DNA from: Marsupella aquatica
Lineage: Eukaryota > Plantae > Marchantiophyta
Reading direction: 5' to 3'
Assembly (NCBI GenBank): GCA_973895155.1
Contig: OZ316898.1
Span: 14,042,330 to 14,106,329 of the forward strand
Length of the DNA stretch: 64,000 bases
In this document: positions 1 to 64,000 of the stretch, piece after piece
Position numbering within the stretch: the stretch's first letter is position 1
Layout: every line of letters begins with the position of its first letter
Position numbers and translations under genes: made by a program
Notes under the pieces: generated by a model
Told to the model about the DNA's origin: nothing
Database searches by the model: none
Seen by the model: the letters and a program-made list of their open reading frames with translations, nothing else

Positions 1-675
1 GTGGAGACTCTAAGCGCACATCTAGCTTGTGTTTGTCTAAGAAACCCCCAAAAGGGAAGAGACGTAGCACTAGCTAGGTTCAATGGAAACAAGAAGAATC
101 GATCCTTTATTCTGAATATCTATAAACAAACTTATGTGCACTCCAAGGAACAAAAATTAATAGTTTTATGTAGTCCTTGTTTTACCTTCGCGCTGATGAA
201 CATAATGCCTGGGGCAGACTATTAGCATGATGCTGAGGTTTCTCTTGTCAATTAATATAATAGCAGGTTACCTATCATGATCTGTATCACACTCTTCATA
301 TATAGGGGATGATTATACAAATTAACCAAGATGCATGGTCTTTTAGCTTTTGTCAATATCATTTAGAAAAACTGTGATGACATCCAAGAATGTGCTTCCA
401 AATATCCAAAGTGCCGCAACCAAGGTGAGAATGGATAATATAAATGTCTAATGTCTGACTACTGACAGCCGCAAAATGTATCTTAACAGTCCAGTCTAAA
501 TTTGTTTTTGTCTGCCCTAACCAGCATTGTATATACCTGTGAGTTTTCTGGAATATACCCACTTTGATGGGAAAGCCCTGCACGTTTTGGTAATGACACA
601 GATTTTGCTACTCGATCGAAGTCTCTTCAGCTGATAGAGGGAATTAACTCCATGCATTCATCATCTTTCTAAGTA

Positions 676-862
676 TGCTTCTCCATCAGGTCAGCCATAA
701 GCTCCACGATGGTTAATTGGCTATTCTCATGATGGTCAGTCAAAGTTAATGCATAGTAATTAGGCGAGAAGTGAGCTTCTCCATCAGGTCAGCCATAAGC
801 TCCAGGATGGTTATGGCTATTGTCATGGTGGTCAGTCAAAGTTACTGCATAGCAATTAGGCG
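676..862. repeat. Local tandem duplication of about 100 bp
   Basis: GCTTCTCCATCAGGTCAGCCATAAGCTCCA...GTCAGTCAAAGTTA occurs twice, near 678 and near 775. Confidence 0.8.
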
Positions 863-1100
863 GGTAAGCGGTTGTTGAGCTGAAAAAAACCTTTCAGTCC
901 TCTTTTTCTCTAGTAAGTTCCCTTCAATACCGATGCTGCAATAGAAGCGTGAATGTATTTTAGGTCTATGTATTGGTGTCCTAGTGGGTGCAGTAAGATG
1001 GGCATCTCAAGATAATCTTCATCATCGGATTCTTGAGGACATCAGAATACAAAATTATCTCCAGGTAGAATAATTCTACAATATCTGGATCATATCATGA

Positions 1101-1707
1101 CACAAGGCAGAATGGAGACACTCCCATGTTGGTAAAACTCCCACTAGCTAGGGAACCTTTTCCATAGCATGCTAACACTAAATTAGTAGGGAAAAGCTGC
1201 AAAGTGTGTAAAGTGAACACTGTCCCAAATTATATGATACGGAATATTCCCCACTTTAAATGTAGGAACTTAACAAGTAGGAAAAACTTCAAGGAGAAAT
1301 CACTAATTATGAAGATAAGTATAATTGTTTTTACTAAGACTCAGGCTTTGATTTTATTTGTGTGCATTTTTATTTTGTAGATAGAGTGCATGCATCCATG
1401 CCATGCATCACTAGCCATTTTGAACTCATTGACACTGTTTGGAATCCCCAAATTGATGCTCTGGTCAACGATTATGGGCTTTTTTTTGTAAAAAAGTTTG
1501 CAAACCCCATGAACACAAGAGATATATGACAAACCTCAAGCAAACCCCACTTATTACAATTAAGGGGAACACACAAGGCCTCTAGGGTTGTTTTTTTGGT
1601 TGTAAATAGGGCTTCGGAACACCAACAATAAACTAGGTAAAAGCCCTGGCACATAAGGTAGAATAAATTTGATTTCCTACCCAGGGACATGACAATTTTG
1701 CCGTGTG
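1101..1707. mobile_element. Non-autonomous CACTA-like (CACAA-terminus) element, about 600 bp
   Basis: Starts CACAAGGCAGAAT and ends ATTTTGCCGTGTG (imperfect TIR); 3-bp TSD TGA at 1098-1100 and 1708-1710; related copies at 52336-53202, 55618-56520 and about 59790-60081. Confidence 0.8.
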
Positions 1708-4438
1708 TGACACTAATGACTTCCATTGCAGAAGTTTCATCAACTCAACTTTGCTTGAACTCATACATTAGATTTAGGAATCCTACCTGTGTAGTATATA
1801 TAAGTATTATTGCCTGCATATCGAACAGCTGAAGAAGATAGTCTTTAAGAGCCCTTGCAATGAACCTTCTTCACAAAAAGGTTTTAAGAATTCTGGAATG
1901 TATGAATGGAAAAGCAAATGTGCATGATTGCGACATGTGGGTATGCTCAATCATATGTTTCTAAGCATTTGTGCAAATCTTACTAAGTTGGTGACTTTAG
2001 ATGTTTTCTATTTTAATAATGATCCATAATTAATTAAAGTGGAGATCTAACATTGTGCACAATTGGACATTGCCCTTGCAATTAAATTTTGCTTGAAGTT
2101 AGACATTATATCCAAACCCTTGTCCAAACCCTTCCACATGATGTATGACCATGTAGTGACCCCAGAAATGATCACCACTTAATATATGACTCTTTTATTA
2201 TAATCTGACCTAGCTACACCTGAAGGGCACAGATTCTTGCTATTAAATTGCAAGACTCTAGCTTGCCATGGGGCCTGCCAGTCAGATAGATCTTTCCAGG
2301 ATGGTCAGCCCAGTTTAGCCACTCCTACGGTTTTGAAGGTCTGCTGTCATATTATAGATAATCTAGACTAGATCATGAATTGTCTGTTGTTTTTGGAGAC
2401 ATGTGCAGCCTGGGGTATGTAGAAGGTTGCCCCTTGAGGCTGGTGTGACCATCGTTCTAACAAAGATGCTGCACGAGATACTCCACGAACCGTCACTCTC
2501 AATGCAGTTGGAAACAAGCTCCAAACCAAGCTGCCTCTTAATATGAGGTATGGATTCCACCTGATGTACTCTCTTTCTTTTGGAAGCCCCAAAGTCCCTT
2601 GGGGGTTCTTGGACCTGCGTATATGGTGGTACTATGGGTGCAGAGTTCTTTGTCCACCACTTTGCTTCTGTAGCATTCTCACAAGTTATGCTTGTGATAA
2701 TTCCATCAACTAAAGCAGATAGAGCAAACCATTCTTAGAAGAGTATCCAATATTCTTACAATTATAGTGTCCAAAACCCCTTCATGGGTGATTCATGCTA
2801 TTATCGGGCAGCCATATATCCTCCACTGACTCAGATATTGAATGACATGATTTTTAGAAGCATACTCCAGGTAAAATATTTACCTGGAGCAACTCTCCGG
2901 TTTATTCCTGTACTAAGGCAAAAGTTAAGATCATCAATCGATTTTCAAAGAATTTTTCTGCTCTGTCATGTGCCTTTGCCACAACGAAGGGTTTGTTATT
3001 TGTTCAGTCTCATTATGTTTCCAATTTACAAAAGAATCCTCAAAATTGATATGACTGCTAGAAAAGGGAAATAGTTCACTGCATATTACACTTAGGTTGT
3101 CTATCAAATTTCCCCATGAAACCTCTCACAACAAACAAATTAAGTGGTTCAGGAAAAAATTGAGAATTGGCTTACCTTGTGGCTCTCTACAGAAGAAGCT
3201 TCTGCCATTGGGTAGACAATGCTCTTAGTCTCTCAATATAATTCTATTATGCTGAAAAATCACTTAGAAACACTATTTTGGGACCAAACAAGAAATATTT
3301 CCTCAAATGAGAAGTGTGTTTCATTTTCCGCCGACTCTTGCAAATTGATGACTATTTTTCATGGAAACCAGTTTTTGCTCAAAAAATCAATTTGGTATTG
3401 GAGTTCGGATTAAATCAACATATGTTGGAATATTCAGAACCAGTGAAATTCATGATTTGAGACATTAAATTCATTGTGGAAAAATAAGATCCAAAATTTG
3501 TTAACCAAAAACTTGGATTTATGCTCTCCCGAGATCCACAAAATTGTCTGACCTAAAAAACTAGTACCATTTTTTACCTAACTTAACTTTGACACTAGTA
3601 TGGGACTCCTCATTCCACCTGCAAAATTTCATTCAATACTCCAATCCTTCCAGGTTTTAGTTATTTACCATAAATATTTTTACATCATGGTCCTGATCGA
3701 CATGGTAGATAAAAAGTTACTTCAAAGTTTGACAATTAAACTTACCTTGCAGTTACCTCCATAATAGACCATAGTCGCCGCACACATCACAATCAACACA
3801 TGCACCATTGTGGCAACAACAACATGCAGTACAATAAAATTATCATGAAACACTTCCAAATCACACAATCCACTACCCGAAAAACTCCAGACGGCAAAAA
3901 ACATCTATAGATTTATTTTACAAATTAAAACACTTTGAAAAATCCGCAGTTCAAAACTTATTTTGGCAGTACCAACACCCTCCCAAAACTCTACTCGCAA
4001 CAATGACACCAAAGATGTGTCCCTTTAATTTATACTCTCTAGCTGAGGGTAGACCCATGATGTGGCCACTTTTGATTGGACACCTTGCTAAACAATAAAA
4101 TGACACAACAAGACATATTTTCTTGAATGTCTAATATCCAGCTTTGATGCTTAGATGTATGTCTCCAGGAAAAGTTGCGATTTTGAAATTTGAGCGATAA
4201 AATTTTAGATGTTGGTACCCAGGTATGCAAATCCCCTTTTTATAAGGCAAGTTTATAATTCCTTAAATGACTTTACATCCAATATATTGACCATGTGAAG
4301 TTTCATTTTAGTCTACTAATAAAAATCTTGTACCTCTCAACTCGGGTAATCCAAACACATAACTATTAAAATAAATTGAACATGTTGTGGTATGTAAACT
4401 ACCAAATGATATGGCTTTTTTTAATACAAGGGTCTATA

Positions 4439-4495
4439 TGTTAGATATTGCTCTAGTCTTGTGACTCATGAGCTAACCACAGTTAGGCTAACTCA
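4439..4495 (+). repeat. Copia 5' LTR, left fragment
   Basis: First 29 bp match 3' LTR 47165-47193 with one mismatch; preceded by TSD CTATA. Confidence 0.9.
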
Positions 4496-4825
4496 CACAA
4501 GGAAGATCTGCAAGGTTAGGAGTTTGAAAGAGGGGAATATAGGGGGTAAGTAGGGAAATTAACCCCAACGTACCTCATGCTCCCCGCCCCCTTACTATTG
4601 GGGGTAATTTCCAGAAGATGAGTTGGGAATTCATTCCCCTCTTATCAAAGCGATTCATGGTAAGGTATTTGTCCCATATTTAGTAGGGAACCAAATCTCC
4701 TTGTAGTGGACGGGCTGCTATGCTTGTAAATTACCTATGTCCCTAGGGTAATCATTCGGTGTGTCTTGCAAGTGCATAACCTAAACCCTAAACACACACA
4801 AAAGAACACAAGAAAGAATACCAAA

Positions 4826-4918
4826 GAAACAGTGGACATGAGAAACAGTGGACATGAGAAACAGACATGAGAAACAGTGGACATGAGAAATAGTGGACAT
4901 GAGAAACAGTGGACATGA
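4826..4918. repeat. Minisatellite of about 16-bp units (GAAACAGTGGACATGA), 5-6 copies
   Basis: Direct tandem copies visible near the left end of the giant element. Confidence 0.85.
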
Positions 4919-5150
4919 TTCAAAGATGAAGTGTTCAATTCATAATGCTCCCGCAGGAGGCTCGAACAGGTACATATGTGGCAAGGAAAGACCCACTCAG
5001 GCTCTGTCCTCCTAGTCTCATCGTTGCCCCGCTGCACTAAAATCACAACGGGAGGAAATGAGAGTGGCACTGACAAGTAAACAAACAGTAAGAGTGTCAC
5101 TGCCTAACTGACTCAAGCACCGAAGAGAACCTTAGCTAAAACTCATCTAG

Positions 5151-7032
5151 CTACTCTGATGCATTGAACCTCTGCTGCCGATTCTCTCCCAGTATGAACT
5201 CCAGATTTTGTTCCATGTTATCTTTTTTCCCGGTTGCACAGCCATACATGATGTCCCTGATCATCACTCGTTTTTTGTTCTGCACAAAACATGCAACATG
5301 CGTACAATTAGAGACCACATATATGGAATTTGTAATTCATCATTACTAGTGAGTGCGTGCAGGAATTGTTAGGCAAAGCACGCAAACTGAAATACCCCAA
5401 TAATACCCCATACACAGAGTGACTTTATTCACCTTGCAGTCCACGCAAGCACTTCTAATCTTACCTGCAGCTCCAAAATCTTCAACTCAATCGAATCTTC
5501 GACGATAAACCTGATGACTTTCACCGGCCTTGTTTGCCCTATACGATGTGACCGATCGACGGCCTGGTCCTCTACCGTGGGATTCCACCACCCGTCTACC
5601 ATAAGAACATGTGTAGCCTCAGTGATGTTGAGTCCTGTGTTCGTTGCCATCAAGGACAAGAGGATAATGCTGATCTGCATGAAATGAGTAGAAACAGTTT
5701 AATTAGAATATGAAAAGTTTACCCTTTGAACAAATACAGACACCGATCTGCACGGATAATGACGGTCGTACCTCTGGGGTCGTCTTGAAATCATTCAAGG
5801 CTTGTTCTCTGACATTGGAATTCATTCCTCCATCAATCCTTGTGAACTTTAGACCAGCCTTCAGAATGTGTGGCTCAAGCATGTCGAGACACGAAGTCCA
5901 TTGTGAGAAAACAAGAGCCTTCGCCTGGGCACAAAGCTTTCGCTGCTGCCCTGTCCTGTAGTGTCCAGCGGAATCGACTTCAGGTATTCCAAGACTGCAT
6001 CAAATTTTGGAGAAGGTGGGTGTCAGACATCATATTCTCTTCGCGCCTTCCCTTTTGACTCCGCACCACCATTCACTAGCCTCAAATCAGCTGGCCTGTA
6101 TAGGACCTGGGCTGTCACGTATTTTGAACATTTTGCCGATTTGCAGGTTCCAGCTTCCCGGTCTATTGCACAAATGCCACAGTATACATGGCCACAGCCA
6201 GAAATCTGAAATGGACTTCCAATCAAGCCCCCCTGCACAATCCAACCGTTAAAGTGAGTGCGTGCAAAAATTGTTAGGCAAAGCACGTTAATTGAAATAC
6301 CTCAATCATACCCCAATAATACCCCAATCATACCCCATACACAGAGTGACTGTACTCACCTTACAGTCCATGCAAGCACTTCCAATCTTCAATTGCTGAA
6401 ACTCTGACACGAGTCAGGCTCGTTGAGGCTCACTAAGGGGCGTTCTTTGCACTTTGTTCCTGATCTCCTCTTCGCGAATTTTACATAAGGAAGGAAGTTT
6501 CGGGTGCACTGCAAATTGTCGCAACCGGAGCAGAACGCTCAACACATTCGATAAGGCACCTCTTTTGGTGTCACGGAATTCCTACAACATTACAGGCACA
6601 TTAATTGCCACCGAACAGACACCTTCAAGGGATCAAATTGAACTCTCATACGTCTTCAACATTGGGGATTATTAAGAGCCTTACGTACCTTGTATAACTC
6701 CTTACTCTTTTCCTCCTGATCAAAATAAGCATTTCGTTCTTGCTGTGTTCTCCATTCAACAATTTGCACCTCGATCGTCTTAGGGGGCAGTGGGAGTATG
6801 CCTGCATGTAAGCACAGTGGCAGGGTAAATGCACAATTGATAAAGAAATCAGGCTTGGGATTAAACAAAGTGAACTCTACCATGATATATGCATGCACGC
6901 TTACTTTTGTCTCTCCTGAGCGCAATCGCAACCAAGTGTTTCGAGAGGATGCCATTCGCTATCTTTGGCCTTGTCTTCAGCAGCTTCTTTAACTGCGAGA
7001 ATTCCTTCCACTCTCCTAGAGGATAATACCTC
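5151..7032 (-). pseudogene. RAD5/RAD16-like SNF2 helicase with RING finger, 3' half (cargo of the CACTA element)
   Basis: Spliced exons read [103 protein letters not shown]; in-frame stops and a frameshift near 5940; final stop at 5151-5153. Confidence 0.9.
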
Positions 7033-7617
7033 ATCACTATATTCATTAAAAGTGGAATTATAAAGAAGATTTGGAAATTTGGGCATTTAAAAACACACTT
7101 TTAGGCATAAGAATTGTAAATTTGAAGGATGAAAAATGAAAATTTAAGCATCATGAATTATAAATTTGGGGCAAAAAAATAGACATTTGGGCAAAGAAAA
7201 TATTAATTTGGATAATATTAAAAAACATTTGGGTGATAAAAAGTGTTCATTTGGTTGAAAATAGATAGAACGTGTGTAATAACACATAAGCTTGGATAGC
7301 ATCTATACTCAAAACATCTAGCTTGGATAGGATCATTATCTAAGCAACAATGAAATGCTAGACAAGTTAAATATCTTATATTCAAACTAGGATGACATCC
7401 AAGTAACTTAGAATTGCCATCATTTTCTAGAAATATATGTACTAAGACAAAAATAACAATAATTATCAAAAAGTCCATTCAATAACTAAGAAAGATCATA
7501 GAGTATTTGATTGCAAGCCTTGTTCTCTCACTTACTTTAGACAAATGCATGGAAATTAACTTGACCCTCCTACCTACAAGTCATTACATAGTGGACACTT
7601 GTGACCACTCTATCACT

Positions 7618-10600
7618 CTACTCATCAATACCTTCCATGTAAGTTTTGAGAGTTTTCAAAACATTCTTGGGAATTGTCAAACCTCTATCCATAATATTTT
7701 GTTCTTTGGCACCTGACTTAAACCCATACATTGCAGAATTTGCAAACTGCCAACTTTGAGTGATAGTGTGAAACCCAGGATCTAGCTCCCAAGTCTTAGT
7801 GGTCTGAAAGCAACGTTCGTATCGAACATCATCCTTTGCATCATGCTTACCATGTTTAGGCCTCCACCATTGCACTTGGAACATAGGAGCATACCGCTTA
7901 GGAATGCTACTTAGGTGAATGCTCTTAGAAAACCTTGAAGAAGACCCTTCACTAAATTGCAAATCTAGTGAAGAAACCTCATGGTTTGGATCCACACCAC
8001 CCAAAGCTCGAACTAACCAGAAACGTCCTTTGCCATTTTTTTGCTCCCATTCATCCTCTGGACGTAAAAACACAAAGTGACCCTCTTGAATATCTTGTAG
8101 GGGAATCCAACGTGCAAGTTCTCGCTCTTCTCGTGCACCAACGAAGGGTGTAGCTTGACCTTCCATCTCTTCCATGTACTCATTTTGAAGGTCCATCATC
8201 TCTGAATTTTGAGTAGGTTCACTTGAAGGTTGAGAGGTCCCCAAAATCACCTTGTAACCTGTGCCATGGTTAGTCTTTGGCCAGAAATCAGTTGTCAATG
8301 ACAATTGTCTTTCTCCCTCCCCTTCTATTGTAAGTGCCTCAGAGAGTGCCATAACAAGCCTCTCCCAATATTTCACCAAAGGAAATCTCTCGCGGTATGC
8401 TGCAGAGGTCTCATCCTTGCAACTTTTCCTCAAGAAATCAATGTAACGATTAAGGAATGAGATGATTTCCTCGGCTTTCTTTTGTACCTCCCCCGATATA
8501 GGTTTTGCAAATGGTTGGCCCTCCGGTAAAATGAGCGTGTTTGTGATGAGTTCAGTTCTCCAAATTGACCTCCCTGTTGCTGGAAGCCAAGGTTGTTTGA
8601 CATGTGCTTTATATTGATACACTGGCACATTATCCCTCATGGAGAATAGAAATGCCACTGGTTTTGAGTGACCTTCAATCTCTTTCACTTGGAAAGCCTT
8701 CAAATAGTGCTTGTAAGATGCAACCTCCTGAATCAATCGTGGTACGGGATGGATGCTTTCACACTCCCAAACCTCAGCCATCAACGCAAGGAGGGTAGCA
8801 ACCTCTTTGTACCTGACCTGTTTGGATACTTGAGAAAATAGTGCATCCACATCGTCATGGGTGTGGCCAACCATGAGGAATGACATTTGCACAATTTCAA
8901 ACACCCCCTGCTAACAAGCTCGCTGCAAAATGCCATCACATATTGATTTTTATTATCTTTTCCTGAATTGTCCATCTGCAGTGTTAGGTGCCTTGGTAAG
9001 GGCTTGAAAGAGCTCGTAGTCTCAGGATCAACTCTAGAACCAGCATCTGTTGTGCTGGTTTTTTGGCTCTCCTGACCATCATCAAGGCCTTGAAACTTGA
9101 GAATTGAAACATTTTTGGGTTCCAAGTAACCCGCTTGAAATGCTTCAAAGTCCAAAAGAGACTGAAATATTGGCCTAGTTGCGTTCCAATTGAAAGCTTC
9201 AAGCATGTCTCCCGTTTTGTCTCCAGTGTAATCCTCCAAATCTCGAAGGCATTTGGCCAAAGATGTCACAGTGAAGTCTGCATCTCCAGGCCAAAGGCCA
9301 GTCAAACTAAAGTGTGCATACACTCCTGGATCCCTTCCATGGGTTAACATCCCCATAAGGGCAATGGGCAGAGGTTGACCACTACCAGAGAGAGATTTTG
9401 GAGTGGGGACCAATCTGGGGATCCAAGTCTTGGCTTGGTCCATCTTATCATGAATAATGCAAAGATAGTTTTGAGGATCCTTCTTTGCAAGAACCCTATG
9501 AGCATAGTAAACATATCTCCTTGTCATTTGTTCACGAAGATGTCGTGCTCTTTTCTCTTCAATCTCTGCACGCTCTTTTTTTCTCTTCTCCCGCATCAAT
9601 TGATCTTTGAACTCAGTGCAAAATGTGCACTTGGCAAATGCACTGCCCTTGTGAAAGTCAAAATTATCAAAAGAATTTTTCCAGATGTTGTACATGGTAA
9701 CTTCAGTAACCTTAGCATAGCCGTCCAATTCCATCTTTGCAAATACCTCTTGAAAAATCTACTTCTTAGTGAAACATGATGGGAGTCGATATTCGACAGT
9801 ATCGGTGCCGTTGGACCCACCATAGGGAAGATGTGGCATTGGTTCTCCATTTTGGATTAAAATGGACTCCAACAATGCACGAGCATGCAAGGTGCTTGAT
9901 CGTGTCTTATGTTGCCCTTGATTTCCATGGAAACCAATTGTGCACCCAGCTTTGTACTGATTTTTGTAATCATAATACTTTGCCGTACTAAACCCATACA
10001 TTTTTATGAACGCATCCTTACAAACCACACGTCCCTTTAGAACAAAAAATCCTTTTCTCTTGACTTGGTCTTCTCTACACCCAAAAAGATTGAAGATATG
10101 ACTTGTTTTGTTGTCACTTGACATTCCATGGAATTCCCTCCTCATTGCCTCCAAGTCCTCTCTTGGCATGTTCAAGCAACACTTTAACCTGCAACAACCT
10201 TCTCTTTGGATGGAATCAATGGACTCCTCAGTGATTTTCAAAAGCGCCCTTGATTGCAAATGTTTTTTTTTCTCCTCCAGATCCACTTTGGTCCTTCTAA
10301 TGAAATTATAAGGTCTTTTTGGAGGTTTCCCATCACCATCCAAATCCGGGTCACTCTCATTTCGACCCGATTCTATCCACACATGTGAACCTTTCTCAAG
10401 GATATCCCCGAGAAACATTTGAGATGAAATCAACAACAAAGATTTGATTTCCCACCTCACCAAACCTGGAGTACCAGCACGGATATTTGGAAATAATGCG
10501 GGATCGTTGATATTCACAACAACTACACCCACATGCTCTGGACCAAGAAGTTCATCATCAACAGCACCTGCTTCAAAAGGAACTGTGATAACCCCTGTCG

Positions 10601-11351
10601 CAACCTTAAGACAACGAGAAACATCATACAAGTCAACTTCCTCTGCCATCCAGTTGGAACGCATTGTTAAATCTTTCAATGGAAGATCCTTAAACAGGTT
10701 TGCACCCGGGTTTGCACCAACAAACATGCCAGAACCTCAAATAGAGCCTTTTCTTGAAACATCAGCAACATCCCACATTACCCAAGTCTGCATTGCTTCT
10801 TGCACTGTGTCAGCTCCAGGATGCGGATACGGTAATTTTCTATTTCCCTAAACAACCTCTGATATTTGTATACTGACATGGCCAACACCGAGTCGTTCAC
10901 TATGACAAGTGTCCATTGGATTGGTATTGAAGACAACTCCTTTTGATACAAGTTCATCTAAAATGAACATCTCAACCTCCTCTCCTTCAGCAAGGTTGCC
11001 TCCTTTACCACCAACATCCATTTCGGAACATCCTTCATCCCCATCCACTGGAGTAGGAACACCATCCACAGCGGTTCTTTTCGGCAATGTTGAAGACCTC
11101 AAATATGCCAAGGAAGAATCCCAGATCACACACGAGTCAACTGCATCACCTAGGCTCGATGATGTTTTGGATGGAAATGGTAGTGGACAAGATGTTTCAA
11201 GACACCTCTCGATAAGGACCCCAATTCGATTTTTCCCAAGACAAATATTGTGTATAGTGTCTTTGGGATCAACCTTTTGGATGGTCCCAATTGCCACTTC
11301 AAAACCATCAATTATCAATGAAACTTCATCCCCTCGCATAAATTTACTCAT
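7618..11351 (-). pseudogene. Sola-like (DUF7869-type) DDD transposase, about 1240 aa, with three N-terminal Tnp1/En/Spm-like small domains
   Basis: ORFs 10848-11351, 9759-10727 and 8781-9734 share one frame, separated by single TAG stops; a 1-bp frameshift near 8905 joins 7618-8904; motifs FAKCTFC, IIHDKMDQAKT, LQMDNSGKDNKN, FLMVGHTHDDVDALFS. Confidence 0.85.
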
Positions 11352-11527
11352 GGTAGCGAAAGGATATCTGCATCCAAAAACATTTAAAAATTGTTCAGCT
11401 GATGTGCATACTGATAAGCACTACTCTAGATATTATAATTTTAGATCTAAACATTTGAATTCTATTTAAAGGAAAAAAATATTTGGGAGTTTATGTGTAT
11501 TGGCTTTACACAACAGGATTCTAAGGT

Positions 11528-11935
11528 CAGGGACGCTCTTGGAGCGAGGCAAGGTTGCGACGCTCTAGGGGCGAGGCGATTGAGGGACGCTCTAGGGGCG
11601 AGGCGATGGAGGGTCGCTCTAGGGGCGAGGCGATGGAGGGTCACTCTAGAGGCGAGGCGATGGAGGGACGCTCTAGGGGCGAGGTGAATGAGGGTCGCTC
11701 TAGGGGCGAGGCAATGGAGAGACGCTCTAGGGGCAAGGTGAATGAGGGTCGCTCTAGGGGCTAGGCGATGGAGGGTTGCTCTAGGGGCGAGGCGGTTGAG
11801 GGACGCTCTGATGTTGAGGCAATGGAGAGCGGATGCCCTTGGAGAAAAGAAAGGGCAGGATGCTCCTGATGAAAGGTAAGTGTATGACGCTCTTGGAGCG
11901 AGGCAAGGGCATGACGCTCTTGGAGCGAGGCAAGG
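11528..11935. repeat. 27-bp tandem array (GGGCGAGGCGATGGAGGGTCGCTCTAG-like), about 12-15 decaying copies, upstream of the Sola transposase
   Basis: Repeating CGCTCTAGGGGCGAGG units; the ORF-track peptide LAPRA repeats with period 9 aa. Confidence 0.9.
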
Positions 11936-12073
11936 GGAGAGCAAGAAAAGACGAGCACAATCCTGGAGAAGCAAGAATTGTGAAGGAAACGAGAAAATAT
12001 GGAAATGAATAAATCAGGGGAATGATTAAGCTGAATTAGACCATTGAAGTGTGTAGACGTGTGGGTAGACGAG

Positions 12074-12489
12074 TGTGTTGTTAGGAACCCTACATTATCT
12101 AGGGCTTAGTTAGGTCCATATATTAAGATAAAGCTAGGGCCAAATATTTGGTGGATATCATAGAGAAGAAATTAAGAGAATGGTAGATGAAGTAATACCT
12201 CTCTTAAGGACTATAGAAGACATGTCGCCAACCAAGGACACCAAAACTAATGCAATGTACTTGAAACAGGACTTTCCTTGCACGAACTCTTGTAACCATA
12301 AATGTCCAAGTCAGTCGAATCAGTCACCGAACATAAGCAAGATAGACAAGGGCCGAAGGGCGAGACCGAGAGTGAGCAATGACCAGAAACGCACGCGCTA
12401 TACAAAAGAGAGAAATGTTTGGAACTGTAGAGCTTTATACCATTTGTGAGCAAGCTTTAGCCAAGTTTGTCCTAAAGGGGTTCACAACA
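12074..12489. mobile_element. Possible solo LTR inside the Sola-like element
   Basis: TGT(GTTG)TTAGG...CACAACA ends resemble LTR termini; flanks ACGAG/TCGAG match at only 4 of 5 positions. Confidence 0.35.
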
Positions 12490-13244
12490 TCGAGAGGCCG
12501 AAAGTCTGATTACTCTGATTGGCATTTTGTGGACACCCGTACGACCGTGCATCATTTTTCAAAATCTATGGATACCCGTACAGCTAGGTCATTATGAGGG
12601 TTGCGAGTTCACAGGCGCGTGGAAGGGAGCAAGTGGCTGGGTTGCGTAAGGTCGCGTACGATCGGCCGTGGCTGGGGTCGCAGGTAGGATCGGTCGTGGC
12701 AGTGAGGGTATAGGAAGGCAAAAGGCAAAGACATTACCTCATTTGCCTCATTGTCTTCTTGCATCCATCTCCTCCTTCATTGTCTTCTTGCCCGGCTGCC
12801 CTGGTTTCCCTCCTCCCTCTTGCCTCGCTCATAGTAGATTTTCTTGCCTCGCTCTGTTGATTTTGCCTTGCTCATAGTAGATTTTTTTCCTTGCTCTGTA
12901 GCCTCGCTCCGTGGTGTGGTCTAGCTATAGGCGTTCTTGTATACTAGGCTGCCACGTGTCATCTAAACGTTTGTGAGGCATTTTTCAATGGCCACTTCCT
13001 CTAGTTCTGATGATTCTACTAGCACTTCTAGTTCTGGGCAGTCCCTGAACTTTGATTCTAGTAAAATCTTTGAGTATGATTCTCAAGACACTTTACTAAA
13101 GATGTCGGTGGAATCCGCTTTGGCCGCCTCAAAGGGATTTCATATCACAGTTCCACGTAAGTATGATTCAACAATTGATGCAAGTTAGTCTTTGAAGGGT
13201 CGCTCTTAGAGCGACCCTATCTTGCCTAAGATTTGTCGTTATTA

Positions 13245-13537
13245 TTGGTTGGACGTTGATTTAAGTTTTCCTAGGGTCGCTCCAGGAGCGACCCAACTTT
13301 GTTGTTGGTTGGATGTTGATTTAAGTTTTCCTAGGGTTGCTCCAGGAGCGACCCAACTTTGTTGTTGGTTGGACCTTGATTTAAGTTTTCCTAGGGTCGC
13401 TCCAGGAGCGACCCAACTTTGTTGTCGGTTGGACCTTGATTTAAGTTTTCCTAGGGTCGCTCCAGGAGCGACCCAACTTTGTTGTCGGTTGGACCTTGAT
13501 TTAAGTTTTCCTAGGGTCGCTCCAGGAGCGACCCAAC
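13245..13537. repeat. 60-bp tandem array, 5 copies, in intron 1 of the cargo gene; each unit contains the palindrome GGGTCGCTC-CAG-GAGCGACCC
   Basis: Near-identical units in register on successive 60-nt lines. Confidence 0.95.
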
Positions 13538-16500
13538 CCACATGTTTGTTGATGCAGACCTTGTCTCCAGCTCGCTCTAGGGGCGAGGCAACACAGAAAT
13601 ATCTTGCTTTAATGTTTGTCATTTCAATTTGTTTTGCCAGGAGAACAACTTGGATCCCCAGAGTTAAATATTATGGCCGAGGATGTCAAGGACTTTATTT
13701 TCCCTGGACAAGATAAGGCAGGATTTTCATGGGCACTTGAAGTAGGGATCATGGAGAATGACTTGTCGATGATTTGTATCAAGGCAATCACTGCTGAGAC
13801 AATGAATGACAAGAAGATAGTTGCGTTGGGCCCTGTGGTCCTTGTAAATTGCAGTGATAACCGCAATGTTACAATCATTATTGAATCCAGAGAAAGATCT
13901 CAGTGGATGAGACTTTACTAGCCAATCAAGATGTACTCATCAATTATCAACGTGGAGTGGATAGCACGCTCGGAGGCTAGTATTTGTTCAATGGGATTTC
14001 TTCCAGATGGGTTCACTGCAGAGGATGTTCTTGAGAGGCATGGAAGATTCAAATTGAGTGGGGTTGATGTTGTCTTTGGATTCCTCTCTGTGAAGCGGTA
14101 CATGTATGATCATCCGGACCTTATAGATCTTCCTAACACATGGGTTGTCCAGAGGATGATTGAAACAACACGCTTTTCATATGAGCAAGCAATTGATAAG
14201 AGTTTTATTTTCTCTGATGAGTTTGACGAAGATGCTTTCATGAAGTGGATTTCAACTCAAAAGAAGAAGGAAGAAAAGCATTGAGGTAAGGGGAAGATGA
14301 AGATGAAGGCCAAAGAAATGACGTCGGCTGAAACACAGAAGAAGAGAAAACAAAGAGAGCCAAGGAGTGAAGGAAGTACTAGAGGAAAAAAGGCGACATT
14401 GAAGAAGAAAGATAAGGACTCCGACAAGAAGCCCAAGAAGAAGGCCAAGATTGGAAAATCAAAGCCCGTGTCAGCGTCAAAAGCAAGGTTGGTCTTGGAT
14501 CCGGAGGATGATACATGCCCAACAGATGCACCAGAGGAACGAGATGTATTGGAGTGGCAGAAAGCTTTGCGGAACATCGAGCAATACTACACTTTTGGAA
14601 TCAGGGAGGTTTTTGAAATCCCGGTTAAAAGTATTCTTCCGCCTACTGCGGTTTTTGTGTATCGGATGTTCAACCAGGCTCATGCCTTAGAGATAGCAAA
14701 ATGAATGATGAAAAACCCTGGCCAGGAACCACATGTTGCAGATTTGATTCCATTTCTAGAGCGCACTAAGCAGTTGTTACATTTTGACAATACCGCACGC
14801 GATCGGAAGCAATTTTTGTTTGGTGTTAAGAAGCAAGAGATACAATTTCTTGCAATCAGTGGGCAACATTCCGCAAAGGCTGCACAATGGATTCAAGGGT
14901 GGGCAGACAAGGATGCCAAGCTAACTGATCTTGCTAGCAAACTCCAATATCGGAAAGCGAGGATCTTATCAGACCTCACTCCAAGGGCAATTTTGGTCGA
15001 GCACTCGAGCCTTTCAAATGCAGTAAATCAGACCATGCAGTTTAAGTCTTGTTTTCTAGAGACAGTTGTTCATGCGAGAAGGCAATTTGATGAATGTGGG
15101 AAACCACCGCGTCCAGGAATTGGAACAAACCAAAGTACAGACAACCAGAAATACCAGGTAAACATTTTCATTAGTTGGAACTGTAGTTTAATTTTGCCTC
15201 GCTCTTAGAGCGACCCAAATGAAATTGAACGATGAATACAATGATTGCCCCACCATTTTCATATGGCTTTGTCATTTTCTTCGCCTCGCTCTAGGGGCGA
15301 GGCAGAGAAGTTGAAGTTTCTAAGTTTAAACATCTAACATGTTTTTTGGTGGATGAATGTAAATGCAGGATTGGTTTGCCCTCGCAAAGATAACAATGGG
15401 AAAGTCGAGCTTGAAAGCCATTTTTTGGTTGCTCTTTGCTGAGGATAAGCTTTTCCATTTATGGCAAACTGTTTGTTGGGATTGGTTGGCAGGGAAGCTC
15501 CCTGGCGGGGCAGGAGAGTATGGTGGGCCGCGGCCACTAAAGCTGGTCACGCCAACTCTTTTTAGATGTTTTGAAGGGGAGATCAGTTCTAAGGATATCA
15601 TTGATATATTGACCGCGGTTTATGAGAAGAAAGCACTTCTCAAGAAAGATGCCTCCAACAAGATGGATCTGGCCGGTGTCAATGCCAGATATGGCTCATA
15701 CCATCAAGGTAATGACTAAATTGAAGCAAGTCATTGTTGAGTACTTTGTTGAGAAGCACAAGGAGAAGTTTCCCGGGGGGACATCGTGGGCTTTGGTGGT
15801 CAACATCATGCCGGCCTTGGGATCTCAACTTGAGCTGACAAAATTGCGAAGAGCAGCTGGGGAGGTCTACCTTAGCAGTTTATTAAGGAAGAACATTGTG
15901 AAGGAGGCTTTCCCTCAAAGTCTAATGGTGAGATTAGACGGGTTGTACTGCAAACAATTTGGTGGAGTTGGGCGCACACGAACAGAGCCTTTCTTGACGT
16001 TCTTCAGTGAGAATCTAATGAAGACAACCACGCCAGAGTTATTGGAAGAGGCGACGCCAATGTGTCCACTTGCAATTGTTGATTTTAGTAGGGCACGACA
16101 ACATGAATGGACAGATTCGGAAATTTTTGTATTGCTCCAATATATTGTGGAGTTGCCAAGGAATACAACCATTGTAGTTGTCATGACTACTCATCCAGGG
16201 CCACTTCCAGCCAACATCTTAAGTGCCCTAAGGAAATTAGGACATGAAAAGCATTTGGCCATCCATGTTGAATACGGGAGTTATGATCGGGAAGATCGCC
16301 CAAATCCGCAGGGCTTAATTTTTACAGGAGCGATTGAGCAGGTCATTTTTGCTGGAATTATAGGTGAAGACAATTTTGATTGGAATCAATTGTTTAAGCC
16401 AGAGTTCAATTCAAAATTTAGTTTTCACCCCGATGTTGACTGTGATTTCAATATTGAAGTGAAGGCTGACAAGCAAGAGAAAAGCAAGGGAAAAGAGAAT

Positions 16501-17974
16501 GAGACAGAGGAGCAGTCTCCCGCATTTGATATGGCAAATTTATTGCGGCAAGCTCCAATGTTTGAGATGGTCGGAAGTCAAGGAGGATTTGTCAATCCGC
16601 ATGCCAAGCCCCGACACATGCTCAAAAATATTATTGAATGTTTTTCCGGTGAGGGGGAGACTGTCCTCGATTTTTTTTCAGGAGGGCAGGTTTTGAAGGT
16701 GGCCTTGTTGGCATACCGAGATTGTTTTGTCTATTCAGACACTTTGCAAGAACACCATTTCACCCAAGCATATGCAAGGGTTTTGTGCAACAGGATTTCC
16801 TCCCTTATGAAAGAGCGGATGGGAGTACATGGTCCTAGTAGAGCTCATCTAAGTGTTCTTTGCGGGCCTATGGACAACCCCCAACCGGGCCCTCAGCGAG
16901 TTGACCTTGAGGATGGTGAGTTGCAGCATGATGATGGAGGTTCAAGTCCTATGGTAGAGGAGGATTTTGGTGGAAATTGGGATGCTCGAGCAACAAAAAT
17001 GGTTGGCATTACTACCTACGGTGTTGAAGGGCTACCTCAACTCGACATAGTGATGTCGGGTTGCCCTGAGAGTGACCCTCCATCAAATCCTCTCAACCCT
17101 GAAGTATCAAAATTGCATCCCAAGAGACCGCAGGTATCGTGCACATTGGATGCAGGTTGGCAGAATATTGGGGCCACTACACCCACCACGGACCTACAAG
17201 TTGGTATTGCAGAAGCGATTGAAGACAACCTTCCACTTGGAGAGACAACAAATGTTGAAGCTGAAGAGGCAGGTGCTTCAACTTGTTTCGAGTCTCCTCA
17301 ATTTTGTTCGTCAGGGAATAAATTGGTCTTCACAAGGATGTCAAGCGGAAGCCCCATAATATTACGCTTGTCTCAAAAGTCTGGATCTGAGATAGGTAGA
17401 ACAGGATATATGAAGACAGTCCGTCATGCAACTCATTTCATTTGGAGAAATGGACCTAAAGTTGGATTGAAAGAAACGTTGGAGGATGCGCCTAAGTTAA
17501 TGGTCAAACCTGATTACATAATAGACAAATTGAGATTGAGTCCAGTGTTTGCGCCGCCAACGTTGGTGGAGCAGCTTCCTGTTGGCGTCAATTCTGATAT
17601 CCAAAGTGATCTAGGTGATAAAATGATAGATGAATATGGGTCATTTAGTAGTGGAGGTTAATATTATGGTTTCGTTCTTCTATTTTTCACAATAATCTAA
17701 AATATTATGTTTGGAAATCATATATGGACAGACCAAAGTTTTGTCATAGCATCTCTTCCATCGAAGGATATTATTGGTCTACCTTCAGCAAGCGGTACCC
17801 TGGTCCAAGACAAAGCATTTGAGCAAGGTACTTCTACATTGATATATCAAAATGCTTTGACATTCAAAAATGATATGTTTGTTTTCCCCATTAGGTCGGG
17901 TCGATCCAGGTTCGACCCTAAGTTCTTCTTTTATATCTTTTAGATATAATTTTGATTCATTTGGATCTTTGCAG

Positions 17975-19047
17975 ATTTCACTCCTAAATTGCACTCTGAT
18001 ATAAGAAGAAAACTCTTGATTTTGGACCTGAACAAAATTTGTTGGGATTGCGTCAAAACAAAAAGCTCGGGACCATTAAGATCTACAACAACTGTGCGGG
18101 GTGTGCATTGGGGGAGACGGGGTGGATTCAATTTCATGTACGTGGAAAGGCCAGGGTTGCACCAATTTTTGGAGGTGGCTTTCAAAGGTTTTGATGTTGC
18201 ATTGTGGACTTGTGCGGGGAGGCCAAGAACTAATGAAATGATGAATTTGATTTTCAAAGAAGAGGAGCGGAGGCAATTTAAATTTGTTTTCACACAAGAA
18301 GATGCTTTTGATACTGGCATAAAAAGACCGGACGTAGCAGATGGGAAAGCAAATATTATGTTGAAGGATTTGCGTGTGGTGTGGAGTCGTTTTGGAGACA
18401 AGTATGATGATACAAACACTCTACTTATTGATGACTCTCCAGTGAAGGCTTTTGCAAATCCACAGTATAGTGGTTTGTTCCCAACTCCCTTCTCACACAT
18501 TGCCGAGAGTGACACTTTTCTACCAGAGATACTTTGGCCATTCCTTAGAAAATTGTGGAAGGCTTATGACATCCGACAATATATATCTGTCAACAATCCA
18601 CTTTGGTCATTTGTTAATATAAATGATGACCGTGAAAGTAATGCTGCAATCTATGATTTACTTTCCCATAAGTGGGGAAGTAAGATTTGGCGTTCCAAGA
18701 TTGAGTATACCATCTTGGATGTCACTGGAGATGAGATATGTTGGGAAGTGAGGGATATGGTACAATCCTACCCTACATTTGAGAACCTGACCGAAGATGA
18801 TATGAAAGATGTGGTCAACAACTGTTTGGGCGAGTCTTATGCAGGTCCCTTCAGAGAAAATCCTCGCCGATTTGTCTGGGAAGTTCTAAAGACTAGGGAT
18901 CTCACCTCTAAGTTTAAAAACCGTTATCCCAAAGACACTTGCACTCGTGACAGACTATATGACCCAAATGGAGAGCGACTCACTTGTTCAAATCAGTCAT
19001 GTAGACATATTCATGGAGGCATAGAATTTGAAATTTTAGATGATTAA
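17975..19047 (+). CDS. FCP1/NIF-family HAD phosphatase-like domain (open final exon)
   Basis: LLILDLNK (DxN variant typical of plant FCP1-like proteins), RPGLHQFLEVAFKGFDVALWT, KDLRVVW, NTLLIDDSPVKAFANP. Confidence 0.85.
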
Positions 19048-19502
19048 TCATTATGTTTCTGTACATTGTAGGACACAAGATTGGAGTCATGCAATCATTT
19101 TTCTATTTCACAAGTCATAGAACTACTTTGGACTTTACACTAGCTTGACCATTGGAGTAGGATCGACATTATGGCTAGCCAACCTTGAATATATGTTATG
19201 ATAAATGAGATGATTAATCTCACTTTGAATTTAATCATGAGTTTTTGACCAAATGATACATGTTTGTCACTTATCTATTTAATTTCAAATACAATTAATA
19301 TTAATAATTTCTGTATTATGATTAATTGATTAAAATCAAATTTGGAGTGCAAAAGTGTAATTTTAAACCAAAAAGAGTGTATATTTAGTCTTGAAAAATT
19401 GTTTATTTGGAGCAAAATTAATGGACTTTTTAGAGACAAGAATGTAAATTTGAGGATCACAATCTGGACTTTTAAATTTCCAGTTTTAATAAATACTGTG
19501 AT

Positions 19503-21477
19503 CCTCAGAAAACTGAAGTAAGGAAACAGATCAGAAGCCTCGTTCTGTATGGGTGTACCGCTTAGGCACCACCTCCTCTCTGCCTTGAGACAACGCGAGG
19601 CCTTGAAATTTTGACTAGTTTTATTTTTCATGACATGACACTCATCCAGGACTACTCTAAGCCAACTAATCTTAAACAGTGGACCTGCAAGTCTAGGTTT
19701 TTTTACAGGTCTCTTCATACTCCCTTTTGGCACACTGGAAGTCTTTGGAGCAATGGGAGACTCCCCTGTCATGATTGAGTACGTAGTGACAACCACGTCA
19801 TGGCTTGAAATAAAGTTGATGTCTTTATTCCTCTTGTTGTGGTAGAGGAGGACCTTCACTTTTGCTATCTTGGAGGTCCTTGCAGCTATTTCTTGGCCCC
19901 ATTGAATCACCACACTGGCTGGACAAACAACTAGAGTTGGCCCACACTTATGAGGGCGATTCGCGAGAAATAGCGCTATGACATGCATAGTTTTCCCCAT
20001 TCCCTAAAAAAATCCAAGCCAAGAAAACGGTCAGGGACCCACTCACTTGCAGACAAGGTGCGCGCGTACCCCTAACATACTCCAAAAATACCCCCAAAGT
20101 ATTCCGCTGAATGAAAATAATGAGTGCGACTTCGGCTTAATTTGGGGGCTTTTGTACCTGGTCATCCGCCAACATCCCACCAATTGGAGAGCTTTTTCCA
20201 GATTCGCATTCCAACATCCATGCAAGACCAATCCATTGGTGTGGATATAGAGCTATAGTCATTGTACCAGGTGGAGGGCATGCCTCCTCTGTCAAGTGAG
20301 ACCCTTGGATATCAATCTGCGGATCCCGCTCACAGCCAAGTTAGATATGCTTGAACATTGTTTCTGAAAAAGCAGTAATCACACAACAAAGGAAAAAAAT
20401 CGCATGTCCAATTTTTCTGCAAGATCAACCTCTAGCGCACGTATGTGTTGTGATAGAACACGCATGCACTCTGGCATAGAGGGCGGCGATTTGTGCTCAC
20501 CCTGAGGACATTTCTGTTCATCCCTGGAGAATTGGGTCGCAACCTCCGATGGTTGCCCCTCACCGTCAGACGCACCATCCCCTTCCTCGTCCTCTCGTGA
20601 GCCATCTTCTCCTTCCTCGTCCTCTCATCCTCTCGTGATCCATCATCCCCTTCCTCGTCCTCCTGTGAGCCACTGTCCCCGTCCTTGTCCTCTTCTGAGC
20701 CAGCCTCCCCTTCCTCGTCCTCTTGTGAGCCATTGTCCCCTTTCTCCTTGTCGTCCTCCTCATGATCATCTGCGTGTTGTTCGACCATAAGCTCCTCCAG
20801 CGAATACCCTTAGTGTACAAGAATCTGCGTTATAGCAGTGCCACAGTAGCAAGGAAGTCGTTTGTCTATGACACCATTCTTTGATAGGTGTGACTTTAAC
20901 CTGAGGATCTCACTCGTCAGATTATCGTACACCAAATGTGCCCAATCGGGCTTCACCATGGGAGTTTCAGCTCCTCTACAACGATCACGTACCCTAATCG
21001 TATCCCACCAATACGCCCAGTATACCCACATGTCTTTTGAGGTGACTTGAGTGGGTTTGCTCTTGCCTGAGAGCAATTCAAAAATTGCCCTGATTATCCC
21101 ACACCACTGCATATATGGCGCAGTGATTTTGTCTAGACTGTATGGGTTGCCTTTCGTCTTGGCAGAAAACATGGAATTTAGTTGACCTTGGACCAACCCA
21201 GGTTTAAATCGGGCCCATTCTCCAGACGGAAAAGCAAATGCAGCTTGCAATACCTCTCTGTTGAATGTGTGAGTTGCACCCCGAAATGACACACAGTTCG
21301 ACCTTGATCATACCCTACTATGAACTCCTTTACAGCAGGAATTGCAACTCTGGGCCAGTCGAGTTCAAAACATGGAACCAAACCAGCTTTTCTAGCTAAA
21401 TTATGGTCTGCAGGGGCCATCCCTAGATAATGCCGTATTACCCTCCCCGAGCATGACTTCCAAATCGTCTCCGTCAC
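19503..21477 (-). pseudogene. SNF2 helicase gene, 5' half: ATPase N-lobe plus upstream acidic and TE-protein-like region
   Basis: LYPHQWIGLAWM..GGMLADDQ|GMGKT (intron 20004-20157), TLVVCPASVVIQW, VVVTTY, RVVLDECH, RWCLSGTPIQN; upstream ORFs 20810-21292 and 20432-20788 are in frame across one stop and probably splice into it. Confidence 0.85.
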
Positions 21478-22226
21478 GACTATACAAACAAAGTAGGCCT
21501 TAGTTGCGCCATTCTAACAATCGATCAATATACTTCATGCGGAATTAAGAACCAAAGGAGTTGAGTGAAAGAGGGGTACATACGATCTGTGATATCCTCG
21601 TCGCTCTGCATCAACAATGCGACTGGCGCTGGACGATCATGTCGACGAACCATACTTTCACCAATCCTCCAACGTCACCCCGCGCTCGTCGATACTTGCT
21701 TCCGTCGCTAACACCCCAAGTGTTATCCAATGGCAGACTTGTCAGCCACAAAGATCTACGAAACCTACACAATCAAAGACTGGAGCTCAGGAGCTCGCAC
21801 CATTGCCCAAAGCTTATAAGGAATTCCTCATAGGGCGTTCATGTGCGCAGTGGCATGCATCATTTAGTCACTACAGTTTCAGTAGTAGATCTCACAACAA
21901 AGATTCTATCTCCGATCGGTGGCACCGCCCTTTCACTACCCCAACGTACATTTTATCACGTTCCCAAGTAACCTGGTAATACCCATCCATTATGTCATGT
22001 CCGACCCAGAATCCAATGATATTCGTGACCCATGCCGTCCCCGATCATACCCCGTGCGAAGCACCATAGCGTCACCATCACAGGCTCACGTCTGACCTGC
22101 ATCTCACACATCCTACGGTCTGCATCCTGGTCAGTATTCAGTTATTGACAAAACGATGCCTCTCAAGTGTTGTCATATCCCATAGTATCTTTCTTTTTGT
22201 CGTACTTGGGACTTTCCATGGTATTA

Positions 22227-25200
22227 CTATACGGTATTCCACCGTACAGGGATACCATGGTGAAGTCCAATTGCACGAAAATCAAGCCTCAATGCAACTA
22301 ATCTTTGAAAGGTGATGTGTTCATCAATTTGTGACGCTGCCTTGTAGATTGGGCAACTTGACCGAGAACCCTGTACAGACAACCAGCTCACACCAACCTT
22401 CCCGAGGTCCTTCTTATTATGATTTGCATTGTGTGATTCTGCCATGTCATCCCCTCCCTCCTCCTCCTCCTCCTCCCCGTCAGAAGCACCGTCCACTCCT
22501 ACATCCCCCGCTTGCATTTCCGTTGCCGCATCGCGCCTGGGAAGGAGGACTTCCCTTACAACACACAGGTCAGGGATGGAAAGTGAGTCCGCTATTGCAA
22601 TCATTATGTCCCCTACCTTTGGGAAAGGAGGGCAGTTTGCAATTGTGGTAGGGAGTTCCCGTACTAAAGTATCTCCAATCTCCAAGGCTACAACCTCCCT
22701 CCCGCCTCTTCGAATTGGGAAGAACTTGTGTAGAATTCTTGACATAGGCCTACAGTTGTTGCCATGTGCGTGATATACTTTTGGTTCCAAAAGAGTAAAC
22801 AGGGAATACTCATCTCGTTCCCAAGACAGTAAATTTCGCCGAGGATCCTGTGTATACTGTTGTTTATACCAATCCGCCTCAAAGAATATGTCCATGTGGC
22901 CATCGAATTCATGCATGAAAATCTTTTGGAGTACTGCTTTCCAGTTTTGAGGATGTGAAGCATCTGTACTCCCATCTACCAGTACAACAACGTGATCGCC
23001 AGGCCTGTACACTTCAGCTCTCCACACAGCTGATCGCAATGGAGTGCAAGATTCACTAATTTCGTGGTCCTCACTGATGTTGAATACTCCAACATCTGTC
23101 CAATGCTGCTTCAATGACATCCTGGCGGACAGCCCCAGTTTCTTTGTCAGCTTCCTATTTGAGCCTATGCCAACCCCTTTGCTCAACAACATGTGCTTGC
23201 AACCATATGACTCCACAGAGGATATCATACTATCCCACAATTCCATCGCTAGAATTTGACTTGAAACTATTGGCACCGAATTCCTGTGCCAGTGTGGGCA
23301 TTCAGATGGTGGTACAGTGACTCTGCACCTGTGCTCCTTACGATGCTCCGCAGGTACACGCAGGGATGCATGAACTTTCTCCAAAGCCCTCTGATGAGGG
23401 AAAAGTCCATCGTCATCTTCCCAAATGTACGACGATATTTTTGTGAAAAAGCGTCGTGCAAAATGAAGAGAATAAGTGACTTCCTGGTCCTTCTGATTTG
23501 TTCTGGTGTGTCCATAGTCTGATACCATCCTCTCGAAGCGGTAGCACCAATAAACATAGTGTGGGCCATGTTGTTCTATCCCATCAAATATCTCTCCGCT
23601 CCCTAAAAATTGGGATCAAAACACATTGGGATTAGAACATCACCTCAGTGCAATGATGGATCGACCAACAATGAATACCCACTATCATCATGGTCATGTA
23701 GCAAGTGTAAACAAAATGACTCACCAGCAACATGCTCTAGAATTGCTCCATTTGGGCCCCAAGCCTCTTCTGAGCGAACTCTCCAAGAAGCCAGTAGAGA
23801 CCTGCCTTTTTTCAATGTGGCTGTAGTCCAACCCTCTTGTCTACTTCTAATATAAAAGAGGCGTGCAATCTCTACCAAAAGAATCCCAAGCGTCAAGGTC
23901 AGAGTGGACACTAATGTCCATCTGTTGGAGGATATGAGGCAGACAATACAATATGAATCGCGTGAACTCTTCAGCCTTGAAGTATCCCAATCTTTCAAAA
24001 GGTTGTTTAGGCCACCTTCCATCAAAACCTCTCGGTTTCCTAGCAGTAACCTCCTCCAGAGCATCTTCAAACTGTTTTTGATGTTGACGGGGAACACTCG
24101 AAACTAGAAGCTCGCAGTATTTCTTGAAAAGGCACAAGGCAAGGATATGCATTGTATCATACACCAGATCCTTGCTCAAACAAAATCCAGTAAGCTCATG
24201 TAGTCGCCAAGCCCTGGTCATGTTTGAAATCCCGCACTCCCTGCTTATCTTCATCCTCTCTGCAGTTGTTCCTGCCCTGGTCATGTTCCTGGCCGCCTCC
24301 CTCACCTCTTCAATTTTCCGTGTAGGTGGTGGATATCTCATCTGCATCCTATTGTTGTCATACACAGCCCTTCCCAGAAAACCTCGGGGTTGTGATTGGT
24401 CAGTCTCCTTTCGAGGATGATCAAACTTGCACTTCATCCATCGAGTGCTCATTTTACAATTCCTACAAGCGGAATAACCTGTAACATTCCAGCCCCCAAA
24501 TTTACATTGTGCGGGATGATCTCCAGTGAAAACTGCTAACAGTGCTCGTAGCACACACCTGGAGTCATTCGATACATTATCCTCTTCAGCCAATAATTCC
24601 ATAGGGTAATTGTAATCCACCTCTATCCCATCCACAAAAAACTCCTCCAGTTCTCTTATGAATGGTTCTAAGAAAGCATCCAAGCATTTCAGCTTTTTTT
24701 TTCCTACGTCGTCGTCATCACATGGCGGGATAAAAAGAATAGGGATAGGTGGAATTTTGGTTTGAGACCCGGCGCTTAAAACTTGGACCTCTACAGTCTA
24801 GGTGCTTTTGTGGGCAGTCTTGGCAGACTGAAATCCATCCCAGTGTGCCATGAGTGCAATATTTTGGGGATCACCCTGCATGCGGTGGGTCACACTAGTT
24901 AGACAAAAGTTACTCTATCATAACCCATAAATACCCTAAAAATACCCAGACCATACCCTGGTCATACAAAAGTGCGCAACAACAGTAACGCAAGAAGAAA
25001 TCACTAACCTTTGCAAATTGTTTCGGGGCCATGACTCGAGATCCGCAATCTGAGCATTGGAAGTCGTATTGTTTGCTAACATTATCCCAGTTGGCAGTAT
25101 CCAACAACTCAGGACATTTATTTGGTGTTGTTGAATAGCAAGCATAACAGTTTCGGCATAACACGGGAATCTCAAACTGTGTGCCAGTGTCCCAAAAGTA

Positions 25201-26277
25201 GGATAGCTCGGAAGCACGGTAGCCGTCCCACCATTCCTTGTACACAGGTCTGGGCATGGAATCCTTCTTAAACCACTTATCTTTGTCCCTCCACATTGCC
25301 TGGAACTCATGACAAACAGATCGACTGCTACATAACTTCCGCAACATGGGACCAATGGGGAAATATTCAAACCGGAGCATCTCCTTGCGAGCCGTGCCGC
25401 AACCATCCAATGGGCAACGTTCCGAACAACGCAAACAATCCCTGGCTAGATGCCACTTTGTCCCTGCGATTGAACAACTGCACTTCAATCCAGTTTGGAC
25501 ATTGTAGTCATCTTGGTGCGACGGCGGTAGGACTACGGGAGCATGCCAGTTTGGCTTCTGTCCAATACACATTCTCCACCGCTGCATTTTTGGCATACCA
25601 TATGCCTCAAACGTGCCACACAAACCCTTGAATGATGACAATGCATCAATTCCATGGTGTCCTCCATCCCACGTCACACCAGCGTGCCTTAGGAGTGCGC
25701 CCAATCCTACATTTGCCATGTCGGATGGAGGGTCGGGTGAAGGTGTCAAATTTGTAGATGGGGGAATCTGAATCTTCCCGAATAGCATTTTCAAATTGCT
25801 ATCCTGCAATGCCTGAGGCATTTTAGCCTCGTCAAGCATTGATTGTAATCTCCAAGTCTGTCGATAAATTGCTTCGTCCACGGTCAGTATTCTTCGAGGC
25901 ATTATGTGGATACCATACTGCATGGGAAGCGTTTGACCAATCCCATCAACATCCAGGTCCTGCAAATCATTTCTTCCAACGTCATCATTCCCGTCTCCTC
26001 CTGTAAGTGCCCTGTACAACAAAGTTGGGGCCGTATATCTGTGTTCTTGTCGGGACATTTGAACACCTAAGAAGTTGGCAGAATGACCGTCTTGATGCGA
26101 TAGGCCATGGCCATCCGGATGCCCACGGTCCACTAAAAACTTTGCAGGAATGACCCTGCCTGTCTTGTCATAGTTTGCATGTCGTCTTCGATTCCTTGGG
26201 CTCACAAAATCATACCCATCCCGTAAGCGTGAACATTTGTACTGACAGGTGCATTGTTCCTTCGGTTCTGGCGTCAT
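22227..26277 (-). pseudogene. CACTA/EnSpm TnpD-like transposase with C-terminal BAH-like domain
   Basis: N-terminal CTC..C..RRRH; YFPIGPMLRKL; WWDG; IALMAHWDGFQ; LDAFLEPFIREL; FTGDHPAQCK..CRNC; YDTMH; FKAEEF; HGPHYVYWCYRFERMV; then YRPGDHVVV..WKAVLQKIF..FFEADWY. Introns at about 24876-25008 and 23604-23724; one stop near 24798 and a frameshift near 23890. Confidence 0.9.
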
Positions 26278-27423
26278 GGTGCACACTGCCGTTCCTGTGT
26301 ACAAAATATTGCAACGAAGTCGATTCAGAATTCCTCAGGAGGTGGATGTGCGCGGTGGGATTGTCGGAAGGACGATTGGAGAAGTTCATTATTATGTTGA
26401 ATACTGTGCATAATTAGGTGGGGCCCACAGCATTCATGACTCCGGGAAAGCATTCAAACGTCCTTGTTGCATGTGAGCGAATGTGCTACAGTAGGTGGGA
26501 AACCTTATCGTTGACCCTGCAAGCCCGGGGCCACTGCCTCTAATCCCTCTAAGGCAGTCACTCACCATGTTGAATTCATGCTTATGCTATTCAAATTTGA
26601 AGTTCATGTGTATGGTTTTCTTTCTTGGGCAGCTTACTCCGGGAGTTTATTGACATTTTTGGTTCAAAGTGCATGTTTTTTATTATTGTTGGGACATTGA
26701 AATTGTTGTTGGGCCCTGTCTAGGTCTTTATTTATTTTGTATCCGACCCATCCTTTCTTACAATATGGTCTATGTAAATAGAATTGTCATCCAAGCTTTT
26801 TAATGGCATTCCAGTTCACCAAATGCATACCAGCTAGTTATAGGGGCTGGCCATGACATCAGCCATCTCAAATGTCACAAGATTAGTGTCACACGTACTA
26901 ATTATTGTGTGACCCTGAAATACCCTGCTGCCTCAATCTTACGTGCTCATGTCAATTTGTTTTGGGGTTAAGGACCCCCAATGTACCATTTGAAAATAGG
27001 TCATTGGTTGATACCCCCTTCTTAAATGAAGATAGAGTCCCTGGGTCCTTACTCCGTGTATATTAATGGAACCGGTCCGTGAACGTCCCTCTCCTCCAAA
27101 CCCATTTAGTACTATTTTTTGCCCTTTTAAAAAGCTCTTATTAGTATTAATAAATTATTTTTGGGTCATTAAAAAAGTCCTTTAGGCTATTATAATCTTC
27201 ATCAAAATGACATTAAATATGCTCTTCAGGTGTTACAAAATTGTTTTCATCAAAGAGATTCTAAGTCAAACAAATTGGAATAAACATTTCACATTATCAA
27301 AAGCAAAAATAGGAACAACATATTCTTTATGTACACACTTCCTCGCAAGAAGGTAGGAGTCGAGGCATTTAAGAGTCAAACAAACTCATACAAGTATCCA
27401 AATTTAAGTTGTAAACATCCTAC

Positions 27424-28461
27424 AACATAGTGACGGACCAAACGAGAAGTATGACCACCAAACGAGAAGTGTGTTTTCAATTTCACAAAAAACGGCAAAA
27501 AATCACTAAAATTAAGATCAAAAACGCTATTTTGAGGATGAATCCAAAATCGCATCCAACATCGGATTTCAAATCGAGATACTGTCGACACAAAAACAAA
27601 GAATTGTCACAATCCAGAATTCTGATACACTTCATCTAAAAAAAGTGCAAATTCCAAAACCTAGAAAAACAATGCTTTTCATGTGATCCTTCTAAAAGCT
27701 AAATCCAAGCGTAAAACAAAATGAGTAAAACACAAGATTTCATTTTTGCCATCAAAATGGCAAACTGAAAATGGGATACGACGTATCCCATTTCGGATTC
27801 AACCGTTGAACGTGGACGAAAACCGTACCAAATCATTCTCTTGACGCTTCCATTTAACTTCGGGTTAAAAATATTTGAATTTTTAACTGCGGTAAAACCA
27901 AAAACTGTGAAAAACTGACCGCGGACTACAGTCGACCCACACAGTTAGTTAAGTTAACCCAATGACATGTTCGGAAATTTTTTAGCCCATAACGCATGAT
28001 GAATACGAGATGGGATCCAAGTATCCACTATCGTATTCAACCTCAATGTTTTCCACCTGCAACTTTGCATCAGGAGATCTTTCGACATGAATACTAACTG
28101 AGATCCATGGATCCCATTTTTTTTGCAAGTCCAAAAACTCATCGGGAAAACAGGAGGATGAGTTTGAACTTTTCGCATTGCATTCCTTGATATTCTAGTT
28201 TGAAGACCAACTGGGATCCGCGACGACTTCCTCAAAAATCTACAATTTAAATTTCAGCATTCCTTGAAAAGACAGACTCTCACTTTAAAAAACCCTGTCA
28301 AACGTATTCGTGTCGATTTTTCCCATTTTTTAAATTTGAAAAACTAGTTTGTAGGGGGAATAGTAATCCGGTATGCAAGACTTTTTTGCCTTAGAATTTT
28401 TTTTCGCCGCGGGCAAAACGAGAAGTGTGGTCACACTTCTCGTTTGGTCCGTCACTGTGTT
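27424..28461. mobile_element. Non-autonomous TIR element, 1038 bp, 4-bp TSD (Sola-like)
   Basis: TIR AACA(T/C)AGTGACGGACCAAACGAGAAGT at both ends; TSD CTAC at 27420-27423 and 28462-28465; internal repeats of AAACGAGAAGT. Confidence 0.85.
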
Positions 28462-30234
28462 CTACGCTGTCATCTATGAAAACCGTAAGTCCACATTGCA
28501 CTTAAGTTTGTCCCACAGTTTGTTGAGCATATTCATCATCGTTTACAGGAAAGTCATCCTTTGAGTCTAAAGCATTGGAAAACTTATTACATTTAAACCA
28601 ATTCTTTGATCACTAGAAGTGATAAATATACACCGAGGTACATAAATGACTCTGGATTGAGACTCTCTCTCTATCACTTGTGGCATCATAGAATCCCCAT
28701 CTGACACAACATGCATTGAACAACGGTGTCTACTTGACCTCCTCCTTCTTTGGGGGCCCTACAAGGCCATATATACCTCTACACCGTTTGACATAGAGCA
28801 TCAAAGAGATTGACGGCAGACCATTTTGGTCATCCATAAATGGTACACGAGACCCCCTGAAGGCAAAATTTCCCCTATCCCCCAAAAAGTCAAATGTGTT
28901 TGCACATCCCAAACCAAGTATGTAATGACACGTGGATGAATGAGTTATTGACGTGTGGCACCCTATATGCTTTACCCTTACGTAAAACTACTCAAACCCT
29001 ATTTTTCAGATCACCTTGGTTCATTATAACATGGAACCTAATAAAACAAAGGGTTGTTATATTATAAGTGATTATAATTATTATTCAAAAAATGATTTAA
29101 AAACTCCTTGAGTTGTTCTCACGAATCCCATATTAGTTAAGCTAAGGGCCCAGGGGATAGAGTAATGGCGCAATATATTGAAGTTTAAATAAGTAATGTA
29201 GACTATGGAATATTCCTCTAGGGATATAGTGTAGTCTAATATTCCCTTTGTTAATTCATTTTAGTACTAGTTTGTTTACCTTCATGAAGTCTATAAGCTA
29301 CCAGAGTTTTAGACAAATTAACACAGGAAGAACAATAATTTTCTAGTACTAATTTACAAAAGGATCTAATGTGATAGGATAAGTAATGTTTTTACATGCA
29401 TAACAAGGCATTTTTAATGCATCAAACGATATACATGGGGGGGGGGGGGGTTTGTTCTCAGGGGGGTTCACTTAATGTAGCAAAAGAGGGAGGGCCGAGG
29501 GATTCTACTTTGATTTTGATTTTATAAATACGTACATAATCCACTTTTCAATTCGTCAAACTTTAATAAAGTTTGAAATGTAATTGAGCTTCATTTGTAA
29601 AATGTTAAGTTACACACATCAATTCAGAGTCTATCTGCTTGTCACCAAAAGTAATCTAACTTACTTGAATATAGAATGGCATGTATTTACTCTCGATCAC
29701 TTCTTATATAGTGTCACACTTGTTAATGATGGTCAACCTTCAAAATCCTTAGATTACGGATTATTAATCCTTAAATTACCCTTCCATTGACATATCATAC
29801 TAGCTAGCCTTCATTACCTGTTCTTTGCACAAACATGAATAGAGGATAGTACGTATAAATCATGACAAATGGCATACATGCTTATTATTTGACATACTGG
29901 TCATGAGTTTTCTCATCCACATGATCTACCTTGTAGTTGGCGCTTTATAAGTTCTATTGTTAAGGGACTGAGACAATTGGTACCTACCTAGCTACCTCCC
30001 AAGTTCACCTTAGGATCACGGAACTTGTTATACATGCATCTGCGAACGTGCATGTTTGATTTAATCACTCTCTCAAAAAGGAATAGGAAGGTCACAACCC
30101 ACCAATCATTTATTGACATGTGGCAACCAATGAATTGTGTGATGAAAAGTGGGACTTTTTGAATTGTTACCCCCTTACTTCATCCCTACTTCTAAGCACT
30201 TCCTTACAAATTAATAATGACTGAAACGCCCCAT

Positions 30235-30702
30235 ACTTTGGTGCACATGATGTGAACATTTAATTTGTGGAAGTGACCCGCACCCCCACCCACCCTGAGC
30301 TACCTCCATACTTCATCCTTAAATTAATTAACCTTCCACATATGCATGCATGCATATATGTGCGCAAGTCTTAGGGTTTAGGGTTTAGGGTTAGGGTAAT
30401 GAATAAAAGGCCCCTTACTTCGATCATTTGCACATGATGTGAACATTTAATTTGTGGAAGTGACCCGCACCCCCACCCACCCTGAGCTACCTCCATACTT
30501 CATCCTTAAATTAATTAACCTTCCACATATGCATGCATGCATATATGTACGTGCGCAAGTCTTAGGGTTTAGGGTTAGGGTAATGCATAAAAGGCCCCTT
30601 ACTTCGATCATTTGCACATGATGTGAACATTTAATGGGTGGAAGTGACCCCCACCCCCACCCACCCGAGCTACCTCCATGTTTCATCCTTAAATTAATTA
30701 AT
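30235..30702. repeat. About 185-bp tandem repeat, 2.5 copies, containing TTTAGGG/TTAGGG tracts
   Basis: CATGATGTGAACATTTAA..GGAAGTGACCC recurs near 30247, 30433 and 30617; telomere-like runs at about 30371-30397 and 30562-30581. Confidence 0.85.
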
Positions 30703-31684
30703 ACGCCTGCCTAGCTGTATGTTTGGTCGCGTTTCACAGGACTTGGCAAGGAAATGATAATCATTTCCAATCTTATTTGTATGTTTCTCATATTTATGTA
30801 ATAATATATACTAAGTGCGTGATGACCCCCCCCCCCCCTAAAGAAAAGAAAATAGAGTTTTAAAAAGCAAAATGACCCCTGCCTCACCCAATGCTTTTGT
30901 GTCCCTCCTCTTCAAAAACCCTTATAACTTCACCTTAAAAGCAGGAAAATGTGTTAAAAACTCTCCCCTTGTAAGTCATCATGATGTGACATAAAGTGTG
31001 CCAATGGTCCATATAACTGGCAATATAAGGGCCTAGATCCAACATTTGAAACATGTGGCACATGGCATTGACAAAGTATTGTAGACATTATTATGGGCCC
31101 TGTTTTAGGCCCCTCATCACAAGTTCAGCCATATAGCAACCTCTATAAGATTCAATGTATGTAAGGAAAGCTCCCACAAGTTCAGCCAATGCCTTCAGAA
31201 AATGAAAACTCAGATTTAGGTTAGGGGAAGGGTGAGAAATTTAGAACGGAAGGAGACAAAGTCTTTTTTTATTTGATTTATTTTGCCGCATATTTACTCC
31301 ATTAAAACGTGCCCAAGTACACAAAGTGTCCGCCATGTCTCCCAAGAGAAACACTCCGCGTCTCTCTAAAATGAACGTCTCCCAAAGCTCCGCTTCCGTA
31401 GAGTCAACGTCCCCGTAAAATCAACGTCTCCCAAAACTCGGCCCTAAACTCTGGGTCTCCCTTCTGGATCCTCTACTTGCATTCACTTTGCGCCCCACGA
31501 TAATTTACTTATCTAGTGACCCCTTTGCACAATTTGTCGAGTGTTCTGCAGTCCGGCTTGTCATTTGATTCGCAACCATTGCAGATCGGTATTCGTCCCT
31601 TCCTGAGTAGTGCTTGTGCCCGGCTGAGTGCCTGCCCTTCGCCACTATTGTTTGGATTTCTGCTGGGCGGCTCTTTTCAGAGAC

Positions 31685-32389
31685 ATGGCCACACTTAAAG
31701 ATGTCGTTGGCTGCTGCAATGCTGGAGAAACGAGGACCTTCCCATCGATGAGGGTTTTTGTGGTCAATTTTGATGCTCCAATCGATTTTCCGCGGAAGTT
31801 TCTATACCATGGATGCACTCGCTTCGTGGCACCTGGGTGGATGTGTAATCGCACTGTTGAAGGGTCAAGTCGATGTCCCCATAATTCGGTTGCTGCTGGG
31901 ACCTGGACAGAAAGGTATCGTTTTGAGGTGTTCCTGGTTGACTCTACTATCGGGCCACAGTTCCCTCCAGTGCGAGCTAAGATTTTTGATGCAGCGACTG
32001 ATCTCATAGGGATGCCTCCGCAGGATTTTAGCGAGAAGGAAGACTTTGTCCAGTTTGCTACTGTCCATAGAGCTACAGCAAAGATGGAATGTGTGGACAT
32101 AGTGATCCGCTGCAAAGACGGTGAGGCCATTATTAATTCCTTGTCACCTGTAAGCGATGACGACTGTGAGATCTTGCATTCTGTGGTGCCTACTTCTGTC
32201 ACTCCACGGAAGACAAAGTTGAAGACGGATAGTGTACCTTCAAGTTATCATACTGCACGAGGGAGGCATACAGCAGAATCTTCAAGATCATCTATTAATG
32301 CTTCAGACCCGGCCACGGCGTCGCAGCTTAGTTCTGTTAGATGTAGATTGCAGGACCTGCTTGATAGTTTGGATGCAACTCATATCTGA
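31685..32389 (+). CDS. RPA70 C-terminal-like OB-fold/Zn-ribbon ssDNA-binding protein, 234 aa, intact ORF
   Basis: FLYHGC..CNRTV..RCPH..RYRFEVFLVDST..AKIFDAATDLIGMPPQDF follows the Rep_fac-A_C pattern (Y.AC..CNKKV..C..C..RY...V.D.T...F...A..LLG). Confidence 0.75.
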   Translation: MATLKDVVGCCNAGETRTFPSMRVFVVNFDAPIDFPRKFLYHGCTRFVAPGWMCNRTVEGSSRCPHNSVAAGTWTERYRFEVFLVDSTIGPQFPPVRAKIFDAATDLIGMPPQDFSEKEDFVQFATVHRATAKMECVDIVIRCKDGEAIINSLSPVSDDDCEILHSVVPTSVTPRKTKLKTDSVPSSYHTARGRHTAESSRSSINASDPATASQLSSVRCRLQDLLDSLDATHI

Positions 32390-32789
32390 TGTGACCAGAT
32401 GCAAGCACAACATACGACGGTTTGGCATTTTGGGCAGGAGTCTTTTAGTTTGTAAGGTTCCTACAGGCCATGCAATGACCTGCCATTTTGGTTTGATATG
32501 GCATAACGTGTATGCTTGGTTTGTGGGGCAAGTGGGACCAGAATGTATGTATGTGAATGGTCGACTTATTTTCAATGTGCAATAAAGGGGGGCTCAGACC
32601 TGCATCTGTTAAATGAAGGTTGTGATGTCCACGATGCGTTTGTTAAAACGTACCAGAAAGTAATTGGGTGTTAATCGGCTGGTGTTTAATCGATGAATGG
32701 GTCTCGGCTAGTGTTTAATCGATGAATGGGTCTCGGAAATTTTTCATTTTGCAATTTGTGCGCAATTTCTCAAGGAAAACTTCCAACTT

Positions 32790-34590
32790 CAAACTCTGAT
32801 ACAGGATAGCAAGTAGAACTCAGCCACTATAGCGCTTTTGCGGATCGCAGCGACATCATGTAGTGGGTCATCATAGTTCACGGAGAATTGGGTAAGGGCC
32901 CCTCCCCAATCTCCGGACATCAACAGACCAAAAAAACAGAGAAACACCTGAAACTCATTGGGCGGATCCGCGGCTCCATCGATCCCAACGACCAGGAAGG
33001 GAAAAAAACACAAGCATACAGACAACCGTAAAAACAACGTGACCCCAAACAATACATTTATGGCAGATGTGTTCTTGTTCCAGTAGGTGTTCATTATATT
33101 TATGGAGAATTGATGGGTAATGTATGTAAATGAATAATGGAGTTCGCACTTTGAAGGCCGGGGCAACGCCTGCAACTCAATGAAGAAGTAAGTAATCATG
33201 AAAAAATAGACGACAACTTCCATATGCGTAAAATAGGTCATAAAATTATCTTTTGCGACAACTTACCACTGCATACCGATTGGCAAGGGGGGGTGGACAG
33301 CATACTGGCAAACCGGTTACCTGACAAGGCAACCTGGGCGGTTGCCACAAAACAGGCATCGGCCTTGGACGATGCCACAACACCTTTGTCAGCATGGCGC
33401 TCATGATGTATATTGCTTCAACTGTAATCTCAAAGACTCAAAAAGTGTGGTCTATTCTAAATATCCGAGTTCATTCTCATACTAACCTTGTAACATTAGT
33501 GTTGGAGCGAGCATAACCACAAATACCCCAAACATACCCCTCACATACCTCGCACATACCTCGCACCGGCAGAACAAACTACGTCACATCCACTTCTTCA
33601 CTTCCTCTGATATTAATGCTCTACCTGTTTCATATGACCTGCGTAGCCTGCAAAACATTCCACATACCATATATAATTAATGATGCATGTTGCATGAAAA
33701 TAGATCACGGAGTCTGTATCATTGAACATCCAGATTCATACCTGTTCCATCGATCAGAGCGCACCGGACACGAAGAAGATATATGGTTTAGTTGGTTTCT
33801 AAGGATCGGTGTACAGGGGGTGGCTGGCCAGCCTTGGGATCGGTGAAATCGATGACGAGTTTCAAGGATGCGTAAATGGTACTATAGGATATTTACTAGT
33901 AAGCCCGGGCTAAGGAAGAAGTGGGTGGTAAAGGGTTAGGTAAGATCTGCTTTCACTTTGAAGTATACGAGAACCCTGTATTTGACCTGCGAGCACATTT
34001 CAAACTCAAATCATAAGCAAAAACTATTGCAATCAAAAGAATTGACTCCGAGTGCTGCCAATAATTTCTACCAAATCCAAAACACATTACAGGATATCGC
34101 ACAAGGTGGCATGGGATTTGACAGAGAATTCTCCCACGTAGTACGAAGATCCGCAGGTGGCCTATGGACTTTCACGTTTTGGATGATGTTATCGGGCGCG
34201 AACGTGTAAAACTTATTCTGAAGTTGTCTGAGCTTGCACAGAGGAGGATCGAACACTTAGAGTGGGAGGTGTGAGCTACGGTCAATGACCTCCACTCTTT
34301 AGTACCTTTGGAATTGTTCCCGCGGAAACGATCCCTCTGAAACTGGAGGGAAACTGAGGCCAGCCTTATCTTCTTGGTATCCTATGTAGGGTATTTGCCA
34401 CATAGGCTTCTGATTGATCAGAAGGTCATCGCAGCTGGCGGCTTTACTTTCCCAAAGCGCAGGCTGCGCTAGTCTCCATGGGAATAGTTTGTATCTTGTC
34501 CTAACTTGTCATAGTAATCCAAACTGCGTGGACTTTTGAGTTAGGCCTAGAATAGTAGAGTGAGGGAAAATTTCCCAGCTGTATAATCAT
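32790..34590 (-). pseudogene. Decayed multi-exon gene of unknown function (cargo)
   Basis: GT-AG-bounded segments keep one frame, with stops that could derive from CAA/CAG/CGA codons; Cys-rich segment CCGIVQGRCLFCG; no family recognised. Confidence 0.4.
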
Positions 34591-34972
34591 GACCGCAACT
34601 CCTAAATCCCCGGCCTAAATCGGCTGGATAGAAACAAAATTAGCAATGCGGTTGACGCAATGGACTGCGGATATATCGCATTTTGAAGAGTGACATTATT
34701 AATTTGGACCAGGGCGGTCAGTTCAAAACTGACGAGGACCAGCTTTGAGGCGGGCAACACATGCACTACTTGCCTTGCAGCCTTTACCTCGAACACGCAT
34801 GGGCGGGCGATTCAAACGGACGATGAACCTGCAGCCTTTACCTTCAACACGCGCGGGCGGGCGATTCAAACGAATGATGAACGAGAGAGGCAGTGAGTGC
34901 GCTTGGTGTAATACTCCGTTTTCGTTTTAAGTCCCCCTCTATATTTCACTATTTCTGCTACGCGTACGCCTG

Positions 34973-35030
34973 GAGTGAAGTCGATCTTCAGAGTGAAGTC
35001 GATCTTCAGAGTGAAGTCGATCTTCAGAGT
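34973..35030. repeat. 18-bp tandem repeat, 3 copies (GAGTGAAGTCGATCTTCA)
   Basis: Exact direct copies just upstream of the ATG at 35070. Confidence 0.9.
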
Positions 35031-35069
35031 TTCCTACACTTGATCGACGTTGATTGAAATAGAGTTGCA

Positions 35070-38000
35070 ATGCATGAATGGAGCAGGCTTACGTGTAAGG
35101 AATTGTGTGAAAACATTGATCGATGTTTAGAATCGACAATGTACACTCCCAAAATTGAGGAGTTGGATCTTACTGGGGAAATCTTCTTCTGTATGGATGG
35201 GGATGATTGGCAACTTTTCTTTGACAGTGTGGGGATGAAGACATGGGTGCACAGGAAGAAGTTGAGGAGATGGGTGAATGAATGCAACGGGAGCAGCAAT
35301 ACCGGAGTCACACAGCCATCACAGCTACAGCCATCACCGCTGCAGCCATCACCGTTGCCGCCAATGAAGACACTATCTGAACGTGATACGAATCGAAAGG
35401 AGAGCTCTGGTGAAGAAGAGCACAAGTCTATCAGGCCTGCTGAAAATACCCGCACTCCTGATGCGACGGAGAGAGAGACATCTATGATTGGTTCTACCAA
35501 GCATCATCAAGTAAGTTGTTTGTCTCCCGTGACATTAAATTAGCCTATTGAAATCCATTGCGACCACGGCAAGGACCTCTTCTGATAATCACACGAAGGC
35601 ATCTAATGCAGTGCTCAATGGTAGTTTCTTTGTTTGATTGAATACACGCTGATGTGTGTTTCGACGCTGCTGTGCACAGTTCTATCCTTCGGCAGAGGAC
35701 ATCTTCAATGTGACCAACAAATCTGGAGGACGGTCCATTATGGCTTCTAAGCATGTAGAAGCACACCAAGCTCACAAGGCAAATTACAGAACGGTGAGGA
35801 ATTGGTTTGCGAATTTCGCCGCCGACAAGGAGATATACGAATACCTCAGTGCAGATTTCAAGTCTGACACAAAGACAAAAGAGAATTGTCAATTGTATGT
35901 TCAGAGTAGAATGCACAAACTTTCACCTCTCAAATTTGAGTGTCCAGAAACCGGATCTAAACATGACATGCCTTGGCCAGAAAGCTTCCTGTTTGAGGTC
36001 GTCAAGAACAGAAAGCATGAATGGAGGAAAGGAAATGCAAAAATCAAGGAAGGTACGTACTGACAGATTCCCATTCATTAGTTAGCGCAGTGCCATTGAT
36101 TTTGGCAATGAACTGTGTTCTATCTTTCGCAACTTGGAAATAACCTGGAAATACCCTGGAATTAACCTCAAGTACTTGCACTGAATTTCATTGCAGGTGC
36201 CATCCCTACGGCCCGAAAAAAGGAGCCAACTGATTTTGTAGATATGAAGGTAGAACCAGATGTAGATGAAGCGATTGCCATTGGACATGGACAATCATAC
36301 CCAGAGATTTTTGTGGAACTTCGTGCGTATGCATTCAAGGTGACCTTGGTAGAACTGCAAATGAGAGACGCCGATAAGTCTGTAAGGTATAGGGGGCAGT
36401 ACAGTGGAGAGGTCGTTGGTCGTGGAATACCAGAGAGCGTCCATGTTATTAAGAAAGTGAGATGGTGGAAGATTAAGTTCATGAAGGCCTTGTCTGATGG
36501 TAATCCGTCATTGCTGGCGCCTTACTGGGTGCCATTAATGACACCTTCAAAGGGTCTGCAGATGGTACAGTTTGGGCACTTAAAACCAGTAAGTATGGTG
36601 CCATATACATATATAAATATATGCATTTACCAACCCTAGGTTCATTGCATCGGAATGAATCTGCTTCTCCAGGTTCTGCAGGTTTTTTCATGTTGCCCAG
36701 TCGATATGTATCGAGAGGTAGAGATGTTGAATGAATGTGGTTTTCTACAATATATTTATATTGCAAGATTCCCTGGCACTCATGCACCGTCACTATTGAT
36801 GTGCATGTACATATTGCAGGACATGTCCATTTTTGTTCCGAGAGCATATTGTTCCATGAGTCCCAATCTGGCTCATAAAGTATGCCAATCGTATTCAGGT
36901 CCCTCTCCTTAGGGTTCTGCTGTCTCAGGAAAGACCTCCAAGAAAGTGGGGTTACCAGAGATAGGTCCCTCTCTTGAGGGTTCTGCTGTCTCAGGAAAGG
37001 CCTCCAATGGAGCGGGGTTACCGGAGATGCCTGACGTTGAGGAAAACCCTCTTTCAAAACCGAAGAAGCGAGTGTTGGCATTAGCTGGCCATGAAGAAGA
37101 TGCAGAGGGAGGGGTGGAAGTAGAGCATAGAGAGGAAAGCAAAGCAGATGATGCGGTCAGGTCCAGTGATGGAGAGCCAAGCGAGGATACTGAAGTACTG
37201 GATACCACTACATGCAGCCAGGAGAAAACATCGTCAACATCAACTATCAACTTTGCAAGTTGATTGCTTAACTACATCCACCCAACTTTACATTGAATCT
37301 GACGAGGATGATGAAGACACTAATATAAGGCCTAACGATCAACCGGAACCGGAGGTACGAGTATTTTGTCATCCTAGTTGCGTTCTTATATATCATACGT
37401 ACGTAATTATAATTAAGACACCAAGTTTGCTTTATACTTATTTTTCAGGTAAAAAGACAAAAGATTGAGAGCAGTCCTGCAGGGGGAAACAACCCGCTAC
37501 TGTCCAAGGTATATATCATATATCATTGTATGTATAAGTTTTGTATATTGCAATTATTATAATGGCCTAAAAGTTCTATTGTAAGTGATGTATATGACTT
37601 TGCAATTCATTCTACTTTGAGCCTAGGTTCACCAATATATACAATGATTTGCACATCCACATATGCATGGCAGGTTAAGACCGAGAAGGAACAAGGTGGA
37701 GTCCTTGCAAGCATTCGGGACCTAAATCAACCATTGAGTAGAGCACGAAGAGGCAAGGGTCCGAACCCAGGCAAAGAAATCATACCTTCATTTAGAGCTA
37801 TTTCAACAAAGGTACAGGAGGATGCAAGGGAACGGTTGTTGACCGGCAAAAACATGGTATGATTTCTTATTTCCATCCATTGTAAGCCAGCAGTCTTTAT
37901 TAGGTTGCAGCGATCATTGTGTACAATGTGTAGACAGAAATTGTATGTGTGGAACGTACTCTTGTGGTCTCATTATGTGGTCATTATATATGTACAGGCA

Positions 38001-38500
38001 AACCAGGAAGAAGTTTTGTGTGCTCAAGGAACCTGGTCGACGAGAAGTAACAAGTCCCAGGCTTCTGGAGACTCCAATATAGTAAGCATATACTGAGAAG
38101 TTTTGCACGATTATGTAAATAATCATTTATAGCTTGTCATTGGTGTACTACCATATTTTAAAAAGCTCACCAAAGACTGTAACTTTTGCAGAATTTTGAA
38201 AAGCTCACCAAAGACGCCAAACTAGTATTGTGCATGAGAGCCATGGGTTTGATGAAGACCTGCGAAGTGGAGGCCAAATTGCGCACGTTTGTAGTAGATA
38301 CGAACAAGCGGTCAAAGACTACCCCCAAGCCATTCACCAAACACGCTCAGAAGAATGCATCAGAGTTATTGGACATGGTGGCCAGGTGGATTGTAGAGCA
38401 GAATGTAGTGATCGTTACACATCTTCCGGCTTTAAATGCCGATGGCCAACAAAGGATCTTCCCTGAAAATGCTATGAAGAAAGCCGGGGAAGAGGTATAG
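35070..38500 (+). CDS. Multi-exon cargo gene with an N-terminal SAM-like domain; the rest is unknown
   Basis: EWSRLTCKELCENI..YTPKIEELDLTGEIFFCMD..SVGMKTWVHRKKLRRWV resembles SAM (W..V..WL..Y...F....IDG..LL.L....LGI...GHR.KI); further exon-like ORFs at about 35680-36052, 36198-36588, 36910-37255, 37673-37856 and 38193-38500 with GT/AG edges. Confidence 0.6.
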
Positions 38501-38632
38501 TACTCACTACATAGATAGCATACCTGCATCGCTCTATGAACGGCACAAGCTAAACAGGTTATGAATATGATTGCATTATATATTGACCAAGGGCCACCAC
38601 TACTTGCTTCGTGTTTCACATATATATATACA

Positions 38633-38664
<32 letters not shown>

Positions 38665-38919
38665 TGGGAGTTGCTAACGTACTTAGTTTCTAATGTACAA
38701 ATGAATGCTACTTAACTCATTGTGATCTTATTTACAACGCTATGAGGAAATGATTCAAAACCATATTAGAAATTTGATTTGCGTAAGCTGGGCCCAATAA
38801 AGAACCTTACATTCACGATACCCATCGACATTTCATGGTATTCATTGGCAATATGACTGGATGGTTTTTGATGCAATTCATCTTGGGACGCCAGACATTT
38901 TTAATACCCCATTGGTAAT

Positions 38920-39735
38920 ACGTGAGGATCCCCCAATACCCCACAATACATAGGCGTTACATCGTGAATCCCCACTTCATCGTAGGCAATTTGGACGATG
39001 CGGATGCACATTATCCTGGAATTTGACGATGCGGATGCAATTTGACGCAGCAAGAAGCCTGGAATCAAAAATACCCTACAAATACCCCACGGTATGCAGG
39101 TAAAATGCACAAGTAATCTCCGCTTCGACATAGGAAATCTGGACGATGAAGATGCATATCATCCTGCAAACCTCCAGGGCTGTTAGCAAAGCCACCTGGA
39201 GAGTGGCAATTGGAAGTGGCATACCAAATACCCCAACGATACCCCAGGGTATGCGGGTAATGTGCACACAGAACCCCCACTTTACAACAGGAAATTTGGA
39301 TGGTGGAGATGCATATCATCCTGCACACCTCCAAGGCTGCCAGTGAGGCCACCTGGAGAGCGGCCATTGGACGCTGACAACCCAAATACCCCAGAGATAC
39401 ACTAATGTATGCGGGTAATATGCACATGGAATCCCCACTTAGCCACAACAAAATTGGACGGTGGAGATGCATATCATCCTGCGCACCTCCAGGGCTGCCA
39501 GCGAAGCCACTTGGAGAGCGGCAATTGGACGTTGACAACCCAAATACCCCAGAGATACCCCACGGTATGCGGGTAATATGCACACGGAATCCCCACTTTA
39601 CCACAACAAAATTGGATGGTGGAGATGAATATCATCCTGCACACCTCAGCGAAGCCACTTGGAGAGCGGCAATTGGACGCTGACATCCCAAATACCCCAG
39701 CGATACCCCACGGTATGCGGGTAATATGCACACGG
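38920..39735. repeat. About 158-bp subterminal tandem array (5-6 copies) of the giant CACTA element
   Basis: AAATACCCC..ATACCCCACGGTATGCGGGTAATATGCACA recurs near 39070, 39227, 39384, 39542 and 39690. Confidence 0.9.
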
Positions 39736-40090
39736 ATGTTGCGGAGAGCGCGATCATCCAAGGACCTGGATTATGCCAACTGCCTCCGGCTTATACAAAT
39801 AAACACACAAATGTGGGGAAATGCGGAGGCGCTAAACCCTTCTGTAGTTGGGTAAATTACGGGAAACGCCCCAAATGTCACGCCTGTGGGACACATAGGC
39901 AAATTACCCCAGGGAAATGTCGAACTGCTAGAAGTATCAAATCCCTCATTATGTATGGGAAAGCATGGGTATTTTCAACCAAATTCCCTAAGATGTCCGG
40001 AATCCCCACTTCTTTGTTATGGTACACTGATTCACCAAGTCACATGGGGAAATCCCCAACTTCTCGACCATGCATATCCTCCTTGTGTCA

Positions 40091-40380
40091 GGTACGTTAG
40101 GACCTAGCTATTGTTAGCGGTAGTGTTGTTCTGTATTAAACCAGGGCTGATGCCAGACCCTGGTGGAATTAGGCTCATTATTACGGAGCTAGTTGAGAGA
40201 TAGGGAGAGCTTGTTCTGTGGATGCTTGGTATGGCCGGTCGGCCAAGAGTGCAGTAAAGATCTTGTGTGTTCCTGTGGACGTAGCCTCATGTGGAGGTGA
40301 ACCACGTATCTCTCTGTGTTGACTATTGTGAGTTGGATGGTTCATGGGCTTGCCGTTGCGAATGTCATCTATGCTCAACA
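40091..40380 (+). repeat. Copia 5' LTR, right fragment
   Basis: 40105-40380 aligns with 3' LTR 47194-47470; ends ATGCTCAACA. Confidence 0.95.
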
Positions 40381-40382
40381 AG

Positions 40383-40394
40383 TGGTATCAGAGC
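40383..40394 (+). promoter_or_regulatory. Primer binding site (tRNA-iMet)
   Basis: TGGTATCAGAGC 2 bp after the LTR. Confidence 0.95.
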
Positions 40395-43300
40395 ATGCTT
40401 GGGAGGTGACAAGGTTTTTTCGTGATGGTTTTTTCCAGCATTCATTGTCCGTGGCACATTCAGATTTTTGTCGCATGAAACTCGAATGTGTGTGACTGTG
40501 CGGATAAGTTAGTGTTCAGAGGGCGTTTAACGGTGGTTAGAACTCGTTGATCGGTATCCGTGGTGCGGAGGAATTGAAATTTGCGTCGTTCAGGTTTTAT
40601 TTGTGTTTGACGGCTTTTCAGGAGAGAGACCAAAGTTTGCGTTTTTCAACGGTGTGAGTTGTGCGGTGCGGGAGAGATCGCACATTATAGCTCAAGTTGA
40701 AGGTTGAAGCGAGCTGGTCGTTTTGGTAGCTAGATTGCTGCCAAGTTGTAACCGAGTGAGACATGACGAGTGATGGAGGCGTTCAGGTTTTTTCACAAGC
40801 TATGGAGCTTGTTCTCATCTAAACTGGGTTTCTCTTTGTGACGTCCGACTCGGTGGAAGAAACGTGAAGTGCTACGGCTCAACGGGTTGATCGTGGCGAG
40901 GCGGTCGTTTTGTGCCCGGGATTGGCACTTGACGGGGTGTGAAGGCGTCGCGGCGGAAGCTTTTACAGTGCTGGAGTAGCAGACGGTGCCGGTGAAATTT
41001 GGAAACATTTCCCGTCAGCTGCGTTCACTTTTCTCACGAGAAACAGCGGCTGATTAGGTGAGTAATCGACATTTGTTCTTTAAGGGGCATTTTTGTTTGG
41101 CTTTTAAAGGGGTTTAACACACCCCTTTGTGTGTATACCTGGGTATACACACTTTGCATACCCCGGGCCTCGTATACACGTCGTTCCCCCCTCCCTGCAC
41201 TTCCGCTTTAACAGGCGCAGGGGCGCCTCGCGCAGCGCCGGCTGGCAATATACGCGCGACCGGGCGCGTCCCTATTGCCTCCCGTTGCAACTTCCTCTAG
41301 CCGATCGGCCTTAGGCGCCCGCCTGCCCTGTTGCACTGCGCCTTAGCGCACCCCCTCGCCCTTGCTACTTCCGGCGATTCACCTCGGCCCGATCACTTAA
41401 GGCATACCCCGGCTGCGTACGCAACTATCTTTCTGCCCACCCGAACCTCCTGTATTTCCCCCTCCTTGACCCTCGATGATGCCTGGCCTGCCTCGCGTTG
41501 CCTATACGCGGTCCATGCGCCTTTTTTATACCTGTATTTTTAGGATTTAGGGACTTTGCACCCCCTTTAAGCCCCTTTTTAAAGTCATTTTTTCCTCCCC
41601 TTTGTTCTCCTTGTGCCGGGACCTGCCGCCCTCCGTTTTAACCGCTCCGACAGGGAAAACTTCCCCCTGTGAGACCTTTTGGACTGTGCAGGAATATTCC
41701 CAAAAAATAGAGGATTGTTTTTTGGCCGTCCGACGAAGATTCCGTCCGCCGAACGGTAACTTTTTTGGTTCTTTTTTGGCGAGGACATTGCCATTGGAGT
41801 TAGCAACGCGGCCAATCACATTGAAATTTCGATGACGGGTTGTACTGGGTATTTTGGTTATTCCCTAAGGTGATCAAAATGGGGGAGTTTCTCAAGGTTT
41901 ATCCACCCCGACCAAAATTTGAATAACTTTTCCGTCAAATTTTGATTTTGATTTTGTCTTTCAGTATTGGACTACTAGCTTTGTGGGCTACACGGCGGTG
42001 TTGAGTTTTGAGTTTTATGAGAAGTTTCAAAAAGACGTTTTTTTGTGATTGTTTGATATGAGTGACTCGGAGGATACTGGAAGAATTGGTGTTCCTGGAG
42101 CTTCAAGATTGTGACAATCAGATGGAGAGTCTGAGGAGGAGCTGCTACCATTTGAGGAAGAACTAGTGTCACCGGTACGATCACCGGTGCGGCGTGCAGT
42201 GGAGGAGGCTGTACTACTACCAGAGCTATCAGTAGTTGGGAAGAAGAGAGAGATGGTGAGATTTGGAGGAGTGAAGTTTGAGGTGGAGAAGTACGATGGT
42301 CGTTCTGATTACTTGCTGTGGGAGAAGCAAGTGAAAGGTGTTCTACGGGCCATGGACTTAGCTAATCTGCTCTCTTTGCGAGAGCAGTATGATGGATAGG
42401 AAGAGATCTTAGAGAAGCAATGGAGACAAGAGCAGGTGATTGCTGTCAATGCAGTGATGTTTTATCTCAAGCCGCACATCATCAGGAAGTTGGATGATTA
42501 TGTGGATTACGCGTCACTGTTCAAGGCTCTAAGAGAGAAGTACTACCGAGAAGATGCGTCAGACTGGCTGTACAAGAAGTCTCTCTTGATGAGCCTCTAA
42601 CTCAAGGAAGAGAGCAAGCTGCAGGATCACCTAGATGATTTTGATAGTCTAGCGGTGGATCTGTCAAACCTGGGAAAAGGAGTTGAAGATGAGGATAAGG
42701 CCTTGCTTCTGCTAAGCTCCTTACCGCCGTCATATCAGGGCTTGAAATAGGTACTCTTGTATAGAGATCTGAAGTCCATTTCGTATAATGAGGTGGTGAG
42801 CTCTTTACTGTCTGATGATGCTCAGAAGAAGCTGGGTCAATCATAGACAACATCTTCTTCTAGCACTGCGCGCTGAACGTGAAACGTGGAAGACCAGCAT
42901 AGCGCATGAATGGGAAAAATAGGTTTAGATCTACATCACGGGGGAGATCTAAATCTAGAGGAAAATTGCAAGAGAGGAACCCTCTTGCATGTTGGAATTA
43001 TGACAAGTCTGGCCACATGAAAAGGGATTGTCGAGTAAAGGACCCTACTGCATCTGCTAACGCAACATCAAGCTCACATGTCAAGGTAGATTTACTCAAT
43101 GATGATGACATATTGTGATGCCAAGGTTATGCTCTCAACGTAGTGTCAAATCTAGGTAGTGATGATTGGATTCTAGATAGTGCATGTACTTTTTACATTT
43201 GCTCGAGGAGAGATTTTTCAGTTGTTACACGGTTTCCAACAGGTCAGTGTTGATGGGAAATGGAATCTCATGTCAAGTAGTTGGACTTGGATCTGTTAGA

Positions 43301-43963
43301 TTTCAGATGTTTGATGGTGTTGTAAGAATGTTGAGGAATGTGAGACATATTCCTAGCATGATGAAAAATCTCATTTCACTTGGAGTTTAGAAGCAAATGG
43401 CCATCAGTGGAGTTCTGTTAATGGTGTCCTTCAGGTTTCAACTGGTACTAAAGTTTTATTGAAGAAAAAAATACATAGCAATCCATACGTTTTGGAGGGC
43501 AGTGTAGTTTGTGATGAAGCCAATGTAACCTTATCTCATGAGGAGATGGCCCGACTGTGGCACTTCCGTTTAGGTCACATGAGTGAAAGATTTGGTTATT
43601 CTTCAGAAGAAAGGATTACTTTCTAATTTGCAATCTTGTAAGTTGGAATTCTGTGAGCATTGTGTGCTCGGGAAGCAGCACAGGAAACCCTTCGGAGTTG
43701 GAACTCACACCAACAAGGAGGTACTTGAGTATGTACATAGTGATGTGTGGGGTTCAGCCCCTACTCCCTCACATTCTGGACGGTTATACTATGTCACGTT
43801 CATAGACGATTACTCAAGGTATGTGTGGATATACTTTCTACACAATAAATCTGATGTTTTTGCCACTTTTAAGGAGTGAAAAGCCCAAGTAGAGAATCAG
43901 ACTGGTAATAAGGTGAGATATCTTCGATCGGATAACGGCGGTGAATATAGTTCCAGGGAATTT

Positions 43964-44260
43964 CTCGGGGGTCTCACTATATGGGGACCTCCCCATCGCC
44001 TGCGACGTTTTTAGGCCTCGGACCCCCTAAAATGAAAGAATTTTTTTTAATTTTTTAACCCCTATAAAGTTGGAATATTCTTAGAATATTCTAAAAATTG
44101 GATTAAAAAGACCCTAATATTCTTATAAGTCTCAAAATTGAATTTAAAAGACCCTATTGTTCTTCTACAAAAATTCTTAAGTCTTCCCTTAGAACCAATA
44201 AAATGACCCTATCCTTCGTCGCACGTGATATGCCATTTTTGTGGAAGTGAAACCCCCGAG
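43964..44260 (+). mobile_element. MITE (297 bp), TIR CTCGGGGGT(C/T)TCACT, 8-bp TSD
   Basis: TSD GGGAATTT at 43956-43963 and 44261-44268; inserted in the Copia integrase. Confidence 0.92.
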
Positions 44261-44302
44261 GGGAATTTAGAACGTATTGTAAGGAGCAGGGGATTGCCCG
44301 TC

Positions 44303-44597
44303 CTCGGGGGTTTCACTTCCACAAAAATGGCATATCACGTGCGACGAAAGATAGGGTCATTTTATTGGTTCTAAGGGAAGACTTAAGAATTTTTGTAGAA
44401 GAACAATATGGTCTTTTAAATTCAATTTTGAGACTTATAAGAACATTAGGGTCTTTTTAATCCAATTTTTAGAATATTCCAAGAATATTCTAACTTTATA
44501 GGGGTTAAAAAATAAATTTTTTTTCTTACATCTTAGGGGTCCGAGGCCTAAAACGTCGCAGGCGATGGGGAGGTCCCCATATAGTGAGACCCCCGAG
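44303..44597 (-). mobile_element. Second copy of the same MITE, opposite orientation
   Basis: Same TIRs; degenerate TSD TGCCCGTC/TACCCGCC; removal restores GIARHVT of the integrase. Confidence 0.9.
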
Positions 44598-47164
44598 TAC
44601 CCGCCATGTCACAACAAGTTATACTCCTCAACAAAATGGTGTTTTTGAGAGACTCAACCGAACACTATTGAACCGCTCGAGGAGTATGTTGAGTCAATCA
44701 TGCTTACCACATGAGTTTTGGGGTGAAGCTGTCAATACTGCAGCTTATTTGGTAAATTTTTCTTCATCCAGTTCTATTGGATTTAAGACGCTATTTGAAA
44801 TAAGGTACGGGCGTCCAGCAGATTACTCACATCTGAGGATTTTTGGATGTGATGCTTATGTGCTTACACCTTCCCAGCTTCGATCCAAGCTGGAGTCCAA
44901 GTCAAAGAAGTACATTTTCCTTGGCTATCAGAAAGGTGTGAAGGGTTATAGGTTATAGGTTATGGGATCCAGTAACCTGAAAACTAATTGTCAATAGAGA
45001 TGTGTTCTTTAATGAATCCAGATCATCAAAGGAGGGGGAGAGTTCTCAGGACTCTCATACTGACAAGGGAAAATCTTCCATCCCAGACCGGGTTGAGGGG
45101 GAGGTTAGTCATGATGCTGTTCATGACAGGAGAGATGGAGAAGTTTCGGGCTTGGAGCTGGTTCCTATGATGGAATAGGAGGAGAAAATATATTGTTGGG
45201 GTACCTCAAATTCAATTAGCAGCAACAGAAGATCAGCCTGAGTTATCTACTATAAGAACTTCCAATCATTCTACTAGAGCTCCTACCAAGTATGGTCAAT
45301 GGGCAGACTCATCTAAGCTAGATGATATTGACATTGCACCTGATGAAGATGATATGGCTTTGATCTTGGAAGAAGGAAAGCCTTCTTCGTACAGTGAGGC
45401 TTGTGCTTCAGAGCAGAAGCATGAGTGGAATGCAGCAATGCAGAGGGAGTTGCAATCTTTGAGTGACAACAAGACATGGGAGCTGATGGAGCTTCCAAGA
45501 GGTTAGCAAGTGATGGACAACAAGTGGATTTACAAGTTGAAGGACAGTCCTTCAAGGGCGGAGACAAGATCTACAAGGCAAGGCTTGTTGCCAAGGGATT
45601 CACTTAGGAGAAAGGAGTGGATTACAATGAGTTCTTTTCATCGGTGGCTAAGTATTTCACAATTCAGATCTTGTGTCAGCTTGTTATGTTTTTTGATCTA
45701 GTGATGGATCAGATGGATGTTGTTACTGCTTTTCTCTATGGCAACTTGGAAAAGATGATCTTCATGAGACAACCAGTAGGCTTTATGAAGAAGGGCCAAG
45801 AGAACTTAGTTTGCAGATTGCTCAAGTCCTTCTATGGATTGAAGCAATCTCCCAGACAATGGAACAAGCGATTTGATGATTTCATACTTGCTCAAGGTTT
45901 TACAAGGATGGTATTTGGTCCTTGTGTGTATACAAAATCAGTCAAGAATGATGTATTTGGTTTAATCATTCTGGTTATCTATGTGGATGACATGCTGATT
46001 GTGGCTAAAGATCAATCTGAGGTTGACAAACTCAAGGCAAAATTGAAATCTGAATTCAGGATGAAGGATCTTGGTAAGGCCAAGAGGATCTTAGGGATGA
46101 AGATTTTTAGGAACTCTGAAATTGGACAGTTTGGTTTGAGTCAAGGCCAGTATGCGGGGAAAGTACTTGCACGATTCAACATGGAGAACTGTAAGCCAAT
46201 GAGTATTCCTTTAGTTTCATATTTTAAGTTATCATCGGCTTTCTCTCTTGTGGATCGATGCTGTGGAGAAAGGTCTGATGGCTAAGATTCCTTATGAGAA
46301 GGCAGTAGGCAATCTGATGTATTTGATGACTTGTACTAGGCCTGACTTGGCCCTAGCGATGGGCAAGGTTAGCAGATTCATGTCAAATCCAGGGAATGTA
46401 CATTGGGAAGCTATGAAATGGATTCTCATGTATGTGAAGGAAACACAGGACTATGATTACTATTTGATGCCAGATCAGATAGAACGTTAGTTGACTGTGT
46501 AGATTCTGACTATGGAGGTTGTCTGGACACAAGGAGGTCTACAACTGGGTTTGTATTTACTCTTCAGTGGTGGAGGATGTATCAGTTAGAAATCTACCTT
46601 GCAGAAGTGTATATCTCAGTCTACTACAAAAGCAGAGTATGTTGTAGCAGCAGAAGCAGCAAAGGAAGCAATTTGGTTGGACAAGTTGATAGCGGAGATG
46701 AGTTTAGAGCATGGCAAAATGTCTCTAAACTGTGATAGTCAGAGTACTCTTCACTTGGCTACTAACCAGGTGATGGATAGCAGGGTGGAACACATTGATA
46801 TCAGGTACCATTTTATCAGGCAACCAGTGTCTGATAAAAATTTTGAGCTAGTCAAGATTGATGGAAAACTCAATCCCGCTGATGCCTTTGTACCAAAGTG
46901 ATTCCTTTGGAGAGTTTCTCAAGACACCGTGCTACTTTATAGGTTTTGCAGTCTTAGTGCAATTAAAATTATTTAGCGATGTGTGACTATTTGTATATGG
47001 ATTACTCATTCCTGTTTGGCTATGGCTTAGTTCTAGTTAGCCCTTAGTTAACCCTTGTAGTTTTTAGGGGGAGACTTGGTTTGGTGATTGTCTAGAACTT
47101 CCCGCTGAGGAATCCATATGGTAGCATTTAGTCTAGTCCCCAAGACAAGAGTCAAGGGGGAGTT

Positions 47165-47470
47165 TGTTAGATATTACTCTAGTCTTGTGACTCTAGCTAT
47201 TGTTAGCGGTAGTGTTTTTGTGTATTAAGCCAGGGCTGATGCCAGACCCTGGTGAAACTTAGGCTCATTGTTACGGAGCTAGTTGAAAGATAGGGAGAGC
47301 TTGTGTTGTGGATGTTTGGTATGGCCGGTCGGCCTAGAGTGCAATAAAGCTCCTGTGTGTTCCCGTGGACGTAGCCTCATGTGGAGGTGAACCACGTATC
47401 TCTCTGTGTTGACTATTGTGCGTTGGATGGTTCATGGGTTTGTCATTGCGAATGTCGTCTATGCTCAACA
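47165..47470 (+). repeat. Copia 3' LTR (306 bp), preceded by PPT AAGGGGGAG
   Basis: TG...CA ends; matches the split 5' LTR; followed by TSD CTATA. Confidence 0.95.
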
Positions 47471-47482
47471 CTATAGCCAAAC

Positions 47483-47846
47483 TGTTAGGTTATGCCTCTA
47501 GTATAACCTATATACTTCCATAGTACTAGCTGGACTTCACTATACTAGGATAACACTAGTTTGAGTTCCAGGTTCCCATAGACCATGGGAGGGGGTATAC
47601 CCAAGGGTAATACAAACTTGTGCTCACATTTGAAGGTTCACTCTTTAGAAGACAGAGTGAGGGAGTGAGAGGAGGAGCTCTAGCACGTTGGCTATGGTGG
47701 ATGTAATAGGTGTGTATTACTGGATTTCTCTCACGGCCGTGGACGTAGCCCAGACGGGGTGAACCACGTACTTTCATTGTCGGAGTCTATGGATGTTGTT
47801 CACATGCGTTGACGTTGTCTCGTTCGGTCTAGATCATATCCCAACA
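47483..47846 (+). mobile_element. Solo LTR (364 bp) of a related family
   Basis: TGTTAGG...CCAACA; 5-bp TSD CAAAC on both sides; shares CCGTGGACGTAGCC..GGTGAACCACGTA with the Copia LTR. Confidence 0.85.
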
Positions 47847-49529
47847 CAAACTAGCTAGCTTTTGGAGATTTTTATTAAAATTCTAATTTTTTTAATAAAA
47901 ATAACAATTGAAAAATGTTTAGGAAATATTTTATAATTTTATGAAGAAAAAAATTTAAAAATACCAAACCTATTATATGACTTCAAAATCTGTAAAAGTG
48001 GAAAACTAATATTTTTCCAAGTTTCAGATTTTCCTATAGCCAACTTGTTAGTCCATATAAAAATGTAGACCCCTGCCTACTATACAAGAGTTGCATACCA
48101 AGGTGTTGTATTGTTACAAAATATATTTCTATCATATGGATTTTGCAGCTTTGAAATTAGAGCAATTTATAGAAGTTGGTATTGCTGAATTGCATATTGC
48201 AATGCATATTTTGGGAGTGTTTTCATTTGAGAGATAAATTTGTAAATGGTTGCAATATCTACTATCGGGAAAACTCTGAGGGAATATGGGAATAAGCAAG
48301 CTTGAGGGGAAGTGAAAAGTCTCATTTTCTCCATAAAAGTACATACTAATTGTCCATATTCAAGAATATTCCATAATGACCAAAATGTGACATGGATTGG
48401 CTAGGATTGCTTGGAAAAGATTTAAAGATTAGATCTTGCATGTCAAGTCTTTGAAAGTGTGCACAACATTGTTGAAAGTGCTCATAACCTTGTGAAAGTG
48501 TGTCCAACATACCTTTTGGGGAGTATATATATTTAACCACATTTTAATGACATTTTCAGTCCTTTACTTCAGTCTTTCAAAAGTAGTTGTCCATAGTTCA
48601 GGTTGTCTCCTTTGGTAAACCTCAATCTTGCTACCTATTGATCAATCAATCTCAATCAATTACATATCAGAGATACACTAAAGAGTAAAGAGCTAAACGT
48701 GTAAAGTAGGATAGGTAGTAAGAGAAGACATCCAGACCAGGCACAGAAGGGAACACTTCACAAGGGAACACTTCTGAATCACACCTTTCTCCTCGTTTTC
48801 TTGTTTTTTAGAACTCAATCTGGAAGCCCCATCTTCCCCGCTTTCCTCTTCCACGTTGTACCTGATTAGCTTTCTAGCTTCTTTTCCTCTTGACCTAGGT
48901 ATATGTAGGTAGTTTCAGCTCCTGTGTCATCAATTCTTGTCCTGCTACAGTTCATCTTTGTAGTGGGGCCCTCTCCTGTGCCCACTCCATCTCTTCTTGC
49001 GCTCTCCTCTCTTCTTAGCCTCCATAAATTCCTAGCTTGCAGTGTACCAATCTCTGCCTCCTCAACTTACACCTCACCTTCCCCTCAGGGTCCTTTGTTA
49101 AATCTATCGTTCCGGCCCTTCAATGTGTACGTCAATGAAACAACTCAGACATATTTACCACTGAGAAGTGTACTGATTACCATGGCAACACAGAAAGGTG
49201 TAAGATAAAACAATGCTGACTAAATGAAGTACACACTTGTCTTCTCTTGCCACAGTACCCACTCTTAATACTCACACACAAGCCATTAGCTGTCTCTTGA
49301 GCATTACTGATTTTGCTGGGAAGGGGTAAAGCAAGTATTCAGCTAACCTATTGATCTCCGAATTTCCTACTCATCTCAAGACATCAAGTGCCACATCAGC
49401 CCTCGAATTAGCCTCTAGTAGAACAGAACAGAAGAAATGCAGTGCAGTGCAGAAACTCCTGGCATTCGGGTCAAGCCGAGGTGACTGTACGTCATAAGGC
49501 CATTAGTGGCGAAGTGAGAAAAAAAGAGC

Positions 49530-51725
49530 CACAGGTAAGAAAATATGTTAGCTAGCTTCGATCACATCATTATCCTAAAAGTAATTGCCCTACCACCTTC
49601 CCTTCATAGAGATATAGGAAAATTTGGTCAGCTGCATGCGGAGGTAAGGTACGGTGTTTCAAGTACTTCTACAGTACTTGAAACACCGTTGTGACGTGAC
49701 CTATCCGTTTAAGTCGGTCAGATTATACAACAATGCCACTGAATCGTCCGCTAACTCCGCAAACTGCTCCCTGGAGTGAGAGAGTTTGATGTGCCTGGCC
49801 TCTACCTGTGATGCAGCCATTTCAGAAACGTTCGATCGGACGCTCCCTTTCCGAAATAATACCGCATAGCTGATTCGTACCTTCTGGGCCCACCGCTCAA
49901 CATGAGCTGAGAGGACCCCTCACCATTCCAGTCACTTTCATCACGTGGTCTGGAAATGCGCTACTTCAATATACACAATAAGATTTCGAGGAGCACAGCG
50001 ATGCGTGACCCACGGACTTAATTAAAGCCAATGATGACCTTTCGAAAGAAGCTGAATCATATGAGTCAGCTTACAAATCCATTCATAGACGGGACCCACA
50101 GTTTTGAGCTCACACTCAATGTATTTACTCGTTACAAGAACGAATGTTCGTGGATGTATAGGTATTTCGAAAAATCTTTCACAGGCGTCTTCATATCATC
50201 CGGAGTTCATATCATCCGGAGTTATATATATATATAGGTCGTGCTCTTGTCGAATAACTTTCTACAGACTTACTTCTTTATTAATTAATCAATAAGCTAT
50301 CCTGTCTTTATTTTCAGACAAGGCAGGATAAGTCCTGTATAAAAAGCTCATTTGGTGATTCAAACTCATATCTCGAACATGACTGTATTGAACGGTGAGT
50401 CTCAAAATCAGTCACCTCCGATATTGAAGATCTGAGCTCTGGCCGTGGCAATCTGGACAGTGTAGTCCGTAGTTGGCCCAGCCTAATGCCAACAGGCTGG
50501 CCCCGAGGCTGGCATGCTACTGAGCCTGGTGAGCAGGCGGTGGAATATGAAAGGTGAAATAAATCTAGAAAACATAATACAAACTACAGCCGCATTTCGT
50601 TGAAGTCCGTGGTGAGCAAGGCACGATTCAAGAGCAAGGACCCTGTGGTAGCTCTGGAAATCAAGGAACAAATATATTTTTGGATCTATCGGACTTTCTT
50701 TTGATATCCACTTGTTCTTTACAGAAGTATCGGTGGTGATCTTTGCTGCGGCTTGCAGTCACCCGAAAAGTCGTTACCACAGGTTATTACGGGCCTGAAG
50801 CCTTGTGGAAAATGAGAAATTCAGATGACTACTAGCTGGGGGTGGTAGGATTTATTAGTTTGGTCCCATTGAACTTGGGGACTGAGACCCCGGCTTGTTT
50901 TTCGTTCACTTAATTTGATCCTGTTAGGTTACTGACAGATAGACACTCTCTCCATTTCTCCCCCAGCATTTTGTACTAGGTCTTTCTTTTTTATGTGTGG
51001 CAATTCACTCTTAAGTATTTAGGTTATTGGGACTCCCTGGAGGGGCCAGTTGGTTGATGTTGGCCTTTTCTCTCTGGTTTAGCTTAGTTGTAGATTTTTT
51101 TGCCAACGTGAATGGCTCTTTGTGGCTCTGTTGGCTTGCTTGTTTCCCTCCTATTGTGGGGTTTTGGCTGTCTTTATCATATATAAATTTTTTGGGTGTT
51201 TCTTCCCCCTCCGAAAACAAAACGAGCAACTGACCCCAATTTTGAAAGGCTAAGTAGGTCAGAATTTGGGTGACCCCAATTTGAAAGGCTAAGTAGGTCA
51301 GAATTTGGATGTCTCTTCCGCCTCCAAAAAAACAAAAACAAAAGAAGCAACGGACACCAATTTGAAAGGCTAAGTAGGTCAGAATTTCAGTCCTCGCATG
51401 GGTCCTAAAGAGGACAATTGGCAAATCACCTCGCCTTGAAGGCCTACAAGGCCAACAAATATCTGTATCGCTAAACCACCTAACCTTCATTTTGTGTATG
51501 GGAGGTCCGCGCAATTTCTCTCCTGTGCTGCAAAGCTAAGGAATGGTACAAACTTGCAGCTCGGGCCTAGATCCTGGGAGTGGATGACTGACTACTTAGA
51601 CGCAAGTGCTGAAGGCAAGTTACGGAGGTTCTAATTAATTACTTCCTACACGCATACCAGAAGGGACACCAAGATTGGAGCCCAGTTGAAGCAATACCGT
51701 CAGCTTCTCTCCAAGATCGAGTTTT
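49530..51725 (+). repeat. Left arm of a diverged inverted duplication (partner about 62220-63890)
   Basis: For example 49741-49830 is the reverse complement of about 63595-63684, and 51660-51720 of about 62225-62290. Confidence 0.85.
51235..51390. repeat. Short repeat, 3 copies (AATTTGAAAGGCTAAGTAGGTCAGAATTT)
   Basis: Copies near 51238, 51278 and 51359. Confidence 0.85.
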
Positions 51726-52335
51726 GGGTCTAGTTTTATTAACCATAGTTTTCTCCAAACCAAAATTTCAAATTTGCCATAAAGTAAATGTTGGAGTACT
51801 TACAGCAATGTAAACCCTTATTTACTGAGAAATGCGCTCAAGGCTTGATACTGTAAAGCCAAGTAAAACACAAACTCGTAACGTACATGGCATACCATTC
51901 AATTGTCATTATATTCTCTACCTACTACTGTCCCCAATATATGGATCTGATAAACCACAACAAAATAATATCTACTAAATCACATCAAAATAATCTAACC
52001 TACTGAATCTACTCTACCACCCTATCAACTCTACTGTGGTGCGGTGCGACTCTAGTAAATAAATGGCTAAACATCCCCAGACTTATCCTACCTTATGTGA
52101 CTCTGGCTTTTATCAAGTTTGATGTAAGCTAGTGTTCTTAGATTAATCCTACTTACAATCCTAGAGTATGTATATTCTCTTGGTAATAAGTAGACTTTGC
52201 CAAATCCAGGGCCCAAACCTCTCGTGTTCATTATGGGAGTTTGTAGACAAACTACTACTCCCGCTATTACTAGCCTAATTATAGATTCTTGACCTGAGTG
52301 TCAATTTTGGGCTACCAAACAGTGTCAATGAGATC

Positions 52336-53202
52336 CACAAGGCAAAATTGTCATGGCCCAGCCTTAAAGGTCTCACTGTATGGAGGCCTCCCCATCACCT
52401 ACAATGATTTTAGGCCTCGGCCCCCCTCAAATATAGGAAACAGTTTTTATTTTTTAACCCTATAAAGCTAGAACATTCTTCAAATATTCTAGAAATTGGA
52501 TTAATTAGACCCTAATGTTCTTATAAGTCTCAAAATTAGATTTTAAAGACCATATTGTTCTTCTGAGAAAATTCTTAAATGTTACCGTAAAATCAATGAA
52601 ATGACCCTATCCTTCGTCGCACATGATGTGCTCTTTTTGTGGAAGTAAAAATTACTTATCCTCATTAGTGTTTTTTCTCCCTGGAGTTTTTCCTACTTGT
52701 TAAATTCCTACATTTAAAGTAGGAATTATTCCCTAGATCATGTAATGTGGGATTGTGTTCACTTTACACTTGGGGGTCTCACTATAATTATGGAGACCTC
52801 CCCATCACCTGCGATGGTTTTGGGCCTTGGATCCCCTAACATGTAAGAAAATTATAAATTTTGAACCCCAATATAGTTGGAGTATTCTTGGAATATTCCA
52901 AAAATTTGATTGAAAAGACTCTAATGTTCTTATAAGTTTCAAAATTGAATTTGAAAGACCCTATTGTTCTTTTGCAAAAATTAATTCTTAAGTCTTCAAT
53001 CCCTTTGAAGATCAATAAAATGACTCTATCCTTTGCCACACCTGATGTGTCATTTTCTTGACCATTTTTGTGGAAGTGAAACCCACGAGACTTTACACAC
53101 TGAGTTTTTCCTCACTTTAGTGTTAGCATGTCAGGGAAAAGGGTCCCTAAGTGGGAGTTTGGGGAGTTTTAGCAGCATGGGAGTGTGTCCATTCTGCCTT
53201 CA
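52336..53202 (-). mobile_element. Degenerate CACAA-terminus element containing two nested 8-bp-TSD-family MITEs
   Basis: Starts CACAAGGCAAAATTGTC and ends ATTCTGCCTT(CA); flanked by ATC/ATC; nested MITE 52769-53089 has TSD ACTTTACA and a degenerate copy lies at about 52365-52650. Confidence 0.7.
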
Positions 53203-55617
53203 ATCTGTTGGAATGGGCAATATATGATGCATGAAATCTATTTACAAAATGGAATAATTGGATCATGTACAAAATAGATCAAAATCTTGGATGATAGTAG
53301 AAAACTAATTAACTATGCTTAATATTAGTGTTTTTGATCCCTTAACTTTTCCTGCTTGTTGAATTCCTACATTTGAAGTGGGGATATTCCCTATCATTTA
53401 ATGTGGTATTGTGTCTCATTTACAGACTTTGTGTGTTACGATCCCCCTCCCCACTCCAGTGTTAGCAAGCTAGGGAAAAAGGTCCCTAAGTGGGAGTTTT
53501 ACCAAAATGAGTTGTGCCCAGGCAAATCTTGTGCTAGGGATAGGGGAGGCAGAGGAGAGGAAAATTAAAGGACGTTGTCAGGAGGAAAGTTAAGTAATGG
53601 AGGGGATGGAGGGAAATGAGTCATACATTTACAAATTTAATGATTCGCTTACAAATACTTGAGTTTTCTTACATTTCTTTGGCCGCACGTCCTCTAAGTC
53701 TCATTTTTTTAAGTCCCCATCCTGTGCAACATTTTCAAGGCTTGGACATTGTGTGAGTTGACACTAAAACTCTAGGATTATTTTTCTACTTTTTATACCT
53801 ATTCCAAAAATTATTGATAATCTCCACTTAGTATGTTTTCTTATTGGTCTCAAAATTCGTTAAGTCTTCTCTTAGTTCCAATACAATGATTGAATTCTTT
53901 GTTGCATGTGATGTACCATTTGTGCAATTATGCAAGTTTGTAAGACTGTCAAGCCCCGAGCTTTGCCTCCTCAAACCTTAGCTTATAATTGTCTTGTGTC
54001 TAGGCTTCAAATGTCCCGTCAAATGTTTGTTCTCCACTCAATACAAACTCTTCATTCATACGGTCCCAAACCACAAAATCAAACCCGTGTGAACCAGATG
54101 TCACTCTGATCTCTTCTCCCATTCATGCAAATTAAATGTCGGCCGGCCGGTGAAAATGTTGCCTTAACATTTAAGTTACTTATATTCTTAATATATCCTC
54201 ACTCATGATCTCCCATCTCAGTTGAGCATAATTATATTTTCCCCTTTTGCACATCTTACTTCTACCTCCCCTAACCTTACTTGTAAGCTCACTCTAACCC
54301 TCCTTTCCTAGCTCTTCCCTCCATTTACAATTTTGGCCTTGACCCATATTTAATTCATGTTCTATTTTGAGTATTTTCTTGGCATACAAAAATATATAAC
54401 CATCGACTACCCCACATGCCAGCCCACATCTTACACATCAATCAACAAGACTCTTGGTATGAGGACAACATTAATATTCTTTGTGTCGCCATCTTCCATC
54501 ATGGTGACCAACTGAATATTTCTAGCTCCATAATTGCCCAACTGCTGGGGCTGTTGGTCACCCAATTTTCATGACCCTGCCTTAACTCACTTTCAGCCCA
54601 CTTTCAAGTTGCTTCCCTATGTGATCTGAACAATCATGTAACTTGTGAGTCTGTCTTTGCTAGCCACAACTCAAGCCTAGCTTCTTTGGATCATCCTTTT
54701 TGCATGCAATTTTCCCTAAACACTCTTACTAGCTTGGGTTGACTCAATTAATTACAAGATTTGGTGTACAATAGGCATTTAAGCAGTGGATAAATAATTA
54801 AAGGTATAATATCAAAGAAGGCAAGCCACCAATGGCCACCCAAAGACCCAAAGGCTTTGCAAAGCATAGCAAGCCTGAGACCAGTATTTAGCATTGGGCT
54901 ATAATTGGACACATCAGTTTGTGTATGGGAAAAGTGGGCAGTCCGGCCAAAAGACTGATGGTCTGCCATCAATTGGAAATTGCGGGGGAAATGATTTTTA
55001 ATGAACCATATATATATCTAGTACAAGGAGATAATTCCCTGGGGTCCTCACTTCTTTTCTTCCAACCCATCATGCACAAATAAGTATAGAGTTTTTATAT
55101 TGGGTTTAGTGAAATACTTTTAAATTTTTGTTGAAGAACATTAGGGTTTGATTCCCCAAAACTTTGCGCGTGATATGGGACAACCCTTGGATTGAGGTCC
55201 CTGAGGATAATTTATGATCATGATTAACTAAGGATAGAATCTGCATGAGTAGTCCAAGCCAGAAAACACTAATTTGTAAAGTTTAAAATAGTTTTAAGAG
55301 GGCAACAAGGGCCATATATTTCCAGCCAATGGCCAGGCCAGTGGCAGCAAAACCAGCAGGTGGCACATACTCAAATTAAGGCCAGGAAACAACATTCAAG
55401 GAAAACCTGCTAGACACCTGCCGCATTTTCCACATGAAACTAGGGAGGGCCTGGCCAAGTCCATTGTCCACTTGTGACCAGTCAGAGTTAATCGCAATTT
55501 ATCAGCCATCTAGTGATTATCTTATATGAACATTTTAAAATAATATAAGTCATAGGAAATCTGTGAAACCCCACTGACATAAGTGGAACACTCAACCACA
55601 ACTTACATTTGAACTCT

Positions 55618-56520
55618 CACAAAGGCAGAATGGACACACTCCCATGTTACTTAGTAAAACTCCGACTTAGGGGCCCTTTCCCTAGCATGCTTGGGGATCT
55701 CACTATATGAGGGCCTTCCCATCACTTGTGACTATTTCAGGCCTCAGACCCCCTAATTAAAATGTAAGGAATTTTCCTAAATTTTGACCCCTTTAAAGTT
55801 GTAATATTCTTAAATTTTGATTAAATTAAAGGACCCGGGAAAGGACCCCAATGGACTTACAAGTCTCAAAATTGAATTTAAAAGACAATATTATTAATTT
55901 TCTAAGAATTTTTTTGAATTATTCCCTTAGACCCAATCAAATGACCCTATCATGCGTCACATGTGATGTGCCATTTTTATGGAAATGAAACTTCAAGCTA
56001 GCATGCTAACACTATAGTGGGGAAAAGTGCAAACTTAAGTGTTTAAAGTGAAAAAACCCCACTTTACATCATAGGGAATATTCCTCACTTTGAATGTAGG
56101 AATTTGACAAGTAAGGAAAAACTCTAGCCAGGGAGAAATGATTAATGTGGATTATAATTTTTTTACTAGGGTTCGGACTTTGATTTCTTTTGTGTGAAAT
56201 TTCATTTTGTAGATAGATTGTAAGCATCCATGTCAGTCATGCATTATAATTACCCATTTAGAACTCATTGACAGGGTTTGGAAACCCAAAATTGATGCTT
56301 TGGTTAAAGATTATGAACAGTTCTAGTGTTTGTAGGTAAGTGTGCAATCCCCTAGATGAACATGAGAGACTTGGCAAACCAAGGGGACATGCAAATCCTC
56401 TAAGATTGTCTTTTTTGTAAGGAGGGTTTAAGAACACCAACATTAAACTAGGCAAAAGTCCCACACACTGAAGGATAGATTTGATTTCCTACTTGGGGGG
56501 TGTGACAGTTTTGCCTTGTG
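55618..56520 (+). mobile_element. CACAA-terminus non-autonomous element with nested MITE (55690-55997)
   Basis: CACAAAGGCAGAATGG...TTTGCCTTGTG, TSD TCT; nested MITE has TSD CTAGCATG. Confidence 0.85.
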
Positions 56521-59500
56521 TCTAGACTTATGAGTCTCAACTCAAGTGTGTGGTCTTATATATGAGTCTCAAGTCAAGTGAGTTACCACACATCCATGGC
56601 TCTCTGGGCATTCTAGCTAGTTTTTTTTCATAACATAATATTAATGCAGAAGCTCGAAGAGAAGGCAAGGATCAGCAAGGAACAAGAAAATGGATCACAA
56701 GATTAGCTAGAACTGTGATCTCGACTGTAACCTCTAAAAAGAGCATACAGGGGTTGTTTTTAAAGGATGGCTTCACAAAAGTGGCCTCTATCCCTAAATA
56801 AATGGCAACCAGCTTCCATTTTCACTACCCTTGATCTCCATATTTGGTAAAAATGACAGCCACATGAGATCTCTATGCTGACCTCTATTTCCATCTACAT
56901 CAGAGATTTCACCAGAATTGAGTCACAAGATCCTGGATATGGTTGAGATTTTGAGCCTTGCTCAAAGAAGGGGAACCTCGAGCGACTAAATAAACTAATA
57001 TAGGAGTTTCTCTAATTTCTACACCTCCAAATGAGGGATTACATTTTGAGTTTAGAGTTGACCCTTAAAAGGCTAAAATGCTGTTATTTAAACTTTGTTA
57101 AGCCTGGAAGCTTGAGAATGACTTAAAATGACATGAGCCAGTTATATCAGGAGCAATCATGTGGGCAATATATCATGATCGCTTATTCAAAGATAAATAA
57201 ATTATTCGGTTGGAAAGGACACTTTGGTTTAACTTAGACGTTCCATATGCTGCCTACCAGTTAGCTGGAAAAGTCAGGAGACGATAGAACCAATATACCT
57301 AACGGACGTGTTTCCGCAAGTCCTCAGCAAATGATGGTAATCTGGAAAAGAACAAAAATAGCAAAGCATGCATGATTAATTGATGAGCTTAGCTGATTAC
57401 CGATAACGACAAGCACTACGGCTTCAGCCATGGTAGCTAGCTCCAGTCGAAGGCGATCTGCGTTTGTTATCGTGATCGGGTAAGCGTTTACCACCGATTC
57501 CGGTCATGCACGGCGCGTCCCTTCATGAATAAAATACAATTTCATTCTAGCAAGTGTTATCGTTATGATCGATGAGACAAAGCCCATAGTCCTCAAAAAT
57601 ATATCCTAAACTGTATGACCCTCTGTATAGCTACTTGCCTTTAAGATCGACTTCGTCTACGATGTTACCTTAATTTGACAAAGTGGGCAAGAGGCCGGAT
57701 GCAGTGGCTGACCACCAAGGAGCTGATGTCAAGCACCAAAGGTAAACGGAACGATTACACTTAACTCATATTATATAGACCTGCATGAAAAGCAGATGTC
57801 CAACCCTTTACTTTAGTTACTTTGACTATTATAGTTGAGGGTGTAATCAATCAACACAGTAACGAGTACAAAACATTCATCAAAGTGAAATCTGTTTTTG
57901 GAATGTGTTTTTTGGAAATTCTTGCTGGCATGTGGTCAACCTGACTAATAGGTAACAGTAAAGCTGGTCCAATGAAAACAACTAACAAGATCACTGAAGA
58001 GTCTCCCCAGGCGAGAGGTTGAAACTAATATTGTACGGTAGAATCAACGTCACCAATACTCAACCTTAGCCTAGTGCTGGAGCTTAATTAAGACCCGTGT
58101 AAGATGGACACAAGCACAAGTCGCACTTAAATACCATGCCAGCTAGCCTTCAATGCTGAAATCCTTTGAGGAGCTCTATGGCAAAGAATGGATCTGAAGT
58201 TAAGAACATAAAAGTTCAGTTTATATTCAGAATTGCAGGCAGAATGTTAATTGGATATATTGGATATTCGCCATAGGTTGAGAGATTTCACGTTGTTAGG
58301 CTGCAAACATGGCTCTCACAAGGAATAAATATATGAGGTACGTCCATATTGACAATAACAAATAGGTGACTCAATGCGGCTGAGAAGTGGATGCTAGTGC
58401 TTGATTTAGTTGACAAGTATGATTCACTTCATAAAATAAATTTACTTAATAAACTTTAAGTAGGTTTGTCATGCTGAGTTTAGAGACCCCTTCCTTCCTA
58501 CTGACGAGGCACGGAAATATATCCGAACTGACTAATGCGATGATTGAAGAATACAGATCATAAAAGCAAACTTCTCCCTATCTCAAGCCTGCTCTAGGCA
58601 TGCCGTTTTATTCAGCTAGGCAAGCTATGATTTGGGCCATGTGTCACTGAAGATCGAAGCACGGAGAGTGTTTCCAGCCTAGTTAGTTAATTAATATTGT
58701 CAGTTTCTCGTTCCGAAATCCCTGAGCCGGGAGGTCAAAGAGGAGTTGTAGCTAGCTGAAGCACCCTCAATTGATTTCACACCCTCAATTGATTTCACAA
58801 GGTCAGCTTCAAACTCTCTTCGTTAATTTCTCAGTTGTGTGCGGAAAGTAATGTGATCAACAATTAAATCTTGATCCATGTGGTCCGATAAGTTTTTCAA
58901 GGCAGATTCCTCTCTGATGCTTGATCCTTTCTTGGGTCGGTCACTGCTTGTGGGAAGAAACCCTGACGCTTGATCATGTCCCGCACTGTTGCTCAGAACC
59001 TTACTTCACGATGCTTGGATTTGACAGTTGCTGGAAAGAGTAGTAAACTCCGAATACCTGGACTTCACCTTCTCAGGAAGTCACATGATTGCATTTTAGA
59101 GTGGATGATATAGTTTGAATTGCTGACTGTTATATATAGTAGCTAGTCAAACACCTCAGGTTCGTAAGCAAAATTAATAATTAGCCAAGTATGTGACTAT
59201 CACATGGATTTGAAAGTACGTATCCAAAGCGGTAAGTTTGACATATTGCTTTACTACACTGTCTCTTGGCATCATACACATATTCTCAAGCTCCAGAAAT
59301 CTCTCTTCAGCTACCTTTTCTTGTAATTATTGTGCTGTAATCGTTCTTTTCATTGGACCAGCTGGTTCACCTAATAGTCAGGTTGCCAGCATGTCAGCAA
59401 AAATATCCAAAATATGCATTCCAGAAAATACATGATGTCACAAAGCATTCATCAAAGACCTATGAGGGATTTGTACTAGGTAGTGTTGATTGATTACAAC

Positions 59501-59789
59501 CAAAACTATAATAGTCACAATTAAGTAAAGTGTTGGAGTTTCACAAGGCACCTTCCCAAGTGGGACATACTCCCATTTTGTTAAGGTTTTTCCCATCATT
59601 TTAACAAAGAAGTAGGAGAACGCGCAAACAGTGGTAGAATTGCACACATTCTCACTTTTGAAACTAGGAGCTCCTCCTAGTTCTGATTTAAGCCCCCATA
59701 TTGCTGCAAAGAAGTTTCCTAGTATGGCATGTCGTAATTCCTGCGGGTGCCTTTGGTGACTTTGAGAGGATCCGAAAGAGAAATCAACA

Positions 59790-60081
59790 TCATTACGCAT
59801 TTAGAACTCATTGACACCATTTTTGTAGCCCAAATTGATGATCTGGTTGAAGATTTACAAGCAGTCTTAGTGTTTGTAGGTAAGTCTACAAATTCACATC
59901 TGAACACAAAAGAATTGAATGAGAAAAGACACACTTATTACCAAAGGAATATACAAATACTCTAGGGTTGTCCTTTTTTGAAGTAGTATTTAAGAACACC
60001 AATATCAAGCCAGGTAAAAGTCCCACATAAGGTAGGATAAACTTAATTTCCTAATGGGGCATGTGACAGTTTTGCCTTGTG
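59790..60081 (+). mobile_element. 3' part of another CACAA-family element
   Basis: ATTTAGAACTCATTGACA...GACAGTTTTGCCTTGTG matches the ends of the 1101 and 55618 copies. Confidence 0.7.
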
Positions 60082-61495
60082 TTTCTCCAACGTAGACAGA
60101 GTCAATCTCATAGGCAAGTAGCTATACAGCGGGTCATACAGTTTAAGATATTTTTTAGTTTCCTTTACTATGGTCTCAATCTCATCACTGATGACCATTA
60201 CTAGCTAAATTATATATTATGCTTGAAGGGACGCATCGATCGTGTGGTGGTTTGTACAACTTACTCACAATAACCATTTAATGCAGACTGTCTTCGACTA
60301 GAGCTAGCTACCATTGCTGAAGCTGTAGTGCTTGTCATTGTCCTGTATTGTCCTGCGTACATGCATTACGTGGGGAACCAGCTCATCAATCATGCTTCGG
60401 CTATTTTTGTTCTTTTTCACATTACCATCGTGTGCTGAGAACGTTACGGAAACACATTCCTAAGGACACGTATATTGGTTCTATCTTTTGGGTCCTGACT
60501 TTTCCAACTAATTGGTTAGCGGCTAAGTGCAACGTCAAAGTTGAACCGAAGTGTCCATTCCAACTGAATATTTTATTTATATTATATTGGAAGATCATAA
60601 TTGCTCCTGAACTGGCTCTAACTTGTCATTTTTGAATCATTCGGGAATGTAGTTAACATAGTCTAAATAATTACTGTTGTGATCCATTCAGGGATCCATT
60701 TTCACATCACTTGCTGATCCTTGACTTCTATTCAAGCTTCTACGTTATTCTGTGAGAAAGACCAAATAAAATGCTCATAGGATAATCACTAAATGGCTGA
60801 TTGATTGTGACAAATACTTCTGCTCTCAAGTGGTCAATATAGTTGGCCAGGCCCCTCCCTACATTCCTGTGGAAAATGTGGTGGATATTTGGCGGGTTTG
60901 CCTTCAATGTGGTTTCCTGGCCTTTGAGTGCAGCCTGCTGTACGTTTTCTTGCCACACTGGTTGAGAGTAAATGGCCCTTGCTGCCCTATGAAAAATATT
61001 TGAACAACTAAGAGAATTAGTACTCATGCCAATATCCTCAATCATGGCCATCTCCTTGCACTAGATGCAAATTTAATTCCTAACTGATTGTATACCATTA
61101 ATTAGTTTTTTGGACTGCCCACTTGTTCCATCCATAAACTAAGGAGTCCAATAGTAACCCAATCTTGTTGTTAGTCCTAGGCTTGCTATGCCGTGTAAGC
61201 TCCTGGCTGGGTAATTACACATCAAAATGTGACAATACATGGTGTGGGGCTTTTGTTCTGGCCATACTCAGAGTCTGTTTGCACTGCAAAAATGACATAT
61301 CACATGCGAAAAATCATATGATCATTTTATTGTATCTGATAGAATACTTAATGATCTAAAAGAACATTAAATTCTTGGACTAGGGTACTTCAAATCCAAC
61401 TTCAGACTAATAAGAAAACATGGAGTTTTAAAATAAATTTCGGAATAGGTTTATAAATTGTTCCAAAAGCCGTCTTCTAAGGTTTAAGGGTGTGT

Positions 61496-61732
61496 GACTT
61501 GGCGTCCAAGCCTTGAAAACATTGAACGTGATGGGGGACTCCCATAGTGAGGCTCAGAGGACCCGTCAAAGAGAATGTTAGAAAAAACATAAATATTTGT
61601 AAGATAATCATAAACTTTGTAAATGAGTCTTTTCTCTCCATCCCCTCCCTTATGTAGTATCCTTTGTCTCTCTCATTCCCCTCCTCTTCAGTCCTTTACT
61701 TTTACTCTCCTCTGCCTCCCCTCTCCCTAGTG
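61496..61732 (-). repeat. Dispersed repeat of about 230 bp, inverted relative to the copy at about 53533-53750
   Basis: GGGGAGGCAGAGGAGAG..CAAGGCTTGGAC is shared in opposite orientation. Confidence 0.6.
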
Positions 61733-62219
61733 TTAATTAAACACAAATCTCATATATCCCTCCCCAGAGGTCCCCCATGTGCCTTCCGCCTGGTTTGTGA
61801 TCTTTCCGCCTGGTTTGTGATCTGATCCCTAAAGCTCCCCGTTCCCTGCCAATTCACATTTTAATTCCTTTCCTAGTGGGCCACCCAGCAACTCATTTTT
61901 GATGTGGCTGAGCACGACCACCCTGCATGACTTTGTCCCAACTCCACACCCCCGTTCACACCCATCTTGAATGAGTTAGTCATGCACAGGAAAAAACTCC
62001 AAGATAAATGAACAGCCACATTTTGATCCCGGAAACCATATTAATTAGGCAAGTCATAGTCCATAGGATTTGCAAATTCAATGTTTTAATTTATAAGCAA
62101 AAGGCCACACAGAAAGATGTCTGGTAACTTATCATAAAATAATCAATTTCCTTTATAGCAAGTTTCAGAAAATTCGTAAAATTTTCCTTACAAAAAATTA
62201 TGGTTATGAATAAAACTAG

Positions 62220-63890
62220 ACGTAGAACTCTTGGAGAGAAGCTGACGATATTGCTTCAACTAAGCTCCAATGTAGGCGTCCTTTCTGGCATGCAGGAAGT
62301 AATTAGAACTTAAGTAACTTGGCTCCAGGGCGCACTGCATGTACTTGTAGCTTACGTTCCTTTTACCAACTAGTTGGTCAGATGACGCCCAGGATCCAGC
62401 CCCAAGCTGCAAGCAAGTTGTACCAGCCCTTAGCTATAGCTTTGTAGTAAAGGGGAGAAATGCGCGGACCACGGTACCCAAAATGAAGAATATATGGATG
62501 ATACAGATATTTGCTGGCCTTGAAGGCGAGGTGATATGCCAATTGTCCTCTTTAGGACCCAATAAAGGACTGAAATTCTGACCTACAAGTTGGCCCTTCG
62601 AATTTTGCCTCGCTCACCAATGCACGGATTTCAATGAGTTACATCCTGAGTTTGCATCGTGTTTCTTAATGTATTTTCACTCTGCATGCTCATCATCAGG
62701 CTACAGTAGCATGCCAGCCCGTTGGCTTCAGACTGGGGCCAGTTGACAACACTGTCCAGATTGCTAGGCCCCCTGGGCCCTCAGTCTTAACTAATACATG
62801 GAGGACATGCGAACGTTCAAATGGTAGTTTTTATTCATTTTAAACTAATAATTATAATTATTATCGGTAATAAGGGAACTTTTAATGGTAAAACAAAAAT
62901 AACAAAGGGTAAACACGAAAAGGGCCCGATCGCAGGGGGGTCCACTTCTTTTACATGGACTGAGGGCCCAGGGGCTAGGCCTAGCTGAGCTCAGATCGTC
63001 AATATCGGAGGTGACTGGTTTTAAGACTTTCCATTCAACGCAACACAGTCGTGTTAGAGGTATGATGTCAATCACAGATTGAGATTTTTATATCGAAGGA
63101 CTTTTATTCATCCTGCCTTGTTAGAAAATCAAGATAGGAAAGCTCACTGAATATTATTATAGTAGTAGAAAGGGTTTTTGACAAGAGCACTATATATATA
63201 ACTCTGGAATGATGATATATATGAAGAGGCATGTGAAAGTTTTTTCTAAATACCTATACATCCGCGAACAATATTCATTATTTGTAAATACTTCAAGTGT
63301 GAGCTGAAAATTGTGGCCCCTATCGATGGATGGATCACTAAGTGGACTCATATAATTCAGCTTCCATTGAAAAGTCATGATTGGCGTTGACTGACTCCGT
63401 GGGTCCCGTGCGCTTATCTAAATCCCATTGTGTACATTAAAGTAGCGCATATCCAGACCACGTGATATTGAAAGAGACTGGAATGGGGAGCCGTTCTCTC
63501 AGCTCACACCTCATTGTTGAGCGGTAGGTCCTTAAGGTACTTACCACGCATCAGCTATGCGGTATCATTTTGGCAAGGGAGCGTCCGATCAAAGGTTTCT
63601 GAAATGGCTGCATCGCAGGTAGAGGCCAGTCACATCAAACCCTCTCACTCAAGGGAGCAATTTGCGGAATTAGCGGACGATTCAGCGGCATTGTCGTATA
63701 ATCTGACAACGGATGCGTCACACCACAACAGTGTTTCAAGTAGAAGACCCCGTACCTTACCTACAAATGCAATTGACCATATTTCTCTTGACCCTAATTT
63801 TCTGCGTCTCTACCTTGGAGGTGAAGCCAAGGTGGGAGGGAGCTTATTTAATTTCAGGATAATGATGTCAGCTAACATATTTTCTCACCC
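62220..63890 (-). repeat. Right arm of the inverted duplication
   Basis: Reverse-complement similarity to 49530-51725 with indels. Confidence 0.85.
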
Positions 63891-64000
63891 GTAGTTCCTG
63901 AGGGAGAGATATAATTGGAATTGACTTAGTTAGCTCCAAACTTTCGCCGTCTGGACCTTGCAGGTGCAGCAAAGGTGCATCGGGCACATTTCTTTTAGCA

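Follow-up and report, generated by a model that had tools for sequence, protein, structure and literature searches.

The window analyzed here, a stretch of 64,000 nucleotides from contig OZ316898.1 of the liverwort Marsupella aquatica, harbors the accessory gene unit belonging to a cut-and-paste DNA transposon of this liverwort, approximately 12 kb in length and present in many copies; the features of the unit are collected in Table 1. The five exons of the original prediction, with phases 1, 0, 1, 1, were confirmed directly in the sequence, and all modelled junctions are of the GT-AG type. The motifs quoted there are present as well, namely ISGQHS (14855-14872), LAIVDFSR (~16069-16092) and NPHAKPRHML...LDFFSGG. 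Downstream (3') of the methyltransferase-like domain, exon 3 encodes a linker of low complexity and then a C-terminal domain that is conserved and closes with DEYGSF. No similarity to exon 1 was detectable in the relatives examined, nor was the sequence of mini-exon 4 found conserved in them; those relatives whose spacer was examined do have a mini-exon of phase 1 ahead of the phosphatase exon.

Table 1. Features of the transposon accessory unit and its surroundings (positions within the window).
Feature	Position	Strand	Details
Broken transposase gene	7618-11351	-	Four consecutive frame pieces; divergent to the accessory gene
27-bp unit array	11533-11928	.	Tandem repeats, palindrome TCGCTC-N3-GRGCGA; upstream of exon 1
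Exon 1	12988-13156	+	ATG start, Ser-rich, donor CAC/GTAAGT, phase 1; modelled
Intron 1 array	13200-13586	.	60-bp units, seven copies of TCGCTC-N3-GRGCGA
Exon 2	13641-15157	+	Acceptor ttgccag/, phase 0 end; Lys-rich linker, then putative ParB/Srx-like core
Putative ParB/Srx-like core	~14585-15000	+	SGQHS motif 14858-14872
Intron 2	15158-15368		Between exons 2 and 3
Two more palindrome copies	15199-15300	.	Within intron 2
Exon 3	15369-17656	+	Helical middle domain, then beta-class methyltransferase-like domain
Beta-class methyltransferase-like domain	~15970-16812	+	AlphaFold, Foldseek, family profile
Motif IV equivalent DFSR	16081-16092	+	After strand LAIVD
Motifs X/I	16591-16725	+	NPHAKPRHML...LDFFSGG
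Candidate intron 3, or else 3' end and spacer	17657-17731	+	75 nt, GT..AG, 24% GC
Mini-exon 4	17732-17827	+	96 nt, both ends in phase 1; predicted
Exon 5	17975-19047	+	NIF/FCP1-superfamily HAD domain and family-specific C-terminal extension
NIF/FCP1-superfamily HAD domain	~18010-18576	+	Pfam NIF

The copy in the window is decayed and non-functional. As predicted, three in-frame stops, all in exon 2 (TAG at 13919, TGA at 14282 and TGA at 14702), and one frameshift, a 4-nt insertion near 15671 in exon 3, break the gene, so that this copy can yield no product. A search for intact copies found these defects to be absent from most other genomic copies: the four additional nucleotides near 15671 are missing there, and positions 13920, 14282 and 14703 are T, C and C, respectively, in the majority of family copies. 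At most sites where the window differs from the majority, it has A or T and the majority G or C. The window copy adds nothing beyond the other copies in the same genome.

The placement of the unit on a multi-copy transposon was borne out by the adjoining transposase gene, by copy depth and by linkage in other liverworts. Pfam DUF7869 is split over the first two pieces of the transposase gene (7618-9734) with E-values of 1.4e-20 and 1.8e-15, and it is by this match that the putatively Sola-like transposase is recognized; a literature search on DUF7869 found no papers. According to tblastn, the same transposase adjoins the accessory gene in Riccia (locus L007, where it is likewise divergent) and Calypogeia (locus L006), which extends the linkage to three liverwort genera. 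An inverted-repeat scan and local alignment of the flanks detected no terminal inverted repeats between ~6000-7700 and 19040-19700. Since the methylase-like and phosphatase parts lie in separate reading frames, and exons 1 and 4 are without sequence conservation, they might be viewed as unrelated neighbors, a decayed methylase-like pseudogene beside an independent host phosphatase gene. However, in seven of the seven other loci read, stemming from several liverworts and environmental contigs, the methylase-like gene is followed by NIF on the same strand, and this order recurs together with the transposase; moreover, the whole stretch 13600-19100 is high-copy in DNA runs, with contig word depths of ~300 to several thousand. 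The conserved linkage largely refutes this chance-neighbor reading, to which we attach next to no probability.

For the central part of the protein, a beta-class amino-methyltransferase-like domain had been predicted at 16050-16730. The AlphaFold model of window positions 15613-16872 (pLDDT 82.6, pTM 0.74) yielded CcrM as top Foldseek match (6pbd, E = 5.9e-9), followed by PvuII, TTHA0409, MboIIA, BceJIV, RsrI, HpyAVI and rotifer N4CMT, with METTL14 also listed, and the family profile matched RsrI with an E-value of 3.3e-8. At the level of the predicted structure and of this profile, the fold is confirmed as that of beta-class N6A/N4C methyltransferases, in accordance with the order of the motifs, in which motif IV precedes X and I. 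Both the fold and this permuted order are common to CcrM, M.RsrI, M.PvuII, M.MboIIA and the liverwort protein, in which their motif X/I sequence is recognizable. By contrast, the (D/N/S)PP(Y/F/W) of bacterial and phage beta-class enzymes is replaced by D[FL]x[RH] in the liverwort family, the glycine loop falls short of that of RsrI by one residue, and the score for Pfam PF01555 (N6_N4_Mtase) lies below the gathering threshold (24.8 as compared to 26.7 bits), the match being confined to profile positions 159-205.

In characterized beta-class enzymes, the Pro-Pro-aromatic part of motif IV positions the flipped base and stacks on it. The degeneracy of the DPPY equivalent, from which a catalytically dead binder had been suggested, is not peculiar to the window copy: among the 21 aligned homologues covering motif IV, 20 have D[FL][STGA][RH] and the remaining one D-V-T-H, whereas (D/N/S)-P-P-(Y/F/W) occurs in none. 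Because of this, the methylase-like part is probably a pseudo-enzyme, serving as a binder rather than as a working methylase, analogous to METTL14, the inactive partner of METTL3, which is itself among the fold matches. The strong conservation of VNPxxKP...TVLDFFSGG across the family might mean that SAM binding, or even an unusual activity, survives. An active amino-methyltransferase with a non-canonical catalytic loop, which would mark the palindromes of the element with 6mA or 4mC and thus constitute a self-marking system, would agree with the evident constraint on the fold and on the motif X/I region across divergent homologues, and with the retention of the first motif IV residue (Asp) and a conserved basic residue after it; self-modification was moreover proposed for an algal homologue by its authors (PMC12477816). 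We nevertheless consider it improbable in view of the Pro-Pro-aromatic part lacking throughout the aligned homologues, the shortened glycine loop and the sub-threshold Pfam score. A pseudo-methylase thus remains the preferred reading of this domain.

As to the N-terminal region, ParB/Srx proteins are characterized by a conserved Gly-x-x-Arg or DGxHR box with a phosphate-binding Arg. The corresponding motif of the liverwort family is (S/T/G)GQHS, with Ser at the Arg position in all members, and it is this motif on which the predicted ParB-like part rests. Its assignment to ParB/Srx is unproven: no ParB family (ParB_N, PF02195, and relatives) was matched in Pfam (E up to 10), NCBIfam or PHROGs, a profile search against the PDB retrieved no ParB/Srx structure, and in hhalign a set of eight ParB proteins of the YbdM/IbrB type, comprising YbdM of E. 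coli and seven phage proteins, was matched with a probability of 0.4%. Likewise, tblastn of a homologue against phages returned nothing, and AlphaFold modelling of the N-terminal region from an 11-sequence alignment resulted in an unusable model (pLDDT 39). The sole profile match was to DndB, below threshold (E = 0.04) and spanning the right segment in one homologue. In the ESM Atlas, which is based on a language model, ParB_N clusters were obtained for two homologues (0.89-0.91); these are to be taken as leads only.

The FCP1/NIF HAD domain predicted for the end of the gene was found on exon 5, where Pfam NIF (PF03031) matched over the full length of the profile with 60.9 bits (gathering threshold 21.8, E = 1.5e-16). 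Its nearest solved relative is UBLCP1 (3shq), matched by the family profile with an E-value of 1.3e-10. UBLCP1 is a proteasome phosphatase; the liverwort NIF domain aligns with it at a conserved Lys (LKDL) and at the two adjacent Asp residues of the last motif (IDDSP), and an S/T motif, WTCAG, is visible in the liverwort sequence. However, the D-x-D of the UBLCP1/FCP1/SCP family is D-x-N in the liverwort domain, which moreover carries a C-terminal extension of ~160 residues of its own. In the window, motif I reads L-D-L-N-K-I, with the Asp at 18025 and the Asn at 18031, and all seven homologues covering it have D-(L/C)-N, i.e., the nucleophile Asp is kept and Asn stands at D+2; a DxD motif I with both catalytic Asp was found neither in the window nor in any of these homologues. 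Dephosphorylation of the Pol II CTD by this domain would be conjecture, since Asn replaces the second Asp of motif I and the nearest solved relative is UBLCP1 and not FCP1.

The prediction that all five exons join into one reading frame held in part. The join of exons 2 and 3 is read through by uninterrupted homologues, as exemplified by P0099 (1009 aa), which runs straight across the junction point; the join of exons 3 and 4 was not confirmed. Searches and structure predictions were run on the individual exons and reading-frame pieces. The join of exons 3 and 4 would be required for a single constitutive fusion of ~1712 aa, composed of ParB-like, methylase-like and FCP1-like parts and spliced from 17656 to 17732 and from 17827 to 17975, in which DNA binding or marking would be coupled to Pol II CTD dephosphorylation. 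The candidate intron between exons 3 and 4 is well suited to such a splice: its length is a multiple of three, phase 1 is kept, its GC content is low (the exons have 43%), and the distance from the stop within it to the next in-frame ATG (17707) is only 45 nt, which is too short for a separate promoter to fit in. However, the stop-free stretch of 682 codons closes with TAA at 17659, just two bases past the candidate donor, and in the four relatives whose methylase-like frame could be read to its end (L001, L003, L006 and L008), this end has no phase-1 GT donor. Moreover, all predicted homologues that cover this end, including P0099, terminate a few residues past DEYGSF, and in Calypogeia ~1.3 kb, palindrome arrays included, separate the methylase-like and NIF parts. 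In favor of the fusion, the phosphatase exon starts at a phase-1 acceptor in seven of seven loci where this was readable and has no Met before motif I in the window, in L001 or in L002, the mini-exon of L001 being devoid of Met as well. The Riccia sorocarpa GenBank model KAL3690045.1 (999 aa) does unite methylase-like and NIF parts, but it omits HAD motif I and resembles an ab initio merge; it is the only NIF-bearing sequence among the ten longest or most divergent of 85 library matches that were analyzed with Pfam. On balance, the non-conserved donor and the stop directly after it make the three-domain fusion rather unlikely.

None of the sequencing runs found is recorded as RNA; contigs from them that match the locus are unspliced, repeat-deep and DNA-like, and the two joints present in them correspond to a replaced segment and to a weak joint with a 22-nt side, neither being a predicted splice. 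Transcript-like homologue contigs (L001-L005, L008 and L018) were set aside, as they retain all introns and are either genomic or unspliced. We propose that the methylase-like product most likely terminates at the stop after DEYGSF and that the phosphatase would arise by optional splicing, from exon 3 to exon 4 in the family of this genome or from exon 1 to exon 4, or else as a product of its own; the splice from exon 1 is conceivable because exons 1 and 3 both end in phase 1.

The palindrome TCGCTC-N3-GRGCGA is confined to the surroundings of this gene: its 21 sites, or 33 matches over both strands where 0.11 would be expected, all lie within 11533-15300, surrounding exon 1 and filling introns 1 and 2. 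Palindromes near the gene are what would be expected of cognate, parS-like sites of a ParB protein. The array upstream of exon 1 is a candidate binding site in the shared promoter region. Calypogeia and Riccia possess different palindromes in or beside the same gene unit.

Taken all together, we interpret the locus, with a probability of roughly 60%, as a decayed transposon accessory unit, the intact protein of which would be a sequence-specific tether and not a working methylase. Intact members of the family comprise ~1000 aa or more, with an N-terminus bearing a ParB/Srx-like motif pattern, a helical middle, the methyltransferase fold and, at the C-terminus, a small domain that is conserved. 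We propose that the N-terminal part recognizes the palindrome arrays of the element itself, that the pseudo-methylase fold contributes DNA or SAM binding, and that the phosphatase-like unit acts at the divergent promoter of the element, where it would bind a phospho-protein or turn it over slowly; as a result, transcription or transposition might be tuned, or the element shielded from silencing. A bolder version, which we regard as quite improbable, would be a three-part self-recognition system, in which a ParB-like reader on fast-evolving palindromes is combined with a rewired methylase that writes or reads a mark and with a CTD-phosphatase-like module, attached by optional splicing, that acts on the transcription machinery at the divergent promoter. 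If true, such a system would place the chromatin state of the transposon under its own private control.

To our knowledge, it was not until 2025 that accessory genes combining ParB with a DNA modifier were reported on giant DNA transposons, the hosts being brown and red algae. The combination of ParB and methylase is thus already published for algal transposons and is not new here; the liverwort family carries the design of ParB plus DNA modifier, putative as its ParB part is, into land plants. The liverwort family further adds a methylase part that has been conserved despite lacking the catalytic loop, and is therefore probably a binder, as well as a constantly accompanying phosphatase-like unit, the active site of which is altered. 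In addition, the element-specific arrays provide a testable hypothesis, namely that they are bound by the protein of the element itself.

In the brown alga Ectocarpus, Sola1-1_Ec32 encodes a protein of 1104 aa with ParB-like and DNA methyltransferase parts, the gene for which lies opposite the transposase (Genome Biol 2025, PMC12477816). Compared by described design, this element and that of the liverwort are both DNA transposons of large size, the accessory gene of which runs opposite to the transposase. In both, an N-terminal ParB-type region, putative in the liverwort, comes before an N4C/N6A methyltransferase domain of prokaryotic type, and the role proposed is to bind the DNA of the element itself and to act on it. 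They differ in their hosts, a brown alga as compared to a land plant, and in that the catalytic motif IV is missing from the liverwort family, in which all aligned members but one have D[FL]x[RH] in its place. Furthermore, a NIF/HAD unit follows in the liverwort family, whereas the word phosphatase is absent from the main text on Sola1-1_Ec32 (PMC12477816). In the Plavaka element of the red alga Bostrychia moritziana, PAG2 combines an N6A methylase with SET and PAG3 combines ParB with a 2OG oxygenase, and inverted-repeat tandem arrays adjoin PAG3 (bioRxiv 10.1101/2025.02.11.637652). Plavaka differs from the liverwort element in its superfamily (Plavaka/CACTA-like), in the partner domains, which are others and reside on separate proteins, and in having no phosphatase. 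Nevertheless, a ParB-type domain, again putative in the liverwort, together with a DNA- or chromatin-modifying domain is found on a giant transposon in both cases, and the repeat arrays beside the ParB gene of Plavaka mirror the liverwort palindromes at 11533-15300.

The five-exon gene model on the plus strand set out in the original prediction was checked base by base and is correct in the window sequence, with the motifs quoted for it lying where they had been placed. Three in-frame stops, all in exon 2 (TAG 13919, TGA 14282 and TGA 14702), and the single frameshift claimed, a frame change in exon 3 near 15671, were likewise found. With 4 nt taken out, the model comprises 1712 codons and a stop; searches and folding were done on single exons or stop-free pieces.

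Exons of the accessory gene and the neighbouring transposon gene (window positions)
Feature	Positions	Strand	Remarks
Exon 1	12988-13156	+	ATG start; strong donor CAC/GTAAGT, phase 1
Exon 2	13641-15157	+	acceptor ttgccag/; end in phase 0
Exon 3	15369-17656	+	acceptor aaatgcag/
Exon 4	17732-17827	+	96 nt; both ends phase 1
Exon 5	17975-19047	+	acceptor tttgcag/
Broken DUF7869 gene	7618-11351	-	head to head with the accessory gene

Contigs from four sequencing runs (library kind not recorded) were aligned to 13600-19100, with up to 444 contigs per run and word depths across the four runs from about 300 to several thousand; this region is a multi-copy repeat. No public sequencing run recorded as RNA was found that covers the locus. 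At exactly the breaks of the window copy the family majority reads differently, with T at 13920, C at both 14282 and 14703, and a sequence shorter by 4 nt at 15671. Most other differing sites in 13600-19100 carry A or T in the window and G or C in the majority, the pattern of C-to-T deamination decay expected of one old methylated, silenced copy. The observation behind the prediction is real. The window copy of the accessory gene is a pseudogene, but the family is not dead.

For the methylase-like part, only 85 relatives turned up among 1.84 billion representatives searched, and those traced led to assemblies of liverworts (Calypogeia, Riccia) and of public sequencing runs, and to environmental contigs. 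The motif X/I segment alone matched Pfam N6_N4_Mtase, below threshold (24.8 vs 26.7 bits). A profile built from 31 relatives matches M.RsrI (E 3.3e-8), and the AlphaFold model of window 15613-16872 from the 31-relative alignment (pLDDT 82.6, pTM 0.74) retrieved CcrM as best Foldseek match (5.9e-9), followed by PvuII, MboIIA, RsrI, HpyAVI and rotifer N4CMT, the top of the list being beta-class DNA amino-methyltransferases. Since fold and profile both match this class, the methyltransferase fold proposed for 16050-16730 stands. The DPPY equivalent is, as predicted, degenerate, reading DFSR in the loop after strand LAIVD of the window. This motif IV loop is D[FL][STGA][RH] in 20 of the 21 aligned homologues covering it and D-V-T-H in the remaining one, with the Pro-Pro-aromatic motif in none of the 21; being common to the aligned homologues, this degeneration is old and conserved across the family. 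VNPxxKP and LDFFSGG are near-invariant among them, and the Gly loop is one residue short compared with RsrI. Judged from sequence, the domain is most likely a pseudo-enzyme serving for binding, while residual or altered methylase activity may persist; the methyltransferase assignment is sound for the fold but not for enzyme function. At about 17100-17650 the window codes for a conserved C-terminal domain that all homologues share (~180 residues, …SSPxFCSS…, with DEYGSF as its last residues). It is as well conserved as the methylase motifs and has no Pfam match.

The ParB identity proposed for the N-terminal region found no match in Pfam, NCBIfam, PHROGs or PDB profile searches, and hhalign against eight YbdM/IbrB-type ParB proteins gave a probability of 0.4%. 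The conserved blocks run IPV..I, helix, NPG..P.(V/I)ADLIP, insert, F(L)A(I)SGQHSAxAA, in the element order of the ParB/Srx core, GQH being reminiscent of the DGQHR clade. The AlphaFold model is unusable (pLDDT 39). One homologue gave a sub-threshold DndB match (E 0.04) over exactly this segment, and ESM Atlas neighbours of two homologues include ParB_N clusters (0.89-0.91), which are weak leads. A ParB/Srx fold is moderately probable and the ParB assignment unproven. P0099 is an uninterrupted 1009-aa homologue, and its residues 55-250 correspond to 14585-15157; among named ESM Atlas clusters, those nearest to this segment carry DUF3723 (0.95, 190/256 shared features). DUF3723 is a conserved accessory gene of the fungal Starship giant transposons, and the likeness may mean that giant transposons unrelated to each other have accessory proteins with a deep connection.

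The phosphatase part matches Pfam NIF (60.9 bits, E 1.5e-16), and UBLCP1 (3shq, 1.3e-10) was the sole match of the family profile among solved structures at E up to 0.001. The HAD motif WTCAG can be read from the window sequence, and the later HAD motifs are kept; the lysine in LKDL and the Asp-Asp pair in IDDSP align with UBLCP1. In HAD motif I the window reads D-L-N, and the seven homologues covering it all read D-(L/C)-N. HAD enzymes use the Asp at D+2 as general acid/base, and Asn at this position should strongly slow turnover. The phosphatase-like (NIF/HAD) assignment is sound, with an altered active site; "CTD phosphatase" therefore denotes a family resemblance, and the function is putative.

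The original prediction joined these parts in one protein, but constitutive fusion of the methylase-like and phosphatase parts by splicing appears unlikely. The candidate intron 17657-17731 is well formed (GT..AG, 75 nt, phase 1 kept, 24% GC vs 43% in exons), and only 45 nt separate the stop of the methylase-like frame from an in-frame ATG at 17707. However, a TAA lies two bases past the candidate donor of exon 3, a phase-1 GT donor is absent at the frame end in the homologous loci L001, L003, L006 and L008, and all predicted homologues covering the frame end, including P0099, stop a few residues past DEYGSF. The phosphatase exon begins at a phase-1 acceptor (cag/AT, AC or GT) in the window, L001, L002, L003, L004, L006 and L008, follows a phase-1 mini-exon in L001, L003, L006, L008 and probably L004, and lacks Met before motif I in the window, L001 and L002; Met is absent from the L001 mini-exon too. 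These features favour fusion, but the conserved phases are also compatible with the alternative that exon 1 (phase-1 donor) is spliced to the mini-exon (phase-1 acceptor), in which case the phosphatase would be made as a product of its own from a shared promoter. The Riccia GenBank model KAL3690045.1 merges both parts, yet lacks HAD motif I, and the two lie about 1.3 kb apart in Calypogeia, with palindrome arrays in the gap. Fusion is unproven. Within L006 (Calypogeia fissa), palindrome arrays at 12026-12611 (CGCCTCGAGAT..ATCTCGAGGCG), between the methylase-like frame end and the phosphatase exon, could mark a second promoter or belong to a long intron.

In Calypogeia, and in Riccia with the divergent arrangement of the window, homologues of the DUF7869 gene lie beside the accessory gene; the Sola-1 label of the window element is putative and was checked to the level of the DUF7869 match. 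The palindrome TCGCTC-N3-GRGCGA has 33 matches, all within 11533-15300, vs 0.11 expected by chance, sited upstream of exon 1 and within introns 1 and 2, and arrays of other palindromes lie within or adjoin the unit in Calypogeia and Riccia. Terminal inverted repeats were not found in the flanks of the unit. The mechanism proposed for it is putative. A 170-codon minus-strand frame (11462-11974) spans a 27-bp palindrome array and, because 27 is a multiple of three, is probably a repeat-period artefact rather than a gene. The minus-strand stretch immediately downstream (19275-26304) contains an SNF2-family helicase fragment (19275-19997, Pfam SNF2-rel_dom 1.1e-33) as well as a Transposase_21/tnp2-like piece (23847-24680), and seems to be another transposon or gene that is not related to this unit.

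Comparable accessory genes are known from algae. The Ectocarpus element Sola1-1_Ec32 measures 21.5 kb and has, opposite its transposase, a gene combining ParB and DNA methyltransferase domains (PMC12477816). Among the accessory genes of Plavaka elements in Bostrychia, one joins ParB to a 2OG oxygenase and is adjoined by inverted-repeat arrays, and another joins an N6A methylase to SET (bioRxiv 10.1101/2025.02.11.637652); the word "phosphatase" is absent from the main text of both papers. While such accessory-gene designs are already known, the liverwort unit differs in its land-plant host, in the loss of the catalytic loop from the methylase fold of aligned members (D[FL][STGA][RH] in 20/21) and in an obligatory HAD unit with DxN.
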